Source: a virus (taxonomy: Duplodnaviria; Caudoviricetes). Taken from it: a DNA stretch of 64,000 bases. A program made the position numbers and the translations under genes. Of the stretch, positions 1 through 64,000 are shown one piece after another. The stretch is from positions 50,119 through 114,118 of the IMG/VR virus record IMGVR_UViG_2509276065_000002; one strand, 5' to 3'. The notes beneath the pieces were generated by a model. It was not told where the DNA came from and ran no database searches. It saw only the letters and a program-made list of their open reading frames with translations. How positions within the stretch are numbered: the first letter of the stretch is position 1; each line of letters opens with the position of its first letter.

Positions 1-48
1 GATTTCGAAGCCGATCGACAAACGGAATGACCAAAGTCCCTGGGTTGC

Positions 49-213
49 ATGGCGTTCTACGTGACGGGCAGCGTGCTGGCCGCCCTCGTGTTCTTTGTCG
101 GATTGCTGCTGATCGCGTACGCACACGCTTCGAGCCTTCCGGCTCCGGAGGCTGGGTCGAGGAGTAACTGTCCGCCTCAGGGCAGCCTAAAGGAACCTAC
201 GCAAAACCCCTGA
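49..213 (+). CDS. possible small membrane peptide (54 aa)
   Basis: Read by eye: MAFYVTGSVLAALVFFVGLLLIAYAHASSLP..., one hydrophobic helix, ends just before the bidirectional terminator; below the ORF-track size cut-off. Confidence 0.3.
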   Translation: MAFYVTGSVLAALVFFVGLLLIAYAHASSLPAPEAGSRSNCPPQGSLKEPTQNP

Positions 214-226
214 CGATACCCAAGCG

Positions 227-260
227 AAAAAAGCCCCTGCCGATTCCCGGCAGGGGCTTT
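227..260. terminator. bidirectional rho-independent terminator at the end of the late operon
   Basis: AAAAAAGCCCCTGCCG-ATTCC-CGGCAGGGGCTTT hairpin with A/T tracts on both sides. Confidence 0.85.
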
Positions 261-262
261 CG

Positions 263-745
263 TTACCGCTTCAGGTAAATCAGGATTGGCCTGACTCCAG
301 AGGCCGGTCGGTAAAACGACGCGCTCGCGGTATCCACCCGGCCATTGGTGAAGGCCAGCGTGAAGTAGGATCTGGCCGCGACGTTCGGAATGGTGCAGCG
401 CCACCAGCCCGGCACCGGCAACGGTTGCCCGTTCGATTCCTCTGTGACGGCCGTGCACAGCTTCGCGGCTCCGGCGTCCGGGGTGAGTCCCGCGCTTCCC
501 ACCACCAGCACACCCGGTCCATCCTGCGGATCGGTCGGATCACCCGTGACCGGCGCGTCCGACGGGTTCGTGAGGGTCACCGCGTCCACCGCCGCGCAGA
601 AGCCCTCAGCGGTCGGACATTTCAGCGCGGGCAGCAGTTGCGCGCTTTCCTCCTGCACCCGTTCGAGCCCCCGCGACAGCGCCTGCCGGGGCGCACACGA
701 CACGAGCGGTATTACCAGCAACGTCAACATCCACAGCCGCTTCAT
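263..745 (-). CDS. lipoprotein at the end of the lysis cassette (possible spanin-like component)
   Basis: MKRLWMLTLLVIPLVS-C lipobox; last gene of the late operon. Confidence 0.6.
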   Translation of the reverse strand: MKRLWMLTLLVIPLVSCAPRQALSRGLERVQEESAQLLPALKCPTAEGFCAAVDAVTLTNPSDAPVTGDPTDPQDGPGVLVVGSAGLTPDAGAAKLCTAVTEESNGQPLPVPGWWRCTIPNVAARSYFTLAFTNGRVDTASASFYRPASGVRPILIYLKR

Positions 746-942
746 AGTCCACGCTCCCGCAAGGCACGCTCCAGGCGGACCTGCAGATCCAGGCGGGTGT
801 CGGCGTTGAGGTACGCGCTGCCCTCGAAGAGGTCGTCGAGGACCTGGCCGGCCGCTTCGGTCGCGCCGTCCGGTACGCGGTCCGCCTGGCCGAAGCGTTG
901 CAGCAGCAGGTCCAGCACCATCTTCAGGAGTTGCGCTCTCAT
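742..942 (-). CDS. hypothetical protein (66 aa)
   Basis: ATGA overlaps with both neighbours; upstream GGAGG. Confidence 0.6.
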   Translation of the reverse strand: MRAQLLKMVLDLLLQRFGQADRVPDGATEAAGQVLDDLFEGSAYLNADTRLDLQVRLERALRERGL

Positions 943-1439
943 ATCCTCCCTCGTCCTGTTTTCGGCGTGGGCGTGTCCACTGACCGGATGGGTTCCGCAG
1001 CCTCCACCCCGCTTTTGGTGGACTGCTGCAGCTTTACGTAATCACCGAGTCCCTTCAGGACCGCCGTGACGAACGCGATGCCAGCCGCCGTCCAGCCTTC
1101 GACGCCTTGCCCAAACGCGCCGGTGGCAAGGCCGAAAATGGCGGTGATGAGCGTGACGAGGAGGATGTACACGACGCGGGTCACGGTGCCATGCGTAGCG
1201 CCGTACCGCTTCACGAGCGCCGTGATGGGTGACGCGATCTCCTTGACGAGCCAACCCACCGCAGCGGAAATCAGCGCCCAGAGCTCCGGGGGAATGCTGT
1301 ACTTCCCAACGACCACCATGCCGTCCTGCGCGAGTACGAACGGCACGAACAGCATCAGCAGCAACGCGAAACCGAACGTCAGCAGGAAATGCAGGCGCAG
1401 TGCACTGAAGCACCGCAGGGCCATCACAAAACTGTTCAT
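939..1439 (-). CDS. multi-pass membrane protein, holin candidate
   Basis: GGAGG RBS before MNSFVMAL...; 3-4 hydrophobic helices; charged C-terminus; lysis-region context. Confidence 0.6.
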   Translation of the reverse strand: MNSFVMALRCFSALRLHFLLTFGFALLLMLFVPFVLAQDGMVVVGKYSIPPELWALISAAVGWLVKEIASPITALVKRYGATHGTVTRVVYILLVTLITAIFGLATGAFGQGVEGWTAAGIAFVTAVLKGLGDYVKLQQSTKSGVEAAEPIRSVDTPTPKTGRGRI

Positions 1440-1524
1440 GGTGTTGCCTCCAAACAAGGCGGGTCGCCCTGACGAGCGACCCTGGTCGAATTGCCTCTGC
1501 GCCACCCAGCGCACCTGGCCCATG

Positions 1525-1553
1525 AAAAATCACGCGGTGACCTCACCGCGTGA
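1525..1553 (-). terminator. rho-independent terminator
   Basis: TCACGCGGTGA-GG-TCACCGCGTGA followed by TTTTT on the minus strand. Confidence 0.7.
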
Positions 1554-1569
1554 AGAGCAGACTGCAAGG

Positions 1570-1818
1570 GTGTCGAACTCTCTCTCTTCGTCCTGGATCG
1601 ACCAACTCACCCCCACCCAACGCCAGCAGCTGCAGTGGCTCACCGCGCATCAATGCGAAGTGCAAGCCGTGTGCGTCAAACCAAACCACACCCGGCTGGA
1701 AGTCATCGTGAAGCCTCACATCCTACTCGTCGAAAGCGCACCGAACGTCCGAGAAGCGTTCGAGGTCGTGCACCGGTTGGCCCGGTACTTGATCACGAAG
1801 TCGCTGCACCTGCCGTAG
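1570..1818 (+). CDS. hypothetical moron protein, opposite strand to the late operon
   Basis: Protein-like ORF (WIDQLTPTQRQQLQWL...) filling the gap between two minus-strand genes; start uncertain (ATG 1522 or GTG 1570). Confidence 0.55.
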   Translation: MSNSLSSSWIDQLTPTQRQQLQWLTAHQCEVQAVCVKPNHTRLEVIVKPHILLVESAPNVREAFEVVHRLARYLITKSLHLP

Positions 1819-1843
1819 TGTCCACCCTGGTGGACACGGTAGT

Positions 1844-3607
1844 TCACCGAGCCACGTCTTGCGCGCCGATGTGCACGCGGCCTTCTATGACCGGCAGGCC
1901 CAGCAGGCGCAATGGGGCGCCCGTGCCTGTCCACACGGCGGGACTGCCCGCCGAGAGACGCAGGTCGTTCGCGCCCGGGTTCACGAGGCGCGGATCGACC
2001 GTGCGGTTCGTCGTGGGGCGCGTGGCACCGTTCGTGTAGCGCACGCTGGGATTCCCGCCGACGCGCCAGAAGAGGTTGTGACCGTCATCGAAGGTGCCGT
2101 CCGTCCACAGCGCGTGGTTGCGGTCGTTAAGGCTCTGCTGCTGCACGATGATGTTGTTACGCGCGCTGAGAATCTCGGGTGAGCAGCCGTCCGAACAGAG
2201 GATGCCGTCCCGCACGCCCCAGGCGGTGTTGTTGTAAAAGCGCGTGCCGGGATTGCCGCCCCACTTGGCGCCGTGACCACGCACGATCAGCGTCTGCCCT
2301 CCCACCCTGGTGCTGTAGGCATTGAAGGCGAAGGTGTTGTTCTCGCTGCGGCAAGTGGGCGTACCGCCCAGTTCGGCCATGGTCGTTTCGTCCACCAGGG
2401 TGTTTTCGAGGATCAGATTGCCGCTGGTCTTGTACAGCTCGAACGACGCGCCCTCGACACCGTAGTCCTCGCTGCAGCCGGAATTGCCGCTGAAGTAGTT
2501 GTTGATGACCCGGTTGTTTTTACCGTTGAGCAGCACGCCCCACGCGCCGGAGTCGTCGTCGTACTTCACGCTCGCGGGCGTGTTGGTACTGATGACGGTG
2601 TTCTTCACGAGCCGCGAGTCGCGCACCTCGTTGTGTTCGCTGCCCTCCTGGAAGTGCACGCCGGCGGTCATGCCGTAGGCCGTGCTTTGCCGCACGACAT
2701 TGTTTCGCGCGGAAGCGGTGAAGGTGAAACCCGTCGTCCAGCCCTGCGGCTGATTGGGACACCGGAGGGTGCCGCTGAAGGAGGGGTTCTTGGCCTTCCA
2801 GCTGCTCGGCAGGTCCGCACTGACCTGCAGATGCTCGAAGATCAACCACTCCCCGCGGATCTGCACCACCGGCCCGTTGCTGCTGCCCTTCACGAGAGGA
2901 GAGTCACCATTCGTGCCGTACGCGCTGATCACGATGGGTTTTTCACGCGTGCCTTTCCAGGTGGCGTTCAGCACCTCCTTGAACACCTGCCCCTTGCGCA
3001 GCCGCAAGGTCGCTCCGGGCGGCAGGACCTCCCGGCTGGCGCGCGCCAAACTCTTCCAGGGTCGTGCCTGCGTACCGGGATTCGTGTCGTTGCCGCTGAC
3101 GGCGTCCACGTACCACGCGGGCGTCACCTGGGCAGGTTGCACCACGACGGGCGCGTCGCCTTCCACCGTGACTTCCGTGATGGCGCTGGCGGTGTTCTGG
3201 GTGTTGCCGAAACTCGTGACGCGCACGAAACGCGCGGTGCTCGGCGTGAGGTCGAAGGGTTGCAATTCACGCGACAGGCCGGAACTGATGCCGAGCGGCA
3301 GCACCTGCCGCCACGTCGTACCGTCACTGGACGTCTCGACGAGAAACGCTGCCCGGCGCGCGTCACCCGCGTAGAAGGCGACGTTCAGGCGCCGCACGAC
3401 CGAATTCGCGGGCACTTCCACTGTGAAGGTGTGGTAGGGCTGGCCGGGCGTCCAGTCGGCACTCCACCAGGTGTTGAGGTTGCGGTCGATCGCGGCGGAA
3501 GCGGGATTGGTGGATTTCTGTGCGGACGCAGTGACACCCCGGATGGTGAGGGGTGCGGCGAGCGCGAGTGAACCCGTCAGGACGAGCAAAGGAAACAGGC
3601 GGTGCAT
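1844..3607 (-). CDS. secreted protein: discoidin (F5/8 type C) domain plus right-handed beta-helix (pectin-lyase-like)
   Basis: Signal peptide MHRLFPLLVLTGSLALA; AIDRNLNTWWS...ARFVRVT discoidin motifs; YVDAVSGNDTNPGT motif; Asn-rich beta-helix repeats; C-terminal HIGAQD. Confidence 0.8.
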   Translation of the reverse strand: MHRLFPLLVLTGSLALAAPLTIRGVTASAQKSTNPASAAIDRNLNTWWSADWTPGQPYHTFTVEVPANSVVRRLNVAFYAGDARRAAFLVETSSDGTTWRQVLPLGISSGLSRELQPFDLTPSTARFVRVTSFGNTQNTASAITEVTVEGDAPVVVQPAQVTPAWYVDAVSGNDTNPGTQARPWKSLARASREVLPPGATLRLRKGQVFKEVLNATWKGTREKPIVISAYGTNGDSPLVKGSSNGPVVQIRGEWLIFEHLQVSADLPSSWKAKNPSFSGTLRCPNQPQGWTTGFTFTASARNNVVRQSTAYGMTAGVHFQEGSEHNEVRDSRLVKNTVISTNTPASVKYDDDSGAWGVLLNGKNNRVINNYFSGNSGCSEDYGVEGASFELYKTSGNLILENTLVDETTMAELGGTPTCRSENNTFAFNAYSTRVGGQTLIVRGHGAKWGGNPGTRFYNNTAWGVRDGILCSDGCSPEILSARNNIIVQQQSLNDRNHALWTDGTFDDGHNLFWRVGGNPSVRYTNGATRPTTNRTVDPRLVNPGANDLRLSAGSPAVWTGTGAPLRLLGLPVIEGRVHIGAQDVAR

Positions 3608-3629
3608 AGGGCAACCTCCGTAAAACAGC

Positions 3630-3649
3630 GTGGACTCCGAGGAGTCCAC
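3630..3649 (-). terminator. hairpin / weak terminator between amidase and beta-helix gene
   Basis: GTGGACTCC-NN-GGAGTCCAC then GCTGTTTT on the minus strand. Confidence 0.45.
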
Positions 3650-3664
3650 TGGGCAGATTGAGCT

Positions 3665-4300
3665 TCACTTCTTGCCGGAGACGAGCACCGTGCCGTCATC
3701 ACGCCGCGTGACCGTCAAACCGCCGTAACGGGTGACTTCCCCGGTCATGCGGACTTCCCCACCGCCAGGCTCTTCGAAGAACACTTCCGCGAGGGCGTCC
3801 AGCGGGGGTGGTTGAATCAACACCAACGCCGAGCGAACCAGGGTCACGTACCGCTCCCACGGCCAGGTGGGACCCGGGCAGTTCTTGCGGGCCGTGCGTT
3901 TCGGGTTGACTTCGTTGTGCCCGATCAGGTGCGTGCGGTCCGCGGGAATGCCGTAGCGCAGGCACAAGCCGGCCACGAGGCTCGCGCTGGCCCGCAGTTG
4001 CGCGTCGCTGGGCGTCCAGGGTTCCACGCTGGGGCGTCCCTCGTGCTCGATGCCGATCGAGCGGCGGTTCATCAAGGTGTCCCCGGCATGCCAGGCGGTG
4101 TCGTCCTCCCGCACGCTCTGCCCCACCCGGCCGTTCATTGCGACGGTGTAGTGCGCGCTGACGTTGCAGTCGGGATTGGCGAACCAGCTGAGGGTGCCGT
4201 CGTACGAACCGTCCGCCACGTGAATCACCACCCGGTCGATGGGCACCCCGCGACCGCGCGCGTAATTTCCACCGTGGGCAGGTCGTTGTTCGATGCTCAT
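3665..4300 (-). CDS. endolysin, N-acetylmuramoyl-L-alanine amidase (Amidase_2)
   Basis: VVIH, SAHY, AWHAG, SIGIEHEG, GHNEV and CPG zinc-amidase motifs. Confidence 0.92.
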   Translation of the reverse strand: MSIEQRPAHGGNYARGRGVPIDRVVIHVADGSYDGTLSWFANPDCNVSAHYTVAMNGRVGQSVREDDTAWHAGDTLMNRRSIGIEHEGRPSVEPWTPSDAQLRASASLVAGLCLRYGIPADRTHLIGHNEVNPKRTARKNCPGPTWPWERYVTLVRSALVLIQPPPLDALAEVFFEEPGGGEVRMTGEVTRYGGLTVTRRDDGTVLVSGKK

Positions 4301-4590
4301 GCGCTTTCCCTTCGGGTGGTCTGGTGCTTCCGCAGGCGCCGTGGGCGTTGCCGGAGCGTCACCAGGGTGATCAACAGCAGGTGCAGCGCCACCCCGCCCG
4401 CCAGGACCAGCAGCGCCATACCCATCCCGGGCAGCCACACGGCGAGGCCGACGACCATCAACGCGGAGAGCAGCCCGGATATTTTGAAGGCGTTTTCTCG
4501 TCTGAACAGCCAGATCAGCGTCGTCGACGCGCCGAGAGCGAAGGCCAGCAGCAGCGTCGTGAGTTCCACGTACGCGAGCGCTTCATTCAT
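4297..4590 (-). CDS. three-helix membrane protein, holin-like
   Basis: Three hydrophobic segments, basic C-terminus, overlaps the amidase start. Confidence 0.6.
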   Translation of the reverse strand: MNEALAYVELTTLLLAFALGASTTLIWLFRRENAFKISGLLSALMVVGLAVWLPGMGMALLVLAGGVALHLLLITLVTLRQRPRRLRKHQTTRRESA

Positions 4591-5050
4591 CGCGGTCCTC
4601 CTGAGGGGTTTCGTATCGGGCGAGCGCGGCGCGCATCACCTCGAAATCCTCGCGCAGTTCGCTCGCGCGCACTTCCAGCCGCGCATACTCCACGCGCATG
4701 CGGTCATTCGCGCGGAAAGTGCGCTCAGCCTGCCGGGCGAGCAGTTCGAGCGTGATCGACCCGGCACTGAGAAACGCGGCGAGCGTCATGGTGCGAATCG
4801 ATGACAACAACGGCAGGCTTTCGCTGCTGGGCGCCAGGAACACCAGCACTTCCAGCACGCCAGGAACGTCCGCGGAGACCATCAGGACGTACAGGAGTCC
4901 GCAGAGCACCATCACGACCGCCCAGGCGTACAAGGCGGGGTTGTGCGCGCGGGTGGCCCAGCGGATCACCTGAAAGGAGAGCGCGCCGATGCTGCCCACC
5001 AACCACGCGAGCGCCAGCACCGCCAGAAATTCTTCACGGCTGACTGCCAT
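4583..5050 (-). CDS. membrane protein with C-terminal coiled coil
   Basis: GAGG RBS before MAVSREEF; hydrophobic N-terminal part; heptad-like tail. Confidence 0.6.
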   Translation of the reverse strand: MAVSREEFLAVLALAWLVGSIGALSFQVIRWATRAHNPALYAWAVVMVLCGLLYVLMVSADVPGVLEVLVFLAPSSESLPLLSSIRTMTLAAFLSAGSITLELLARQAERTFRANDRMRVEYARLEVRASELREDFEVMRAALARYETPQEDRDE

Positions 5051-5246
5051 CGTCGTCCTCTTCTTTCTTGGCTCGGTTGTTGACCATCCCGGCGATGGCG
5101 GTGACCAGCGTGCCGGCCAGCGTGAACAGCGGCACGCCGATCTCACGGTCGAACGTGCCGGTGACGGCGTAACGAAACACGACGGCCAGCAGTGCCACGC
5201 CGACGCAGACGGCGAATGAGATCAAGATCCAGAAGGTGCTTCCCAC
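5034..5246 (-). CDS. small two-helix membrane protein, holin-like
   Basis: GGAGG RBS then GTG; two hydrophobic helices; charged tail. Confidence 0.6.
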   Translation of the reverse strand: MGSTFWILISFAVCVGVALLAVVFRYAVTGTFDREIGVPLFTLAGTLVTAIAGMVNNRAKKEEDDDGSQP

Positions 5247-5334
5247 GGTTCCTCCCCTCACCCGGCGGGGAGCGGACGCGCGGCGTGCCGCCCGCGCGTC
5301 CGTGAGGAATCACCGGTCCGTATAGTGCAAGGAG

Positions 5335-6123
5335 TCACCGTTCGACGGCCTCGACCGTCCAGAAGTCCGCCGCGAGGTCAGGGTGGGTGACGTAGGCGTA
5401 CGGCAGCCAGAAGTACCCGTCGAGTCCCCAGTCCGCGCCCCAGGAGTTGCGGCACAAGAAGCGCTGCGCGCTGTCGGTGTACCCGCACATCAGCACCGCG
5501 TGTCCACCCCGCATCCGCTCGGACGCGCTGGGCATCGGGACCACGCCCGTGCGGGCCACGAGTTGCGTCATCAGCGAGTCGTACACCGCGAAGCCGAACG
5601 CGATGGGCAGACCACTCGCGAGGGTCGCTTTGAGGGCCTGCTCGGTCTGATCGACGCGAGCGTACCGCAAAGCCTGATTCACCTGCCCGGAGCGGTACGC
5701 GCTCGCGTAGGGCCTTCTGGCGTACCGGGGAATGCGGTACGGCCAGTACGACTCGGGCGGAGCACCGTACTCATTCACGACTTTCGCGGCGGTGCGCAAG
5801 GTCGCACCGGCGTCCTCGTTCACGGTGCCTTCCATCAGGCGGCTGTTGTAGTACAAGAACAGCGTGGAGGGTCGTCGTGACGCCTTGCCGCGTTTGATGC
5901 GGTCGTACTCCACCGCGGCGGCCATGGTCTGCGCAGTGCAGCTGCCCAGTTGCCCCTGGTCGTACACCGGAGGCATGAACGCCCGCAGGTCCGCAGAGGG
6001 TGGCAGGTCAGTGGTCATCAGCTGGGTGGGGAGCGATTGCCGGAAATCCCGGAAGTCCGGTACGTCTGGGATCCAGCCGAAGGGATTGTCGCGTTTGCGT
6101 GCCCGGAAAAGAACATTGAGCAT
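5335..6123 (-). CDS. papain-like cysteine peptidase (C1A family)
   Basis: DLR, QGQLGSC (catalytic Cys), GGHAV (His), NSWG (Asn) and WGLDGYFW motifs; AGGAGG RBS. Confidence 0.92.
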   Translation of the reverse strand: MLNVLFRARKRDNPFGWIPDVPDFRDFRQSLPTQLMTTDLPPSADLRAFMPPVYDQGQLGSCTAQTMAAAVEYDRIKRGKASRRPSTLFLYYNSRLMEGTVNEDAGATLRTAAKVVNEYGAPPESYWPYRIPRYARRPYASAYRSGQVNQALRYARVDQTEQALKATLASGLPIAFGFAVYDSLMTQLVARTGVVPMPSASERMRGGHAVLMCGYTDSAQRFLCRNSWGADWGLDGYFWLPYAYVTHPDLAADFWTVEAVER

Positions 6124-6308
6124 ACGTCCTCCTAGAGGGCGGTGGCGGGCAGCACCCGGTAGGTGGTGTCCACGATGATGACGGAGCGGTCGAAGACCTG
6201 CAGCCGGTACCTCGCCCCATACCTCGTGGCAGGCAGCGCTTGCGGCTCCCCACCGTCCTGAGCAGTCGTCTTGGCCGTCTTGGATTCCTTTCGTGCCCAT
6301 CGGGCGGG

Positions 6309-8780
6309 TCACGGTCGTTCGTACGGTCCTCGGTCGACCGTGCCGGCCGGCACGGGATTCCCGGCGAGGTCTTGCGCGATGGTGACGGTTTCGGTGCCGC
6401 CACTGCTGTTGATGACTCGCGAGAAGGACAGCGGCACGCTGGAGCCGTTGTTCAGCGCTTTCGCGGCAGTGGATTTGAGGTTGAAGTTGAAGTTCAGCGG
6501 ATCGACGAACAGCGACGCCATGTCGGCGTTGCTCAGGCGGCTGTCCCCGGTGCCGCTGAGGTTGGTGGTGTTGCCGGTCAGGCCCGTGCCGGTGGTGATG
6601 ATGTTCCCCGAGGAGTCCAGGCTGAGACGCCCGACGAGGTTGTGGCTGGTCGCGGGCGTGACGTCCGCCCAGAATTCACTTTTCTGTCCTTTCCCGCCGC
6701 ACGGCGCGGTGCGGGTGTAGATGCGGCAGCCGTACCCGTCGTTGAGGCGCGCGGTGTGCCAGCCGATCAGGATGTTGTTGCGGAATTCCAGCACGTCATC
6801 CTCGCAGGTGTCCGAGCAGCTCACGCCCACCTGCGTGCCGTACGCGACGTTGTTGAACGCTTTCGCGCCCGCCTGCCCACCGAACGAGCTGCCGCCCTTG
6901 TACCCACGCATCACCAGGAACTCCCCGGAGCCGGTGGCCAGGCCGCTGATGGGAGCGAAGGCGTTGTACGCCATCACGTTGTGCACCGACGTGCCGCCCA
7001 TCTCGACGAAGGTGCCGCTGTTGATGCTGATGTTGTGGTGGTAGTACCCGTACGAGGACGAGAAGATCTCGATGTCCGCGCCTTCCTGCCCGTAATCCTC
7101 GCTGCAGGGCACGTTGTTCTCCGCGAAGAGACTCCAGCCGACCTCGTTGTTGTTCGAGCGGGGATTCACGCCGAACCCACCGGAGTCATCGTCGTACTTG
7201 CTGGTGCTGGGACTGTTGGACTTGTTGTTGAAGTTCACGTCCCCATCCGGGTTGTACCCGCCGTACAGCGAGTCGTACACGTTGCCGTCCCCGTCTCGGT
7301 CGACGTTCTCGTACAGCGCCGGGGTGTTGGTGCTGGCGAGGTCGTTGTGGTGGACGTAGCTGTGCAGCAGCCGGTGGTATCCTCCGCCCGCCATGTACAC
7401 GCCTGCCGTGGCGCGGGACGCTTCGACGTACTGCAAGGTGTTGCGCGCGCCGGTCAGGGTGAACCCGGTCTTCCAGCCGGTCGGGTTCTGGCAGCTGCGG
7501 ATGTAGGTGTACCCGCTCGGGACGTAGTTGCTGGGCATCTGCCACGCGCCGGGCCGGCCGCTGTCCGCGATTCGTGCGCTGACGTTGTCGAAGGTGACGT
7601 CCGAAGCGGCGCTGTTCACGGTGGCTTCGTTGGCGCTGCCCAGGGCGCGGTTCTCGATGACCGGGTTGTTTCCGGCGATGACCGGCCCGAGCCGGACGGG
7701 TCCGGTGGTGGGCGCGCCGTACGCGCCGATGACGACGTTGCTGCTGGTACTACCCGAATCGCCAGAGGCGAGCGTCAAGGGTCCCGCGTAGGCGTACCCA
7801 CGCCGCAGGTACACGCCGTCTCCGGCATTGAGGTCGGCGTTGTTGACGGGCGTGAGGGTCCGCCAGGCAGTCGAGGGCGTGCGACCGTCGTTGCTGTCAC
7901 TGCCCGCGCTGGCGTCCACGTAATACCGCTGGGTGGTGCCACCCGCGTTCGCGAGGCTCACCTGGTTGGTGTCCTCAGTTGTGGCGATATTGACGGTCAG
8001 AGCCACCGCCGCGCTGAGGGTGCTGTTGCCCGCCGCGTCGTACGCCCGGGCAGTGTAACTGTACGAGCCGTTCTGGGTGCTGCTGGTGAAAGACGCGTCA
8101 TGCTCGTACGGCGCGAAGTTCTCGGTGTGCACCAAGCTGCCGTCCCGGTAGAACTCTACTTTCTGCACTCCGATGTTGTCGGTCGCCGTGGCAGTCAGGC
8201 GGGTGGTGCTGGAGGTGGTGATGCTGGTGCTGGCCGCCGCGAGGCTCACGACGGGCGCCAGCACGTCACCGGTCTGCAAGTTGGTGCCGCTCGCGGTGAA
8301 CAGCTTGACTTCCCGGATGCCGATCAGGGCGGGGCCCTTGTTGGGATCGACGAGTTTGTGGATGATGATGCGCACGTAGCGTGCGTCGGTGCGTGCGAAC
8401 GTGTAGCGGGTGAGTTGTTCGCTCGCGGTGGATTCGATGTTGCGCAGCACTTTCGTCCAGCTGCTGCGGTCGCTGGAGACTTCCACGTCGAAGGTGTAGG
8501 TGCGGCCCAGCGCGCCCCACAAGCCCAGCCAGATGCCGTCGAGGGGCCGCACGGCTTTGGTGTCCATCACGACTTCCTGCGGCAGACCACGGGCGTACCA
8601 GACGGTGCTCTCGTTGTTGTCGGTCATGTTCCCGGCGGGGAAACCGAAGGTGGGCCTGAGGATGCCGGGCGCTTCCAGCGGGATGGGGTCAACGGCGAGC
8701 GCGGCCCCCGCCAGGAGGGCCGCGCCGAGTGTCAGATGCCAGGTCAGGCGAAACCCGGCCTGCGAAAAAAAGCGTTTCAC
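6309..8780 (-). CDS. secreted protein: discoidin + Ig-like + right-handed beta-helix; paralogue of 1844-3607
   Basis: Signal-like LTLGAALLAGAALA; discoidin ARYVRI; Ig-like ATATDNIGVQKVEFY...YTARAYDAAGN; YYVDASAGSDSNDG; C-terminal DRGPYE. Confidence 0.8.
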   Translation of the reverse strand: MKRFFSQAGFRLTWHLTLGAALLAGAALAVDPIPLEAPGILRPTFGFPAGNMTDNNESTVWYARGLPQEVVMDTKAVRPLDGIWLGLWGALGRTYTFDVEVSSDRSSWTKVLRNIESTASEQLTRYTFARTDARYVRIIIHKLVDPNKGPALIGIREVKLFTASGTNLQTGDVLAPVVSLAAASTSITTSSTTRLTATATDNIGVQKVEFYRDGSLVHTENFAPYEHDASFTSSTQNGSYSYTARAYDAAGNSTLSAAVALTVNIATTEDTNQVSLANAGGTTQRYYVDASAGSDSNDGRTPSTAWRTLTPVNNADLNAGDGVYLRRGYAYAGPLTLASGDSGSTSSNVVIGAYGAPTTGPVRLGPVIAGNNPVIENRALGSANEATVNSAASDVTFDNVSARIADSGRPGAWQMPSNYVPSGYTYIRSCQNPTGWKTGFTLTGARNTLQYVEASRATAGVYMAGGGYHRLLHSYVHHNDLASTNTPALYENVDRDGDGNVYDSLYGGYNPDGDVNFNNKSNSPSTSKYDDDSGGFGVNPRSNNNEVGWSLFAENNVPCSEDYGQEGADIEIFSSSYGYYHHNISINSGTFVEMGGTSVHNVMAYNAFAPISGLATGSGEFLVMRGYKGGSSFGGQAGAKAFNNVAYGTQVGVSCSDTCEDDVLEFRNNILIGWHTARLNDGYGCRIYTRTAPCGGKGQKSEFWADVTPATSHNLVGRLSLDSSGNIITTGTGLTGNTTNLSGTGDSRLSNADMASLFVDPLNFNFNLKSTAAKALNNGSSVPLSFSRVINSSGGTETVTIAQDLAGNPVPAGTVDRGPYERP

Positions 8781-8838
8781 GTGCTCTTCCGTGAAACGAG
8801 GGGCACGACAAAGCGTCGGTCCATGTTGCCTCCTGTGC

Positions 8839-9966
8839 TCAATACGAAATGACCCGCGCGTCGTACAGCTCGATCGTGCGGTTGTTGGTGCCCGCACTTT
8901 TGCGGATGGTAACGACGTAGCCTGTGGCCTGCGCCGCCCCCTTCGGGATGCGCGTGCCTCCGACAGAAGCGACTTGCACGCCGTTGACGAACAGCAGTCC
9001 CTGCGAGCCGTCGGCGTTCACCTCCACTTCCACCAACAGGTCGGTGCCGATGGCCACCGCCGTGGTGCTGGTGACCGTTTCGGTGACCCCGCCCGCGCTC
9101 GCCACGAGGCGCCAGTTGGCCGTGCCGTCGGCGGTGCTGTACTCGCCCCACAAGCCGTCGGTGACGCCGTCGGCGGTGTCCATCCACCCGAAGCGTGCAC
9201 GGAAAGTATCGGTGCCGTCCGAGGCCGTGGGGATGCGCGCCACCCAACCGACCCGCCGCCGGCGCGTGCCGAGGATGACGTTGGCGTGCGTGGACCCGCC
9301 AGGGCCCGCCGCGATGGAGCCGCGTCCGGTGGTGGTGGTGCCGGAATTGAGCACCACCCCGCCGTCGTAAGTGCCGTTGCGGGCGTCGATCGAGGCGACG
9401 CCCGCGCCCGTGGCGCCGTTGCTGCCGCCCTGGAAGATCGAACCGGACACAACGCTTGAGACGACCCCACCGCTGAAGTCGTAGTACTGGTACTTCGTGG
9501 GGTCGAAGGTGCTGCCACTTCCCACGACGTTCCCCGCCGCGTCCACCACCTGCCCGCTGCTGTTGAGACGCGCCAGGCCGCTGGTCGCACCGATCACGCT
9601 GTTGAGGGCGTTCACGTAACGGCCGACGTTGTCACTCGGGACAATCACGCGGTTCGTGAGGGCTCCTGTCGTATTCGCCGCGTCGTACCGGAAGAAGCCC
9701 ACATGCGGCACGAAGTACAGCTTCTTGTCCACCCGGTCGGCGCCGGTCAGGGCCTGCAAGGCCGCGATGGACGCCACTTCGCTGTACATGCCGCTGAGTT
9801 GCGTGGCGATCAGCGCGATGTCTCCGAAGAGGTCTTCGAAGAGCTTCTGAAATTTGACCGGCCAGGTATCGGCGGGTGTCGGGCCGTCCGCTTCGAGGGG
9901 CGTGAGGGGGAATTCGCCGCTGGTGACAAGTTGCGCCAGGGCGGTCGCGTTGATGATTTTTGTCAT
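8839..9966 (-). CDS. tail fibre / receptor-binding protein candidate
   Basis: Last gene of the tail module; G/S/T-rich; LARLNSSGQV fibre-like motif; beta-rich C-terminal domain. Confidence 0.55.
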   Translation of the reverse strand: MTKIINATALAQLVTSGEFPLTPLEADGPTPADTWPVKFQKLFEDLFGDIALIATQLSGMYSEVASIAALQALTGADRVDKKLYFVPHVGFFRYDAANTTGALTNRVIVPSDNVGRYVNALNSVIGATSGLARLNSSGQVVDAAGNVVGSGSTFDPTKYQYYDFSGGVVSSVVSGSIFQGGSNGATGAGVASIDARNGTYDGGVVLNSGTTTTGRGSIAAGPGGSTHANVILGTRRRRVGWVARIPTASDGTDTFRARFGWMDTADGVTDGLWGEYSTADGTANWRLVASAGGVTETVTSTTAVAIGTDLLVEVEVNADGSQGLLFVNGVQVASVGGTRIPKGAAQATGYVVTIRKSAGTNNRTIELYDARVISY

Positions 9967-9981
9967 GATCCTCCTGGGTGC

Positions 9982-10530
9982 TCAGGCACCGAAGTCACGC
10001 GTTCCGAAGTCGAAGGTGCCGAAATCACCCGTGCCCGTCTCCGGCGTCACGCTGCCGTCGGGTGGTGGGGTGTACACGAACGACCACTCCGCGCCGCGTG
10101 GCAGCAGCGTCAAGGTGACGTACCAGTAATTCGGGTTGTTGAAGGCTTTCGTGACCGGTGTTTTCGGGAAGGGTCGCGGGTGCACCAGGATGGACCGCCA
10201 GGTGCCTTCCCGGAGTCGCACGGTGGTCTTGAGGTGTGAAATCAACGTTCGTGCGGCGATGAGTGCCGCCTGTTTGCTTTCGGCGTACACCAACCCCCGC
10301 AGCACCAGTGGCCGCACGACGGGCGCTTCGTCGCTTTCCACGAACGTCACGTCGCTGTAAGGTGCTTGCTCCAGCTCGTCGTTGCTGTCGTAGCCGAGCT
10401 CGTCACCTTGCAGTTCGAAGGTGTCGTTCAGCGCGACGGTGGTGCCGTCCTGCTTGTCGAGATTCCACCCTTCCCCTGTCGCGGTGTCCGGAGCGTCGGG
10501 AGGGAACGGCGGGATGTTCAGCGCGTACAT
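9982..10530 (-). CDS. minor tail protein (Dit-like candidate)
   Basis: Position in the tail-tip module; size and beta-rich composition. Confidence 0.45.
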   Translation of the reverse strand: MYALNIPPFPPDAPDTATGEGWNLDKQDGTTVALNDTFELQGDELGYDSNDELEQAPYSDVTFVESDEAPVVRPLVLRGLVYAESKQAALIAARTLISHLKTTVRLREGTWRSILVHPRPFPKTPVTKAFNNPNYWYVTLTLLPRGAEWSFVYTPPPDGSVTPETGTGDFGTFDFGTRDFGA

Positions 10531-12156
10531 TCACCCTCCCACGCGCATGCTGTCGAGCAGCGTGCTGGTGTTGCGCTGCTCGATGAAGGTCTTGGTGGCG
10601 ATGTCCTTGGGGTCGTCACGCTGCCCGGTGCTGATGATCGTCGTGCGGCCCTTCTCGTCCAGCACGTACTCGACGCGCGCCGTCGGGTGTGTTTCGCGTA
10701 CGGCGCCTCTGGGGATCAGGTGGGTGATGCCACCAGGCTCCAGGAACGCCCCGCGCACCGTGGCTCGCGATGGGTCCTGTGCGGGATCCCGGAAGTACGC
10801 ACTCTGCGCGATCCGGAGGAGCTTCTCGCGGTTCACGAACAGCGGCCGGGCGGTGGCGACGTATCCCTGCACGTCCGTGTCGTCCGTCCTGAAGGAAAAA
10901 AGGATGTTGAGACGGTCGTACGGTGCGTTCTGACCGGGATGCTGGTGGGTGAACGCCTGAAACAAATCACCCATCACGAAATTGACGCCTTCGCGCAAGG
11001 GAAGGTCGATGGTAGTCTCGTAGACCACCCCGCTGGTCGGGGAGTTCTGGTAACCGTACTGCAGGCTGCAACTCAGCAGGCGCGCGCCTTCCACGCCGGA
11101 CACTTCGAGCGCCGCGAGATCGCGCACCAGCGCCGCGTCCTGCACGAGGTACGACACGTCGAAGGTCGTGGTCGTGAGCGTGGTGTTGCTGGCCCGCGAG
11201 GTACGATCGTCATCCGCGGCGTTGCCGGGCGCCGTGACGTTGTTCCCGCCCGGCACGATATTGGACGCGTACAGCAGGTCACGCGAGTTTTCCTCTTTAA
11301 TCGGCACCCACGCGGTCGCTTCACCGAGCGTGCTGTTCGACACCGCGCGGAAACCCACCATGGTCTTCGCCGGGGCGGTCACGCGTTTCGTGGCGATCAG
11401 GTCACCGCTGATCAGGTGGCGGCTGTAGTACGTCAAGTCCACTGCGCTGCTCATCTGCCCCAGCAAGAAACGCGCGGACGTCACCAGGTTGGCACTGCCG
11501 ACATCCTGCCGCTCGATGCTCGCGGTGGGTGATGCACCGTTCTCGTCGGCGGTCATGACGCCCACGTCCGTGCGTTTCAGGAACGCGCGCCGTTCGGCGT
11601 CCACGCCCCACGACCAGGGTTTCCCGAGGCGCTGCACGACTTCATCGAGCATCACCGCGACGCTCTGGAAGTTCCCGAACACCGCCCCGACGGTCACGCC
11701 GGTATTCACTGGAATGAGGCTGAGGTCGGGATTCAGGAACGGCACGCGACCCTGGTTGATGAGGTCCGTCAGGATCGCGCGCACCGTCACGCCCGCGTCC
11801 GCTTGCGGGTAGGACAGCACCCAGCAGTCGAGTTTCTTGAAGCGCTCCTTGTAGCCGACGAGGGTGAAGCCGCTCGAACGCGTCTTTCTGGGAGCGCCGC
11901 TGATTTCGGCGTACCCGCTGAAGAGCGAACGGGGCGGCGTCGTGAAGTCATCTAGGGATTCCTGGATGGTCACGCCGTCGTGCGGTTCGATGCCGAGTTT
12001 CGCCCAGATGCCGCTGAAGGTGGCTTCCAGGCAATTCGCGTTGCCTTCCAGAGCCATCCGCAGTCCACTGCGCGGAATGGGTACTTCACGCATGGTGCGG
12101 GTGGCTTTGGGTTGACCATTCGGACTGAACACCTGTAAACGCCAGGAAAAAGTCAT
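10531..12156 (-). CDS. tail tip / baseplate hub protein
   Basis: GGAGG RBS before MTFSWRLQ; first co-oriented gene after the tape measure; WSWGVDAERRAFL hub-like segment. Confidence 0.55.
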   Translation of the reverse strand: MTFSWRLQVFSPNGQPKATRTMREVPIPRSGLRMALEGNANCLEATFSGIWAKLGIEPHDGVTIQESLDDFTTPPRSLFSGYAEISGAPRKTRSSGFTLVGYKERFKKLDCWVLSYPQADAGVTVRAILTDLINQGRVPFLNPDLSLIPVNTGVTVGAVFGNFQSVAVMLDEVVQRLGKPWSWGVDAERRAFLKRTDVGVMTADENGASPTASIERQDVGSANLVTSARFLLGQMSSAVDLTYYSRHLISGDLIATKRVTAPAKTMVGFRAVSNSTLGEATAWVPIKEENSRDLLYASNIVPGGNNVTAPGNAADDDRTSRASNTTLTTTTFDVSYLVQDAALVRDLAALEVSGVEGARLLSCSLQYGYQNSPTSGVVYETTIDLPLREGVNFVMGDLFQAFTHQHPGQNAPYDRLNILFSFRTDDTDVQGYVATARPLFVNREKLLRIAQSAYFRDPAQDPSRATVRGAFLEPGGITHLIPRGAVRETHPTARVEYVLDEKGRTTIISTGQRDDPKDIATKTFIEQRNTSTLLDSMRVGG

Positions 12157-12224
12157 AAACCTCCACTGGAACAGCAAGGCACGTCAAGGCCGCCCGCCGG
12201 TCACCCGAGGGTGAAGCTGAGGCC

Positions 12225-12719
12225 ATGCGCCAGATCCTGCTGCTCGCCTTCACGATGTGCGTCAGTCAAGCAGGAGCGGCCACGTATGCCGACGCTCCGT
12301 TCCTCGGTTCCACGTTGAACCTGCCGAGAATCAGCTTCTGCAAGGTGAACAAGTGCGTGCTGCTCTCCACCACCCCACTGCCCGGGCACGTCGAGGAGAT
12401 GTACCGCGTCAACGTGCCCGGTGATTCCGGGACGTATTACCTCAACGTGCTCCGGCGAGGCGGGAAAGCCATCCGGGTGGGGGACCGGGCGTTCGGTCAG
12501 GATTACTTCGCCAGCAAAGCGCACGTGGAGTTGCTGTTGTTCGCCACCGGAACGCAGCAGAAGCTGAACGCCGATGGTGTACAGACGATGCTCGACTCCA
12601 ACACACTGACGGTCCTGCGGGGGTACGCGGGACGCAAGTACTGGGTGCAGCTCGCCAACTGGCCGGGGTTTGGGCTGTCGGACATCCTGTTCGCCATCAC
12701 CGAAGAACTGCAGTACTGA
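12225..12719 (+). CDS. exported moron protein (164 aa)
   Basis: Signal peptide MRQILLLAFTMCVSQAGA; host-like codon usage; opposite strand within the tail operon. Confidence 0.7.
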   Translation: MRQILLLAFTMCVSQAGAATYADAPFLGSTLNLPRISFCKVNKCVLLSTTPLPGHVEEMYRVNVPGDSGTYYLNVLRRGGKAIRVGDRAFGQDYFASKAHVELLLFATGTQQKLNADGVQTMLDSNTLTVLRGYAGRKYWVQLANWPGFGLSDILFAITEELQY

Positions 12720-12753
12720 ACGGTCGATGTCCCCCGGCTGTTCATCTTGGGCG

Positions 12754-15700
12754 TCACCCACGGTAGACATCCGACAGCGCCGGACGGGCGTCGTAACGCC
12801 GTTCGCCTTCACCGTCGGACAGGATGACATGCAACCCACCTCGCAAGCTGTCCGCGAGGTACCGCGCAGCCTGCTCGATGAGTTCGGAGCCGCGTTCGAA
12901 ACGCATCCCGCTCGCGTCGATGCTGGTCATCATCGACACCCCCCGACCGGGAGCGTCCGGAACGGCCACGCGGATTCCTCCGCTGAGGTACTCCGCGGCG
13001 CGTTCCATCAGTTCCGCGCTGCGGATGACTTTCGGAACGTACTCGGAGCCGAAGGCATCGAAGCCTCGCAGCAGTGAAGAGTCGATGGCGGAAATGCCGA
13101 GGTCCGGCATGGCCCCGAACAGGTCGGTGGGTGTGGGGCTGTCACGCTCCTCCCCTTCCAGGCGTTTGATGCGGTCCTGCGCGTCCTGCAGGTCACGCCG
13201 GGCCCGGTCACGCTCCGCGTCCGAGGTGGCTTTCTCGAACCGACCTTGCGCCTGGCTGGCCTGTTCACGCCAGTAGGCGATGCTGTCCGCGCCTGCCGTT
13301 TCCTGTTTCTCGCTGCCGTACCCGGGCAGGCCGCTCAGCAGGCCCCCACCGAGGTTCAGCACCCGCTTGCCTTCACTGCGAATGGCGTCCACCCAGGCGT
13401 CCAGGTTGGTTTGTTCCTGCGCGTCGATCAAGCCGTCGCGCATGGCGTACGCGTAATTCTGCGCGTACCCGTCCATCAGTTCCTGAATCTGACTTTGCGC
13501 CAAGAGCGCCTGAATGGCCATCTTCGCCAGGAAGGAGTTGAGGGTCTTCTCGAACGCCACACCCACCTCGCTGAAGTCCGCTTTGAAGAACCCGTCGACG
13601 AGGGCGGACTCGAGTGAATTCTTGATGCTGCCGCTCAGGTCATTGAAGATCTCCCCTGCTTTCGTCTGCCAGGTGCGTTTGGCACCTTCGAGTTGCCCGA
13701 CCGCGAGGCGGGCGTCCTTCAGCGCTTGCTCACCGAGGTCCTGGAAGTGGTCCCCCCAGCCTTCCATCTGGCGTTGCTCGGCTTCGTCGAGCACACCGTC
13801 ACGCATCGCGCTGGCGTACCAGTGTTTGAAGTCCTCCAGGCGCGCGGCGAGTTTGCTTTGCGCGACGACGGTTTCGGTGATGACCTTGGCGACCAAGGTG
13901 TTGATGGATTTCTTGAAGGTGTCCGTCGCAGCGGACCAGTCTCCCGTCTCGAAGGCGTTGGTGATGCTGCTTTGCAGCGCTCCGCTGACTTCGCCTTGCA
14001 CGTCGTACAGTTGCTGCTGGACTTCTGATCCGAAGCCGTCCAGCTCGCTCAGCACCTCCTTGGAAGCGTCACTGATGACACGACCCTGCGACTTGAAGTA
14101 GCGACCCCATGCTTTGACGTTGGCACGCTCCGAAGCGTCCAGCACACCGTCCTGCATGGCGTGAGCAAGCCATTCGCTGAAGCGTTTCATCTCAGCGGCC
14201 AGCTTCGATTGGGTAATCATCGTCTGGATCAGCAATTTGGCAATGAAGGTATTGATGGACTTGTCAAACGCCGCTTCGGCCTTGGAGAAGTCTCCCGTCA
14301 GAAAGCCGTCCATCAAAGCACTGTCGAGGGTATTGCTGATGGTCGTGCCCAAGTTGGCGAAAATCTCGGCGGCTTTGATCTGCAGTTTGGCCGCCTCTTC
14401 GCTGAGCACCTGGGGTGCTCCACCGAACGCCTGCCAGCCGAGACGCTGCCAGAACCCGGCGTTGGCAAGGGTATCGCGTTTCGCGGCTTCGGCCTCCAAG
14501 GCTTTCTTGAAGGGATTCTCGAATGCCCCGCCGGACAGACCAGCGGCTGACCGCTGGTCACTGGCGATGGACCGCATGCGCTCCTGGTACTCACGCAACC
14601 CGGGGTTGAGCGAGTCGGTGATGAAATCCCCAAGTTGTTCGACGGCATTCAGGGTGCTGGTGATGCCGCCGACGATGTCACCGGACGCGAAGGACTTGAA
14701 GGCGTCGAAGCTGCTGCTGGCCGCTCCGGCCAGTTTGGACAGGGAACCGCCGGTGATTTTGTCGAGGACGTTCGCGACGGCCGTGAAGCCCTGGATGATC
14801 CTGTCGAATTCATTGAGGTACAGCGCCTGCCGGGCTTCGATGCCTTCCTGGGTGATCCGCAGGCGTTCATTCTCGAATTTCTCGCGCGCTTCGAGTTCAT
14901 CGGTGCCTCCTTGCACCGCGGCTTCGTATTCCGCCCTCGCGCTCTCCAGGGCGAGGGCTTCGCGTTGCGCCTGGTAGTCACGCTCGGAGATCAGGTGCTG
15001 ACGAAAGCGGGCTTCGAGGGCGTCACTGCGCCGCTCACGGTTGAGTGACGCCAGGGTCTGCTGGTGCTTGCGTTCCAGTTCCGTCCGGGCCGTGAGGCCT
15101 TGCGAGGTGATGCGTTTCACTTCGTTCTGGTAGCGCTGCTCGGCTTCGACGCGCAGTTGCGTGTTGCTCTGGGCGGCTTGCAACTCCCGGTCCCGGGTGG
15201 CCGCGGCGGCCTGCAGTTGCAGGCGTTCACGTTCGACGAGGTACTGACGTTCGGAGAGCTGACCGGCACTGCGGCGGCTTTCCAGGTCTTGCTCTTCGGC
15301 AGCGCGCAGCAGGTCCTGCATGGTCGCCGCGTGCTGCTGGGCGAGGCGTTCGCGGTCGGTGTTGCCGCTGCGGGTGATGCCGCTCAGGTTCGCTTGATGC
15401 TGACTGAGGGCGAGCTCCCGGCGAGCCTGGGAGGCATGGTCCCGCTCGAGTTGCTGCTCTTCTCCCTGGAAGCGCAGGCGTTCCGCTTCCAGCGCGAGGG
15501 TTTCCCGTTGATCGAGGTACGCGCGTTCACTCAGCAGACCCGCCGAGTGCTGTTGTTCGAGGGTCTGCTGTTGCAGGTTCACCAGACCCAAACGAACGGC
15601 GAGGCGCTCGTCGAGTTGACGTTGCGCTTCTGCCAGCCGCTCGGTGGCCTTCTGGGCGATCTGCTCGGCACCGGCGAGGTTGCGGGTGCGGTCAGCGAGG

Positions 15701-18700
15701 TCCTGCATGCGTTCGGAGTAGGCGCGCAGTTCCTCTTCGGTCATGCCACCGAGGTCGACCCGCAGGCCCGCCTCGAAAGCGCCAGCGATTCCCGCTCCAG
15801 GTTCAGGTTTGCGCTGAGAGTCCTGACCGGGGACGAACCCGGCCGCGCGGGCATCCAGGGAGGTGTTCTTGAGTCGCTCCGCGAACTGCCCGTAACGCTC
15901 CTCAGCGTCCGCGAGGCCGTCCGTGAGGGCTTTCTTCAGCCGGTCACTCAGGCCAGCCCAGGTGTTCTCGTCCGCCATCAGATTCGTGACGGTGGCGATG
16001 ATGCCACCAATCTCGTCTTCAGAGGCGGTGCCGAGCCGAGCGAGGGCTTCTTGTGCGGCCTGCACTTTTACGAGCGCGTCGACGCTCGCTCGACCCGCGT
16101 CGCGCTCACCCGGGCGGGTGATGGCGAGCGGACCGCCATCCGCGTAGGGGTTGGGGAGGTTCGCGTACGCCTGCTGCAGTTGCGTGCGCAGGTCATCCAG
16201 GTACGCGCGGAGTTTCGAGCGGCTCTGCACGCTGAGTTGCTGGAACGCCCCTGATTCGGTCAGGTCGGCCAGCTGCGCGACCTGATCGGTCAGGGTGCCT
16301 GCCAGACCACGAATGACGCTGTTCGCGCCCTCTTCGGCCATTCCGAGCGCTTCGGTTTTGAGGCGCGCGAGCTCATCGGCGGCGAGGCCACTTTTGCTGC
16401 CCAGCTCGTCGATGACGGCGCTGACCGCGTCGAAGTTCATCGCGGCGTCCGGCAGGAGGCGGTTGAGGTCGTCGAGGGTCACCTTGACGCTGTCCATGAT
16501 GGGTCGGCGGTTGAGGTGGTCGTCGGCTGCCCCGACGTTCTTGGCGAGGTACTCGAAGGCGTCCGCGACGCCTTTTTCCTGCGCGGCGAGTTCTGACGCG
16601 CGCTCCCCGTGATGAAAGAACGCCCCGGTGAGTTTGTCCACCGCTGCCACGGCAGGTGCGGTGTCCAGGCCCTTCCCGGACAATTCACGCCGCAGTGACT
16701 GCAGCTGTTCGAGCAGCGCGGCTTTCTTGTCACCGCTGAACTCACCGGCCTGCGCGAGTTCGTCTATCGCGCGGCGTAACCTGGCGTATTTCTGAATGGC
16801 CTCCTCGATGCCGCGAGAGCGTTGGTCTGTCTCTTCCCGCGCGGCTTCTTTCGCGATGATGACGCGTTTGGTGGCTTCATCACGTGCAATGCGGGTTTCG
16901 GTCGTGTACGTGGTCCGGGCGGTGGCCACGGCGGCATCCTCGACCTGCTGAATGCCTTTCAGGATGCTTTGAGGGGTTTTGCCGTCGTACAGCTTGTTTT
17001 GCTCGGTCCGTCGGGCGTTCGCTTCATCCCGTGCCGCTTTGATGGCCGCGTCGCGGGTGCGTGCGGCGATGCTCAGCCGGGCGTTCAGGATCGCCTGACT
17101 GCTTTCACGTTCGATGATCAGACGCTGAGCCGCGTTTTTCTTCTCCCCCGCCAGGCTCGCTTCCCGGGCGGCTTCCAGTTGCCGCAGGGTCGCTTGTGCG
17201 TCACTGAGCCGTCCCTGCGCCAGCTCACGGTTGAGTTGCTTTTGCAGGTTCGCGCGGTTCACGTCGCGCTGATCGGCTTGATCCTGCAACTGCTCGGTTT
17301 TGCGGGCGAGGTCACGCGCGAAGTCGAACGCTGCCCGCTGCGCGTCATTCGTTTTGACGTACCGTTCGATCTCACCGCGCAAGGTGAGCTTCTGCGCTTC
17401 GGTACCTCGCTCTTCGATCTTGAGCGAGCGTTGCGCGAGGTCGGTGGCGCGCGCGCGTTGTTTGTTCCAGTCGGCGGTGGTGAGGACGTACTCCTTGTTT
17501 TCCTTGTTCAGGCTTTTCTGCGCGCCTTGCAGGTTGATGATGACGTCCAGCAGGTCTTTGGCGCTCTGGCTGCCCTTGTTGCCAGTCGCAGCGTACGCCG
17601 CTTGGGCTTCGGTGAGCAGTTTCGAGAGTCCTCCGGCGTACGCCTGCCGGCCTTGGCCGTCCACGTCACCGAGCCGTCCGGCGTTGAAGTTGCGCTGCAA
17701 ATCCTTCAGGCGGTTCGATAACCCGTCCGCACCCGTGGGCAGCAGGCCTTGCTGCGCGTCTTTCACCTGGGTGTACACCCGGGTCAGGTCACGGGTGGCG
17801 TCGGCACTCAAAGCGGTTTTCTTGCGCGCGGCGTCCAACTCACGCTGGAGTTTCTGCAGACCGGTCAGGTACTGCCCTTGCGTGATGTCACCTGCCTTGG
17901 CGCTGAGGCTGAGATCCTCGAAGCGCGAGCGGAACACCTCCGCGGCCGTTCCCGCACTTTTCAGGCCTTTCTCGTAATCGCTGAGGTTCTCCCGGAGTCG
18001 TTTGACGTCCCCGCCTTGCTTCTCGAACTGGGTGATCAACGCGCGTTGCTGCCCGAGGTTTTTGGTGAGCGCCGCGCCGCTGAGGGTCTGCTCTGCTTTG
18101 ATCAGGGCGCGCAGTTGCTGCTCCAGCTTGGCGAGCGCGGTTGTTCTGGCGTTCGCGTCGGCCGCGCTGGGCGCCCCCGTTTTGTCCGGAGTGTATTTCG
18201 AGGTGGGGGTGGCGGAGGGGAACTTGAGGTTCAGGTGCGCGGCGTAATCGCCCTGACGGACGTAAGAGGTGGGGTTGCCCAGCGCACCGATGGCGACATC
18301 ACCACGCGCGTCTCGCCCTCCGGTTTTCGCGTTCGTGACCCGGTTGTTTCCGCGTACGTACCCGTTCCCGACGTAAATCCCGACGTGGTTCTGCCCGTTC
18401 GAGGTGTAAAAGACCAGGTCGCCTTCTTTCAGTTCCTCCTTGCCTCGGTAGGGTTTCAGCAGTCCCGCTTCCTTGAAGTTGTCCGCGGCGCTCCGCGCGG
18501 TCGGCATGAGTTTGCCGTTCACCATGTCTGGCTTCTTGCGGAACATCTCGTCGATGGCTTTCTCGGAGCCTTTGTAGGCCAGCCCGAGGGTCTGACGGAC
18601 CCACTTGGCGCATTCATCCACGATGGCCGTGGTGGCCTTGCTGGTGAGGGCTTTGAAGCTGGTGTCGAGCACCAGCTTCGACGCGCCTTCCTGAGCCGCT

Positions 18701-21456
18701 GCGGCCTTGCCAGGCGCGTAACCGGACAGGTTGATCGACCCGCCTCGCTGGATGGTGGTTTGCAGATGCTTGATCTGCTCGTCGAGTTGCTTGACTTCCT
18801 CGGCCATCCGCGCGGGATTTTCACTGCCGTGCGCGAACAGACCACCAATGATGGGGTTGTTCCGGAAGTACTCGATCCGGTTTTGCAGGTGCTCACGGCG
18901 TTCGACGAGCTTCCCGAGGTGCTGGAAGACGTCATTGTCGAGTTTGGTGCCGTCGATTTCGTTTTTGTTCAGCCACTCGCCGAATTCCGGCAGGCCACCC
19001 GACAGGCGCGACAGGAAAGCGTTGAGTTTCTCCAGGGCGTTGTTGAGTGGACCCACGAAGTTCTTGGTCATCAGGGCACCCAAATCTTCGATGTTGGCTT
19101 TCAAGGTCGCCTGCTGCGCTTCGAGGTCGTCACTGAACTGCGCGCTGTAGCGGTTGAGGGCGCCTGAGCTGTTCTCGATCTCGTGGCCCAGCGTCCGCCA
19201 TTCACCGCTCAGGTTGAGCACCGCCCGCGCACCCTGGGTGTCCATGATGTTGTTGACTGCCGCGAGCGCCTCACCGGTCCCTTCGAGCTTCCCGGTGGTT
19301 TCGTTGTAAGTGATGCCCAGGCTGGACAGTTTGGCGCTCAGGTCCTTGATGATGTCCCCGGCCGGGCGGATGTTGCCGTTGGAGTCGATCACCGCGATAT
19401 TCCACGCCTGCAGTTGCTTGGTGGCTTTGGGTGTGATGTCCGACAAGGCCGCCAGCGCGGAATTCAATCCGTCCGCGCCGGTATCCGCGGCACTCATGCC
19501 TTTGTTGTCCAGTTCGACCAGCATGCCGAGCAAGTCGGACATCTCGATTTTCGCCTGGAAGGCCATCCCGGCGACTTTGTTGAAGCCCGTGAAGAGATCC
19601 GTGGCGGATCCGGCCGCGAGACCGCCGGCTTTGGCGAACATGTCCCCCACTCGCGCGGCCTGTTCCGTTTCGAGGTGGTACTGGTTGATGGCTTTGAGCA
19701 GCATGCCGGACTGTTCGGTCAGGTTGGTGCCTTCCACGAACGCGAACTTGGTGGAGACACCCAGCACGTTCATCGCTTCGGACGCGCTGGCGCCCGCCTT
19801 GACGGTATCGGCGAGTGCGGCGGCCAGGCCGCTCTTGCTGAACGTTCTCGCGGCGTCATTGCCGCTGTTTTTCAGTTGATCGATGCGGTTCTCGATCATC
19901 GTGAGGTCCGTCACGCCACTGTTCGCGAGGGACGAGAAGGACTTCTGCATGACCTTGTGCTGCTCGATGCCGATACGCGCGAGGCTCCCGAGCGCCAGGG
20001 CGACACCGCCGATCACCGCGGCACTCGCCGCGAAGCCAATCGCGAGTTTTGCTTGCCCGAGGGCAGCTTGCCGGGCGACCGGGTCGTGCTCCTTGTGCGC
20101 TTCGATCAGGCTCTGCACGTGCCCAGCCGCGCCTTCCGCAGCGCCACCGAGACCCTCCGCGGCCACTTCGGTCGCGGCGGCCGCCCCGACGCCCTGCTGC
20201 GCGGCCTGCGGGAGGGCCTTGCCGAGCTGACCGGTGACTTTCTCGAGGCTTTCCGACAGACCTTCGATCGCTCCTCCGGCCAGCACACCCCCCGCCAGTC
20301 CTGCCACACTCTGGGTGCTCGTGCCCGGTCCGTGCATGGGCCGGTTGGCCCCGTCACGCGCGGCGTCCGCGAGGAACTGCCCGGCCCGGCGTGCTTCGTT
20401 CGTCTGCGACAGGATGCCTTTCACGTACCCGGACGCGGCGAATTCACCCACGCGGTACATCACCTGCGAAGGGGATTTGATCTGCAGGCGCTCACGGATG
20501 GCGTCCTCGATGCTGCCCCCCATCCGGCGCGCTTCCGCGCGAATGTCATCCATCTGTGAGCGCAATCCGGCCAGCTGACCTTGCCCGGCTGCCTGTCCGA
20601 CTTCCTGCCCGGCCTGGCGGGCTTCTTTGCTTTGCGCGCGGAACTCCAGCCACAACACCCCGAGTTGCTCGGCGAGCTGCCCGAACATCCCGAGGGATCC
20701 CAGTGCGCTCAGGGCTCCCCGGTGAATGCCGTCCGAGAAGCCACCGGGCGTGTTGATACCCATGGCGCTGTCCGCGTTGGTCTGCGCGACCCGCGCGACT
20801 TGCGTGAAGCGCTTGTACGCGTCGCTGGTGTGATCGAGCGCCGCGGCACTCTCCAGCGCCCGGCGACGCACGTCCTCCTGCAACTTCACGACTTGCGGGC
20901 CGTTCAGCACGCCACTCTGCCACAACGAACGGTACGCGGCTGCTTCGTTGGCGAGTGCGGCGGTCGCTTCGCGGGCCTGGCGCGAACGCAGCTGGTACTG
21001 CTGGGCGCTCTGCTGCGCGCTGAGTCGCTCTTCCGCGGTGCGCAGCCGCACGGCCGCGACTTGCTTTTGGGTTTCCGCTATGGCCGTGGCACCGTTGAGT
21101 TTCACGGCGGCTGCTTGCCGTTGAAGTTCCGCGGTGCCGGCCCGCAAGCTGCCCGTCGTGGCGTCGTACTCCGCGCGGAGGGCTTTGGCGCCGAGTCCTT
21201 GTTCCTTGAGGGCCTGGCGGGTCTGCGCGTCGAGTTTACGGCCCTCCAGGCCTTGCTGACGGAGGGAATCACGGGTTTCCTGCGCGAGCTTCCCGGTTTC
21301 CACCCGAGCGTCCTTGATGGAAGCAAGACCGTCCGAACCGACCCGTAACGTCAGTTTCTGAGCGTCGAGTTCCTTCTGGATCGCCGCGACATCCCGCATT
21401 AAACCGGTTTTGTCCGCTCCTGTCTCCGCGATCAGGTCACCGAGTTTCCCGAGCAT
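12754..21456 (-). CDS. tail tape measure protein with NlpC/P60 domain (2900 aa)
   Basis: Long Ala/Gln/Glu-rich helical ORF after the chaperone genes; IKSPSQVM motif; TP901-like core; ECAKWV...GDLVFY...HVGIYVGNG. Confidence 0.93.
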   Translation of the reverse strand: MLGKLGDLIAETGADKTGLMRDVAAIQKELDAQKLTLRVGSDGLASIKDARVETGKLAQETRDSLRQQGLEGRKLDAQTRQALKEQGLGAKALRAEYDATTGSLRAGTAELQRQAAAVKLNGATAIAETQKQVAAVRLRTAEERLSAQQSAQQYQLRSRQAREATAALANEAAAYRSLWQSGVLNGPQVVKLQEDVRRRALESAAALDHTSDAYKRFTQVARVAQTNADSAMGINTPGGFSDGIHRGALSALGSLGMFGQLAEQLGVLWLEFRAQSKEARQAGQEVGQAAGQGQLAGLRSQMDDIRAEARRMGGSIEDAIRERLQIKSPSQVMYRVGEFAASGYVKGILSQTNEARRAGQFLADAARDGANRPMHGPGTSTQSVAGLAGGVLAGGAIEGLSESLEKVTGQLGKALPQAAQQGVGAAAATEVAAEGLGGAAEGAAGHVQSLIEAHKEHDPVARQAALGQAKLAIGFAASAAVIGGVALALGSLARIGIEQHKVMQKSFSSLANSGVTDLTMIENRIDQLKNSGNDAARTFSKSGLAAALADTVKAGASASEAMNVLGVSTKFAFVEGTNLTEQSGMLLKAINQYHLETEQAARVGDMFAKAGGLAAGSATDLFTGFNKVAGMAFQAKIEMSDLLGMLVELDNKGMSAADTGADGLNSALAALSDITPKATKQLQAWNIAVIDSNGNIRPAGDIIKDLSAKLSSLGITYNETTGKLEGTGEALAAVNNIMDTQGARAVLNLSGEWRTLGHEIENSSGALNRYSAQFSDDLEAQQATLKANIEDLGALMTKNFVGPLNNALEKLNAFLSRLSGGLPEFGEWLNKNEIDGTKLDNDVFQHLGKLVERREHLQNRIEYFRNNPIIGGLFAHGSENPARMAEEVKQLDEQIKHLQTTIQRGGSINLSGYAPGKAAAAQEGASKLVLDTSFKALTSKATTAIVDECAKWVRQTLGLAYKGSEKAIDEMFRKKPDMVNGKLMPTARSAADNFKEAGLLKPYRGKEELKEGDLVFYTSNGQNHVGIYVGNGYVRGNNRVTNAKTGGRDARGDVAIGALGNPTSYVRQGDYAAHLNLKFPSATPTSKYTPDKTGAPSAADANARTTALAKLEQQLRALIKAEQTLSGAALTKNLGQQRALITQFEKQGGDVKRLRENLSDYEKGLKSAGTAAEVFRSRFEDLSLSAKAGDITQGQYLTGLQKLQRELDAARKKTALSADATRDLTRVYTQVKDAQQGLLPTGADGLSNRLKDLQRNFNAGRLGDVDGQGRQAYAGGLSKLLTEAQAAYAATGNKGSQSAKDLLDVIINLQGAQKSLNKENKEYVLTTADWNKQRARATDLAQRSLKIEERGTEAQKLTLRGEIERYVKTNDAQRAAFDFARDLARKTEQLQDQADQRDVNRANLQKQLNRELAQGRLSDAQATLRQLEAAREASLAGEKKNAAQRLIIERESSQAILNARLSIAARTRDAAIKAARDEANARRTEQNKLYDGKTPQSILKGIQQVEDAAVATARTTYTTETRIARDEATKRVIIAKEAAREETDQRSRGIEEAIQKYARLRRAIDELAQAGEFSGDKKAALLEQLQSLRRELSGKGLDTAPAVAAVDKLTGAFFHHGERASELAAQEKGVADAFEYLAKNVGAADDHLNRRPIMDSVKVTLDDLNRLLPDAAMNFDAVSAVIDELGSKSGLAADELARLKTEALGMAEEGANSVIRGLAGTLTDQVAQLADLTESGAFQQLSVQSRSKLRAYLDDLRTQLQQAYANLPNPYADGGPLAITRPGERDAGRASVDALVKVQAAQEALARLGTASEDEIGGIIATVTNLMADENTWAGLSDRLKKALTDGLADAEERYGQFAERLKNTSLDARAAGFVPGQDSQRKPEPGAGIAGAFEAGLRVDLGGMTEEELRAYSERMQDLADRTRNLAGAEQIAQKATERLAEAQRQLDERLAVRLGLVNLQQQTLEQQHSAGLLSERAYLDQRETLALEAERLRFQGEEQQLERDHASQARRELALSQHQANLSGITRSGNTDRERLAQQHAATMQDLLRAAEEQDLESRRSAGQLSERQYLVERERLQLQAAAATRDRELQAAQSNTQLRVEAEQRYQNEVKRITSQGLTARTELERKHQQTLASLNRERRSDALEARFRQHLISERDYQAQREALALESARAEYEAAVQGGTDELEAREKFENERLRITQEGIEARQALYLNEFDRIIQGFTAVANVLDKITGGSLSKLAGAASSSFDAFKSFASGDIVGGITSTLNAVEQLGDFITDSLNPGLREYQERMRSIASDQRSAAGLSGGAFENPFKKALEAEAAKRDTLANAGFWQRLGWQAFGGAPQVLSEEAAKLQIKAAEIFANLGTTISNTLDSALMDGFLTGDFSKAEAAFDKSINTFIAKLLIQTMITQSKLAAEMKRFSEWLAHAMQDGVLDASERANVKAWGRYFKSQGRVISDASKEVLSELDGFGSEVQQQLYDVQGEVSGALQSSITNAFETGDWSAATDTFKKSINTLVAKVITETVVAQSKLAARLEDFKHWYASAMRDGVLDEAEQRQMEGWGDHFQDLGEQALKDARLAVGQLEGAKRTWQTKAGEIFNDLSGSIKNSLESALVDGFFKADFSEVGVAFEKTLNSFLAKMAIQALLAQSQIQELMDGYAQNYAYAMRDGLIDAQEQTNLDAWVDAIRSEGKRVLNLGGGLLSGLPGYGSEKQETAGADSIAYWREQASQAQGRFEKATSDAERDRARRDLQDAQDRIKRLEGEERDSPTPTDLFGAMPDLGISAIDSSLLRGFDAFGSEYVPKVIRSAELMERAAEYLSGGIRVAVPDAPGRGVSMMTSIDASGMRFERGSELIEQAARYLADSLRGGLHVILSDGEGERRYDARPALSDVYRG

Positions 21457-21457
21457 G

Positions 21458-21952
21458 TCACCCTCCTTTCCCTGCCAGTTGAATGCGTTCGAACGCGCGG
21501 CTGAGCGGCAGACCGTCCTCAGTGGCCGGCAAGCTCGCCATGAAATCCCCGTTGAGCAGGCTGGCGTTCATCGCGAGAGCCAGTCCACGCGCCACGGCCG
21601 GGTGAATTGGGTACGGCGTGATGGGCGTCGGCATGGAAGACGTGACGCTCGTTTCTCCTCGCTGGAAGGGGAACGGCACGGCTTGCTTCTCGCCTTGCTC
21701 GATGATTTCTCGTGCGATGGTTTTGATGTCCTTGGCGAAGCCGAGCATGCCGAGCTGCCCGCTGGTGACACTGCGCGCGAAGGCGCGGCGTTCGCGGTCA
21801 CGCAGACGTTCATGTAAAAAGAACAGCTGATCGAGCGGCATGTCGTACCAGTCGGTAGCTGGGTCTTCGAGGTTGAGGTCGGCAAAAATGACCGGGAGGT
21901 CCGGACGAACGAGCTGCTTCAGCTCTCCGGAACCTCCTCCTGGGGTTTTCCC
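21458..21952 (-). CDS. tail assembly chaperone GT extension, reached by -1 frameshift
   Basis: The -1 frame from GGGAAAA (21946-21952) is open and continuous with the MPLDQLFF ORF. Confidence 0.75.
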   Translation of the reverse strand, partial: GKTPGGGSGELKQLVRPDLPVIFADLNLEDPATDWYDMPLDQLFFLHERLRDRERRAFARSVTSGQLGMLGFAKDIKTIAREIIEQGEKQAVPFPFQRGETSVTSSMPTPITPYPIHPAVARGLALAMNASLLNGDFMASLPATEDGLPLSRAFERIQLAGKGG

Positions 21953-22299
21953 TTGTCACCTGACAGCACCGCACTCTGCCATTTCGTCACGTCACGCGGG
22001 CCGCATTTGCTGATGAGTTCCTCCACGCTGGCGGGGGCGTTGCTGCCCATGCGGCGTTGCAGCATCCGCAGCAGCAACGCCCGGTTCGCTTCTTTCGCTT
22101 GCAGCTTGGACGCCTGGATTTCTTCGGGTGTGCCTTTCTCCAGTTCGACGGGCAAGTCATCCCACGCGTCGATTTCGGCGTAAGAGAAACTCAGGTACGG
22201 CACGAACAACTCACCCAGCCAATGGCCGTACTTGCGGTTCGGGCGGCCATTGGCGGCTTCCACGGTGCGTTCACGACGGGTGTCAGTCACAAGGTTCAC
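21919..22299 (-). CDS. tail assembly chaperone (gpG-like)
   Basis: Lies between tail tube and tape measure; ends just after a G-GGA-AAA slippery site. Confidence 0.75.
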   Translation of the reverse strand: MNLVTDTRRERTVEAANGRPNRKYGHWLGELFVPYLSFSYAEIDAWDDLPVELEKGTPEEIQASKLQAKEANRALLLRMLQRRMGSNAPASVEELISKCGPRDVTKWQSAVLSGDKGKPQEEVPES

Positions 22300-22604
22300 T
22301 CCTGAAAAAGGGATTCTGGTGTTATCAGGCGCGTCAGGGTCAGCGCGCGATGCAAAAACGGGGGTTCGTTGCCGCCATACCCTCGCCGTAAAGCCGGCAC
22401 GACGACCCGCACGGCGTGCGGCATGGACACCCAGCGACGCGAGTCGGGATGTTCCATGTGAAGGGCGCTGAGTTCGGTGTTTTCTGTGAGGTCGTAGCGC
22501 GCCAGGAACGCCAGGGCTTCCAGGCGGTCCGGGTGGAGCGTGACACCAAAAAGAACCAGCGAAGGCGCTTTGCCTTCGCTGCCGAGAAACAGGACATCGA
22601 TCAT
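22296..22604 (-). CDS. hypothetical protein (102 aa)
   Basis: Translationally coupled to neighbours. Confidence 0.55.
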   Translation of the reverse strand: MIDVLFLGSEGKAPSLVLFGVTLHPDRLEALAFLARYDLTENTELSALHMEHPDSRRWVSMPHAVRVVVPALRRGYGGNEPPFLHRALTLTRLITPESLFQE

Positions 22605-22605
22605 T

Positions 22606-23223
22606 TCATGGGTACTCCCGCAGGTAGGCTTGAAACTCGTCAGCCGTTTTGGGACCTTTACGCTGGTTGCAGTTCAGACACGCCAGGACGATGTTGTCGA
22701 GATCGTCTGTGCCTCCGCGAGCTTTTGGCGTGCGGTGGTCAACGGTAGGTCGGGACAGCCCGGCGAAATCGAATGGCCGCTGGCAGTAGTAGCAAAACCC
22801 TTGTTGCCTTCCGGCGATCACGATCAAGTCCCGGCTCTTGTAGGGCCGGGACGCTCTCGCTCTACTTTCCTTCGCACGAACCACCTTTGCTCGGTCGCGC
22901 CGGACAGCCGCTTCGGGAGATACAGCGCGATTTCTGCTCCGCTCCGCCTTTTGCTGACGATTTTGGTAACTCCATCGCTGGTTGTATTTCCGCTTGGCTT
23001 CTTTTTGGTCCTCGCTCCGATTGGCTCGACGGGAATGGTAGAGTTCAGGATTGTCGTGATACCGGGTGCTGGCGGCTGTTCTCGCGGTCGCTTGACGACA
23101 AGGAATGCAGGGGGAGCAGAAGGTCGGCCCTCCCGATTTCTTCTTTTCCTGATAGAAATGCTCGGTTGTCGCAGGAAAAGACTGCCCACACTTTCGGCAC
23201 AACTTCAGCGTAAAATTTGACAT
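22606..23223 (-). CDS. HNH endonuclease, homing-type
   Basis: N-terminal CxxC...CxxC; CYYC...TVDHRTPKARGGTDDLDNIVLACLNCNQRKG; lower GC than flanks. Confidence 0.9.
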   Translation of the reverse strand: MSNFTLKLCRKCGQSFPATTEHFYQEKKKSGGPTFCSPCIPCRQATARTAASTRYHDNPELYHSRRANRSEDQKEAKRKYNQRWSYQNRQQKAERSRNRAVSPEAAVRRDRAKVVRAKESRARASRPYKSRDLIVIAGRQQGFCYYCQRPFDFAGLSRPTVDHRTPKARGGTDDLDNIVLACLNCNQRKGPKTADEFQAYLREYP

Positions 23224-23258
23224 GTCCGGGCGCCTCACCGCCCGGACTAATTTTATCA
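23224..23258 (-). promoter_or_regulatory. extended -10 promoter plus RBS-containing hairpin for the HNH gene
   Basis: TGaTAAAAT (23250-23258) then GTCCGGGCG-GTGAGG-CGCCCGGAC abutting the ATG. Confidence 0.6.
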
Positions 23259-23323
23259 TTTTCGGCGCTGGGACGGTCTTTAGGCTTGCCTCCCCTGCTG
23301 GCCCAGAAACAGCGCGTCGATCA

Positions 23324-24064
23324 TCAGGCGCCTGCGAGCGCTCCGACTTCTCTCCACTGAGGGTTGGCGTCGTTGAGGTTCGTCCAGTACAACTTGCCGC
23401 TCAGGTTGGCGCTGAAGGTGCTGCGCAGCGAGCCCGCCCCGCCGCCCTTGCTGGGCGCGCCGATGTTCACTGTGGCGAGCAGCGCAAAACCGTCGGTGTA
23501 CCGGAAGATCAACCGCGCGCGGTTCCCGGGGCTGAGTTGCGTGCCGAGTTCCGTGAGACGCAAGACGATCGGGTCGTCGAGACCTGCGACCATGGTGATG
23601 GTCGCGGTGAGGTCCTTCCCGTTCACGACGCGAATCGGTGTGGCGCGTCCCATCACGGTGATGGTTTCCTCGTCGTCCGTGATGGCCGGGTTGCTTTCCT
23701 CCGCGTTCGGCACGGTGAGGTACGAATCGTAAGTGGCGGCGGCGTTGAGGGCCACCGGAGCGGGCGCCGCGACGATCGGCACGTTCGTGGCCGCAGCAGT
23801 GAGGGCGACCGGGTACGCGCCGGCAACGACCAGCACTACCCCGTTGAAGTCCAGACGGTCACCCGGGTAGACCGTGACGTTCGGCGCGGCCGTCAAGCTG
23901 GCCGTGACCGCTCCAGCAGCGACTGCGGCGGCAGCAGTGAGGGTGCTCGTGACGAACTGCAAGGTTTCGAGGCGACGCAGCAGGTACGTCTGCATCAGAC
24001 GGTTGGAGTAGACGCGTGGGGTGTTATCGACGGGAAGTACGGCAGGAATCACGTCTTGGGGCAT
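23324..24064 (-). CDS. major tail (tube) protein
   Basis: Position between neck genes and chaperone; strong RBS; beta-rich C-terminal half. Confidence 0.75.
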   Translation of the reverse strand: MPQDVIPAVLPVDNTPRVYSNRLMQTYLLRRLETLQFVTSTLTAAAAVAAGAVTASLTAAPNVTVYPGDRLDFNGVVLVVAGAYPVALTAAATNVPIVAAPAPVALNAAATYDSYLTVPNAEESNPAITDDEETITVMGRATPIRVVNGKDLTATITMVAGLDDPIVLRLTELGTQLSPGNRARLIFRYTDGFALLATVNIGAPSKGGGAGSLRSTFSANLSGKLYWTNLNDANPQWREVGALAGA

Positions 24065-24123
24065 GCTTGTTCTCCTCCGAAAGGATGGCCGTCAAGGACC
24101 AGGAGTGAGGGTGTCAGGACGGG

Positions 24124-24330
24124 TTACTTGACTTTGCAGGCGTCCGGGTCTTCCGCCAGGTACGCCCGAGCGGCTTCCTCGTTCTTGGCGGTGACCCGCC
24201 AGGTGTTCCCACCTTCCTTGACTTCCAGCAGCACCCCGCCCGTGTCGAGCTCGGTGATTTTGCCTTTCGCGCTGGGCGCGCTGGTTTCGCTGCTTTTGGC
24301 GGGCGTGGCGGGTTCTTGTTCTTTGGTCAT
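24124..24330 (-). CDS. hypothetical protein (68 aa)
   Basis: GGAGG RBS before MTKEQEPAT. Confidence 0.6.
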   Translation of the reverse strand: MTKEQEPATPAKSSETSAPSAKGKITELDTGGVLLEVKEGGNTWRVTAKNEEAARAYLAEDPDACKVK

Positions 24331-24353
24331 GGGTGGTTCCTCCAGCAGTGGAT

Positions 24354-24767
24354 TTACGAACTCTGGTACTGAATCAGCACGCGGATGCTGCCGTAGATGG
24401 TGTTGCCATCCGGATCGTCGAAGAGGGGCTCGTCCGTGCCGACGGTGGTGGCACCCGGAATGACCCACAATCCCGGATGCCGGTCGATTTCGCGGGCACG
24501 TCGGCGCAAATGCGCCATGACGATGCTGAGCGACTGACGACCCGCGGCGGTGCGCGGAAAGCCGTACAGCATCACCTGCACGGGTCGCGTGCGGACCTGC
24601 AGGCCGTTCAGGGTTTCCAGGGTGGGCAGGCCGGGGCGTTCGATGGTCAACGCGTACGGCATGCCCGCGGGCGGGAGGGGGTGAGGTGGCCGGAAGCTGG
24701 TGGTGTTCCCGGCGTCATCACGTGCCAGCTGCAAGCCGAGGTCGTACAGGAGCCGGTCTAGAGTGAT
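24354..24767 (-). CDS. tail terminator / neck protein candidate
   Basis: Synteny; start ambiguous (TTG 24734, or ATC 24767 behind a GGAGG). Confidence 0.55.
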   Translation of the reverse strand: MTLDRLLYDLGLQLARDDAGNTTSFRPPHPLPPAGMPYALTIERPGLPTLETLNGLQVRTRPVQVMLYGFPRTAAGRQSLSIVMAHLRRRAREIDRHPGLWVIPGATTVGTDEPLFDDPDGNTIYGSIRVLIQYQSS

Positions 24768-25195
24768 GCCACCACCTCCTTGATCTTCCGGTGCAGTCGG
24801 GCGTGCAGTTCGTCATCCGCGAGGGCTTTGCTGAGCCAGCCTCGGGAGCCGTGCTCGGAGTCGCGTTTGACGGGACTGCCCGGTGGTGAGGGGTACTCGA
24901 GCGCCCAGGCTTCCACGGGCACCGGGGCGATCTCGTTGAGCGCCCCGACGGCCCACATACCGTTGAGGCTGCGCTGGCTTTTCCCGATGGACGCGAGCAA
25001 AGCGCCACTCTGCTCGGCCGGGTAATCGCCCGGTGACGAGGACGGGTTCGGCAGGCCCGGCCAGTGCGTACCGCTGCCCGGACCGGAGAGTCTGTCGAGC
25101 AGGAACGACACGAATTCCTCCGCGATGCCTTCACCGACTTTGTCGAGCGCGCGGTCGAGTTCACGCTCCAGGTGCGGGTTGGGTTTAAACGCCAT
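24758..25195 (-). CDS. neck protein, HK97 gp10-like
   Basis: PAEQSGALLASI, WALEY and SRGWLSKAL segments; synteny. Confidence 0.65.
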   Translation of the reverse strand: MAFKPNPHLERELDRALDKVGEGIAEEFVSFLLDRLSGPGSGTHWPGLPNPSSSPGDYPAEQSGALLASIGKSQRSLNGMWAVGALNEIAPVPVEAWALEYPSPPGSPVKRDSEHGSRGWLSKALADDELHARLHRKIKEVVASL

Positions 25196-25616
25196 GCCGC
25201 GCTCCGGGTGCGCGGCACAGCACCTGCCACGCCACGCCGACCGTGCCGAGATCGTTGGCGTCTTCGAGTGGACGCAGGCGCAATCCGTTGCTTTCCAGCT
25301 CGAAGCCGGGTGTGCCGACGGGTGCGTCTCCGAGGAGTAACACCAGCCAGAGGGGCGCGTCGATGTCCGCGAAATCCCCTCCATACTCCCGGCGTTCGCG
25401 GCCTTGCAGTTGGTACGCGTAGCCGCTGACGCGCACGCTGGCCGCTTCCGGCGCGGGTGGCTGGAGGATGGTGTTGCCGGACGCGTCCACCTCCTGGGGC
25501 GCGTCGTTGTTGGTGGGGGCAGCGCGGTGCACCTTTACTCCCGGCGAATTGAGGGCGTCAAAGATGACGCGCAGTTCCGGGACACTGAGCGCCTGAATTT
25601 CGGTGGGAGTGAACAT
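25185..25616 (-). CDS. head closure / adaptor protein candidate
   Basis: Synteny; coupled start and stop. Confidence 0.5.
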   Translation of the reverse strand: MFTPTEIQALSVPELRVIFDALNSPGVKVHRAAPTNNDAPQEVDASGNTILQPPAPEAASVRVSGYAYQLQGRERREYGGDFADIDAPLWLVLLLGDAPVGTPGFELESNGLRLRPLEDANDLGTVGVAWQVLCRAPGARHGV

Positions 25617-25963
25617 CACCCCACTCCCCAAGGTTCGATGACCGGCGCTGGATTCGCGCTGCCCGGACTCACCACTTCCGCCCGGCTGGCGCGGTCGCGC
25701 AGCTGCGCGGCGCGTGACAGCCAGAACGGCGCGGAGGCCTGGAAGTCAATCTTGATCGGACCGACCTCCAGCGCCTTCACGCGTTGCGCGTTCGCGGCGA
25801 GATCATCAAGCACTGCCGCCGCGACGAGATCCTCCCGGCCATGCACCCGCAGGGCTTTTTCGAGGTTGAGGCGCTGCTCGGCGGGCAGCGCGGTGTACGC
25901 CGACCAGCCCACGCCCCCCACGTGAACTTCAATCGCGTCGAGTTGCTCTGCGCTGAGCGCCAT
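25616..25963 (-). CDS. head-tail connector candidate
   Basis: Synteny after the capsid gene; VGPIKIDF motif. Confidence 0.55.
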   Translation of the reverse strand: MALSAEQLDAIEVHVGGVGWSAYTALPAEQRLNLEKALRVHGREDLVAAAVLDDLAANAQRVKALEVGPIKIDFQASAPFWLSRAAQLRDRASRAEVVSPGSANPAPVIEPWGVG

Positions 25964-25974
25964 GACGCACCGCC

Positions 25975-26610
25975 TTACTGCGAAGCGCTCGGCGCGAACT
26001 CACGGAGTTTCGTGACGGTGCCTGGGCCGACATCGTCGAGGGTGCGCAGTTCCTCATCTGTCGCGCGCGCGAGGGCTTGCTTCCCGACGAAGCCCGCTTC
26101 GATCAGGCTCTTGCGGGCGTTCGGGGTGAGTCCCTCGGGCAGGAGCGGACCGAGCGTCTGGAACTCCGCGAGTTGCCCTTCGAGGGTCCTCACCTTCTCG
26201 GCGTTGCCGTCACGTTGCTTTTGCGCCGCGTCCAGGCTGGCCTGCAAGGCGCGCAGGGCGGTGTCGCGTTCATCGAGCTGCCCTGCGAGAGTCTGCAGTT
26301 TGCCGTTCAGCTGCTGCACTTCACCGGTAGCGTTTTTCAGTTGCGTCTGAAGCTGCAGGGCTTTGCGTTCAGCCGCGCTGGCTTCCACTTTCGCTTCGGT
26401 CGCTTCGGGATTACGGGCCGCTTCGATCTGCTCGGCGTCCGCGACGAAGCCGTGCGTCAGGTAATGACGCACTTGTGCTTCGTCGACCTGCTGCTGATCG
26501 AAGGGCGTGCCGGGCTGCAGCCAGGCGCTGCCGGTCCAGAGGAGTTTCGTTACGACGAGTTTCTCTGGAATGGTGGGCGCGTCCGTGGCCGCTGGGTTGG
26601 GTTGAGTCAT
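25975..26610 (-). CDS. coiled-coil protein with C-terminal helix-hairpin-helix
   Basis: Heptad central region; ATDEELRTLDDVGPGTVTKLRE HhH motif. Confidence 0.7.
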   Translation of the reverse strand: MTQPNPAATDAPTIPEKLVVTKLLWTGSAWLQPGTPFDQQQVDEAQVRHYLTHGFVADAEQIEAARNPEATEAKVEASAAERKALQLQTQLKNATGEVQQLNGKLQTLAGQLDERDTALRALQASLDAAQKQRDGNAEKVRTLEGQLAEFQTLGPLLPEGLTPNARKSLIEAGFVGKQALARATDEELRTLDDVGPGTVTKLREFAPSASQ

Positions 26611-26659
26611 GGCCGTCCTTTTGGTTGAGGCGTGAGAGGGCGAAAGGTCGAAAAGCGCG

Positions 26660-27865
26660 TCAGCCGTTCGTGCCACCCGCGATGACCACGGCGGTCTTGT
26701 CGGACACCGCGCCACCGGCGACGTCGCTGACCTTCACGCTGAAGATGTGGTTGTCGAAGCTGCCCTGATCGAACTCAATGGTGTCCGCCACTTTCGTGAG
26801 GGTGCGCGGACCCGCTTCGTACCCGCGCAGCACGGCCAGTTCGAGTGGCGCGGCGTTGCGGTCCAGCGCGATCCAGTCCTTGCGGTTCGCGCCCGGGTAA
26901 TCAGCGATGTCCATCTCCGTCAGGATCGCTTCCGGGTGCACGTCCGCGATCTGGTAGACGGGGTTGGCGGTGCCCGCCTGGAAACCCGTGGCGGACGGGT
27001 AGCCGACGTAGGCGATGGTGGGACTGCCGATCGCGGTGCGCGCGACGGGCGCGCTGGTGTTCGGTACGTAAATGTCCGTCACGAGACGGCTGATGTTGCG
27101 CTCGCCCACGCTCTGGTCGCCGAGGTACGACACGATCGCGTTGATGTTGCCGATGTCCGGACCGAGCGCACCGTTCGGTAAGGGCACGCGGGTGGCCATG
27201 CGGCGGATGGCGTCCACGATGATCCACGCGCGCGTGCGCGCCGCGGCCTGCCCGAGTTCGTACATGGCGTCCTGAAACTCACCGAGTTCATCGTTGAGGA
27301 TCATCTCCCAGGTGAGGGTGAGGGCCAGTTCGTAGTTCGCGGCGCTGTACAGCTCGCCTTCCCCGACGAAGCCGGTGTACTGCACGTTGGTCGCTTCCGG
27401 ACGCAGGCGCAGGAAACGGTCGAGCAGGTTGACACCCCCACGCGCCCGGACGGGTTTGAAGTTGTTCACCACCCGGCGGCGCGCGATGGCCATCAGGTCG
27501 CTGTTGAAGGCGGGCAGATTGTCGCGCCGCACGATGTCACGCGTGAGCGCCAGACCGTACGCGAAGTCGCTGCTGGTGAGCGTCTCGATCACGCGACGTT
27601 CGGCGCGCATGGCGTGCAGGTCACCCAGCAGGCCTTCCATGGTTTCCATGGTGCGTTCGTACGCCTGCGCGTCGGTGGTGCGCAGCTTGCGGCCCTCGTC
27701 GATCTTCTCGCCGAGCAGCTTGCCGTAGTAGCCCTCGTAGAAGCGTTTAATGCTCGCCAGGGCGATGGTCGTGGCCGTCAGGCGGTCCGGGTCGGTGTGG
27801 GCGGGAAGTTGGTTGCGGTACGCGGCTTCACGCATCGCGGCGCGCAGCTTGTGAAAGTTGCTCAT
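26660..27865 (-). CDS. major capsid protein (Mu gpT-like)
   Basis: TLTSSDF and LTLTWEMILNDELGEF...LGQAAART motifs; follows protease and decoration genes. Confidence 0.85.
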   Translation of the reverse strand: MSNFHKLRAAMREAAYRNQLPAHTDPDRLTATTIALASIKRFYEGYYGKLLGEKIDEGRKLRTTDAQAYERTMETMEGLLGDLHAMRAERRVIETLTSSDFAYGLALTRDIVRRDNLPAFNSDLMAIARRRVVNNFKPVRARGGVNLLDRFLRLRPEATNVQYTGFVGEGELYSAANYELALTLTWEMILNDELGEFQDAMYELGQAAARTRAWIIVDAIRRMATRVPLPNGALGPDIGNINAIVSYLGDQSVGERNISRLVTDIYVPNTSAPVARTAIGSPTIAYVGYPSATGFQAGTANPVYQIADVHPEAILTEMDIADYPGANRKDWIALDRNAAPLELAVLRGYEAGPRTLTKVADTIEFDQGSFDNHIFSVKVSDVAGGAVSDKTAVVIAGGTNG

Positions 27866-27926
27866 GTCGCCTCCTGGCGGCAACGAAACACGGCCGAAGG
27901 GTGGCCGGAAAGAGGGCGGGTGAGGG

Positions 27927-28304
27927 TTACTGAGCGCCGTTGCTGCGCAGGCCGACGAAGTTGCCGAGCCTCCAGCCGATCCAGGTGTTCCCCGCCGCGA
28001 CTTCCGAAGGCGCGCCGGCCGGCGTCAGGTACACCCGTCCGAAGTCCGCGATGGCGACGGGCAGCGCGCCCACGTCGATGGTCTGACCGATGCCGGGCAG
28101 GTTGACGCTCGCTTGCCCTTCACGCAGGCCCTGCGGGGCGGTGCCGGCCTTGAGCATGTCCGCCGTGACGCGTTCGGTTTCGAGGACGCCGTAGAGTCCT
28201 CCGCCGCCCAGGGCGACCGGACGGCCGTTGGTGGCGCCAGCGGGAACGGTGAGGGCGAGGGTGATGCCTCGCCCGTCCTGGCTGCGGTGCTTCATATTTT
28301 TCAT
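27927..28304 (-). CDS. head decoration / cement protein (DUF2190-like)
   Basis: Small Gly/Ala-rich protein beginning MKN; between protease and capsid. Confidence 0.65.
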   Translation of the reverse strand: MKNMKHRSQDGRGITLALTVPAGATNGRPVALGGGGLYGVLETERVTADMLKAGTAPQGLREGQASVNLPGIGQTIDVGALPVAIADFGRVYLTPAGAPSEVAAGNTWIGWRLGNFVGLRSNGAQ

Positions 28305-28317
28305 GGCAGCTCCAAGG

Positions 28318-28348
28318 GAAAGGCCTCCACGCGTCGTGGAGGCCTTTC
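28318..28348. promoter_or_regulatory. perfect 14-bp stem-loop upstream of the decoration and capsid genes
   Basis: GAAAGGCCTCCACG-CGT-CGTGGAGGCCTTTC. Confidence 0.6.
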
Positions 28349-28377
28349 AGTGAGAAGGTGGCGTGACAGGCGAGGAT

Positions 28378-29910
28378 TTACAGACCGAAATCGCGCGCGG
28401 CTTCCATCACCGGCGCGTACGGCTGCCCGGGCAGGGTATGACCGCCGTTGTTGCCCACTGGCAGGGCTGGACCGCGGTTGGCGGGGTTGGTGCGGTCGAG
28501 GTGCTCGAAGGCGCGCGGGGGAGCGGGACGGCCAGCGTCATCGCGTGAACCGACCAGGCCACGGCGTTCCTCGATCATGTCCGCCACGACCGTGCGGGCT
28601 TCCTGGTCGTTGTCGGCCGAGATGGCCGCCGCTTCGAGGCGTTCACGGAAACGCGCTTCGAAGTCGATCTCTCCCCGCGCGGGCACGGGACGCAGGTTCG
28701 CGCTTTCCAGTGCGGTGGAGACGATGTTCAGGCGTGCGGTGCGCACGCGTTCCTGGCGTTCGCTGCGCAGCTCGGAGGTGAGCTCGAGCACCTGGGACTC
28801 CAGGGATTCCTCGTCCGGCGTGCCCGCCCGAGGAGCCGGACGGCGCGTTTCGGTGGCGGGCGGCGCGTTCGGCTGCGGATTGCCGGCAGTGCCGGGCGTG
28901 CTCGGCGTCTGCGGGTTCGCCTGGGCCTGCGTGACCTGCTCGGCGATGGTTTCGAGCACGCCGTAATACTCCTGCGCGTGCTCTTTCTTGACCTGCTCCA
29001 GGGTTTTGCCGTGCTTGTCGCACAGCGCTTTCAGTAACGGGTGCATGTGGCCCTCCTTGTTGGGCGCTGAGGTGGACGGCGCGACGGGAAGCGGAGCGGA
29101 CGGACCGGGGCGGGTGTCTTCCTGGGTGCTGGCACGCCCGCCGAGGTTGCTGGGATCAGAGACGTAATCGATGGTGGCGTACGTGAAGTCGTTCTGCACG
29201 ACCGGAATCAGCATCTCCGGGTCGTAGAAGTTCGGATCGAGCAGCGCTGCCTTGACGTACTGGATGCTGGCGGTGCCGTTGGTGCTGATGCCGACCTTGA
29301 CTTTCTGGCGCAGCAAGGCCTTGGCGTCCAGGCCCTTCTGCGTTTCGACGATCACGCCTTTGGCCACGACCACCCCGACGGTTTTCTGGCCACCCTGACC
29401 GTCGTCGATCGTGCGGTCTTCGATGTCGAGGGACTCCCACAGCGTGGCGATGTTCTCCAGGCGTCCCTTCATGGAGTCCCACCATTCCGGGTGCTCCATC
29501 AGGGCCCACAGGCCCCCTTCGGCGAGGTCAGGGGCCGCCGCGGCATTCGCGGCTTCGTACGCGCTGCGGGGGTAGTACCGGCCGTTGCGGTTGATCACGT
29601 CGCAGTACGCGACGTCCGCCGTGACGGTCGTGACGGTGACGCCGCCACGCTTTTCTTCCTTCAGGCGGGGTCTGGCCGCGATGAAGTTGGTTTCGTGCAG
29701 CGAGACGTCCTGGTACGTCTGCCCGGCCTGCACGCCCCCTTCGCGCTCCCCGAGGCGTTCGGGCGTGAGGACGTGCGCGGGAGGTTCGAGGGCCGCGCGA
29801 GTCACGCTCGGCGCGGCGTTCTCCCGCAGGGTGGTCGTGGCAGTGCCTGCGGCGATCCCAGCGGTGAGGACGGCAGTGAGGCAGGGTGAACGGTTCAAGT
29901 TTTTCGGCAT
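28378..29910 (-). CDS. prohead protease fused to scaffold region
   Basis: INRNGRYYP, EHP, VGISTNG and IDYVSDPS motifs of T4 gp21-like proteases; helical low-complexity C-terminus; AAGGAG RBS. Confidence 0.8.
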   Translation of the reverse strand: MPKNLNRSPCLTAVLTAGIAAGTATTTLRENAAPSVTRAALEPPAHVLTPERLGEREGGVQAGQTYQDVSLHETNFIAARPRLKEEKRGGVTVTTVTADVAYCDVINRNGRYYPRSAYEAANAAAAPDLAEGGLWALMEHPEWWDSMKGRLENIATLWESLDIEDRTIDDGQGGQKTVGVVVAKGVIVETQKGLDAKALLRQKVKVGISTNGTASIQYVKAALLDPNFYDPEMLIPVVQNDFTYATIDYVSDPSNLGGRASTQEDTRPGPSAPLPVAPSTSAPNKEGHMHPLLKALCDKHGKTLEQVKKEHAQEYYGVLETIAEQVTQAQANPQTPSTPGTAGNPQPNAPPATETRRPAPRAGTPDEESLESQVLELTSELRSERQERVRTARLNIVSTALESANLRPVPARGEIDFEARFRERLEAAAISADNDQEARTVVADMIEERRGLVGSRDDAGRPAPPRAFEHLDRTNPANRGPALPVGNNGGHTLPGQPYAPVMEAARDFGL

Positions 29911-30129
29911 GGCGCTCCTTCCAGTACGACCACTCACGAGGGGGTGGCGGTGGGGGCGGTGGTCGCTTGCCCTGTGCAATGACTCGCCGGGTGGCTTCGC
30001 GGTGGCAGGCGCTGACGCATCGGTAGTGCGGCCAATCGAGGTAGTTCGCCAGCTCTCCGATGCGGGGCCGACGCAGTCGCACGAGGTGCTTGTCGAGGAA
30101 GCTGTTTCCGAAGTGCCCGCCCGCAAGCG

Positions 30130-30324
30130 TCACCTCCACAGTTTCGTGCCTGCCCTTTCGCGCAGCACCTGCTTTCCGCCCGTGGCCTGCTCGCGCTTGG
30201 CGCGGCACTCGTGGCACTGACACGACTCGCCGTTCTCCTGCCGTGGGTGCACGGCATACGCGTAACAACGAATGGTGGTGTCACTCACCGGTTCGCGCAG
30301 GGGGAATGGTCGGGGTCGGTTCAT
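30130..30324 (-). CDS. small hypothetical protein with Cys pairs
   Basis: GGAGG RBS; CQCHEC motif. Confidence 0.4.
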   Translation of the reverse strand: MNRPRPFPLREPVSDTTIRCYAYAVHPRQENGESCQCHECRAKREQATGGKQVLRERAGTKLWR

Positions 30325-32869
30325 TCAGGTCACCTCCTCCCGGTGTGACAGGCAGCTGTCTCGCTTGACCGAACGTGAGACCCACGGCGGCCATCCTTTC
30401 AGCCTCTCCAGCAGGGTCAAAGCCGAGCGAGCCCGCCAGGGTCTGCGGGCTCGCCCAGCCGCGCGCGTCGGCCGCGAGGGCCCGGCGGATGAGGGTGTCG
30501 AGTGTTTCTTCGGTGAGGGAAGGGAACTGCCATGAAATCTCCAGCAGGTCCGCGGGGACGCGCAAGCGCCGCCGGACGCGCGTGAGACCGTCCGCTTTGT
30601 AGGTCGTGCGGTAGACGGTGTAGAGGCGTTCCCTGCCGAAGCGGCGTTTGAGTTCCGTGCGGATCAGTCGGTCCAGGTACCCTCGTCCGGTGCCTTGCCG
30701 CCGAAGCGCCAGCCGCACTGCGGGCGTGCCCATCTCCCCGGCCGTGTTGCCTTGAATAGCGACCTTGCCGTTTCGCCGGGTGACGAACAGGCCAGACGGT
30801 ACGCTGAAGCAAAACACCTTGCCGACGTAAGGCACCTGCTCCACATCGGCCGCGTTCAGACGGTGTTCGGGCTTGCCGAACTGCAAAAGCAGCCGAAAGA
30901 CACGAGTGCGCCCACGCACATCAATGACTTTGGCGGAATGCCCGAGTTTCAAGGCAAGGCGTTGCACATCATCAATGAGTGTCGGTGACTTGCTGTAGTA
31001 GGCGCCGCTGATCCTGTTCGGGCGCTTGTCGCGCGTGCCATCGCCGTCCATCAGAGCAGCGAAGAGAATGGCGCTTTGCCTCAGGCAGAGATGATGAAGG
31101 AATTCCGGGAACTCCTTGTTTTCCGCCAGTCGCCGACAGTGCTCCAGCAGCCACAAGCACAGGCGCTTGTCGTTGCACTGCCAGCGCACCGTTCCTTGCG
31201 CGTCGGTGTACTCGCCCCATTTCAGGCTGGGAAGCCGAGCAAGACAGGCACGGATGCGCGCTGTGGAGTCGGGTTTCTTCTGGGCCAAGCTGATGTGATA
31301 GCGCTGGTTGTAGACGTTGGCGCAGCCTTCGCTCAAGAAGTACCCGAGGAATTCAATGAAGGCGTCGGCGGGTAAGTCGAGTTCGGGGTAGACATGCTTA
31401 CCGTTGCCATGCGTCTGGGCGGGCAGAGTCCAGTGCGTCAATTCATCGCCATCACTGGTAAGGTGATGCGAAAAGTACCAGTTGTTTACCGCGATGTCTT
31501 GGGATTTGACGATTTCATATGTGCGCTGCGTCTTGTCGTTGCGGTCACGCTTGACCCACATGCGGTGGTCGGGTGTGACGAGAATGTCCAGATGCGCGTT
31601 GTGAAAGTGATACATGGGGCCACGGTAGTCATATTGGTAAAGTGGACCGGCCTTCACCCACTCCACGACCGCGCTGTCCGGATTGAACTGCGCGATGAGG
31701 GTGTCAGGCGTGATCTGCTCGTACGTTCGCCAGCCTTCGACAGTCAGGGTTTCCGTATCGGCGGAGTAGCAGGCACGGTTGACGTTGCCGCCTTCTCCCA
31801 GCCAGTGTTCAGGCAGCCCGCCCATCGCGAGACCCACCAAGCGCAAGAAGGCGCGCTGGTCGGTGCTGGCGTCGCTGGCGCCACTGGCGGGCTTCGGGAA
31901 GTCGAGCTCTTCGCTGAAGCCGTCGTAGCGGTTGCCGTTCTGGTCGGTGTAACCGGGCTTCACGACGAGCGGCACGATGCCACCTTGCGCTGGAAGCTGA
32001 CGGAACGCGCCGGTCTTCATGCGCCACTGGTGCACGCCACCGTCCGGCGTGCCGTTCGCGTCAGTACCCGCGGGATTCAGGGCGGCTTTGTACACGCCGA
32101 GCACCCGGCTTTGCAGGCCGTGCACGTTCAGGCGGTGGTTGAGCAGCCCGATGTACGCGAGTGCGGGATCCACGGCGCCCATCGCGACGGGCCAGCCGCG
32201 CGGGTCGTTCCAGAGCGCGTCATTCGCGGTCCAGGTGAAGCGGCCCAGCGGGTAGGGTTCCTCCACGCCGGGACCGGTGCTGACGTGAATGCCTTGCACC
32301 ATGTCACTCGCGACGGTGCCGAAGGCGGTGCTGGACTCCAGCCGGAAGGTGCGATCCACGTCCAGGAACGCCACCCGAGACGGCAGATCCGGACCGGCGT
32401 CCTGCTCCGGGAAGAGCGTGGCATTCTCGCCATCGAGGAGGTACTCGATCAGCCAGCGCTCACCGAAGAGTTCCCCGAGGCTGTTCGCCTGCCAGAATTC
32501 CTCCAGGGCCAGCGCGGCAGTTTTGTCGTCGGGATCGGCGTAACTGAACGCGTCACCGCTCAGGAAGGCCGCGATGATCTGCACGGCGCCCCGGAAGAGG
32601 GCGTTCTGGAAGTACGCGGCGCGGCAGCGGCGACGTTCGAGTTCGCGGATCAGGCCGTACTGTCCCACCGGGAGGGCCTGACCGTTGGCGCCCGCGTACG
32701 TCCAGCCGTTGCGCACGGCCGGGTCGTTCACGCCTTCACCCCAGGCGTCCCGCACGCCAGGGTACGCCAGCTGGAGGTCCGCGCCACGCAGGGTGGCGGG
32801 CGAAGTGGCGTCCTGCGTGCGGCTTTCGCTGGTGATGGGCGTGCCGTCCGGTCCGAGGATGAGGCTCAA
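30281..32869 (-). CDS. portal protein interrupted by an intein
   Basis: Directly after TerL; GLPEHWLGEGGNVNRA|TA portal-like motif split by a Hint/LAGLIDADG insert. Confidence 0.85.
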   Translation of the reverse strand: MSLILGPDGTPITSESRTQDATSPATLRGADLQLAYPGVRDAWGEGVNDPAVRNGWTYAGANGQALPVGQYGLIRELERRRCRAAYFQNALFRGAVQIIAAFLSGDAFSYADPDDKTAALALEEFWQANSLGELFGERWLIEYLLDGENATLFPEQDAGPDLPSRVAFLDVDRTFRLESSTAFGTVASDMVQGIHVSTGPGVEEPYPLGRFTWTANDALWNDPRGWPVAMGAVDPALAYIGLLNHRLNVHGLQSRVLGVYKAALNPAGTDANGTPDGGVHQWRMKTGAFRQLPAQGGIVPLVVKPGYTDQNGNRYDGFSEELDFPKPASGASDASTDQRAFLRLVGLAMGGLPEHWLGEGGNVNRACYSADTETLTVEGWRTYEQITPDTLIAQFNPDSAVVEWVKAGPLYQYDYRGPMYHFHNAHLDILVTPDHRMWVKRDRNDKTQRTYEIVKSQDIAVNNWYFSHHLTSDGDELTHWTLPAQTHGNGKHVYPELDLPADAFIEFLGYFLSEGCANVYNQRYHISLAQKKPDSTARIRACLARLPSLKWGEYTDAQGTVRWQCNDKRLCLWLLEHCRRLAENKEFPEFLHHLCLRQSAILFAALMDGDGTRDKRPNRISGAYYSKSPTLIDDVQRLALKLGHSAKVIDVRGRTRVFRLLLQFGKPEHRLNAADVEQVPYVGKVFCFSVPSGLFVTRRNGKVAIQGNTAGEMGTPAVRLALRRQGTGRGYLDRLIRTELKRRFGRERLYTVYRTTYKADGLTRVRRRLRVPADLLEISWQFPSLTEETLDTLIRRALAADARGWASPQTLAGSLGFDPAGEAERMAAVGLTFGQARQLPVTPGGGDLNEPTPTIPPARTGE
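30746..31771 (-). mobile_element. intein (342 aa) with LAGLIDADG-type homing endonuclease
   Basis: Block A CYSADTETLT, block B VTPDHRMWV, LGYFLSEG and LMDGDG motifs, C-terminal VFCFSVPSGLFVTRRNGKVAIQGN|T; lower GC. Confidence 0.92.
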
Positions 32870-32882
32870 ACGTCACCTCCTT

Positions 32883-34520
32883 TCATGGGTAAGCACTGAA
32901 GTCCGGCACGGTGAGTTGCGCGGCGGCAACGGCGGCAACGTCGACGGGAACGCGGAGCGGGCGGGTGCGCTGCAGCGCCTGGGTGGTCTGGTCCACCTGG
33001 TCGTCCTGCGAGCCGTTGGGAAACAAGTCCCACTCCGGCAAGTAGTCGTTCAGCACCCAGGGAGCGAGCGTGGGGTGCGGGAGGTAGACATTCCCGGCTT
33101 CGATCACGGGGGATTCGGCGTGCACCCGTGACTCCTTGCTGCCTTCGGGTTCCCAGGCGATCAGGCCAGGAATGGTGGTGTGCAGTTCGTCGATGATGGC
33201 CGGGCCGTTGGCCTTGTCCTCCACCAGGTGCTCCTGAATGTCGGCATGGCGGGCGGTGAAGGTGAGCATCTGGCGTTTGGTTTCCACGAATCCCCACTGC
33301 CCGCGCACCTGATCGAGGAGGAAGCGGTCGGCGCCGCGTGCACCCCACGCTCCTCCCGACACGTAGTTGCTTTGCGCTGTGCCTTTGAAGGTCATGTCCC
33401 AGCTGGTGAGCTTGCGGTCGAACTGCTCGGGCGTGGCGATCACGACGGCTTCCACCTCGCTGCCGTCCGGCAGCCTCACCCGCACTGGGGGTAACTGGTC
33501 GAGCAGCGCGGCAGGCGCGTGGTACCGCCACCAGTGGCGCTTCACGATGCCCCCGCCCAGCGGCACCGGGCGTTGTTGGAGTTGCCCGGCGGTGCCGTAC
33601 GTGCCGAGGTCGTGTTCGGCTTCACGCACGGCCTGCTCGTCACGGTACTCGGGGAACAGCAGCTCGCCCCGCTCGGTGCGCGGGTCCTGCCAGAGTGGCG
33701 TCACGCAGCGGTGCTCGGGCTCGAAGCGTTCAGGCAGCCGCAGCACGGTCCAGCCACCCTTGCTTTCCAGGTGACCGGAGAGGTCCTCGGCGTGCAGGCG
33801 CTGCATGGTGAGCACCTGCGCGAAGGTGTTGGGGTCGCTGCCACGACGGCTGAGGCTCTGGTCGTACGTGTTGTTGATGGTACGGCGGTGCGGCGGACTA
33901 TGAATCTCAGCGGCGTTGTTGGGGTCGTCCATCAGCAGGATGCCGGCGCGCGCACCCGTCGCGCTGGTGATGGGCCGCACGGCCCGGCGTCCCCGTGCGG
34001 TGGTGTCGTACTCGCCTTTCGCGTTCTGGTCGCGGGTGAGGCGGACCTTGTCGCCGTACCGCTCGACGTACTCACTACTGGTCACGACGCGGCGCATGTT
34101 CATGCTGTCGCGCATACTGAGCGACTCGGTGTAGGACACCGCCAGGAAACGCTCACCAGGGTTGACTTCCGCCCACACCCACGCCGGAAAGAAGACGTTG
34201 GTGAGGCTGCTTTTCATGGTGCCGGGCGGCACGTTGATGATCAGCTTCCTGATCTCCCGGCGGGCGACGGCTTCGAGGTGCAGGCACATCGCGTCGAGCG
34301 CCCAGCCCCACTTGAGAGGCGTGGCCGGCTCCAGCACCGACCAGAACTGACGCACGAACTCCTGGAGGGTGAGCGGCACGACTTCCGGCGTGACGGGCAC
34401 TTCCGGTTCCGGGAGCAGCACGCCACGCTCACGCAGTTCCGCTTCGAGAATGGCTTCGAAGAGCATGTCCTCGGTCAGCCACTCGGGCAACTGGGGCTCT
34501 CGCACTCGGGCGCGCGTCAC
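32883..34520 (-). CDS. terL: terminase large subunit
   Basis: INVPPGTMKS (Walker A variant), LLMDDP (Walker B), MQRLH, EDKANG and FPNGSQDDQVD motifs. Confidence 0.93.
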   Translation of the reverse strand: MTRARVREPQLPEWLTEDMLFEAILEAELRERGVLLPEPEVPVTPEVVPLTLQEFVRQFWSVLEPATPLKWGWALDAMCLHLEAVARREIRKLIINVPPGTMKSSLTNVFFPAWVWAEVNPGERFLAVSYTESLSMRDSMNMRRVVTSSEYVERYGDKVRLTRDQNAKGEYDTTARGRRAVRPITSATGARAGILLMDDPNNAAEIHSPPHRRTINNTYDQSLSRRGSDPNTFAQVLTMQRLHAEDLSGHLESKGGWTVLRLPERFEPEHRCVTPLWQDPRTERGELLFPEYRDEQAVREAEHDLGTYGTAGQLQQRPVPLGGGIVKRHWWRYHAPAALLDQLPPVRVRLPDGSEVEAVVIATPEQFDRKLTSWDMTFKGTAQSNYVSGGAWGARGADRFLLDQVRGQWGFVETKRQMLTFTARHADIQEHLVEDKANGPAIIDELHTTIPGLIAWEPEGSKESRVHAESPVIEAGNVYLPHPTLAPWVLNDYLPEWDLFPNGSQDDQVDQTTQALQRTRPLRVPVDVAAVAAAQLTVPDFSAYP

Positions 34521-35041
34521 GTCTGCTCACGTACTTTCTTGAGCAGCACCAGCAGTTCGTCGGCACTGAGGTTCTTCAGGTCGCTGGGCTTCTTGAGGCT
34601 CTCCGAGGCGCGCAGCACCACCGTGCTTTCCTCCAGGCCACGCGCCTTGAGTTCGATTTCCACGCCGTACTTGCCGAAACGCGCGATGTCCACCGCTTCG
34701 AGCTTTTGCGGGTCGAGGTGCGAGAGGCCGCGCACGGCGACCGTCTGGAAGGCCTGGCCGATCTTGGCGACGCGGTCACGCACCTGCACCGCCACATCCT
34801 TCTGAATGGCGCGCAGTTCGGTGTCAACCTGGTGGCGGAATTCTTCACGCAGCTTTGACCAGTTTTCCTCGCTGGAGCGGCGTTTCAGGCTGTCAATGCC
34901 CGGCGCACCCTTTTCTACACTGAGCTCTTCGAGGGTCTGATTGCCTGTGTAGTATTTGCGCCGCCATTCTGTCCAGTCGTACTTGGGCCTGGGTCCACGG
35001 CCACGCCGCTTGGGAAGGTCGTTGTTGTCGGTGGTCGGCAT
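34517..35041 (-). CDS. terminase small subunit candidate
   Basis: Immediately upstream of TerL; N-terminal HTH-like segment; DLKNLSADEL tail. Confidence 0.75.
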   Translation of the reverse strand: MPTTDNNDLPKRRGRGPRPKYDWTEWRRKYYTGNQTLEELSVEKGAPGIDSLKRRSSEENWSKLREEFRHQVDTELRAIQKDVAVQVRDRVAKIGQAFQTVAVRGLSHLDPQKLEAVDIARFGKYGVEIELKARGLEESTVVLRASESLKKPSDLKNLSADELLVLLKKVREQT

Positions 35042-35065
35042 GGCTGGTCACCTCCTTACGGCATG

Positions 35066-35090
35066 AAAAAACCCCGCGCAGTGGCGGGGT
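35066..35090 (-). terminator. rho-independent terminator
   Basis: ACCCCGC...GCGGGGT followed by a T run on the minus strand. Confidence 0.7.
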
Positions 35091-35104
35091 GGGTCATTAA
35101 AATC

Positions 35105-35341
35105 CTAGGCGAGTCCTGCTCGATAGCCTTTCGAGGCGAGTTGCTGTTCGTACCAGTCCATCGCCGCCCGGATTTTGACTGCTTCGGAATTCGAAAATGT
35201 AAAGACTGTTCCGTACCCCAGAGGGAGTTGCCGATCGTCAAAGGTGACTCTGGTGTTTTTGTGATCAGTCTGCGCCATCGCTTTATTGATTTGCTCCACC
35301 ACGTGAGGGGGCACCTGGGGTCGGACAAAAAGTTCTTCCAT
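35105..35341 (-). CDS. hypothetical moron protein (78 aa), leaderless
   Basis: TACGCT-N5-ATG; lower GC; own terminator. Confidence 0.65.
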   Translation of the reverse strand: MEELFVRPQVPPHVVEQINKAMAQTDHKNTRVTFDDRQLPLGYGTVFTFSNSEAVKIRAAMDWYEQQLASKGYRAGLA

Positions 35342-35421
35342 GCCTCAGCGTAACAAGCGTTTCTGAATGTGCCCGGGCAATTTCGCGCATCACCAGGGGT
35401 GGGACGAAGCCAGAGGGCGTG

Positions 35422-35676
35422 TCAGGGAGCTGGGATCTCAAGGATGATCTCAAGCGGATGCTGGACGTTTTGACTGACGAGACGAGCAGGAAAGGTCGCG
35501 CCGTTCACTGTGACGAAGGGCTCGGGGGCAAAGCCTTGACTCGGGGCGCTGCCGTTATCGAATACCGCTTCGATGAGCACTTTAATGTCCGGGTGGTTTG
35601 ATTCTATGACCGTACCCTGCATCGGACTGATGACGCGACCATTGTCGATGCGGACGGTAATGCGGTAAGGGTTCAT
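35422..35676 (-). CDS. hypothetical moron protein (84 aa), leaderless
   Basis: TACACT-N6-ATG. Confidence 0.65.
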   Translation of the reverse strand: MNPYRITVRIDNGRVISPMQGTVIESNHPDIKVLIEAVFDNGSAPSQGFAPEPFVTVNGATFPARLVSQNVQHPLEIILEIPAP

Positions 35677-35712
35677 GCGGTGAGTGTAATTCAGGCCATC
35701 AGTCCTGCTTGC

Positions 35713-37017
35713 CTAACTTGAGCGTGTTCCCTCGAGCGTTGCAACGTGGCCGGTGTATTCTTCCCAGCGCTTGACGATGACGTCGCAGTACTTCGGGTCG
35801 AGTTCCAGCAGGTGGGCGATGCGGCCGGTCTTCTCGGCGGCGATGAGAGTAGTGCCGCTACCGCCGAAGGAGTCGAGGACGCGCTCACCGCGGCGGCTGC
35901 TGTTGAGGATCATGCGCTCGACCAGCCGCACCGGTTTCATGGTGGGGTGGTCTTCGTTGCGTAGGGGTTTGGCCTCGTAGATCACGCTGCTGGGCGTGGC
36001 GTCCCGCCGGGCTTCGAGCAAGGCGATGAGTTCGTCCTTGCTGAGCTTTTGCAGGTTGGGGTTGTCGTCGATCACGGTGGACTGGGTGAAGTCCCCGCAG
36101 AAGTAATGCCCGGCGCCGGCTTTCCAGCCATAGAGGATGGGTTCGTGTTGCCAGTTGTAGTCCTGACGGCTGAGCACGAAGTGGTTCTTGACCCAGATCA
36201 GGGTCTGTTTGTACAGCCAGCCGGCGCCCAGCATGGCGGCTCGGAAGGTGCTGGCTTCGCTTTCGGCGTGCGCGATGTAGATGCACGCGCCGGGTTTGGC
36301 GACGCTGGCGGCTGCGGTGAAGGCCTCAAGCAGGAACACCTGGAACTGCGCGGCGGGCATGTGGTCGTTGAGGATGGTGAGGTGCTCGTCGGTGCCGCCT
36401 TCGTAGTTGACGTTGTAGGGCGGGTCGGTCCAGATCAGGTCCGCCTGGTGTCCGTCCATGACGCGCTCGAGGTCCTGGCTTTTGGTGCTGTCACCGCAGA
36501 GGAGGCGGTGGCGGCCGAGCACCCACAGGTCGCCAGTTTTGGTGGTGAGCGTGCCGGGCACCTCGGGCACGGCGTCATCCTCAGTGAGGCCGGCGGTAGT
36601 GGCCGCGGCACCGAGGCTGACGAGGAGCTCGCCCAGGTCGTCGGTATCGTAGCCGGTACCGCTCAGGCCACCGTCGTCTCCAGCGAGGTCTTGCAGGATC
36701 TGAGCGAGCATCTCTTCGTTTCGCTCGGCCAGTTCGGCCGTGCGGTTGTCAGCCAGCAAGATGCGGATGGCCTGCGCGTCGGTCACATCCACCCAAATTA
36801 CGGGAATGTGGGTGGCGCCCTGCCGCCTGGCCGCCTGATGCCGGTGATGTCCGACGAGGATGCAGCCCGTCGAGCGCTGCGCGATGATTGCGCCGTAGAA
36901 GCCGTTCGCCTTGATACTTTCGGCAATAGCGTCCACGTCGCCCAAGTTGGGGTTGCGGGGGTGTGGTTGGAGCTGTTCGGGCCGGACGAGGGCGTGCTCC
37001 TGGTTGATGATGCGCAT
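35713..37017 (-). CDS. ParB-like domain fused to N4/N6 DNA methyltransferase
   Basis: N-terminal PHPRNP...GHHR...LADNR; TDPPYN, HPTMKP and LDSFGGSGTT motifs. Confidence 0.92.
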   Translation of the reverse strand: MRIINQEHALVRPEQLQPHPRNPNLGDVDAIAESIKANGFYGAIIAQRSTGCILVGHHRHQAARRQGATHIPVIWVDVTDAQAIRILLADNRTAELAERNEEMLAQILQDLAGDDGGLSGTGYDTDDLGELLVSLGAAATTAGLTEDDAVPEVPGTLTTKTGDLWVLGRHRLLCGDSTKSQDLERVMDGHQADLIWTDPPYNVNYEGGTDEHLTILNDHMPAAQFQVFLLEAFTAAASVAKPGACIYIAHAESEASTFRAAMLGAGWLYKQTLIWVKNHFVLSRQDYNWQHEPILYGWKAGAGHYFCGDFTQSTVIDDNPNLQKLSKDELIALLEARRDATPSSVIYEAKPLRNEDHPTMKPVRLVERMILNSSRRGERVLDSFGGSGTTLIAAEKTGRIAHLLELDPKYCDVIVKRWEEYTGHVATLEGTRSS

Positions 37018-37061
37018 GCCACCTCCCGAACTACTGTTCTGTGATGCGCCTTGCGAGTTCG

Positions 37062-37304
37062 TTATGATGACGTGGTGTCCACCAAGGTGGACACCGCAGT
37101 TCGCCGGGGACGCATCTCCACAACGATGTCATCACCGACGATGCGGCGGCGGTATTGCATGTCGGTGCGCTCAACGCCCGCTTCGATCTGCTCGGCCTGC
37201 TGCAGGCGGTAGTGGTTGAGTTCGAGGGCGGTGCGCGCAAGGGCGTGTTCCATGCAGGGCACGGTGGTGGTCTTGACGTGTTGCCACTTCTCTGATTTCG
37301 GCAT
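37062..37304 (-). CDS. hypothetical protein (80 aa)
   Basis: GGAG RBS; first gene of the late operon. Confidence 0.55.
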   Translation of the reverse strand: MPKSEKWQHVKTTTVPCMEHALARTALELNHYRLQQAEQIEAGVERTDMQYRRRIVGDDIVVEMRPRRTAVSTLVDTTSS

Positions 37305-37312
37305 AGCACTCC

Positions 37313-37338
37313 AAAGAAGAAGCGCCCGTGGGGGCGCT
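37313..37338 (-). terminator. terminator in the late-operon leader
   Basis: AGCGCCC-N4-GGGCGCT then TCTTCTTT. Confidence 0.65.
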
Positions 37339-37370
37339 GAAGTTTCGGTGCAGTTGTGGACTCTAGGAAA

Positions 37371-37401
37371 ATTCTGCCGACTTTTGCGTGAATGCTGTCA
37401 A
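37371..37401 (-). promoter_or_regulatory. candidate late promoter
   Basis: TTGACA-N19-CAGAAT; the spacer is long. Confidence 0.4.
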
Positions 37402-37715
37402 GCGGTGAACGTGCGGCGTGCGTTGCTCATCTCCGCGTCCTGTTCGCCAAGCTCATGCGTGAGGAACACGCCTTCCCCTTCGGTTCGCCAACTGCATCGC
37501 GTGCCATTGCTACCTCAACGGAACAGGTACACCGCGCAGTAAGTGGGGTCGAGACTGTTGGCCAGCCCTTGGTGGTCGTGGCTGAGCGAACATTCGGTCG
37601 CTGGCCCCGCAGGAGTCCGTTAGAGGGGCGCCACAGCTTCCACTTCAAGCTCTTGCGCTCCAATCAGGATGGCACGGTCGGGCACCGGATCCTCATAGGA
37701 CGCTAACATCCTTGC

Positions 37716-39356
37716 ATGGCTTCACCCGCCCGGCAGGCCCCTACCATCTTCAGCGATGAGCTCCACACGGTCGCGCGGGCCCTCAGTCCCATCCAGCCTC
37801 AGCGCGAAATATCAGAGATCATTTTGCGGCCAGCCATCAGCAGCCTCGGCGCCATCGCGGGCGCGGTACTGCTGATCAACGCGGCGCAGGACAAACTGGA
37901 ACTCATTGCCCGGCAAGGCTATGAACAGCAGCATAAGACCATCTGGCAGGACGGGCCGCTCGACCGGCACATCCCTGCCATTCACGCCATCCAAGGTCAG
38001 GAAGCCTTGTTCTTCGAAGACTCAGAGACGCTCAAAGCAGAGTACCCGCAGCTGGAACAGGAAACCGGCGCCTTCAGTCCTCTGGGGTGTGCGGTGCTGC
38101 CCATCGTGCTGGACGGACAGGCGCTGGGCGTGTTGGTGCTCGACTTCCGCGAGCCGCACCAATTCTCAGGGGCGGAGCAGCAGTTCCTGAAGACGCTGGC
38201 GGTGCAGTGTGCCGTGGCGCTGGACCGCAGCACGCAGCATGCCCGGAAGCTGCTCGAACACCAGCAGCTCGTCCGCATCCTGGAAAGCATCAGTGACGCG
38301 TTCTACGCAGTGGATCACGAGTGGCGCTTCACGTACGTCAACCAAGAAGCCGAGCGGCTGTGGAACCGACGCCGCGAGGACCTGCTCGGCAAAGTGTACT
38401 GGGAAGAATTTCCGCAAGCGGTCGGGAGTGAAGCGTACCTCGCGCACCTTGAAGCGGCACGGGAACGGCGGGTGGTGCGCGTCGAGACCCGCTCACCGAT
38501 CCTGCACGTCTGGGAGGAGGTGGTCATTCACCCCACTCCGGACGGCTTGTCCGTGTACTTCAAGGACATCTCTGAACGCAAAACACTCGAAGCCAATAAC
38601 CATGACCTCACCCGCGTGTTGGAACGGAAAGTCGCAGAGCGAACGCGGGACCTGCATGACCTGAACGCTGAACTGCGCGCCTACGCGATTGGTGTCGCGC
38701 GTGACTTGAGTGAACCGATGCGCCGCGTGGACGCCTTCATGGGGTTGCTGGAGCGACGTTTGAGCGCCTCGGTGGACGAGCGGGTCGGTACCTTGTTCGC
38801 TCAACTGCGGGAAGAAGCGAAGCACGTGCAGCGCCGGATGAATGAGCTTCGACTGCTGGCGGTACTGGAACGCCGGGAACTCATCGAAGAACCCGTCGCG
38901 CTTGATCAGCTGGTCGTGCAGGTGCGGAGTGATCTGGAGCCGCTGCTGAAAGGCAGGAAAGTGAAGTGGGTGCTGGGCACGCTGCCGTACGTGGTGGGGG
39001 ACCCGATGATGCTGCGGCAGGTGTTCGGTGAGCTGCTCGCGGTGTCGCTGGACGCCACGAAAGACACGTCTGGCGCAGTAATTGAGGTGGAGGGCGAGAT
39101 GCGTGAAGGCAAGGCCGTGGTGAGCGTGCGGCACAACGGCCTCTCCCTGAGTGAAGAGGAAGCGCAGCGGTACTTCGAGGTGTTCCACGTGCCCAGCTCG
39201 CTGTTAGGGGCGAGCGAACGGATTGGCTTGGCGAACACCCGGAGAATCGTGCAACGGCATGGCGGGCACGTCTGGGCGGAAGCAGCGCCGACTGGTGAGG
39301 CTGGAGCCCTCTTGTTCGTGGAGTTCCCGGACCGCCTGACTGAACGCAACAAATAG
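37716..39356 (+). CDS. GAF-PAS histidine-kinase-like protein with degenerate catalytic motifs
   Basis: GAF and PAS (ESISDAFYAVDHEWRFTYVN) domains; H-box reads VARDL; leaderless TAACAT-N6-ATG. Confidence 0.85.
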   Translation: MASPARQAPTIFSDELHTVARALSPIQPQREISEIILRPAISSLGAIAGAVLLINAAQDKLELIARQGYEQQHKTIWQDGPLDRHIPAIHAIQGQEALFFEDSETLKAEYPQLEQETGAFSPLGCAVLPIVLDGQALGVLVLDFREPHQFSGAEQQFLKTLAVQCAVALDRSTQHARKLLEHQQLVRILESISDAFYAVDHEWRFTYVNQEAERLWNRRREDLLGKVYWEEFPQAVGSEAYLAHLEAARERRVVRVETRSPILHVWEEVVIHPTPDGLSVYFKDISERKTLEANNHDLTRVLERKVAERTRDLHDLNAELRAYAIGVARDLSEPMRRVDAFMGLLERRLSASVDERVGTLFAQLREEAKHVQRRMNELRLLAVLERRELIEEPVALDQLVVQVRSDLEPLLKGRKVKWVLGTLPYVVGDPMMLRQVFGELLAVSLDATKDTSGAVIEVEGEMREGKAVVSVRHNGLSLSEEEAQRYFEVFHVPSSLLGASERIGLANTRRIVQRHGGHVWAEAAPTGEAGALLFVEFPDRLTERNK

Positions 39357-39429
39357 GCGTTCGTATTGATCGGCGGGTGGCAGTGCAGAACCTGCCATTT
39401 GCTCGGTCGCTCTTATACTGGCAGCAACC

Positions 39430-39873
39430 ATGATAGACCCGACTGACGCCAAGCTCTACGATGTCCTGCTGGTTGACGACAGCATCTCAGACGCCGAGTT
39501 GCTGCAAGAACTGATGGCACGCATCCTCCCGGACGTCCGTTTACGGGTCGAGCACGACAGCTTGCAGGTGCTCCAGGACCTTCAGCGAGAAGCGCGGCTT
39601 TCGGATGGTTTCAGGCCGGATTTGCTGCTGATGGATTTACATATGCCGCGTAAGAGTGGCTTTGAGGTGCTGAGGAAACTCCGGAGTGACGCTGCATTCA
39701 AGTCGATTCCGATGCTGGTGCTGTCGGATTCCGCTCGACCTGAGGAGATCGGGTTGGCTTATGATTTGGGGGCGAACGCGTACCTGATGAAGCCGACTGA
39801 TATCCAGGGGTACGTGGAGTTGCTGCAGTCGGTCGATCAGAATTGGTTTCGGTTTTCCAAGCTTTCAAGGTAG
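39430..39873 (+). CDS. single-domain response regulator (Rcp1-like)
   Basis: LLVDD, DLHMP and YLMKP receiver motifs. Confidence 0.92.
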   Translation: MIDPTDAKLYDVLLVDDSISDAELLQELMARILPDVRLRVEHDSLQVLQDLQREARLSDGFRPDLLLMDLHMPRKSGFEVLRKLRSDAAFKSIPMLVLSDSARPEEIGLAYDLGANAYLMKPTDIQGYVELLQSVDQNWFRFSKLSR

Positions 39874-39917
39874 GGTGCTCGTGCCGCCAGGCAATCCGAT
39901 ATGATGTGGATGACCAC

Positions 39918-42632
39918 GTGACACGCCCTCCGAACCCACTGCCCGAACCTGAGCACCTGTTCCCTGGTCACACTGAGATGGCTGTGCTGATGCGCGCGTT
40001 CGACTGGGCGCAGACGCCACTCGGTCCCGTGGAGCACTGGCCGCAGAGCCTGCGAACCATCGTCAGCGTGGTGCTCGCCAGCCCTTCACCGCTGATCGTG
40101 CTGTGGGGCAAGGAACTCGTGCAGCTCTACAACGACGGCTACCGCGACGTGATGGGCGTTCGGCATCCGGCGGGTCTGGAGCAGGGCAACCGGGAGTGCT
40201 GGCCGGAAGTCTGGACGTTCAACGAACCCATCTATCAAAGGGTGCGAGAGCACGGTGAGACCTTCCAGTTCACCGACCAGCGCCTGGTGCTGACCCGGCA
40301 CGGCGAGGAAGAAGAAGCGTACTTCACCCTGAGTTACAGCCCTGTCCGTGACGAGCGTGGCGAGGTGGGCGGTGTGCTCGTCACGGTGCAAGAAACCACC
40401 CAGCGCGTCATGCATGAGCGGCAGCTTCAAGCGCAGAGCACGGAGTTGCAAGCCCTCGCGATCATTGAGGAGTTCACTCGGAACTTCACGGTGGACACCG
40501 ATCCGTACCATCTGATCCGGCGGGTGCAGGAATTGCTGTGCGCATACCTGCCCAGGGGCGTCACGGTCTACTACGAACTGGACGGAGACGTATGGCGTGT
40601 CAAGCGTCAGTTGGGTGACTACGGGGACGAAGCGTTGCAACGGCAGCATGAGGCGGGCCTGCCTTACGCTGCCGCCACGCATGTCGTGTCGCCCTACGAG
40701 TCGGGTGAGCCGTACTACCAGGATCTGTACGACACTGGCACCTGCAGCGCGCCTGAGACCACGGCCCATGTCGGTGCCATCGCCATGCTGCCCCTCAGGA
40801 CGAGTGAACGGGTGCGGGGCGTGCTGGGCTTCGCCCGCTTCGGGCCAGGTGGCTGGACAGAGCTGAGCCGCCGCGTCATGGAAGCGGTGGTGCGCAGCCT
40901 CGGCGTCGCCATCGAGCGCGCCGAGCAAGCTACTCTGCTCGCCAGTCAACGCGCCCAGCTGGCCTCCAGCAATGAGGAGCTCCAGGAAGCGAGGCTCCGC
41001 GCGGAAGTCCTGGCGGCCCTGGGGGAAGCGCTGCAGAATGCGCGGGATGCGGAGCAGGTTGCGCAACGCGCCCTCTCGCAGCTCGGACCTGTGCTGCACG
41101 CCCACAGCATGCTGGTGGTGCGACTCAGCGGCGACCGCTTGCACGTCATGCAAGTCTGGGGCGAAGCGCCGCAGGAACTCCTCGATTTCCTGCGGCGTGA
41201 AGAACGCAGGCTGCGCGACGCGCCATTGATGCTGCGCGCCTCACAGCAACAAGACGGCCTCTACGTCGACGATTACCGAGCCGCTCGCGGAAGTGAGATG
41301 CCGTCACCAGCCCTGGCTTGCGGCATTGAACCCATCAGAACGCCAGAGGGGCAATTGGCAGGCTTCCTGGTCATCTGGCGCGACGCCGCAGCACGACCAT
41401 GGCAGCACGGCGAGCGTGACTTACTGGCGCGTGCGGCGGGCACCCTCGGTCTCGCTCTGGAACGCGCCGACCGTCAGCGCGACGCACAGGAACGCGCGCA
41501 GCTCGCGCTGCTCGCCAGCCAGAGCCGCCTGCGCTTCGCCCTTGACGCGGCCGGTCTGGGCGACTGGGAACTGGACGTGCGCGATCAGAGCGCCACGCGG
41601 TCCTTGCGGCACGACGAAATTTTCGGCTATCCGCAAGGGCATCCGGCCTGGACGTACGACGTGTTCATCGCGCACGTTCTTCCCGAAGACCGGGAGGACG
41701 TGACCCGCAAGTATGGCGTGGCGCTGGAGCGAGGTGAGGCCTGGGACTTCGAGTGCCGCATCCGCCGTGCAGACGGGGAAGTGCGCTGGATCTGGGCCCG
41801 TGGCGAAGTACTCCGGAGCGAGGATGGCACGCCCACGCACATCCTGGGTCTGGTGCAGGACATCACGGAAGGCAAACTCGCCGAAGCGGCGATCCAGGAA
41901 CTCAACACGCAGCTCGAAGCGCGCGTTCGGGAACGTACCCGTTCACTGGAAGCGGCCAACGAGGAACTTGAAGCGTTTTCGTACAGCGTGTCCCACGATT
42001 TGCGTACGCCGGTGCGGCACATCACTGGCTTTACCAGCATCCTGCGCAAGTCTCTGGGCGACAAACTTGATGAGAAGTCCGCTCGTGCATTGACGGTGGT
42101 GGAAGTCGCTGCTGAACGAATGAACACTTTGATTGACGCGATGCTCGACCTGTCGCGCACGTCAAGGCAACCGGTACGTGTGAAGCTGGTGGATTTGGGT
42201 GCGCTGGTCTCGGCGGTGCGGACTGAATTGGAGTCTGACGTGCTGGAGCGGCGTGTTCGTTGGCAGGTCAGCGAGTTGCCGCTGGTCCCAGGAGATCACG
42301 AGCTGCTGCGGCAAGCGATGTTGAACCTGCTGTCGAACGCCCTCAAGTACACCAGCAAGCAGGACGAGGCCGTGATCGAGGTGTGGGTGGAGGACCGTGC
42401 CGACGAGTGGGCCGTATTTGTGCGGGACAACGGCGCTGGGTTCGACCCGAGATATCAGGACAAGCTGTTCGGCGTGTTTCAGCGCTTGCATCGCCACGAG
42501 GAGTTCGAGGGCGTCGGGGTGGGGTTGGCGAATGTGCGGCGCATCGTGCAGCGGCATGGTGGGCGGGTGTGGGCGGAAGGCAAACCGGGTGAGGGCGCGA
42601 CGTTCGGCTTCAGCTTACCGAAGCCCCGGTAA
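39918..42632 (+). CDS. multi-sensor PAS/GAF histidine kinase
   Basis: FDWAQTPLGPVEHWPQSL N-terminus; PAS and GAF domains; SVSHDLRTP, NLLSNALKY, DNGAGF and GVGVGLA motifs; start uncertain. Confidence 0.93.
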   Translation: MTRPPNPLPEPEHLFPGHTEMAVLMRAFDWAQTPLGPVEHWPQSLRTIVSVVLASPSPLIVLWGKELVQLYNDGYRDVMGVRHPAGLEQGNRECWPEVWTFNEPIYQRVREHGETFQFTDQRLVLTRHGEEEEAYFTLSYSPVRDERGEVGGVLVTVQETTQRVMHERQLQAQSTELQALAIIEEFTRNFTVDTDPYHLIRRVQELLCAYLPRGVTVYYELDGDVWRVKRQLGDYGDEALQRQHEAGLPYAAATHVVSPYESGEPYYQDLYDTGTCSAPETTAHVGAIAMLPLRTSERVRGVLGFARFGPGGWTELSRRVMEAVVRSLGVAIERAEQATLLASQRAQLASSNEELQEARLRAEVLAALGEALQNARDAEQVAQRALSQLGPVLHAHSMLVVRLSGDRLHVMQVWGEAPQELLDFLRREERRLRDAPLMLRASQQQDGLYVDDYRAARGSEMPSPALACGIEPIRTPEGQLAGFLVIWRDAAARPWQHGERDLLARAAGTLGLALERADRQRDAQERAQLALLASQSRLRFALDAAGLGDWELDVRDQSATRSLRHDEIFGYPQGHPAWTYDVFIAHVLPEDREDVTRKYGVALERGEAWDFECRIRRADGEVRWIWARGEVLRSEDGTPTHILGLVQDITEGKLAEAAIQELNTQLEARVRERTRSLEAANEELEAFSYSVSHDLRTPVRHITGFTSILRKSLGDKLDEKSARALTVVEVAAERMNTLIDAMLDLSRTSRQPVRVKLVDLGALVSAVRTELESDVLERRVRWQVSELPLVPGDHELLRQAMLNLLSNALKYTSKQDEAVIEVWVEDRADEWAVFVRDNGAGFDPRYQDKLFGVFQRLHRHEEFEGVGVGLANVRRIVQRHGGRVWAEGKPGEGATFGFSLPKPR

Positions 42633-42704
42633 GTGCCCTGCACAGCTGGCCTGTCGTGGGGACTTCGCAAGTCGCACGAGACTGGCGGCATGACTCCTTT
42701 TCGT

Positions 42705-42959
42705 TTAGCTGGGCAGTGAGGGTCGGGAGGCCTGGGCTTGCCAGTACCGCTGGCGCAATTCGCTTTTGAAGTCCTGCAGGTCGTACAGGATGCTGTGCAG
42801 CGCAACGCCGGTATGCGCGAGCGGAACGATGGGAGCGTCCCGGATGACCTGCCTCACTCGATCAAGGTGGCTTTGCAGGCGCTCGGCTTCACCCCATTTC
42901 ACGGCCAGGGGCAGCAGTTCGTCATACAGGCTGTAAATTTCCGCCAGAACCTCATCCAT
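42705..42959 (-). CDS. hypothetical helical protein (84 aa)
   Basis: Protein-like ORF in an intergenic gap of the signalling island. Confidence 0.6.
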   Translation of the reverse strand: MDEVLAEIYSLYDELLPLAVKWGEAERLQSHLDRVRQVIRDAPIVPLAHTGVALHSILYDLQDFKSELRQRYWQAQASRPSLPS

Positions 42960-43241
42960 CTCTCGATCAAGGTAAACGGCAGATGGAACGCGTGATAGGC
43001 CGAGCGGCCCACACCCCCTGAAGTCTTTTTACAGCTAATTCCGATGTTTTCAGTAGGGATGGGCAGCGACCGGCAGAGCGACGAAACACCATGATTTTGG
43101 CTGGTATGCAGGCTCTGTTCTGCAGCCTTCTGATACGCTCTGCGTTCAGCTCAAATCCAGTTTCCACATGCTCTTCATATACTCAGGGAGGATTGCAAAG
43201 TTACCCTTCATGTGGAGCCGCCCCGCGAACAGGAGTTCCTG

Positions 43242-43664
43242 ATGCCCCCCATCCTGCTGGTCGAAGACAACCCCCTCGACGTGGAACTCGCCATGATCGC
43301 CTTCGAGGAATGCGGCCTGCAACGCCAGGTCATTCACAAGAGCGACGGACACGAAGCGCTGGAGTACCTCACCCACCAGCCAGGGCCCTTACCCCGTCTG
43401 GTGCTGCTGGACCTCAACATGCCCCGCGTCAACGGCTTTGAGGTCCTGCAGGCCATGAAGCAGCACGCCACCTACCAACATGTCCCGGTGGTCGTGTTCA
43501 CCACCTCGGAAACCGACACAGACCGCGAGCGTTGTTACGAGTTGGGCGCAGATGATTTCCTGCATAAGCCCAACAACTTAGGTGACCTGCGCGAAATCTT
43601 TGAAGCGCTGCAGGAGAAGTGGTTGAGCCCGCCTGCTGGCGCTTCAACCCACCTCGCGTCCTGA
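43242..43664 (+). CDS. single-domain response regulator (Rcp1-like)
   Basis: ILLVEDN, LLDLNMP, VFTTS and FLHKP motifs; AGGAG RBS. Confidence 0.92.
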   Translation: MPPILLVEDNPLDVELAMIAFEECGLQRQVIHKSDGHEALEYLTHQPGPLPRLVLLDLNMPRVNGFEVLQAMKQHATYQHVPVVVFTTSETDTDRERCYELGADDFLHKPNNLGDLREIFEALQEKWLSPPAGASTHLAS

Positions 43665-43671
43665 TCTCAGC

Positions 43672-43875
43672 CTGGTCGAACGTCTGCGTAGTAGGGAGCA
43701 AGGGGGGAAAGCGGAGTTGGCCCGCAAGCTCGACGTGTCGTCTGCCCAGCTCAGCCAGCTGATCAGCGGCACCAAGGGCATCACTCCGAAGCGTGCTGAG
43801 GAAATCGCGCAGGCACTTGGTTACACCCTGAACCTGCAACTGATACAAACCGAAACGGGCGAAGTCGAAGAGTAG
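43672..43875 (+). pseudogene. 5'-truncated XRE-family HTH regulator
   Basis: Read by eye: ...GKAELARKLDVSSAQLSQLISGTKGITPKRAEEIAQALGYTLNLQL...; no ATG/GTG in frame before an upstream stop. Confidence 0.65.
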
Positions 43876-43920
43876 CCTTCCTGCAGCAGCGAAGAGGCTC
43901 GGCATAGACTGGGCCTCTCG

Positions 43921-44733
43921 CTATTCCTCGGCGGCGTTCGGGTCATCCCAGTACGGCGTCAGGCTGCGCCGCAATGCTTCGAGGGCGTAGTGCAACTTCG
44001 GATAGTCACGCGCAACGTGCGAGCGCATGACCAAGCTCCCCCGATCTTCGCGCCAGATTAACTGCCGGTCGTCACCAAGCGGCCTGCCCGTCCACGTGCG
44101 GCCGTTGTGCAAGCGAGCCCAGCGTGCCAGGTCGTGCCAGGCTTCGTCTCCCGCGCGGTAGCCGGTGAAATCCTCGATGGTGTCGGCGTTGACGACCCGC
44201 AGGGCGTCACGGTCAGGCGCTGTGAGGGTGCGTTTCAAGTCCAGCTCGAAGTACAGCTTCACGTCGTCGATCTCAATGAAGTGGGTGGTTCCTGCCAGGT
44301 GATTTTCACCCACCATCCGGGCGTTGTTGTAGGCGGTTCGTGCCCGACGGTGCAGGTGGTCAGCGGACCGCACGTGCTGGGCGACGTTGCTCAGGTCGTC
44401 GAGGTCGAGCTGTTCCGGGTGGCGGATCAGGCGCTCCGCGTAACGCAGCAGGTCATTCAAGGCGGCCTGTCGTTCCTGGTATGTGCTGATCAGCTGCTCG
44501 CTGAGTGGACTCGGCGCTTGCTGTTTGGGTTCAACGTTCATCGGAACGAGATGCCGGTCAGGGATGACATGGCCCAGGGCGATGGCGCGCGCGATGAGGT
44601 TCTGTTCCTCACGTGCGTCACGGCTGTACGAGTACGCCTTGGCGCGGCTGGCTCCTGACACCCGGGCGCGTTCCGCGAAGCGGATCAGATGCCAGCGCGC
44701 CGGGCTGTACGGGGGTGGCGGCAGGTCGCTCAT
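43921..44733 (-). CDS. hypothetical protein, last gene of the early/middle operon
   Basis: Coupled TGATG start at MSDLPPPP. Confidence 0.6.
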   Translation of the reverse strand: MSDLPPPPYSPARWHLIRFAERARVSGASRAKAYSYSRDAREEQNLIARAIALGHVIPDRHLVPMNVEPKQQAPSPLSEQLISTYQERQAALNDLLRYAERLIRHPEQLDLDDLSNVAQHVRSADHLHRRARTAYNNARMVGENHLAGTTHFIEIDDVKLYFELDLKRTLTAPDRDALRVVNADTIEDFTGYRAGDEAWHDLARWARLHNGRTWTGRPLGDDRQLIWREDRGSLVMRSHVARDYPKLHYALEALRRSLTPYWDDPNAAEE

Positions 44734-44945
44734 CACCGACCCAGTTCCTCGAGCAGGGCTTCGGTGTCGCCATGGTCGGTGTTGACCTCGTCGAGCAGTC
44801 GCTGGTTCTTGGCGCGCCGACGACGGGCCGCTTCGAATACGCCTTGCATGATGAATTGGCCCTGACGGGCTTGTGCACTCTGTCGGGCTGTGCGTACCGG
44901 TGGGCGCGGTGGGTAGAGTTCGGCGAGCAAGGTTGTAAAGGTCAT
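44733..44945 (-). CDS. hypothetical protein (70 aa)
   Basis: GGAGG RBS; ATGA coupling. Confidence 0.55.
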   Translation of the reverse strand: MTFTTLLAELYPPRPPVRTARQSAQARQGQFIMQGVFEAARRRRAKNQRLLDEVNTDHGDTEALLEELGR

Positions 44946-45220
44946 GCTGGCAGGCCTCCTTCCGGGGTGTACGCGTGGCCGTTCGCGTGACCACGCAGTT
45001 GCGCGAATTCCGCGTCGGTCATGACGTCGAAGTCGCCGTTCGGGAAGTGCACCAGCCATGAACCGGCGTACACGTGTCGTTTGCCTCGGCGGGTGTGAAC
45101 GAAGCCGAAGGACAGGTCGCGCGGTCGGGCCTTCAAGAACGACCAGGGTTCCACGCAAGCCGGCCACGGGTGGGTGTTCGGATCGAAGCGTTGCGCGTCC
45201 CAACTCCATTCGAGCGTCAT
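44942..45220 (-). CDS. hypothetical protein (92 aa)
   Basis: ATGA coupling. Confidence 0.6.
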   Translation of the reverse strand: MTLEWSWDAQRFDPNTHPWPACVEPWSFLKARPRDLSFGFVHTRRGKRHVYAGSWLVHFPNGDFDVMTDAEFAQLRGHANGHAYTPEGGLPA

Positions 45221-45504
45221 GACCGACCGTCATTTCTGTCGTGCGAGTGCTGCTGGGCGGCTTCGCGTTCCTCGGCGCGGGTGAGCAATTCGAGTTCCTC
45301 GGCTTCGCGCGCTTCGCGTTCGGTGGTGGTTTCGTAGGGCTGCTCGTCGGTCGAGCGGCTGGACCCGTCGCCCTGCGGGATGACGAGCAGTAACAACAGG
45401 GCGACGAACGCGACGTACACCGGGATGCGTTCGCCGGTCAGGGTGAACGCGATGAAGTTGAGCACCGCGGCGAGAATGATCAGGCTGTGGGCGGCGCGTT
45501 TCAT
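45217..45504 (-). CDS. small membrane protein
   Basis: Two hydrophobic helices and an acidic tail. Confidence 0.6.
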   Translation of the reverse strand: MKRAAHSLIILAAVLNFIAFTLTGERIPVYVAFVALLLLLVIPQGDGSSRSTDEQPYETTTEREAREAEELELLTRAEEREAAQQHSHDRNDGRS

Positions 45505-45992
45505 AACTCCAGTTCTCCTTGCGCGTCGTGGATGGTGACGTGCACTTCCACGCGTGGTTGACGGCCGTCGTACTCGGGCCAGTGGTGGTAACCGAACACC
45601 CACTGGTCGTCTTTGCCTTGGCGTCTGCCGAACAGCGCGTCCACGATCCCTTTACGAATGTTCTCGGGGTCCGAGTGGTTAGCCGAGGGGAAGTAACAGA
45701 AGACGTCCACCTGCACGCGTGAACTTTTATCGCGTGGATTGAGGCGCTTGATCCTCAGAGGCGCGAAGAGGCGCACGTGGTCCTTCCAGGCGTCGTATTC
45801 CTTTGAGCGCACCCAGTTGGGCACCTTGCCCTTCGAGTAATAGCCGACCAGTTTGAGCACCTGCGGCAAGTCACGCCGTTCACGCACCTTGCCGGTGAGT
45901 TTGTCCTTCGTACGCCGCCAGCACGGCAAGGCCGGTATGGTGAACGTCAAGGTTTCTCCGGCCGCGCTGACGCGTCGTTCCGCGCTGGTCAC
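45501..45992 (-). CDS. RusA-like Holliday junction resolvase
   Basis: SDPENIRKGIVDAL...DDQWV...PRVEV. Confidence 0.75.
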   Translation of the reverse strand: MTSAERRVSAAGETLTFTIPALPCWRRTKDKLTGKVRERRDLPQVLKLVGYYSKGKVPNWVRSKEYDAWKDHVRLFAPLRIKRLNPRDKSSRVQVDVFCYFPSANHSDPENIRKGIVDALFGRRQGKDDQWVFGYHHWPEYDGRQPRVEVHVTIHDAQGELEL

Positions 45993-46097
45993 GCGGCCCT
46001 CCGCTGGGTTCTCCAGAGGCGAGTGCGAGGTGCGCTTTGGTACCGGCGGCGTTGCACACGGTGCGCTTGCAGGTGCTGGCGGTTCGCCTGCCGGGCT

Positions 46098-46394
46098 TCA
46101 AGCATGGCTCGCCTCGCGGCGGCTGGCTTTGCGTTCGCGTTTCCTGGCTTCGAAGACCAGGTCCGCTTCCGCTTCACCCTCCAGGGTGGCGAGGTAAAAG
46201 CGGAACCGCTGGTGTTCCTCAACCTGCAGCAGACCACGCGCCGTGAGGGACTCCGCGGCGAGCCGGACGGCTCCGTCGCTGACCACCCGGTGCTGGCGTT
46301 CGAGGATACGCCACGCGAGGGTCGTGACGCTGGCGGCGTCGCCGTTGGCGATCAGCAGCAGCTCAGCTTGAACGGAGTGTGGAGCGACGATCAT
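46098..46394 (-). CDS. small winged-helix-like protein
   Basis: LTARGLLQVEE...FYLAT segment; ATGA coupling. Confidence 0.5.
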   Translation of the reverse strand: MIVAPHSVQAELLLIANGDAASVTTLAWRILERQHRVVSDGAVRLAAESLTARGLLQVEEHQRFRFYLATLEGEAEADLVFEARKRERKASRREASHA

Positions 46395-47200
46395 GCGCGG
46401 TCTCCTTGCTGGTCCGTGGGGGTGTTGGGGTGTTGGTAGTCGGGCTCGTACTTCGCGCGCCACGCCCGCACCGCCTCGAAGATGCTCTTGGCCCACGGAC
46501 CGGTGAGCATCTCGCCTTTGCTGGCGTCGAACACCTGGAACAGCCAGCCCTCCCCTCCACCGAAAAAGCCGACCTGCGCGCCGGACTCGCGCATCTGCTC
46601 GGCGTAATCGAGCGGGCGGGTGTCGTCCTTGCCCTGGAACTGCTTGCGGTCGGTGGCGCCTTGCTTCACGGCTTTCGTGACGGCCGCCGTGCGCTCTTCG
46701 GGCCTGAGGTCCTTGAACGGCACGGGTTCACCTGTGGCAGGGTGAGGGATGTGCGCGCCGTGATTGAGGTCGCGCACGGTTTCCACAACCGCCTGGTAGT
46801 CAGCGCTGGTGGGGTTCTCCTTGCCGGTAGCGGCCTTCACCACGCTCGCGACGATTTCCAGGTTCTCGGCACTCACGCCGATCAACGCGCGAGCGTGCCG
46901 TTCAGTAGGAACGGGCACTCCGTGGTCGAGGGCGAGCAGCGCCGCTTCTTTGCTTTGCATGATCTGGTACGCCCAGGTACGGGAGAAATTCCAGACTTTC
47001 ATGCAGTAGTGCTCAAAGGTGACGTACTGCTCGCGGTACAGGCGGCGTTCCTGGATTTCCTGCAGCGCCTGAGCCATCTCGATGAACGACCGCAGGCCGT
47101 ACCCGACGACCTGCTCCAGCGCCGCGAGGCGAGCTTTCTCCTCAGGGGTCAGGCCGTCCGCGGGAGGCAGGGTCGTCTGTTCGTGCCGGGTGGTGGTCAT
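46391..47200 (-). CDS. phage hypothetical protein
   Basis: SFIEMAQALQEIQERRLYREQYVTFEHYC domain resembling those in phage and methylase-associated proteins; AGGAG RBS. Confidence 0.65.
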   Translation of the reverse strand: MTTTRHEQTTLPPADGLTPEEKARLAALEQVVGYGLRSFIEMAQALQEIQERRLYREQYVTFEHYCMKVWNFSRTWAYQIMQSKEAALLALDHGVPVPTERHARALIGVSAENLEIVASVVKAATGKENPTSADYQAVVETVRDLNHGAHIPHPATGEPVPFKDLRPEERTAAVTKAVKQGATDRKQFQGKDDTRPLDYAEQMRESGAQVGFFGGGEGWLFQVFDASKGEMLTGPWAKSIFEAVRAWRAKYEPDYQHPNTPTDQQGDRA

Positions 47201-47234
47201 GAACGCATCTCCTGTGGGGTTTTGAGGGAAAGCT

Positions 47235-47486
47235 TCATCGAGCGACCTGCCTGACCTTGTCGTCCTGCTCCACCCGAATGGCCGGCGTGAGGCGGAAGCC
47301 ACGCCACCACGGGCGAAGCGTGACGGGCGTTTCCTGCTTGAGGGCGTAGGGATTCAAAAGGTAAAGCACCGCACCCAGCGGAAGGCCACGCAAGCTGCGC
47401 AGTTCGTGCTTCCCATCGGCGAGGACGCGCAACACGAGCTTGCGCGGCGCGCTCCCTTCGTAAATCACCAGAGCGAAGTGCTTCAT
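47235..47486 (-). CDS. hypothetical protein
   Basis: ATGA coupling. Confidence 0.5.
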   Translation of the reverse strand: MKHFALVIYEGSAPRKLVLRVLADGKHELRSLRGLPLGAVLYLLNPYALKQETPVTLRPWWRGFRLTPAIRVEQDDKVRQVAR

Positions 47487-47752
47487 GCGGAACCTGCTTC
47501 CAGGTGCTTGAGGGTCGTACCGCGGGAATCTTCGATAATCGCGCCGACCGATGAAATCCAGGCTTCATGGGCGAGCTTGCGGGAGGTGGTGCCACCCAGG
47601 TCGCGGTGCATGACCTGACGCGCCAGGTGGTCTTCGTTGTAGGCGGTGAGTTTCACGGTGGGCCGACCGGGAACGTGCAGTTCGAAGTACTGCTGTGGCG
47701 AAACAGTGACGGACGGCAGGGTTGGCGGAACCCGGGTGGCTTTGCGGGGCAT
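47483..47752 (-). CDS. hypothetical protein
   Basis: GGAGG RBS before MPRKATRV. Confidence 0.5.
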   Translation of the reverse strand: MPRKATRVPPTLPSVTVSPQQYFELHVPGRPTVKLTAYNEDHLARQVMHRDLGGTTSRKLAHEAWISSVGAIIEDSRGTTLKHLEAGSA

Positions 47753-47753
47753 G

Positions 47754-48557
47754 TCAGGCCTCCAGACGAGCGAACGAAACGACCCGCACGTAGGGATTCG
47801 TGGACCACGGGTGCGCGGGGTTGAGGGTGTCCCACAGCCGCGCGTATTTCGTGATGGGGTCTGGGCCGAGGGGGGGTGCGGCGCGGCGGATGGGTGCGTT
47901 CGGCTGGTCGCTGATGGGTTCATTGCGGGCGAGGCAGACGGCGTCGCGCGTGAGGTAGTCGGCGTACTCGCGGTCGTACTCCGGGAAGTTCGCGCGGAGC
48001 CAGTCGGCACCGAGCGCCGTGACACCTTCGGAGAGGGCGTCACTGACGGTCAAGCGCTGCAAGCGTTCCGCGCGGATCGCAGTGACTTCGAGCACGACCC
48101 GGCAGGCCCAGCGGGGCATGTGAATACCGGACACTCGGCGGAGTTTGGTGGCCCAGCCGCCCGGGTCAGGTGTGCCGTCATGCCAGGCGGCGAGCTGCCA
48201 ACCGGCCAGGTGCGGCACACCATAGCGGTCAGCGAGTGATTGACCGAGCAGTGGTCCACGAATGAGGTGGTCGGCGCCTTCCAGCCCGGTTGGCATGGCG
48301 AGCAGGGTGCAGGTCTCCCGCAACCACAAGTGAATACCCGGGACACCGTACGGGCTCACGACTTCCAAGCCGCTCACGGTGATGACAGTGACATGGCCCC
48401 GATCGTATTCCGTGTATTGCGCCGCAACCGCGTCGATCGCGCTGGGCTGGGGTTTCAGCAGACGACGCGTCTGGGTTTTGCCGTGCCGGAGGATGCCTTG
48501 TACCATGCGCGTCTGGAAGATCACCGGTTGTGCTCGTTTGTCCACCATGGTGATCAT
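47754..48557 (-). CDS. ASCH/PUA-like phage protein
   Basis: GKTQTRR, LWLRET, IHMPRWACR and ERLQ motifs. Confidence 0.75.
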   Translation of the reverse strand: MITMVDKRAQPVIFQTRMVQGILRHGKTQTRRLLKPQPSAIDAVAAQYTEYDRGHVTVITVSGLEVVSPYGVPGIHLWLRETCTLLAMPTGLEGADHLIRGPLLGQSLADRYGVPHLAGWQLAAWHDGTPDPGGWATKLRRVSGIHMPRWACRVVLEVTAIRAERLQRLTVSDALSEGVTALGADWLRANFPEYDREYADYLTRDAVCLARNEPISDQPNAPIRRAAPPLGPDPITKYARLWDTLNPAHPWSTNPYVRVVSFARLEA

Positions 48558-49213
48558 GCGGGTGCCTCGCAGTCGCAGTCGTCCGTCGGGCCGCTGCACG
48601 TCAGGCACAGGTGCGTGAGGCTGGCGTCCTCACGCCTGGCCACGGCCTGCACGAGCCGCAAGGTGCGCAAGGCGTCCCCGAGGGCACTGTGCGCGTCGTC
48701 GAGGTCGTCCACCTGCACGTCTTCAGTCAGGCACGCCACGCCGAGACGGGCCCAGCGGTAATTGCCGTGGTAATCGCTCCAGTCGCCGTGGATAGGAGCG
48801 TACGCACCCATCGCGCACTGCCAATGAGAGAGCACAGGCGATTCGCACTCCTCCCGTGGTACGCCAGCCCACGACAAGCTTTGCCGCAGCATTCGCTGAT
48901 CGAACGAGGCGTTGTAAACCACAACAGTCTTACCTTCCAGCAGGCAAGCCAGGCGGGGCCACACCAAGGGCCACTCAGGGCAAGTCACCAGGTCCGCGTC
49001 TGTGATTCCGTGAATTGCCGACGCGGCCCACGGTCCGCCGTTGATCGGCTTGACGCGCTCGTTGAGTAGGACTTCGCCACTGGCGCTGACCACGGCGATC
49101 TCAATGACTTCGGAGTGGCTGTCGAGCCCGGTCGTTTCAGTGTCGAGCACCACAAGGTCAGGGTCAGCCGCCCACTTACGGAAGATGGCCAGCGGGGAAG
49201 CTTCAGGCGCCAC
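48554..49213 (-). CDS. 3'-5' exonuclease (DEDDh / DnaQ-like)
   Basis: LDTETTG, YNASFD and HSALGDA motifs. Confidence 0.9.
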   Translation of the reverse strand: MAPEASPLAIFRKWAADPDLVVLDTETTGLDSHSEVIEIAVVSASGEVLLNERVKPINGGPWAASAIHGITDADLVTCPEWPLVWPRLACLLEGKTVVVYNASFDQRMLRQSLSWAGVPREECESPVLSHWQCAMGAYAPIHGDWSDYHGNYRWARLGVACLTEDVQVDDLDDAHSALGDALRTLRLVQAVARREDASLTHLCLTCSGPTDDCDCEAPA

Positions 49214-49391
49214 AGTCGAGCTCCACGTCCGGCGCTTCGCCGTCGAGCAGGATGTCGATGGCTTCGCAGCTCGCGCTGATTTCGTGTCCGGCTTCGGTGA
49301 TGACGAGCATGTCCTTCACGAGGGCCGCGCCGATCATGCGGTTGCTGGCCGCTTCGATGCGCTTCAGGTGCTTGCGGATCAGTTCGTGCAT
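49203..49391 (-). CDS. hypothetical protein
   Basis: Operon-packed ORF. Confidence 0.5.
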   Translation of the reverse strand: MHELIRKHLKRIEAASNRMIGAALVKDMLVITEAGHEISASCEAIDILLDGEAPDVELDCGA

Positions 49392-49393
49392 GG

Positions 49394-49774
49394 TCAGCTC
49401 ACCACCCGGAGCGCGAAGCCCTGCTCGACCATCGACGCGTTGACGTCCAGCAGGCCTTTGGAGGTAACGACGGCGATTTCAGCGATGGTGCGGCCGTACT
49501 TGTCGGTGTTGTCCTTGTGCGTGCGGATCAGCAGCTCACGGGGCTTGTCGCCCTCGAACAGCAAGCCCCGCAGGTAATCCCGCGAGACACGGCCCATCTC
49601 GTATGTCGCGCCGCGCAGTTCGGGCGCGTTGATGCCGTACAGGCGAGCGCGAATATCGAGCGAAGCAAAAAAGCCCAAGGAAACTTTGAGAATGACGGTG
49701 CCCCCATCGACGACACGCACACACGTGGCGCGGTAACGGTAGAGGAACTCGGCGGTGATGTTCGGAGCAGTCAT
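49394..49774 (-). CDS. thermonuclease (SNase-like) protein
   Basis: RVVDGGT, RARLYGINAPE, DKYGRTIA and MVEQGFA motifs. Confidence 0.85.
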   Translation of the reverse strand: MTAPNITAEFLYRYRATCVRVVDGGTVILKVSLGFFASLDIRARLYGINAPELRGATYEMGRVSRDYLRGLLFEGDKPRELLIRTHKDNTDKYGRTIAEIAVVTSKGLLDVNASMVEQGFALRVVS

Positions 49775-49822
49775 ACGTCCTCCTGATGCGAAGGCGGGGC
49801 AGTGTTCACTGCCCCTGGGCGG

Positions 49823-50491
49823 TCACGGTGCGGTGACGGGGTTGTCGAGATTCACTCCGAGGACACGCGACGCGACTTCGAGTTGCATGTTCAGCAGGGC
49901 CAAGCCGGTGTACCCGTCGGACCTGGCTGCGTCGCGTAACGCTGGCAGGCCGGACAGGACGCTGTCGCGCAGTTCCTCAGGAGTGGCGGGACGCCCTTCC
50001 TTGAAGGCAGCGACACTGATGGGCTCACCGAGGTCGAACAGGCGACCGTTGTGAACGCGGGCGATGGTGTAGGACATGGTCAGCCACAGGACGGTCACGC
50101 CAGGGTTGCGTTTGATCATCTCGCCGGCCGCTTCGCGGGTACCTTCCGGCATGTCATCCTCACGGCGGTTCATGTGCGGGCGGGACAGGAACGGGCAGGC
50201 TTTGATGCTCCACTCACCGCACTCGTGATGCACGGGTGGTTCGGCATCGACGCGATTCACGGCGCACATCGGGCCGATCACGAACGCATAGGGTTCGCCT
50301 GGCAGGAACTTCTCGCCACACACGAAGCAGCGGTTTTCCTTGACAGCCTTATCGACCTTCCGACTGTCCACCACACGAAAGTCGGGCTTGAGGCCGAACC
50401 ACTGGACGAACCACGGCACGGGGTAACCGCGGGCGACGGGTAGTTTGGCGATGCGGGCGGGCATGGGTGGGAGTTCTCGGGCAGTGTGCAT
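49823..50491 (-). CDS. phage hypothetical protein with Cys motifs
   Basis: RGYPVPWFV, CFVCG and EPPVHHEC...ACPFL. Confidence 0.7.
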   Translation of the reverse strand: MHTARELPPMPARIAKLPVARGYPVPWFVQWFGLKPDFRVVDSRKVDKAVKENRCFVCGEKFLPGEPYAFVIGPMCAVNRVDAEPPVHHECGEWSIKACPFLSRPHMNRREDDMPEGTREAAGEMIKRNPGVTVLWLTMSYTIARVHNGRLFDLGEPISVAAFKEGRPATPEELRDSVLSGLPALRDAARSDGYTGLALLNMQLEVASRVLGVNLDNPVTAP

Positions 50492-50503
50492 ATGACCTCC
50501 GGG

Positions 50504-52801
50504 TCAGTCGGCGGCTTGCTGCTGGGCTTGTGAGAAGAGTTCAGAAATGATGGCCTTCACCAGAGCTGGCGGCACGCTGTTTCCGCACATGCGCACCTGC
50601 GCGGCCTTGCTGAGCGGTCTGCCCTTCACGCTGAAGTCGATGACGTACGAATCCGGAAAGGACTGGCAGCGGTACAGCTCACGTGGTTCGAGCATCCGCA
50701 TGCCGATGTCGTAAATGACGAACTTCTCGCCGTTCACTTCGAGCGTGACGAGCTGCTGCGCGCGGTCCTCTGCGGACACCTTGTCCAGTGCCTCGGGACA
50801 GTACGCCAGCAGGAACGCGAACACCCGACGCGCGCCCGCCAGCGTCCGCGCGTCGAGGCTGCCATGCAGGTGGGTGGTGATCAGACCGTCTTTCACGCAG
50901 GTGGTGATGCTGCCCAGGGCGTCACCGACTTCCCGGGCGTCGTTGCTGCCGTACTGGCGCAGCAGGTGCGCGGTGACGAGCCCGTGGCGGTTTTCGGTGG
51001 TCTGCGTCGCCAGGGCCGCTTCGAGTTCCTGACCACGCGCGTCTCCGCACGCGTTTTTGTCACCGTAGTAGGTGGTGAGGTGCGCGGTCGTGAGACCGAA
51101 GCGTTCCACGGTACTGACGGTCGGCGTGGCGGCGTCCATGGGTTGCACCGTCGCCGTGCCGTTGTACTGGGTGAGGTAGGCCGCCGCCAGGGCCGTGTCC
51201 GCCTTGGCGGTGATGGTATGCATCGCCTCGGCCGCCGTGCGGGGCCGGGACTGCCCGGCGCGTCCACCCACGCCGATCAGGCTGGCGCTCACCAGCGCCT
51301 GCGGTCCGCCTTGTGCCATCACGGTCGGCGCCGGTTCCTCCAGTGAGTGGCTGGCGTTCTCCGGCGCGCAGTACCCACCGTTGTGCTTCACCAGGCACGC
51401 GCCGACCAGTCCGTGCACGTTCCCGGTGCCAGGCCGCGCCGGGGTGCCGCCCGCAGTCGCGGTATGCAGGGGCGCGTCGGCGCCGCTGCCGATGCTGCCT
51501 TCGCGGAACTTGGTGATGTGCGGCGCGACGAGTCCGAAGCGGGTCGCGCCAGACAGCACCGTGTCGAGCGGCACGTCGGCTGCCTGACCAGGGCTGTGCT
51601 CCTGAAACTTCGTCAGGTGCGGCGCGATCAGGGTGTGCTTGTTTCCCTGCGTGGTGATGACCTGCGCGGGAGCGTCCACGGCGGCCGGGTCGTTGCCGAA
51701 GGACATCGGCGCGAAGTACGGGGTCACCACGGCGTTCGCGTCACGGCTGCTGGTGATCGTCACGAGTGGGGCGTCCACGCTGCGCTGCCGGAAGTCGTGA
51801 CCGCCGTGGTTGCACTGGACCAAAAAGGGCCGGGAGGCGCCCAGCACGAACTTGTCGATGCCTTTGGCGATGCGGCGCAGGGTGTTCGGTTCCAGGTCGT
51901 TCTTGCGCCGGGCGTGCGGCTGAAAGATCGTGCGGGTCGGGATGCTCCAGTCAATGCACTCGGCCGCGGTGCGCACGGGCAGCAGGCCGGGCCCATGGGT
52001 CGGTTCGGGCCAGCTGATGGCTTTGCCGTCACAGCGGGCGATTAGGAAGAACCGCTCACGGATGGTAGGTGCACCGTGATCGCTGGCAACGAGGGTGCGG
52101 AAGTCCACGTCGTACCCGAGGGCGCGCAGCTCCCGCACGAACGTCCGGAAGGTCCGGCCACGGTAGCGGGGGCGTTTGTCGGCCACGAGGCAGGTGAGGC
52201 CGTCCTCAGCGAGCTTGATGGCCCCGCGCGGGGGGTGCTGTTTGGGCATGCCGCGCTGCCAGCGACGGCAGGCGTGGCCTTTGCATTTGGGTTTGTTCGG
52301 CCAGAGCACCTTCCCGTCCGGGCCTTTGAGGGCTTCGCGTTGCGCGACCAGGCGTCCCCAATGGCGGAAGTCCGGGACGTTTTCGAGCACGATGACGTCC
52401 GGTCGGACTTTGCCGGCCCACTTCAGGCCGACCCAGGCGAGCGAGCGGATCTTCTGGTCGAGTGGTTTGCCGCCCTTGGCGCGGGAGTGATGTTTGCAGT
52501 CCGGGCTGAGCCATAGGAGCGCGACGGGTTTCCCGCCGGTGGCTTCGATGGGGTCGACTTCGAACACGTCACTGCGGTAGTGGCGGGTGTAGGGGTGGTT
52601 CACCTGGTGCATGGCGATGGCTTCCTCGTCGTGGTTGATCGCCACGTCGGGAGAGCGTCCGAGGGCCGTTTCGATGCCGAGGGACACCCCACCACCGCCC
52701 GCGAAGAGATCGACGATCATCTTCCCGGCGAGGTGCTCACCGCCGTGCAGGTAGGAGAAGAGGGGCAGTGGGGCGTCTGGGAGCTGCTGTTTGCGGGACA
52801 T
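50504..52801 (-). CDS. C5 DNA-cytosine methyltransferase
   Basis: DLFAGGGG, SPDC, ENV, RERFF and CGNSV motifs; long repetitive variable region. Confidence 0.93.
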   Translation of the reverse strand: MSRKQQLPDAPLPLFSYLHGGEHLAGKMIVDLFAGGGGVSLGIETALGRSPDVAINHDEEAIAMHQVNHPYTRHYRSDVFEVDPIEATGGKPVALLWLSPDCKHHSRAKGGKPLDQKIRSLAWVGLKWAGKVRPDVIVLENVPDFRHWGRLVAQREALKGPDGKVLWPNKPKCKGHACRRWQRGMPKQHPPRGAIKLAEDGLTCLVADKRPRYRGRTFRTFVRELRALGYDVDFRTLVASDHGAPTIRERFFLIARCDGKAISWPEPTHGPGLLPVRTAAECIDWSIPTRTIFQPHARRKNDLEPNTLRRIAKGIDKFVLGASRPFLVQCNHGGHDFRQRSVDAPLVTITSSRDANAVVTPYFAPMSFGNDPAAVDAPAQVITTQGNKHTLIAPHLTKFQEHSPGQAADVPLDTVLSGATRFGLVAPHITKFREGSIGSGADAPLHTATAGGTPARPGTGNVHGLVGACLVKHNGGYCAPENASHSLEEPAPTVMAQGGPQALVSASLIGVGGRAGQSRPRTAAEAMHTITAKADTALAAAYLTQYNGTATVQPMDAATPTVSTVERFGLTTAHLTTYYGDKNACGDARGQELEAALATQTTENRHGLVTAHLLRQYGSNDAREVGDALGSITTCVKDGLITTHLHGSLDARTLAGARRVFAFLLAYCPEALDKVSAEDRAQQLVTLEVNGEKFVIYDIGMRMLEPRELYRCQSFPDSYVIDFSVKGRPLSKAAQVRMCGNSVPPALVKAIISELFSQAQQQAAD

Positions 52802-52839
52802 CAGGCAGTTCCCGGTGTGCCAGTAGATAAGCTACGACA

Positions 52840-53106
52840 ATGGATTTCGAGGACGCGGCTGCCTGGCACGCCCACCTGACCGTCGAACAACACGCGCTGC
52901 TGGCGTACTTCGAGGAGCGGAACTTTACTTTTGACTTTCACGAGGTTGAGGCTGACTTCAAGGTTCAGTTGCCCGCCGGTTGTGTATTGACGGCGACCGT
53001 TGGCAGATATGAAGTGTTCCGTGAACGATCCATAGAGCTCCGACAGGCCTTTGACCGTATGTCCACGGTGCTGCTGATCCTGCTGAATCACGGGCGCTTG
53101 GAATGA
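52840..53106 (+). CDS. hypothetical moron protein (88 aa), leaderless
   Basis: TAAGCT-N6-ATG; opposite strand between two methylase genes. Confidence 0.6.
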   Translation: MDFEDAAAWHAHLTVEQHALLAYFEERNFTFDFHEVEADFKVQLPAGCVLTATVGRYEVFRERSIELRQAFDRMSTVLLILLNHGRLE

Positions 53107-53153
53107 TGGTTTGAGGGTCAGCACGCCAGAGCGTACGAAGTCGTAGAGCCGAT

Positions 53154-53684
53154 TCATGACTCACCTCCAAACAGGTCGTGCTGCACACTGCGCACCCGAA
53201 CGGGAGGCAGGCAGTGCGGTGAGAACCAGATCCGTTCGCGCTGCGCGCTCGCGCGGCCTTCCCATTTGGGTTGCGTGCACCATCCCGAGCCGATCCACTG
53301 GCTGATGCCCCACACCCACCAGCCGGCCACCTTGGCGTCGAAGGCGTCGGGATCTTCGCGCAGCTGCGTGGTCAGGCGTTCACGCTGCGCGACCAGCCAG
53401 GCATGGCGGGCGTGCAGGTCGAGTTCATTGACGGGATGGTCTGCCCAGGCGGCAACACCTTCAGGGTCAGCGAGTACGGCGCGCCAGAAGTTGCAGATGA
53501 AGCCGTCGAGGTCGTTCACGGTCTCGGTGCGTGGAGAGTGAGGACGACCGAGCAACACGGCGCCGCTGCCAAAGAACGGTTCGACGTAGTTGCCCACGTC
53601 ACCGAAGCGTTCCCATACGCGGGCGGCCACTTTGGATTTCCCACCGAAATACGGGAAGGGAGCGCGGTAGGTGGTTGCCGTCAC
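53154..53684 (-). pseudogene. Dam-like (D12 class) adenine methyltransferase with internal deletion
   Basis: PYFGGKS, YVEPFFGSGAV and VNDLD present, C-terminal RERIWFSPHCL present, but no DPPY catalytic motif in 176 aa. Confidence 0.7.
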
Positions 53685-55060
53685 ATCAACCCCGGTTGTT
53701 CGGGCGCCAGGCTGTAGAAGGCCACACGCTCCGCGTTGTACCCGAGCTTCACCGTGCCGACCGGACCGTTGCGTTGCTTGCCGATGATGATCTCGGCCAT
53801 CCCGGGCTGATCGGATTTTTCGTTGTAGTACTCGTCGCGGTAAATGAACAGCACGACGTCCGCGTCCTGCTCGATCGCGCCGGATTCCCGCAGGTCACTG
53901 AGCATCGGGCGTTTGTTCTGCCGGGCTTCCACCGCTCGGGAGAGCTGCGAGAGGGCGATCACCGGAATGTCGAATTCCATCGCAATCTTCTTCAATGCCC
54001 GGCTGATGCGGGTGACTTTCTGGCGTTCGTCCTCCACGCCGGGTACTTCCAGCAGCTGCAGGTAATCGACGACAAGTGCGCTGAGAGGGCCGACGTTCGC
54101 CCACATGCGCACTTCCTGGTGCAGCTGGGCGACCGTCAGGTCCGGACGGTCGATGTACCCGAGCTGCATGTCCGCGCGTTTGGCTGCCACGGCACGCAGG
54201 CGTTCGAGGTCCGGGCCTTTCAGTTGGCCTTTGCGGATCTTCTCGTGATTCACCCGCCCAAGGTTGGCAAGTTGACGCAGGGCCAGCAGCTGCGCACGCA
54301 TCTCCAGGGAAGCGATCAGCACCCGGCCGGTGCGGCGGTTGGCGATGGTATGCGCGACAGACAGCGCGAACGCCGTCTTCCCCATCGACGGACGAGCGGC
54401 CACAACATTGAGGCTGCCCTTCTCGAAGCCCACGATCTGGTCGTCAAGGTCATGAAAACCGCTGGGTTGCGCGTCGTTGTTGCCACCACTCATCCAGCGC
54501 TCGGCGGTGTCGATGGCTTCCTGGTCTACCTCCGCGCCGTTGAGCATGCGGCTGCGTCCCTGCTCGGCGAGACTCGTGAGGTTCGCCATGCTCGCCAGGA
54601 TCTCCTCCAGGCTTTCCTGCTGGTCGTAAATACGCCGGACGATATTCAGGCTTTCGGTGATGGCGCGGCGGCTGATGTGCTTCTCACGGATGATGGTCGC
54701 GTATGTTTCCGCGTACGCCGCGGTGGGCGTGTTGTCACTCAGGGCCATCAGGTACGTCAGGCCACCGGCGTTATCGAGCGCCTGCATGTCCCGCAGGACA
54801 CTCTGCACCGTGACGAGGTTGATCTTCTTCGGTCCGTACTCGCCCGCGACGACGTGCATCGCGCGGTAGATCAGCCGGTTGCGTTCGAAGTAGAACGCGT
54901 CCTGATGCAGGCCACCCACGATGGGCCAGGTGTCTTCATCGAGCAGCACACTGCCGAGGGCGCTGATTTCCGCCTGTTTGTCGTGCGGGAGGGCGCGGCC
55001 CTCGATGAAGGCTTCGCGGATCACGGGTTCGAAGCGGGTGTTGCGTTTCGCTACGGTCAT
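53681..55060 (-). CDS. dnaB: replicative DNA helicase DnaB
   Basis: AARPSMGKT, SLEM, VVDYLQL, LSQLSR, DLRESGAIEQDAD and KQRNGP motifs. Confidence 0.97.
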   Translation of the reverse strand: MTVAKRNTRFEPVIREAFIEGRALPHDKQAEISALGSVLLDEDTWPIVGGLHQDAFYFERNRLIYRAMHVVAGEYGPKKINLVTVQSVLRDMQALDNAGGLTYLMALSDNTPTAAYAETYATIIREKHISRRAITESLNIVRRIYDQQESLEEILASMANLTSLAEQGRSRMLNGAEVDQEAIDTAERWMSGGNNDAQPSGFHDLDDQIVGFEKGSLNVVAARPSMGKTAFALSVAHTIANRRTGRVLIASLEMRAQLLALRQLANLGRVNHEKIRKGQLKGPDLERLRAVAAKRADMQLGYIDRPDLTVAQLHQEVRMWANVGPLSALVVDYLQLLEVPGVEDERQKVTRISRALKKIAMEFDIPVIALSQLSRAVEARQNKRPMLSDLRESGAIEQDADVVLFIYRDEYYNEKSDQPGMAEIIIGKQRNGPVGTVKLGYNAERVAFYSLAPEQPGLM

Positions 55061-55983
55061 GCCAGCACCTCGCAGTTCTTGAGTTGAGCGAGCGGGACGG
55101 TCTCGAAGACCGCGTGATCGGTGTAGATGCAGCTCGAACCGGTGCTGATGATGGTCGCCTCGTCACCGTTCGGGAGCCGCACGCGGCGGCCCGCTTCGAA
55201 TGCGGCGCGCACGGCAGCGGAACTGTCCTGAGTGGTCTGCGCGCTGTTGGCCGTCTGCCGTTCCTGCGCCTGTTTTTTCATCAATCCGGAAAGAAAACGC
55301 CAGGGGTTGTTGATGCTCGCTCCACCCGCGATGGTCTGCTCGACACCTTCGGCCAGGACGGCCTTCAGGCCGTCCTGAATCCATTTCGCCCAGTGGGGAC
55401 TCTGGGCTTCCTGGGTGGTCTGGGCTGCTCCGAGGTGCCGAACCCACGACGACCACACCGACGACAGCCCGGCATCCCGGATGGTCAGCAGGTGCCGCTG
55501 GTGGTCTTCTCGCGCGCCAGTAAGGTGGTTGTTGTTAGGAACTAAAGAAGAAGAATCTTTTTCTTTATGTCCTGCATTCTGCGGGGGTACTCCTGCAATT
55601 TGCAGGGGCTCATTTTGCGGGGTTTTCTCGGTTCCGCCCTGGAGAATGCGGGGGTACCCCTGGAAATTGCGGGGGTACATTTCAGCGGCTTTGTGCGGCT
55701 TACGCTCTTCGGCGTACTTGGCTGATAGGCACAGTTTGGTGATGCTCACCAGTTGCACGCCATTTGCTGCTGCCTGCTCGATGCGTTCCGCGAAGCCCCC
55801 TTCGACCAATTGCCGTAGTTGTCGGGTGACCGTGGATTCGTCACGGTCAATGAGTCCGGCCAGGTCGGTCAGGGGAATGCGGCACACTCCGAAGCCATCG
55901 GCGTACATGGCGAGGGTGACCAGCAGGAACTTGTTCTTGCCTACGTGCTGGTCGTAGGCCCACTTCACGGCGCCGGGACTCAT
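55057..55983 (-). CDS. phage replication initiator (N-terminal HTH)
   Basis: Upstream of dnaB; LTDLAGLIDRDESTVTRQLRQLVEGGF HTH; internal repeats. Confidence 0.75.
   Translation of the reverse strand: MSPGAVKWAYDQHVGKNKFLLVTLAMYADGFGVCRIPLTDLAGLIDRDESTVTRQLRQLVEGGFAERIEQAAANGVQLVSITKLCLSAKYAEERKPHKAAEMYPRNFQGYPRILQGGTEKTPQNEPLQIAGVPPQNAGHKEKDSSSLVPNNNHLTGAREDHQRHLLTIRDAGLSSVWSSWVRHLGAAQTTQEAQSPHWAKWIQDGLKAVLAEGVEQTIAGGASINNPWRFLSGLMKKQAQERQTANSAQTTQDSSAAVRAAFEAGRRVRLPNGDEATIISTGSSCIYTDHAVFETVPLAQLKNCEVLA
55530..55678. repeat. putative replication origin: three 11-bp iterons plus AT-rich tract
   Basis: TGCGGGGGTAC at 55580, 55647 and 55668; AT-rich stretch about 55530-55570. Confidence 0.7.
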
Positions 55984-56165
55984 GACGACACCCCGGCGTT
56001 GCGAGCGATGCGGTCGGCGACGTCCTGTCCGTAGTGCGTGGCGAGGTCACGCAGTGCGTTCTTCACGGCCCGGTGTTCGCCACGTTCATGTGACGACGCC
56101 AGTTCAATCGTCCAGGTGAGTTCCTGTTGTGGCGTGATCTGCTCGGGCGGCGAGTCGATGCTCAT
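55980..56165 (-). CDS. hypothetical protein
   Basis: ATGA coupling. Confidence 0.55.
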   Translation of the reverse strand: MSIDSPPEQITPQQELTWTIELASSHERGEHRAVKNALRDLATHYGQDVADRIARNAGVSS

Positions 56166-56443
56166 AGCAACGGCTCACCTCGTTTCACTTTCAGGAAGCG
56201 GCGCACTTCGCCCTGCTCCCAGTCGAGGGTGTAATCGGTCCAGCCGAGGTGCCGGGCGCACACGCGCCCTTCGCGCTCGGCTTTCTCTCCGCTGAAGTCG
56301 CCGTCGTTGCGCCAGAGGGTCAGGGTGTCAGGCGCGGCAGACACCCGGATCTGCAAGCCGTTGCGCAACGCCAGGCCCTGCGTGCGGTTCAGCTTGGCGG
56401 CCATGGCGAGTCTGGCGTGCAGCAGGTCACCGAGCCGACTCAT
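56162..56443 (-). CDS. hypothetical protein
   Basis: GAGG RBS; ATGA coupling. Confidence 0.55.
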   Translation of the reverse strand: MSRLGDLLHARLAMAAKLNRTQGLALRNGLQIRVSAAPDTLTLWRNDGDFSGEKAEREGRVCARHLGWTDYTLDWEQGEVRRFLKVKRGEPLL

Positions 56444-56670
56444 GGCCCACCTCGTTCCTGCAGTTCGGTGGCCAACAGCGCGAGCAGCTCCTGCGTCTGG
56501 TTGGAGCTCAGTTCGACCCACGTGTACTTCCAGGGCTGGCCGGCATCGACGCGTTTCTGTGCGCGTTCGAGGGCCAGCATGGGCAGCACCTGGCCACGCT
56601 TGATGCGCCGTCGGTTCACGACCGCGCGCAGAGTGGCGAGGTGTTCGGGCGTGACGAACACGGTACTCAT
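56440..56670 (-). CDS. hypothetical protein
   Basis: ATGA coupling. Confidence 0.55.
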   Translation of the reverse strand: MSTVFVTPEHLATLRAVVNRRRIKRGQVLPMLALERAQKRVDAGQPWKYTWVELSSNQTQELLALLATELQERGGP

Positions 56671-57125
56671 TCGTCATCGTCCTCCTCGTCATCCCCGTCT
56701 TGCTGATTGCCTTGGCGAGCGATCTCATCGAGCGAGGGTTGTGCGGGCGTGCTGCCATCGGCGGTGCACTCCAGGCGCAGGTCGCACACGCGCAGCAGCT
56801 CATCCACTCCAATGCCCGCTGCGTGAAGTTCGTCGAGCTTGACGCTCACAGGGAACGTCATCGTGCCGTCCTTGTTGTGGATGGTGGTGTTGCCGTGCAA
56901 GGTGGCCGGGACCGTGTGGTTTTTCTCGTCGTATGTGCGCTCCCGGTGCTTGACGACCAGCTTCAGCCCATCGGCTTTTTTCGCGGCGAGCATCGTCAGC
57001 AACGGGAAGTCCCCCACCGGCGACATGGTGTACTTCGCGACCCACCCGGCGTGGTGGGTGTCCTTGACTTCGGCGCGGCTGGCTTCGACGGTAAAAATGG
57101 CGTACATCGGAAACTGCTGCGTCAT
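56667..57125 (-). CDS. hypothetical protein with acidic tail (possible ssDNA-binding role)
   Basis: GGAGG RBS; beta-rich; ends DGDDEEDDDE; near the ERF gene. Confidence 0.55.
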   Translation of the reverse strand: MTQQFPMYAIFTVEASRAEVKDTHHAGWVAKYTMSPVGDFPLLTMLAAKKADGLKLVVKHRERTYDEKNHTVPATLHGNTTIHNKDGTMTFPVSVKLDELHAAGIGVDELLRVCDLRLECTADGSTPAQPSLDEIARQGNQQDGDDEEDDDE

Positions 57126-57172
57126 ACGTCCTCCAGGGGTGAAAGGGAGCGCAGAGCGCTCCCGGTCGGGGG

Positions 57173-57502
57173 TCAGTTGCCGAGGTACGCGCGGGTGGCG
57201 TCTTCGGTCGGGATGGATTGACGTTCCGTGTGACGCGCGACGCGCCACTGGTCGACCAGCGGCCGAAGCTCGACGGTGCCCGTCAGGCGCTCCAGTGCCA
57301 TCGCGCCCTCACCGGGCGTCAGGTCATCCGTGCTGCTAAGGGAATGCGCGGGCAGACCGACCAGCCAGGCAGTGAAGTCCAGACGCTCCGCGCGCGTGAG
57401 TCCGCAGCGTTTGCTGAGGTGCTGAGCGAGGTTGATGCTGTCCCGTTTGGCGATGCGGGCCGTGCCCGTGCGGGGCACGTCACGCTTGCGCACGTCGGTC
57501 AC
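57173..57502 (-). CDS. hypothetical protein
   Basis: GGAGG near a GTG start. Confidence 0.5.
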   Translation of the reverse strand: MTDVRKRDVPRTGTARIAKRDSINLAQHLSKRCGLTRAERLDFTAWLVGLPAHSLSSTDDLTPGEGAMALERLTGTVELRPLVDQWRVARHTERQSIPTEDATRAYLGN

Positions 57503-58154
57503 CCTCCGTTTCGCTCTCACGCGCGGTGGGCGTGGCGAGCTGCTTGGCGGTCTCGGTCAGGATGGCCGCTTCGTCGACCGTCACTTCCGCGAACGATTTG
57601 ACGTTGCGCTTGAGGGTGCGGGTGGCGAACTGCAGGTGGTTGGTGTCTTCGTGCGGGGTGCCCGCGAATGCGTCGTTCAGGCGTTTGGTGAGGCTGGCCT
57701 GCTGGGTGGCGTTGAGCTTCTTGCCCTCGGTGGGCGTGGTGCTGGGTGCGGCCCGCACCGTCTGTCCGCTGGCGGCGTTGCCGTCGTCGTCATCGGCGAC
57801 GATGCCGAGCATGGCGCTGAGGGCGTACCTGCGCAGGTAGGTGATGGCGCTGCCGTAGCCTTGCGGGTCGTCCTTGACCAGGCGGCATTGGGCGGTGCTG
57901 CTGACGAACTCCCCCGAAGCGTGCAGCAGCATGGTCTCGAGTGCAGCGAAGCCGCTCTCGCACGCCACGGGCGCCTGCAGTACCGACAGCGCGTTATCCT
58001 GCAGTGCTGCTCGGCACGCGTCCCAGACGGCGCCGAGGTCGGCGTACTTGGTTCGGAAGGCCGGGTTGGTCGCGTCCTTGATGGCGACCTGCATGTTGGC
58101 TTGCGCAGTGACCAGCGCGACGGCGAGTTGTGCGATGGATTCGGATTGCTTCAT
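57480..58154 (-). CDS. erf: ERF-family single-strand annealing protein
   Basis: KDATNPAFRTKYADL, LLHASGE and PQGYGSAITYLRRYALSAMLGIVADDDDGN. Confidence 0.93.
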   Translation of the reverse strand: MKQSESIAQLAVALVTAQANMQVAIKDATNPAFRTKYADLGAVWDACRAALQDNALSVLQAPVACESGFAALETMLLHASGEFVSSTAQCRLVKDDPQGYGSAITYLRRYALSAMLGIVADDDDGNAASGQTVRAAPSTTPTEGKKLNATQQASLTKRLNDAFAGTPHEDTNHLQFATRTLKRNVKSFAEVTVDEAAILTETAKQLATPTARESETEGDRRAQA

Positions 58155-58402
58155 CAGTCCACCTCGCATGGGAAGGTCAGCGCCAAGCGCGCGCGAACGT
58201 ACTTGAGCTCACTCAGAGCAGCGGATTCGGCGTCCAGGGCCGCCTGGATTTCCAGGTGGTTGTCGGGTGCGCCCGGCTTCAGCGCTTCGAGGCGGGCGTG
58301 GCAACTGCGGTCGAAGGCGCGCTCCCAGTTCATGTGGGCCGCCCAGAGCAACGTGAGCGGGTGATCCGCAGGCAGTGCTTCGTCATGCGGGCAGCTCGTC
58401 AT
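58154..58402 (-). CDS. hypothetical protein
   Basis: GGAGG RBS before MTSCPHD. Confidence 0.5.
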   Translation of the reverse strand: MTSCPHDEALPADHPLTLLWAAHMNWERAFDRSCHARLEALKPGAPDNHLEIQAALDAESAALSELKYVRARLALTFPCEVD

Positions 58403-58718
58403 AGAGCCTCCCGAGGCGAATCGCGCGCCGCAAAAGAGAAATCCGCTTGCGGTCACCCGTGAGGTGCGTGACCTGCACGTCCACGATGTCGACGCAGCGC
58501 AGGGTGTGGCCGGCGAGTCGCACGCGGGGGCTGAAGGCCGTACGAACGACGGCGCGAGCGACTTCGCTGTCACTGAAGACTTCGCTTTCCCTGACTTCGG
58601 GCGTGGTGCTCTTGACATGGGCACGGATGACGTGGGCGATGCAGGGCACCAGGTGCGTCAGGTCACTCAGCGGGAAGGTGTGTACGCTGCTGCCGAGGTT
58701 CACGACGAGCCAGCTCAT
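58383..58718 (-). CDS. hypothetical protein
   Basis: Operon-packed ORF. Confidence 0.5.
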   Translation of the reverse strand: MSWLVVNLGSSVHTFPLSDLTHLVPCIAHVIRAHVKSTTPEVRESEVFSDSEVARAVVRTAFSPRVRLAGHTLRCVDIVDVQVTHLTGDRKRISLLRRAIRLGRLYDELPA

Positions 58719-58894
58719 CCGGTCACGTCCTCGAAGATGAAGTCGGAGGCGTCGAGCGGTGCGGCGAGCGGCTCACAACTCACGCCAGCGAGCCGGGCGC
58801 GGGCCCAGGCGACGACTTCCGGGCTGAGGTGCTGCACCAATCGTTCACGTTCACCGTCGATGCGCTGCAGGGTGTGGGGACAAGGCTGTACCAT
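58715..58894 (-). CDS. hypothetical protein (59 aa, not in ORF track)
   Basis: AGGAG RBS; MVQPCPHTLQRID...; ATGA coupling to the next gene. Confidence 0.55.
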   Translation of the reverse strand: MVQPCPHTLQRIDGERERLVQHLSPEVVAWARARLAGVSCEPLAAPLDASDFIFEDVTG

Positions 58895-58951
58895 GAATGT
58901 GTTCTCCTTTCGCCGCGCTCGGGTGCCAGCCCAATAGCGCGGCGTTTGGCT

Positions 58952-59323
58952 TCAGCGCGCGTGGCGCTGCCGGACGCCCTTGGGGGCGGGAGCGGTGAGT
59001 TTGAGTCGTGCCGTTTCGGGCATCGGTTCGGGTGTGACGTGTCCGCCCTGGTCGAGCCAGCGGCGGACATGCCAACGGGGAATCAGGGTGCGGTTGCCTA
59101 CACGGGTGACTTTGACGATCGTCAGGAACTCAGCGGAATGCACCAGCGCGTAAACGGCGCTTTTGCCGATCTGCAGGTATTCGCCGAGCTGCTGGACGGT
59201 AAAGACGCCATCGTCGTCCGGGGTGAGTTGAGCAGTGGCAGGTGCCGTTTCAGCTATGGCTTTCCGGGCAGCTCGTTCTGCAACGTCTTCCAGCAGGGCG
59301 TCGATGCTGAGCTCCGGAGTCAT
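58952..59323 (-). CDS. excisionase-like HTH protein
   Basis: FTVQQLGEYLQIGKSAVYALV...RVGNRTLIPRWHVRRWL. Confidence 0.75.
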   Translation of the reverse strand: MTPELSIDALLEDVAERAARKAIAETAPATAQLTPDDDGVFTVQQLGEYLQIGKSAVYALVHSAEFLTIVKVTRVGNRTLIPRWHVRRWLDQGGHVTPEPMPETARLKLTAPAPKGVRQRHAR

Positions 59324-59361
59324 GGCGTCACGTTCATGTCGGACGTCCCGCTGTACGCCGC

Positions 59362-59598
59362 TCATGCGACGTCTTCCTGTTCATTTCGCTCAGCTTCCCA
59401 ACGATCCATAAGTACACGCATGGAACCGGGCAAAATTTTTTCGAGCTTGAACAGGTTTTCGCCGCTGGGAAGCGCGTTTCCCCATTCCCAGGCGAAATAC
59501 GTGGCTGGGTTGACCCCGAGCTTCTTAGCGATCCTGTCGCCACTGAGCTTCTTTCCACGGTCATCCACCTGGGCCTCGCGAAGTTCGCGCAACGTCAT
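59362..59598 (-). CDS. Cro-like XRE HTH regulator
   Basis: LRELRE...IAKKLGVNPATYFAWEWGNALPSGENL; divergent from the repressor. Confidence 0.85.
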   Translation of the reverse strand: MTLRELREAQVDDRGKKLSGDRIAKKLGVNPATYFAWEWGNALPSGENLFKLEKILPGSMRVLMDRWEAERNEQEDVA

Positions 59599-59614
59599 GT
59601 CCACCTCCATCACA

Positions 59615-59644
59615 ATTATATATGCCTGCAAACATATAAGTCAA
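59615..59644 (-). promoter_or_regulatory. lytic (cro) promoter with embedded operator-like palindrome
   Basis: TTGACT-N18-TATAAT; TATATG-N8-CATATA at 59619-59638. Confidence 0.8.
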
Positions 59645-59765
59645 CGCATGATTAGAAGCCGTGTTGCATGTCTGCACCTGTTGTGAGGGGCCTTTCTATG
59701 GGTCTACGCTTATAAGGTGACGCATACGGGAACGTGCGTAAAAGTCAACGCGTATAGGGGTGCAT

Positions 59766-60452
59766 ATGGTCATGTCCTATCCCACTGCACCGACTTCCCG
59801 CTGGCCAGAGGCCCCCGTGCCTAAAAAAGCGAAGGACAAGATTCCTCGCACCGAGCTCGAACGCATCCGGTTGGCGCTCGGTGACGACTTCACCCAGCAG
59901 CGCATCGCGGAACGCATCAGTGAAATCATCGGTGAGGAGATCACCCAGCCGGTCGTCTCTGCCTGGGAACGCATGACCGTCAAAGACTGGCGCAAAGTCG
60001 ACCGTGACCGGCTGCGGGTCTACGCGCAAGTGCTTGGAATCACCACCCGACGGTTCGAAGAACTCATCGGTTTCAAGCCCGGCGAGTTGTTCATCGACAA
60101 CCTAGTCGCTCCGGAATACATCGAAGAACAGTTACGGCGCGTGCACGAACACCGGCGAGTCCAGCACATCGAACTCGACCGACCCGTATATGGGGAATTC
60201 CCGATTCGCGAGTACCCAGCGCCCTACAAGGTCACGCTCACCGTCGACCTCACTCATGACAAGCACGTCCGTTCGGACCCGAGCTGGATCCTGATGGAAC
60301 ACGGCGGGATGCTCTACATCTTTACGTCCACCCACATCCCACGCGAAGCACTCAGGGATTTTCGTTACGTGGGCGTCGTTGTGCGTGTGGACTTCTCAGT
60401 TGGCCCAGCCGCGCCTGCAGAACCGCGTACTCGGGAAGGTCACGAGCAATGA
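59766..60452 (+). CDS. CI-like repressor (XRE HTH, atypical C-terminal domain)
   Basis: FTQQRIAERI...ITQPVVSAWER HTH; divergent from cro; start uncertain. Confidence 0.8.
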   Translation: MVMSYPTAPTSRWPEAPVPKKAKDKIPRTELERIRLALGDDFTQQRIAERISEIIGEEITQPVVSAWERMTVKDWRKVDRDRLRVYAQVLGITTRRFEELIGFKPGELFIDNLVAPEYIEEQLRRVHEHRRVQHIELDRPVYGEFPIREYPAPYKVTLTVDLTHDKHVRSDPSWILMEHGGMLYIFTSTHIPREALRDFRYVGVVVRVDFSVGPAAPAEPRTREGHEQ

Positions 60453-60579
60453 TGGTAAAGGAATAGCCCTCCCCCACCGAACGCAGATCAGCACGCAAGC
60501 GTAAGAGTTCCTCCAGTTCCTCCAGGCTCACCCACCTGATGAGCAGTCGCTCTTCGGAATTCGCCTCTTGGCTGCTCAC
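60352..60579 (-). CDS. small ORF (75 aa) antisense to the repressor 3' end
   Basis: GGAG 8 nt before the GTG; overlaps the repressor by about 100 nt. Confidence 0.35.
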   Translation of the reverse strand: MSSQEANSEERLLIRWVSLEELEELLRLRADLRSVGEGYSFTIIARDLPEYAVLQARLGQLRSPHAQRRPRNENP

Positions 60580-60728
60580 GCAACAACTCCATTTCCCTAC
60601 AACAAGAACGGAGTGTTACAGCTCCCACCACGTGGAGCGACCGCGACGCGTAGGTGCTGTGCCTGGATACCCATACCGAAAGCATACAGGCGCCTGAGGG
60701 CGCCCGCATGACAATCCCAGACAGCTTT

Positions 60729-60881
60729 TCAGCGCAACGGTTTCCAACTTTGCTGCATCGTCAGCGAGGAATAGCAATCCCCTCCGCACGGAGGAATCGC
60801 TGCAGCAGGAGCAGCAGCAGCAGCGATCGTGAAGGCGGCAATGACGAGCCTGACAAACCGTGACAACAGATTTTTCAACAT
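60729..60881 (-). CDS. secreted signalling pre-peptide candidate (50 aa, not in ORF track)
   Basis: MLKNLLSRFVRLVIAAFTIAAAAAPAAA|IPPCGGDCYSSLTMQQSWKPLR; leaderless TAGGCT-N6-ATG. Confidence 0.75.
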   Translation of the reverse strand: MLKNLLSRFVRLVIAAFTIAAAAAPAAAIPPCGGDCYSSLTMQQSWKPLR

Positions 60882-60943
60882 ACCGCCAGCCTAAAACGTC
60901 ACGTGACCAAATGCCACCAAAAACCTGTCACGGTTTGTCAGGC
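60848..60943. repeat. perfect 18-bp inverted repeat flanking the peptide-gene promoter
   Basis: GCCTGACAAACCGTGACA (60848-60865) and TGTCACGGTTTGTCAGGC (60926-60943); GTCACGTGAC palindrome at 60898-60907. Confidence 0.9.
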
Positions 60944-60951
60944 GTCTCGCC

Positions 60952-62436
60952 TTATTGATTGGTCGCCACACGCAGCGCACCTTTCAGCTGAACGCGTACA
61001 TCGTCGGAAAGCATCTCCAGCACACCTTCGTACGCGTTGTTCCAGCTGTGAATCTCATCCACTGCGCCGTAATCACGCGCAGCGCGGGCCAGACGCAACA
61101 AACTACGCGCAACCAACCCCATGTTGACCGGATGGCCGAAGCCAATGTTGGACTGCTGGTCCGTGAACCGTCTGAATTCGGTGGTCGTGAATCCCTCAAG
61201 CTCCGCCAGCTCCGGAGCGAGGTAGCGCAACACCAAAATCCGCCCGACCCGGCCGGGCATCTCGAAGCGGATCCGTCCCATCGCCACCTGCTTACCCACC
61301 AGAAGAGGCGTCGACGCCACGAGCGCCGAGACATCCGGGTGAGCATTCGGCGCGAGCCCGGCCAGGACCAGGTACTCAGGCGCAATCCGATGCATCAACC
61401 GCAACACAAAATGCGTCCGCGGCATCGCCTCCAGGGCCCCGCGCAGCACGCCCGGCAATGCCAGCGGATCACGGCAGGGCGCGCCATGCATTAAGGCGCC
61501 CAGCAGGGCGAACGCCCACAAGGCGCGTTGATCGGGCGCCCTGGGAACCTGCCCCTCCAGCATTCGCGCACCCACCGCCGCCATGCCCGGCCGGCGCACG
61601 TACGCCAGCGCCTGCACCAACCGTGCGTAGGTCGCTTCGGGCTCACCGGTGATCTCACCGAGGGTGATGTCCTCGTCATGCATCAGCAGACCCACGATGC
61701 CGCGCGCGATTTCACCTGCGCCTCCAGCCTCCCCTTCACGAGGAACTTCCCCGGTGTGCAGCAGCAATGCGTTCAGCAGCTCCCGCTGCTGCTCATGATA
61801 AGTCGCCCCACGTTGGAGGATCTCCATGGCATGCGCGTAGTCTCCCGAAAGCATCAATCCTTCAGCGAGTACCGCCTCGCCGAACGCCCGACGCCGCGGA
61901 CTGATCGAGTCACGCGCCAGAACCAGGCGCAACCGGTCCGGGTTCGCTTGACCGACCAGGTTGCTGACCCGTTCCAGCTCCAGGCTCAAGATGTCGTCCT
62001 TGTGCTGCATGCCGAGTTGCTGTGCGAACGCCAGCGAAATGCGCAGGTACGTCAGACCGGCCTGAGGGTCGCCGGATTGCGTGTACGCCATGGACAAGCC
62101 GTGGTAGGCGTGGCAGGACCCCTCCAGGTCTACCCTGCGCGATCCGCCTGGCGTGAAGCCGAGCCGGATCGCCTGCTCATGCAAATTCAGTTGCGCCAGC
62201 ATCATCAGCCGCCAGCCGCTCGCCAGGTTCCCCGGGACGTCCTCCAGGGTCGAGAGCGATGCAGCGAGATCACCTTGCGCTCCGAGGCACATCGCGTAAC
62301 GCGCTCGACCCAGTGGATCTTCACGTGAGATGAGCGTGCCCTGGAGTTCACGGGCGCGGCCGCTGCCGAGAAGGGCATCAAACGAAACAGGATCATTCAA
62401 AGCGAGTTCGGATTTGCTGAGGCGCTCTTGCTCCAC
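60952..62436 (-). CDS. TPR-like alpha-helical protein, candidate peptide receptor/regulator
   Basis: TPR-like segments AYHGLSMAYTQSGDPQAGLTYLRISLAFAQQLG and VLAEGLMLSGDYAHAMEILQR; GGAG RBS. Confidence 0.7.
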   Translation of the reverse strand: MEQERLSKSELALNDPVSFDALLGSGRARELQGTLISREDPLGRARYAMCLGAQGDLAASLSTLEDVPGNLASGWRLMMLAQLNLHEQAIRLGFTPGGSRRVDLEGSCHAYHGLSMAYTQSGDPQAGLTYLRISLAFAQQLGMQHKDDILSLELERVSNLVGQANPDRLRLVLARDSISPRRRAFGEAVLAEGLMLSGDYAHAMEILQRGATYHEQQRELLNALLLHTGEVPREGEAGGAGEIARGIVGLLMHDEDITLGEITGEPEATYARLVQALAYVRRPGMAAVGARMLEGQVPRAPDQRALWAFALLGALMHGAPCRDPLALPGVLRGALEAMPRTHFVLRLMHRIAPEYLVLAGLAPNAHPDVSALVASTPLLVGKQVAMGRIRFEMPGRVGRILVLRYLAPELAELEGFTTTEFRRFTDQQSNIGFGHPVNMGLVARSLLRLARAARDYGAVDEIHSWNNAYEGVLEMLSDDVRVQLKGALRVATNQ

Positions 62437-62785
62437 TGGTATCTCCCCATTGGACTGCAGTTCTATGACTTGTCCTCACTCTAGCGACAGGCCAGATCGG
62501 TTGACGCGTAAACTCTCACATCACTCACAGGCCTTTGGAATTCAGCCTGTCGAGCCACGGTTTCTGAATAAAGTGTGAAGTGAACGGGCCGACAGCGTAT
62601 ATGTATCCGCAAGTATGTTTTTACGCATAAAAAATGTAACACTGAGTGCGAGAAGCTCAACTACGGCAGAAAAGCCAAGTATTCCCCAGTGCCAGCATCG
62701 AACCACACGACTTGGAGAGCACATGAAGAAGTCCCTGCCCGTCATTGCCGTGACTGTCCTTCTCAGAATGTAAGTAAGAGTAACC

Positions 62786-64000
62786 ATGAGAAAAAGTGCG
62801 AACGGTGAAGGCACCATCTATAAACGCAAGGACGGCCGCTACGAAGCTCGGATCACCGTGGGCCGGACCGAGCAGGGGCACCCGCGGCGTATCAGCAAGA
62901 TCAGCCGTAAGCGCAAAGACGTCAGCGACTGGCTGTCCGAGCAGCTGGCGAAACGCAACGCGGGCGACCTCACCGAACCCAGCCGCGTGACTTTTGCCGG
63001 GTGGGTCGAGCATTACCATGCGAGCCTCACCGTTCGGCCAAACACCATGGACGACTACCACAAAGCGCTGGCGCCGGCCATTGAAACGCTGGGCCACGTG
63101 AAGCTGCGCGAACTGACCCCGGCCCGGCTGCAGGCCGCGCTGAACGAGTGGACGAAGAAGCGCACGGCGTACCAGAACCGCAAGACCGTGAAGCGCCTGC
63201 GGGCGACCCTCGCCGAGGCGGAACGGTTGGAGTTGATCGTCCGAAATCCCGCGCGCACCCTCCGCCTTCCGAAGACCGAAGCGCAGCAGATTCTGGTGTG
63301 GTGGGCGGAGGAAGCGCAGCAGGTGCTGGCGTACGCACGGGCGAACGATCACCGCCTCTTCCCTTTTCTGCACGTCAACCTCGTGACCGGCCTGAGGCGT
63401 GAGGAAATGCTCGGTTTGCGCTGGCAGGATGTGGATTTCGAGCATCATGAATTGCACGTCCGGCAGACCATCACCTTCATCGCTGGGAAGGCGGACATCG
63501 GCGAACCGAAAACCCCGAAGTCCCGCCGGACCGTGGACCTCGATGAGGACACCATCAACGTGTTGCGCACCTGGCAATCCCGCCAGCAGCTCGAGCGCCA
63601 GCTGGCGGGGGACCGATGGCAGCACACCGACCTGGTGTTCGCCACACCAGTCGGGAAAGCCTGGGCGGAAACCTACCTCGCCAAAGTATTCCGGTCGGTG
63701 ATGGAGGCGGCCGGCGTACCCCGCATCCGGCTGTATGACCTGCGGCACTGTTACGCCTCGATCGCGTACGAGGCAGGGGTGCCGCTGAAGCTGATCAGCG
63801 ACCGGATGGGACACGAGAACATCGCCTTTACCCTCAAGACGTACGTGCATTCGAGCAAGCGGATGCGCAAGGCGACCGCCTGGTCCGCGTCGCGGTTGTT
63901 CGGCAGTGCGGTGGATCGGGTGATGGCAGCCGAGGGCGGTGAGGGAAACGTTGCCGTCATGTTGCCGTCAAAGGGCAAAAAAAGACAGGACGCCAGCTGA
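62786..64000 (+). CDS. int: phage tyrosine integrase
   Basis: NGEGTIYKRKDGRYEA arm domain; TGLRREE, KT, YDLRH and RMGHENIAFTLKTYVH catalytic motifs. Confidence 0.96.
   Translation: MRKSANGEGTIYKRKDGRYEARITVGRTEQGHPRRISKISRKRKDVSDWLSEQLAKRNAGDLTEPSRVTFAGWVEHYHASLTVRPNTMDDYHKALAPAIETLGHVKLRELTPARLQAALNEWTKKRTAYQNRKTVKRLRATLAEAERLELIVRNPARTLRLPKTEAQQILVWWAEEAQQVLAYARANDHRLFPFLHVNLVTGLRREEMLGLRWQDVDFEHHELHVRQTITFIAGKADIGEPKTPKSRRTVDLDEDTINVLRTWQSRQQLERQLAGDRWQHTDLVFATPVGKAWAETYLAKVFRSVMEAAGVPRIRLYDLRHCYASIAYEAGVPLKLISDRMGHENIAFTLKTYVHSSKRMRKATAWSASRLFGSAVDRVMAAEGGEGNVAVMLPSKGKKRQDAS

Follow-up and report, generated by a model that had tools for sequence, protein, structure and literature searches.

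Does a prophage outside the Bacillota govern its choice between lysis and lysogeny by means of a secreted peptide? Arbitrium, i.e., the AimR-AimP-AimX system of SPbeta/phi3T-like Bacillus phages (PMC9232636), is regarded, together with RRNPP-type signalling, as a speciality of the Bacillota and of mobile elements, and the surveys consulted deal with the Bacillota only and never mention Deinococcus (PMC10075063, PMC9765709, PMC12700828). A literature search combining RRNPP or arbitrium with Deinococcus found nothing relevant, nor any paper describing the module considered here. The window, i.e., the whole stretch of 64,000 nucleotides that was analysed, contains three ORFs of 494, 50 and 75 amino acids (aa), flanked on the one hand by a tyrosine integrase and on the other hand by a cI/Cro-type switch, which an earlier note had read as an arbitrium-like communication system. 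On balance, with a probability of roughly 0.55, this module is considered to be a phage peptide-sensing lysis-lysogeny switch, akin to arbitrium and Rap-Phr but built on a different and new receptor family. Judged from sequence, the pairing of a receptor with a secreted peptide is a strong candidate for virus-to-virus signalling outside the Bacillus group, because it recurs in every related element examined.

Organisation of the locus

The earlier note had proposed a probable Deinococcus prophage, and the prophage status of the window was upheld by the genes found for Erf, DnaB, the large terminase and the head protease. All three ORFs of the module lie on the minus strand, in the order receptor, pre-peptide and 75-aa ORF, at exactly the coordinates previously proposed for them. 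The features of the locus, numbered along the window, are the following:

59362-59631, minus strand: Cro-like HTH_3 protein (Pfam HTH_3, 2.9e-7), divergent from the 230-aa gene
59644-59615, minus strand: sigma70-like promoter TTGACT-18-TATAAT (promoter scan, 11/12 matches)
59760-60452, plus strand: 230-aa protein at the repressor position, convergent with the receptor operon (211 aa in the public gene call)
60352-60579, minus strand: 75-aa ORF at an aimX-like position, in the third-gene slot of the family, GTG start
60689-60716, minus strand: hairpin with a stem of about 12 bp around GGCGCC-CTCA-GGCGCC, separating the 75-aa ORF from the peptide gene
60729-60881, minus strand: gene of the 50-aa pre-peptide, composed of a Sec-type signal peptide with predicted cleavage after A28 and a 22-residue tail beginning IPPCGGDC
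60848-60943, no strand assigned: perfect 18-bp inverted repeat, arms at 60848-60865 and 60926-60943, 60 nt apart
60952-62436, minus strand: receptor-like protein, 494 aa, TPR-type superhelix (about residues 1-365) and a 130-aa C-terminal domain
62786-64000, plus strand: tyrosine integrase (Pfam Phage_integrase, 9.7e-23; PHROG 1, 1.4e-60), divergent from the receptor gene and extending beyond the window

The module had been placed between a cI-like repressor and an integrase; the integrase is recognised by Pfam as well as PHROG, but the term cI-like finds no match in the HMM libraries. The 230-aa protein has no family or HTH in any HMM library searched and is an orphan in sequence search. Its C-terminal 69 columns resemble, weakly, an XRE-type profile built from 16 other loci (hhalign 67%, E 5e-5), where the proteins at the repressor position give sub-threshold HTH_26/HTH_31 matches. 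Designating this ORF a putative repressor, which the HMM libraries do not support, is thus based on its position, on the divergent Cro-like gene and on this profile match. Direct repeats of 13 nt occur at 59635 and 59739.

The receptor-like protein

The receptor gene has a GTG start with a GGGGAG Shine-Dalgarno sequence 6 nt ahead of it. As the earlier note had it, the product is a helical protein with TPR-like segments: it is all-helical, Pfam gives sub-threshold TPR matches only, and the AlphaFold2 model based on 65 homologues (pLDDT 95) is a TPR-type superhelix. Its N-terminus displays no hydrophobic or signal segment in the sequence and the protein is predicted to be cytoplasmic, so that the model offers the cytoplasmic TPR superhelix which forms the ligand part of RRNPP receptors. 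Structural comparison with VIA-align returned as the best match domain III of MalT (1hz4; Z 17.4 over 304 residues), followed among others by AimR (5xyb; Z 14.8 over 300 residues), the phi105 Rap with its peptide (8rte; 13.5), NprR with NprX (13.3), PlcR with PapR (13.0) and RapI (4i1a; 11.7); a Z of about 13-14 can be generic, and TPR superhelices score high against many repeat proteins. AimR, phi105 Rap, NprR and PlcR all rank within the top 7 of 48,161 chains, with about 180-300 residues aligned each, but MalT domain III outscores every RRNPP receptor, which counts against an RRNPP-like reading.

The suggestion that the receptor belongs outside RRNPP holds by sequence. No link to RRNPP was found in Pfam, PHROG or NCBIfam; the receptor family profile, compared with PDB sequences, retrieved only designed or consensus TPR proteins (E 3e-4 or weaker), and 65 family members yielded just 9 sporadic generic TPR/HEAT matches. 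Foldseek with the full 494-aa model gave generic TPR matches only, at low TM. The N-terminal HTH reported missing is indeed not detected by Pfam, and the structural alignments start at residue 43 of AimR, 67 of NprR and 70 of PlcR, i.e., past their HTH domains. Neither NTPase (NACHT/AAA) nor effector HTH appears in Pfam searches or in the model. Among 87 representatives, no DNA-binding domain was found in the longer fused forms, and the longer members (P0042, P0024 and others) carry no recognisable extra domain, hence no Rosetta-stone fusion. The C-terminal 130-aa domain, modelled alone (pLDDT 94), matched nothing above Z 6.6 and gave 0 Foldseek matches at E <=0.001; a DNA-binding role for it, considered on account of a conserved R...VNxG segment, is unsupported.

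The pre-peptide and its gene

The 50-aa ORF had been described as a Sec-type signal peptide plus a short tail, and the corresponding elements can be read from the sequence: K3, R8 and R11 make the n-region basic, a hydrophobic core of 13 residues follows, and A-A-A precedes I29. A lipoprotein reading was rejected, since neither the window peptide nor most of its relatives have a lipobox Cys after the h-region. The window peptide carries a Cx3C motif (P-C-G-G-D-C) with a 14-residue tail, in place of the canonical P-C-x-x-C end followed by 0-4 residues, and is the sole exception among 20 aligned peptides. With an HMM from which it had been left out, it scores 13.5 bits and comes 4th among the 63,605 ORFs of the genome, which at E 0.32 is not significant genome-wide.

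The start of this gene lies within the perfect 18-bp inverted repeat, which encloses a candidate -10 box (TAGGCT) and the peptide ATG, its 3' arm covering codons 6-11. The RNA fold is computed at -57.2 kcal/mol (z -7.5). The repeat is absent from 19 other loci and occurs once in the 4.5-Mb genome, and a multi-copy MITE was rejected on the latter ground. It would sequester the ATG of the peptide gene in transcripts reading through from the receptor gene, but not in a leaderless message initiated at the promoter of the peptide gene itself. Beyond the peptide gene, the hairpin at 60689-60716 is possibly an attenuator or a weak terminator; four other loci (L036, L039, L042 and L046) likewise have a hairpin, of 11-14 bp, immediately behind the peptide gene.

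The receptor-peptide family

A word-index homologue search with the 494-aa protein returned only the protein itself, and tblastn found 0 matches in the INPHARED phage collection. An exhaustive representative search delineated an unannotated family of about 85-87 representatives of similar length, to which the window receptor belongs with full-length matches at E values from 1e-43 to 1e-10 and identities of 25-33%, its closest relative being only about 30-32% identical. One homologue, in QL22, resides on a circular element encoding capsid, terminase and tape-measure proteins.

The earlier note had proposed examining whether each homologue is followed by a short signal-peptide ORF, which proved to be the case: such an ORF, ending in P-C-x-x-C, directly follows the receptor gene in 19/19 full-length loci examined, and the same pairing occurs in 2 partial matches within the family and in 4 distant low-GC relatives. 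In the latter, the predicted mature part amounts to 6-8 residues of the type xWCxxC (AWCPRC, GWCANCF, GPDFCTRC and QWCTRC). Across at least 23 loci, conservation of the pre-peptide is confined to its signal sequence and its C-terminal Cys motif, in which both Cys are invariant and the Pro ahead of them is almost always present. As in RRNPP systems, the family has an adjacent small gene for a pre-peptide that is predicted to be exported and has a conserved C-terminal end. Identical tails are kept where the receptors are just 37-52% identical and where the pro-regions differ in sequence and length, and the systems residing together in one genome mostly have different tails. The peptide tail tracks the receptor clades (Spearman 0.38), a correlation that co-inheritance alone could explain.

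The surroundings comprise a convergent XRE-type gene in 16/19 loci, followed by a Cro-like HTH gene, along with integrases and ParB-like genes. Sixteen loci other than that of the window encode a conserved third protein with a core of about 60 aa (leave-one-out scores of 17-60 bits), the 3' end of its gene overlapping the convergent gene in 14/16. In the window, an ORF is in place but is no detectable homologue, the 75-aa product scoring 2.1 bits in the same leave-one-out test. As noticed beforehand, this small ORF converges on the gene at the repressor position; 101 nt are shared with the 3' end of the 230-aa gene. It has a GGAG Shine-Dalgarno sequence 7 nt ahead of its GTG start and a coding-like GC content by codon position (0.70/0.45/0.61); the ESM Atlas model of its product was poor (pLDDT 0.46) and led nowhere useful.

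Comparison with known systems

The likeness to arbitrium concerns the phage-borne location in a lysogeny-control region, the order of receptor, small secreted pre-peptide and third small gene downstream on the same strand, the degenerate TPR superhelix as ligand-binding part, and the C-terminal end of the pre-peptide as its conserved or active part. The AimR type, however, is a dimer with an HTH and nine TPR, and the 494-aa protein is not of this type: it has no N-terminal HTH, bears an extra 130-aa C-terminal domain and shows no sequence similarity. Likewise, AimP yields a hexapeptide of the xxxxGG/A type whereas the Deinococcaceae phage family has P-C-x-x-C with two invariant Cys, and the family's third gene, overlapping the convergent repressor gene, encodes a conserved protein different from AimX. 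The host phylum is the Deinococcota and not the Bacillota, and no AimR-type 6-bp/25-bp operator was seen at the window locus.

With Rap-Phr, the module shares a TPR receptor without a DNA-binding domain, an adjacent exported Phr-like pre-peptide active through its C-terminal part, and an occurrence on phages and mobile elements, besides the fold matches given above. It differs by the lack of sequence similarity, by the cysteines of the peptide and by the extra domain being C-terminal, no Rap N-terminal three-helix bundle being identified in the 494-aa protein; moreover, the locus has no evident counterpart of the Bacillus targets, i.e., response regulators of the Spo0F/ComA type. NprR-NprX and PlcR-PapR of the Bacillus cereus group also combine a TPR peptide-binding fold with a gene order in which the secreted pre-peptide comes immediately after the receptor, but their receptors possess an N-terminal XRE HTH, have no sequence similarity to the window receptor, and are chromosomal regulators of virulence or necrotrophism. 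As for the best structural match, domain III of MalT is a superhelical TPR-like sensor domain within a large STAND ATPase, which has a LuxR-type HTH and senses maltotriose, while the 494-aa protein exhibits neither NTPase, nor HTH, nor a match to Pfam TPR_MalT.

Proposed mechanism

According to the mechanism favoured here, the pre-peptide would be exported, cut by signal peptidase (after A28 in the window copy) and perhaps further trimmed, and the resulting short Cys-containing peptide would build up outside as lysogens or infected cells multiply. Owing to its two cysteines, the signal could be either a free dithiol or a small disulfide ring. It would re-enter the cell via one of the many Opp/Dpp-type permeases of the host, whose 4.5-Mb genome carries 18 genes for SBP_bac_5 (Opp/Dpp-type) binding proteins, a necessary condition only for re-import, and would then bind the concave face of the TPR receptor. 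Without a DNA-binding domain, the receptor would most likely act in a Rap-like way, through protein-protein contact, its conserved C-terminal domain touching a host factor, the repressor or the third small protein. Regulated read-through into the downstream ORF may contribute, because transcription of this ORF is antisense to the repressor gene at its 3' end. Overall, the density of related phages would set the repressor level, and hence the balance between lysogeny and lysis.

Considered as an analogous phage quorum-sensing switch, the module stands well at the level of the family, by virtue of synteny, the conserved Cys tail and the fold matches to RRNPP receptors. The claim is weaker for the window copy, which is atypical by its Cx3C motif with a long tail and by its non-homologous third ORF.

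Alternative explanations

That the 50-aa ORF is a chance intergenic frame beside an ordinary phage TPR protein is highly improbable. Its GC content is flat across codon positions (0.51/0.57/0.57), it has no family match in the HMM libraries searched and its counterparts are not annotated in the public records of the relatives; conservation nonetheless already contradicts chance, as each of the 19 full-length homologue loci has the same type of ORF at the corresponding position, despite receptors only 21-32% identical to that of the window, and with the Cys pair retained throughout. In the host genome, signal-like ORFs ending in CxxC represent 6 of 44,941 small ORFs, and the chance expectation of such a peptide ORF is about 1e-3 per locus. 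More weight, though still well short of an even chance, attaches to a genuine pair that does not communicate. The exported Cys-x-x-Cys peptide would then act in the envelope, in thiol-redox or metal-binding chemistry or as a superinfection-exclusion or lysis-timing factor, and the TPR protein would independently serve the XRE repressor as adaptor or anti-repressor, co-transcription of the pair reflecting no more than shared membership of the lysogeny module. C-x-x-C is a classic thiol-disulfide and metal-binding motif, and moron and exclusion genes often sit beside repressors; the lack of a DNA-binding domain in the receptor, a C-terminal domain without fold match and a best fold match to a small-molecule sensor agree with this as well. 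On the other side, conservation within the exported part is limited to the final 5-7 residues, the pro-region varying from 0 to about 55 residues, and the whole exported product of the distant relatives would be too small for an envelope protein. Moreover, in the 23 loci possessing a peptide gene, it always accompanies the TPR gene, and PADLOC gave 0 defence-system matches for the receptor, the peptide or the third ORF.

It is also conceivable, if rather improbable, that the family signals but that the window copy is decaying or rewired, in which case this prophage may no longer signal or may only eavesdrop. Consistent with this are the departure of its peptide from the ending of all others, the low score of its third ORF against the family third protein, the distance to the closest receptor relative, and the inverted repeat unique to this locus; on this view, the family third gene would have been replaced and a foreign 96-bp segment would lie over the peptide start. 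Decay is less readily reconciled with an intact receptor ORF retaining 44 of the 51 family-conserved residues, with an intact peptide ORF combining a good signal peptide and the Pro-Cys start of the motif, or with the ribosome-binding and codon signatures of the 75-aa ORF.

Significance for phage peptide signalling

Because the genes of the family are recorded as hypothetical or left unannotated in public records, the pre-peptide ORF being absent from the annotation of the relatives, the module is invisible to current annotation. If the peptide-sensing switch is real, signalling by peptides between viruses would have arisen in, or reached, a second phylum, very distant from the first and with a diderm-like envelope; a receptor family new to the field, whose output does not go through DNA binding, would be gained, and cysteine-based chemistry would be added to the signals used by phages. 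The most far-reaching version, which is offered as speculation, would make this the first phage-phage communication outside the Bacillota, with a new receptor family lacking a DNA-binding domain and a very short, redox-switchable C-x-x-C signal. Redox state is the dominating stress of Deinococcus biology, and a signal switching between dithiol and disulfide would let the phage weigh environmental redox conditions as well as kin density in deciding between lysogeny and lysis.

Organisation of the lysogeny region

Three minus-strand ORFs of 494, 50 and 75 aa are located exactly where the earlier note had placed them, within the following gene layout:

Features of the receptor-peptide region and its neighbours.
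59362-59631, divergent from the 230-aa ORF: Cro-like HTH_3 gene (HTH_3 2.9e-7)
59760-60452, plus strand, convergent, downstream of the receptor module: 230-aa ORF in the repressor position
60352-60579, minus strand: third small ORF, 75 aa
60729-60881, minus strand: signal-peptide ORF, 50 aa
60952-62436, minus strand: receptor-like protein, 494 aa
62786 to beyond 64000, divergent, upstream of the receptor: tyrosine integrase (Pfam 9.7e-23; PHROG 1, 1.4e-60)

Since this integrase/Cro-like context is accompanied elsewhere in the window by genes for Erf, DnaB, DNA methyltransferases, large terminase and head protease, the region is the lysogeny end of a prophage; the host genome is of 4.5 Mb and 64% GC, and the window belongs to its 3.88-Mb main contig. 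The Cro-like gene is preceded by a near-consensus promoter (TTGACT-18-TATAAT, minus strand, 59644-59615), the position of which implies that the Cro-like mRNA is leaderless, with its 5' end close to the internal ATG at 59610 and not to the TTG at 59631. Within the switch region that separates the repressor-position and Cro-like genes (59615-59751), two 13-nt direct repeats, TA(T/A)AAGTCAACGC, at 59635 and 59739 are candidate operators.

The homologue of Deinococcus sp. QL22 (loci L052/L054) sits on the circular "plasmid unnamed8" (NZ_CP097156.1, 188,830 bp), which carries a gene of 8.7 kb with a tape measure annotation and encodes a major capsid protein, an S49 protease/peptidase and a small terminase, as well as a KilAC antirepressor and an integrase. 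In this record the receptor is present twice, 94,416 bp apart and with identical scores, and the element appears to be a circular phage genome of about 94.4 kb, deposited as a plasmid after assembly as a dimer. Its receptor and third ORF carry the label "hypothetical protein," and no annotation covers the peptide gene. By analogy with the QL22 tape measure gene, a single 2,900-aa ORF in the structural region of the window (12754-21456, minus strand) is probably a giant tape measure.

The receptor-like protein

The receptor-like protein matched none of the Pfam, PHROG, NCBIfam or PADLOC models, and a word-index search returned only the protein itself. Exhaustive searching yielded 87 representatives, nearly all of 440-530 aa and aligning end to end at 22-33% identity, none of which has any further recognisable domain. 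Across 363 genomes of the order, only the family to which the window belongs (22 of 124 genomes) yielded full-length matches, with a patchy distribution and two copies in several genomes, as expected of mobile DNA. Judged from its sequence, i.e., 44 of 51 family-conserved positions kept, the window receptor is a normal member of its family.

Modelled by AlphaFold2 with 65 homologues (pLDDT 95, pTM 0.92), the receptor retrieved generic TPR proteins only in Foldseek. An exhaustive VIA-align comparison with 48,161 chains placed MalT domain III at the top (Z 17.4); next came SPbeta AimR (Z 14.8, 300 residues aligned), Rap of phage phi105 with peptide (13.5), NprR with NprX (13.3) and PlcR with PapR (13.0). 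As Z values near 13-14 can be generic among helical repeats, the model is read as an RRNPP-like sensor fold and does not prove kinship with this class of peptide receptors. These alignments span residues 1 to about 370 and start past the HTH of the known receptors; as such, the protein has no N-terminal DNA-binding domain, as previously supposed. Residues 362-494 form a separate conserved domain (PLLxG, LPGRxG, R, VNxG, and W), for which no convincing structural neighbour was found when folded alone (pLDDT 94).

The pre-peptide family and its neighbourhood

For 20 homologue places, 6 kb were fetched on either side; 19 were confirmed by tblastn and their small same-strand ORFs 3' of the receptor stop were listed. 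The expectation that receptor homologues are followed by a short signal-peptide ORF held in 19/19 loci, where an ORF of 34-82 aa lies within about 80 nt of the receptor stop and encodes an MKK-type n-region, a hydrophobic core and an AxA-type site. All 19 pre-peptides end in P-C-x-x-C plus 0-4 residues; in their alignment (A3) both Cys are invariant and Pro reaches 90% or more, while the stretch between signal peptide and tail, of 0 to about 55 residues, is not conserved. The same pattern is present at two partial matches in the same family (L018, L019). In four distant low-GC relatives from other families of the order, the ORF is likewise present and the predicted signal-peptidase products are AWCPRC, GWCANCF, GPDFCTRC and QWCTRC only; since predicted cleavage leaves nothing but such peptides, the sequences argue for a functional product of about 6-8 residues containing C-x-x-C. 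A signal-like N-terminus combined with a C-x-x-C end occurs in 6 of 44,941 small ORFs of the window's genome.

With respect to the proposed co-variation of mature region and receptor, tails track clades on the receptor tree, are identical at 52% (NDPCAEC) and 37% (PCPKC) receptor identity, and mostly differ between two systems co-resident in one genome, as expected of receptor-specific "pherotypes," but co-inheritance alone could also yield this correlation.

Clustering of the ORFs of the 20 loci, with Pfam run on representatives, revealed a recurrent order, namely receptor, peptide, third small ORF, convergent XRE-type protein (about 200 aa, 16/19 loci) and divergent small HTH protein, often with a tyrosine integrase or a large ParB-like protein. 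In 16 loci the third ORF forms a real family (alignment A2), its members scoring 17-60 bits in leave-one-out HMM tests where the background reaches at most 10-16 bits. In 14 of these loci the ORF terminates within the convergent XRE gene, overlapping the 3' end of that gene by 4-215 nt. In L033 (KNUC1210 plasmid NZ_CP092193.1, 16476-19457) and in L042, from a second genome, the place of the third small gene is taken by a gene with the annotation "AAA family ATPase" (about 990 aa), which may be an alternative output module. Eight loci (L032, L034, L042-L046, and L048) share a divergent gene of 150-310 aa upstream of the receptor (cluster c3), with a weak DUF6011-like match only; the integrase holds this position in the window.

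Peculiarities of the window copy

Unlike the receptor, the window's peptide, third ORF and repressor-position protein are atypical in sequence. Among 20 peptides, this one, with P-C-G-G-D-C and 14 further residues, is the sole exception to the P-C-x-x-C end; against an HMM built without it, it scores 13.5 bits, fourth of 63,605 genome ORFs (E 0.32 genome-wide). The 75-aa ORF is preceded by a Shine-Dalgarno sequence, is coding-like in composition and overlaps the convergent gene by 101 nt, but is not homologous to the family third protein (HMM, 2.1 bits). The repressor-position protein is an orphan by sequence search, resembling the XRE proteins of other loci over its C-terminal 69 columns only (probability 67%).

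A perfect 18-bp inverted repeat (60848-60865 and 60926-60943), occurring once in the genome and absent from the other homologue loci, brackets the candidate -10 box and ATG of the peptide. As RNA, the repeat is predicted to form a -57 kcal/mol hairpin (z -7.5), within which the start codon would lie only when transcription reads through from the receptor gene. A role of the two arms as paired operators is equally possible. Each arm contains TGTCA-N5-TGTCA, and together with the palindrome GTCACGTGAC lying between them (60898-60907; five copies in the genome) they make up an array of GTGAC(A)-type half-sites around the candidate peptide promoter.

Proposed function and relation to known systems

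The most economical reading of the module is a peptide-sensing switch. The pre-peptide would be exported and cleaved, build up outside the cell and be taken up again by the host, which encodes 18 Opp/Dpp-type binding proteins; once re-imported, it would bind the TPR groove of the receptor, which would act in a Rap-like manner via protein contacts of its C-terminal domain and/or alter transcription that traverses the third ORF and reaches the repressor gene. In the main rival explanation, the Cys peptide would have an envelope function (redox, metal or exclusion) and the TPR protein would modulate the repressor independently; the very small mature products predicted, and the constant linkage of peptide and TPR genes, make this less likely. 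A second rival applies to the window copy alone, which may have been rewired or be decaying.

As a peptide-sensing switch, the module is closest in function and layout to phage Rap-Phr and to arbitrium, which comprises an HTH-TPR AimR, a pro-peptide of about 40 aa and aimX 3' of aimP (PMC9232636); it differs from both in the receptor C-terminal domain, the cysteine motif and the host phylum. The receptor has neither the sequence homology nor the HTH expected of RRNPP, in line with the earlier suggestion that it may lie outside that family, and Deinococcus is nowhere mentioned in the papers on RRNPP diversity that were searched.

The four distant low-GC relatives, partly matching TPR proteins, are encoded at L021, L023, L028 and L029 (genomes G289, G245, G321, and G320; GC 0.39-0.57), followed by signal-peptide ORFs that end in WCTRC, WCPRC, WCANCF or FCTRC and have no pro-region. 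Because distant TPR relatives in other families of the order thus also have Cys-ending signal-peptide ORFs, the receptor-peptide module appears to predate the high-GC Deinococcus phages and to extend beyond them.

Follow-up and report, generated by a model that had tools for sequence, protein, structure and literature searches.

The peptide gene under study lies in a stretch of 64,000 nucleotides, hereafter the window. The window is a prophage, as shown by genes for a tyrosine integrase (62786..64000, plus strand; identified by a domain match and running past the window end), for cI-like and cro-like proteins and, elsewhere in the window, for a large terminase, a head protease and a DnaB-type helicase; a DNA methyltransferase is encoded there as well. 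Homologues of the candidate peptide receptor (see below) are found on Deinococcus plasmids, which identifies Deinococcus as the host lineage. Read along the minus strand, the gene for a 494-aa TPR-type protein (60952..62436) is followed by the pre-peptide gene (60729..60881) and then by a gene of 75 codons with a GGAG ribosome-binding site (60352..60579), in the position of aimX. The peptide ORF thus sits between the integrase and the cI/cro-like switch of this Deinococcus prophage. The switch comprises a convergent cI-like gene of 230 aa (59760..60452, plus strand) and a divergent cro-like gene of the HTH_3 type (59362..59631, minus strand; domain match); an HTH_17 excisionase-like (Xis-like) gene also flanks the module. 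The window copy of the cI-like gene has no Pfam match; its positional counterpart, encoding a XRE-like protein of about 200 aa, is present in 16 of 20 loci. In other loci the gene order is receptor, peptide and small ORF, then the convergent XRE-like gene and the cro-like gene.

The pre-peptide gene (60729..60881, minus strand) starts with ATG and has 50 codons followed by a TGA stop. An in-frame TAG is found four codons 5′ of the ATG, which is therefore the earliest possible start of the ORF. The gap between the gene for the 494-aa TPR protein and the ORF, which lies downstream on the same strand, is of 70 nt. Immediately before the start, the coding strand reads TAGGCT (60893-60888), GGCGGT (60887-60882) and ATG (60881-60879); the TAGGCT −10 box of a predicted leaderless promoter (60888..60893, minus strand), which the original prediction had placed 6 nt ahead of the ATG, is exactly there. 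Translation led by a Shine-Dalgarno sequence was considered and rejected, the GGCGG being a mere 1 nt from the ATG. A palindrome, GTCACGTGAC (60898..60907), can be read in the promoter spacer.

To place the gene in a wider context, 24 loci were compared, namely the window and 23 others with a homologue of the TPR protein. In 17 of the 24 (window included), TAnnnT occupies exactly positions −12 to −7 relative to the start codon, against 1.35% of background small ORFs, so that the leaderless reading holds. In Deinococcus, a TANNNT element adjoining the ORF is the way, established by experiment, in which leaderless mRNAs arise (PMC12340547, PMC4007540), and the geometry at the peptide loci agrees with the leaderless promoters published for this genus (PMC12340547, PMC4007540). 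Seven loci lack the box, and in five of them the peptide start overlaps the stop codon of the receptor gene, an arrangement that suggests translational coupling in place of a leaderless start. Such overlaps (ATGA or GTGA) were noted at loci L019, L026, L028, L029, L033 and L035, where TAnnnT is mostly missing. The family thus seems to use two modes of expression, an own leaderless promoter or translational coupling. For the window, the claim of a leaderless pre-peptide gene is supported, as a separately promoted gene paired with the TPR protein encoded upstream, by both the promoter geometry (17/24) and synteny. That the gene is “hidden”, as had also been claimed, finds a parallel in two Deinococcus plasmids, whose (incomplete) gene tables lack the homologous peptide genes and list the receptor as a “hypothetical protein”.

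The N-terminal 28 residues of the product (60798..60881, minus strand) form a predicted Sec signal peptide, with three basic residues in the first 11 positions (K3, R8 and R11), a 13-residue hydrophobic core (residues 12–24) and a c-region that reads P-A-A-A. Cleavage after Ala28, predicted by the −3/−1 rule alone, would leave a product of 22 aa beginning with IPPCGGDC. As originally described, a Cys-x3-Cys motif (Cys32 and Cys36) is located near the start of the predicted mature part: a single residue, Ile29, separates the predicted cleavage site from Pro-Pro-Cys, and the Cys motif sits three residues past the predicted cut. The segment P-P-C-G-G-D-C (residues 30–36; 60774..60794, minus strand) is, by family comparison, the counterpart of a P-C-x-x-C core found in the other members (see below). 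It is followed by a C-terminal tail of 14 aa (residues 37–50; 60732..60773, minus strand) that is present at this locus only, as other members have 0–4 residues after the second Cys. A lipoprotein was also considered and rejected: the residues ahead of the Cys, I-P-P, do not make a lipobox, and the cysteines of the other family members are far from the signal peptide. At the DNA level, the P-P-C-G-G codons (60779-60796, minus strand) form a CCTCC/GGAGG terminator-like hairpin exactly on the motif, which is probably a by-product of the codons.

The 494-aa partner, our candidate receptor, gave no match to Pfam, PHROG, NCBIfam or PADLOC, and its assignment to the TPR type comes from an AlphaFold2 model, a profile match and structure searches. 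The model, built on homologues, is nearly all helical with a pLDDT of 88, and a search with a profile built from 80 members of the family gives consensus TPR proteins at an E of 2e-11. The N-terminus is hydrophilic and has no signal peptide. With VIA-align, the best match is domain III of MalT (Z of 16.5 over 301 residues), followed among peptide sensors by peptide-bound NprR (13.7), SPbeta AimR (13.6), PlcR-PapR (12.8), RapI (12.2) and ComR (11.0). Many generic TPR proteins also reach a Z of 10–13 against the receptor, and values of 12–16 are attainable by unrelated helical repeats through their arrangement, so that we take these scores to mean “TPR sensor-like”, which falls short of proving an RRNPP ancestry. 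No RRNPP chain was found among the PDB profile hits up to an E of 10, and Foldseek against the PDB returned generic TPR matches only, at an E of 1.6e-3 or worse.

No HTH or other known output domain was detected in the receptor. Its N-terminus consists of three short helices (pLDDT 53–78) with no match to an HTH model, and longer relatives with N-terminal extensions carry no DNA-binding Pfam domain. Residues 355–494 (window 60955-61374), with a conserved beta-hairpin and an L-P-G-R motif, were also modelled separately, with a pLDDT of 95.7; Foldseek against the PDB found nothing for this segment, and the highest VIA-align Z was 4.8, to AfsR and EmbR, too weak for a DNA-binding domain to be called there. 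Language-model features of residues 372–494 gave weak leads to ComR_TPR (0.86) and Rgg_C (0.82). The window receptor is on a long branch of the family and retains every family-conserved residue. The family has no conserved Cys or His that would indicate thiol or metal chemistry at the binding site; any disulfide in the peptide would therefore more probably act outside the cell, in stability or uptake, than in the chemistry of the binding site.

By profile search, homologues of the receptor were found in 18 of 124 other Deinococcaceae genomes, and 240 further genomes from the rest of the phylum gave just two weak partial matches. Among 1.84 billion representative proteins there are just 111 relatives, to which the window receptor is at most 34% identical locally and 32% over the full length; about 90 further homologues from this library lie outside the peptide comparison. 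Many of the family loci are on contigs or plasmids of 50–190 kb (the L038–L057 flanks; NZ_CP097156.1, NZ_CP092193.1) that have no integrase nearby and carry genes for a ParB-like protein (800–1000 aa), SSB and a DNA methylase, which suggests that these loci belong to phage-plasmids and not to integrated prophages. One plasmid has two identical copies of the module.

In all 23 non-window loci the receptor gene is directly followed by a co-oriented small ORF with a basic and hydrophobic N-terminus of the Sec type, which either overlaps the receptor stop codon or lies no more than about 280 nt from it. Conservation of the frame in relatives had been set beforehand as a refuting test, and the frame is present in 23/23 other loci. 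The Cys pair singled out by the original prediction is also kept in 23/23, and is the one invariant motif of the family, so that the refuting outcome, loss of frame or cysteines in relatives, did not arise. In these peptides, however, it takes the form of a Cys-x-x-Cys located 0–4 residues from the C-terminus in 23/23; 18 of the 23 peptides end with the second Cys and the other five extend 1–4 residues beyond it, and a Pro stands right before the first Cys in 21. Among 2518 background small ORFs, drawn from the flanks of related loci and from the window, only 16 combine a signal-like N-terminus with a C-terminal CxxC, 15 of them being the very peptides found in synteny with the receptor, so that the joint background rate is of about 1 in 2500 small ORFs. 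The window does contain many spurious ORFs of similar size, which would agree with a chance ORF in GC-rich intergenic DNA; syntenic conservation in 23/23 loci, the promoter geometry and the combination of signal and Cys motif effectively refute this explanation, to which we give almost no credence. Thus, the ORF at 60729-60881 is almost certainly a gene.

Comparison of related loci locates the part of the peptide that appears to be under selection. Between L016 and L020, identity is 52% for the receptors and 31% for the spacers, yet none of the last 10 residues differs, their codons showing 6 synonymous changes and 0 non-synonymous ones. Between L015 and L016, the receptors are 77% identical and one position differs between the cysteines, the spacers being different in sequence as well as in length. 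Further related pairs of loci also share near-identical C-terminal cores although their spacers are unrelated. These comparisons show that selection acts on the C-terminal core alone, and a constant core behind diverged spacers is what a mature signal made of the last 7–11 residues would lead one to expect. The Cys pair would then be the constant part of the signal, and the residues between and before the cysteines would set its specificity.

Against this background the window peptide stands apart. It is the sole one of the 24 with an x3 spacing between the cysteines, and the sole one with a tail longer than 4 aa (14 aa) and with the motif directly after the signal peptide; the family feature, Pro-Cys-x-x-Cys within 4 residues of the C-terminus, is missing, and Pro-Cys and the second Cys are kept. 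The description of a Cys-x3-Cys at the mature N-terminus is therefore right for the window and not for the family, whose type is a C-terminal Pro-Cys-x-x-Cys after a variable spacer. Likewise, of the two active pieces that had been proposed, an N-terminal IPPCGGDC and a C-terminal fragment, homology to the family core favors the former and not the latter: IPPCGGDC should be the active piece of the window peptide.

The divergence could also mean decay, an insertion of 3 nt and the loss of a stop codon having turned a P-C-x-x-C-stop into a non-working ligand that is still expressed. The unique spacing and tail would be so explained, the codon after the second Cys (TAT) is one base from a stop, and the receptor is on a long branch, no other being more than 32% identical to it. 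Decay, however, needs two independent events, and leaves the promoter box, the start codon, the signal peptide, the Pro-Cys context and the family-conserved receptor residues all intact; extensions of 1–4 aa elsewhere in the family indicate that the C-terminus is not strictly fixed, and extra operator-like sites around the window peptide gene (see below) suggest active regulation. A frameshift that would bring back P-C-x-x-C-stop was also considered and discarded, as no alternative frame gives the canonical ending. Taken together, the intact receptor residues, promoter box, start codon, signal peptide and Pro-Cys favor a functional variant, and we regard decay as unlikely. No close relative of the window receptor was found in genomes, viral sequences, metagenome contigs or a phage collection, and thus none that could show the Cys-x3-Cys variant to be maintained. 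A Pro-Cys…Cys core that survives a change in both spacing and position argues that the cysteines, and not the exact C-terminal context, are essential.

The DNA around the peptide gene carries its own set of repeats. The perfect 18-bp inverted repeat noticed at the first reading of the sequence is confirmed, and each of its arms contains TGTC-N6-TGTCA. One arm (operator-like site 1; 60926..60943, plus strand) is 45–62 nt upstream of the peptide start and the other (site 2; 60848..60865, minus strand) is inside codons 6–11 of the peptide gene; a third TGTC-N6-TGTCA (site 3; 60709..60723, minus strand) starts 5 nt after the peptide stop codon. The window of 64 kb has these three copies and no other, where 0.56 would be expected, and the three fall within 235 nt around the peptide gene. 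We consider the three sites as candidate operators. As a feature of the family, the 18-bp inverted repeat was rejected, this locus alone among the family loci having it. In an RNA reading through from the receptor gene, the two arms are predicted to fold into a hairpin of −57 kcal/mol (z of −7.5) that buries the peptide AUG; a transcript that begins at this AUG is without the 5′ arm. The window sites resemble tandem TGTnACGC repeats that, at other loci of the family, come immediately after the peptide stop. More generally, tandem 8-mers with a period of 10–12 nt, most often 11, occur downstream of the peptide stop at 13 of the 24 loci (TGTCACGC and TGTTACGC, each present twice, are two examples), against a mean of 2.0 and a maximum of 6 in shuffled sequences; relative to unshuffled 130-nt windows elsewhere in the same loci, 17% of which have such a tandem as compared to 54% here, the enrichment is more modest.

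Downstream of site 3, by 22 nt, a TATGCT (60681..60686, minus strand; direct repeat D3, like the peptide promoter) is followed after 6 nt by an ATG at 60674, a second start of the leaderless type. This TATGCT is probably the promoter of the 75-codon gene, and a start at 60674 would give an upstream ORF of 25 codons leading into that gene (region 60597-60686). A GC-rich palindrome read earlier as a terminator falls in the spacer of this putative output promoter (60597-60686). In most loci, a third small gene of about 65–110 codons follows the peptide gene in the same orientation. It can be seen across loci L012 to L036 (e.g., L026:1018-1218 and L016:2322-2567), often overlapping the 3′-end of the convergent XRE-like gene of about 200 aa. 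The third-gene proteins of other loci align as one loose family, to which the window 75-codon ORF has a weak similarity (hhalign E of 0.015, probability of 3%).

The reading that we favor, with a probability of about 0.6, is that the ORF is an arbitrium/RRNPP-like pro-peptide gene with IPPCGGDC as its working core, and that it belongs to a three-gene peptide-sensing module, formed by a TPR receptor, a secreted peptide and a small output gene, in the lysis-lysogeny control region of a Deinococcus prophage. The gene, its conservation, the promoter geometry, the synteny and the TPR fold are observed features of the module; export, processing, ring formation, uptake, binding and output are the steps that we infer from them. 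Transcription of the peptide gene would proceed from its own TAGGCT promoter and give a leaderless mRNA, and the peptide would be exported by Sec and cut after Ala28, so that in the window variant signal peptidase would set the N-terminus of the core. The released product would carry the family core, here IPPCGGDC, the 14-aa tail being removed by trimming or else tolerated. The two thiols would most likely close, once outside the cell, a small disulfide ring that shields the core from exopeptidases. The core would build up there, enter through one of the host's many oligopeptide transporters and bind the cytoplasmic TPR protein, with a consequent change in the expression of the 75-codon gene, whose orientation is convergent to that of the cI-like repressor gene. 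Any disulfide would be reduced in the cytoplasm, and the role of the ring may therefore be limited to the outside of the cell. With 18 genes for SBP_bac_5 (OppA-type) proteins, one VKOR homologue and two DSBA-family genes in the host, both uptake of the peptide and extracytoplasmic disulfide formation are plausible; the DsbB and Thioredoxin_4 models gave no match in the host genome, where the VKOR and DSBA models did. In line with an earlier remark that no modifying enzyme is encoded nearby, no such gene is conserved among the shared neighbours, two clusters of which have no known domain. Several points count against the favored reading. The window peptide departs from its family in what the family keeps best, the C-x-x-C spacing and the C-terminal position, and the receptor has neither a detectable output domain nor a sequence-level link to any RRNPP family; its Z-scores, attainable by helical repeats in general, and its lack of conserved Cys or His count against it too.

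The conserved cysteines bring a different function to mind. CxxC is a classic redox and metal motif, and the induction of Deinococcus phages is tied to oxidative and DNA damage. Several members of the family read CPxC, like the active sites of DsbA and glutaredoxin. The peptide might thus be a redox or metal reporter, an exported Cys pair that samples the envelope and whose state is read by the TPR protein, in which case prophage decisions would be tied to stress and not to cell number. In close relatives, however, the positions between and ahead of the cysteines vary in a pherotype-like manner while the receptors diverge, which fits ligand specificity, and the receptor has no conserved Cys or His; we hold this explanation to be quite improbable as a replacement for the signal, although the two are not mutually exclusive. 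A small Cys-pair peptide of the Sec-exported type on a mobile element could also be a secreted antimicrobial or exclusion peptide, bacteriocin-like or acting on the envelope, with the TPR protein as a regulator or immunity factor. We find this very hard to reconcile with a conserved part of 5–10 residues after a low-complexity spacer, too short for the known disulfide bacteriocins, with the lack of a transporter or immunity-type membrane gene conserved nearby, and with the location of the module, which is always the lysogeny switch.

Under the signal reading, the gene seems to specify a virus communication signal not yet described, of a type known so far only from Bacillus-type bacteria. Both RRNPP/arbitrium-type signalling and arbitrium decisions by phages have been described only for Bacillota, with linear and unmodified peptides (PMC10075063, PMC12700828). 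Literature searches on Deinococcus in connection with arbitrium, RRNPP or peptide quorum sensing in prophages returned nothing relevant, the large RRNPP surveys cover Bacillota only and mention no cysteine-containing signals, and no paper describing the Deinococcus P-C-x-x-C pro-peptide family was found. Should the reading be right, virus-to-virus communication extends to another phylum with a different cell envelope, by means of a signal whose invariant feature is a cysteine pair. The window adds the most divergent member of the family. Lysogeny control in Deinococcus is little studied, and the module offers a direct experimental handle on it in the form of a defined core of 8 residues, three putative operators and a candidate for the output gene. 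A bolder, tentative proposal, whose parts we put forward jointly and with rather less than even confidence, is that these modules of Deinococcus phages and plasmids may be the first arbitrium-like systems outside Bacillota; that their signal might be chemically new for this class, a disulfide-closed or redox-switchable Cys-pair mini-ring; that ring size and the intervening residues might set the pherotype, the Cys-x3-Cys of the window being a ring-size variant with an N-terminus cut by signal peptidase alone; and that the phage might in this way combine the density of lysogens with the oxidative state of the surroundings.

How the module relates to known systems differs from one to the next. 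The sensor domain III of MalT, a SUPR/TPR-like domain, is the best structural match of the receptor; MalT, however, is a STAND ATPase with a LuxR-type DNA-binding domain and binds maltotriose, and none of these domains is present in the receptor. With the thiolactone rings of the Agr autoinducing peptides the module may share a small, ring-forming and Cys-dependent peptide signal, but Agr needs cyclisation by AgrB and a membrane histidine kinase, for which there are no genes here, and the ring would be a simple disulfide. The RRNPP systems (Rap-Phr, NprR-NprX, PlcR-PapR, Rgg-SHP and ComR-XIP) have the same layout of a receptor gene paired with an adjacent pro-peptide gene and the same TPR fold (VIA-align Z of 11–14 to NprR, PlcR, RapI and ComR), and a receptor without an HTH recalls the Rap proteins. 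In contrast, the window receptor matches no RRNPP Pfam model or PDB sequence and lies outside Bacillota, and the peptides of its family have two conserved cysteines, whereas the known RRNPP signals are linear and unmodified; with no sequence match to any RRNPP family, the module is an analogue and not an RRNPP member.

The closest comparison is with the arbitrium system (AimR-AimP-AimX) of SPbeta/phi3T-like Bacillus phages. The window receptor has no match to the AimR family and no N-terminal HTH, and the host phylum is Deinococcota where that of arbitrium is Bacillota. The core is P-C-x-x(x)-C with an invariant Cys pair, unlike the linear xxxxG[GA] C-terminal hexapeptide of AimP; moreover, the peptide gene here is leaderless with its own promoter, and the downstream gene is convergent with the repressor gene. 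What the two have in common is the plan: a TPR-type intracellular protein, a co-oriented gene for a Sec-type pro-peptide whose conserved part, across the family, is the C-terminal end of the peptide, and a small downstream gene, set beside the integrase and the lysogeny switch of a temperate phage. Operator-like repeats between the peptide gene and the downstream gene are also shared, and the location of site 3 corresponds to that of the AimR operator between aimP and aimX.
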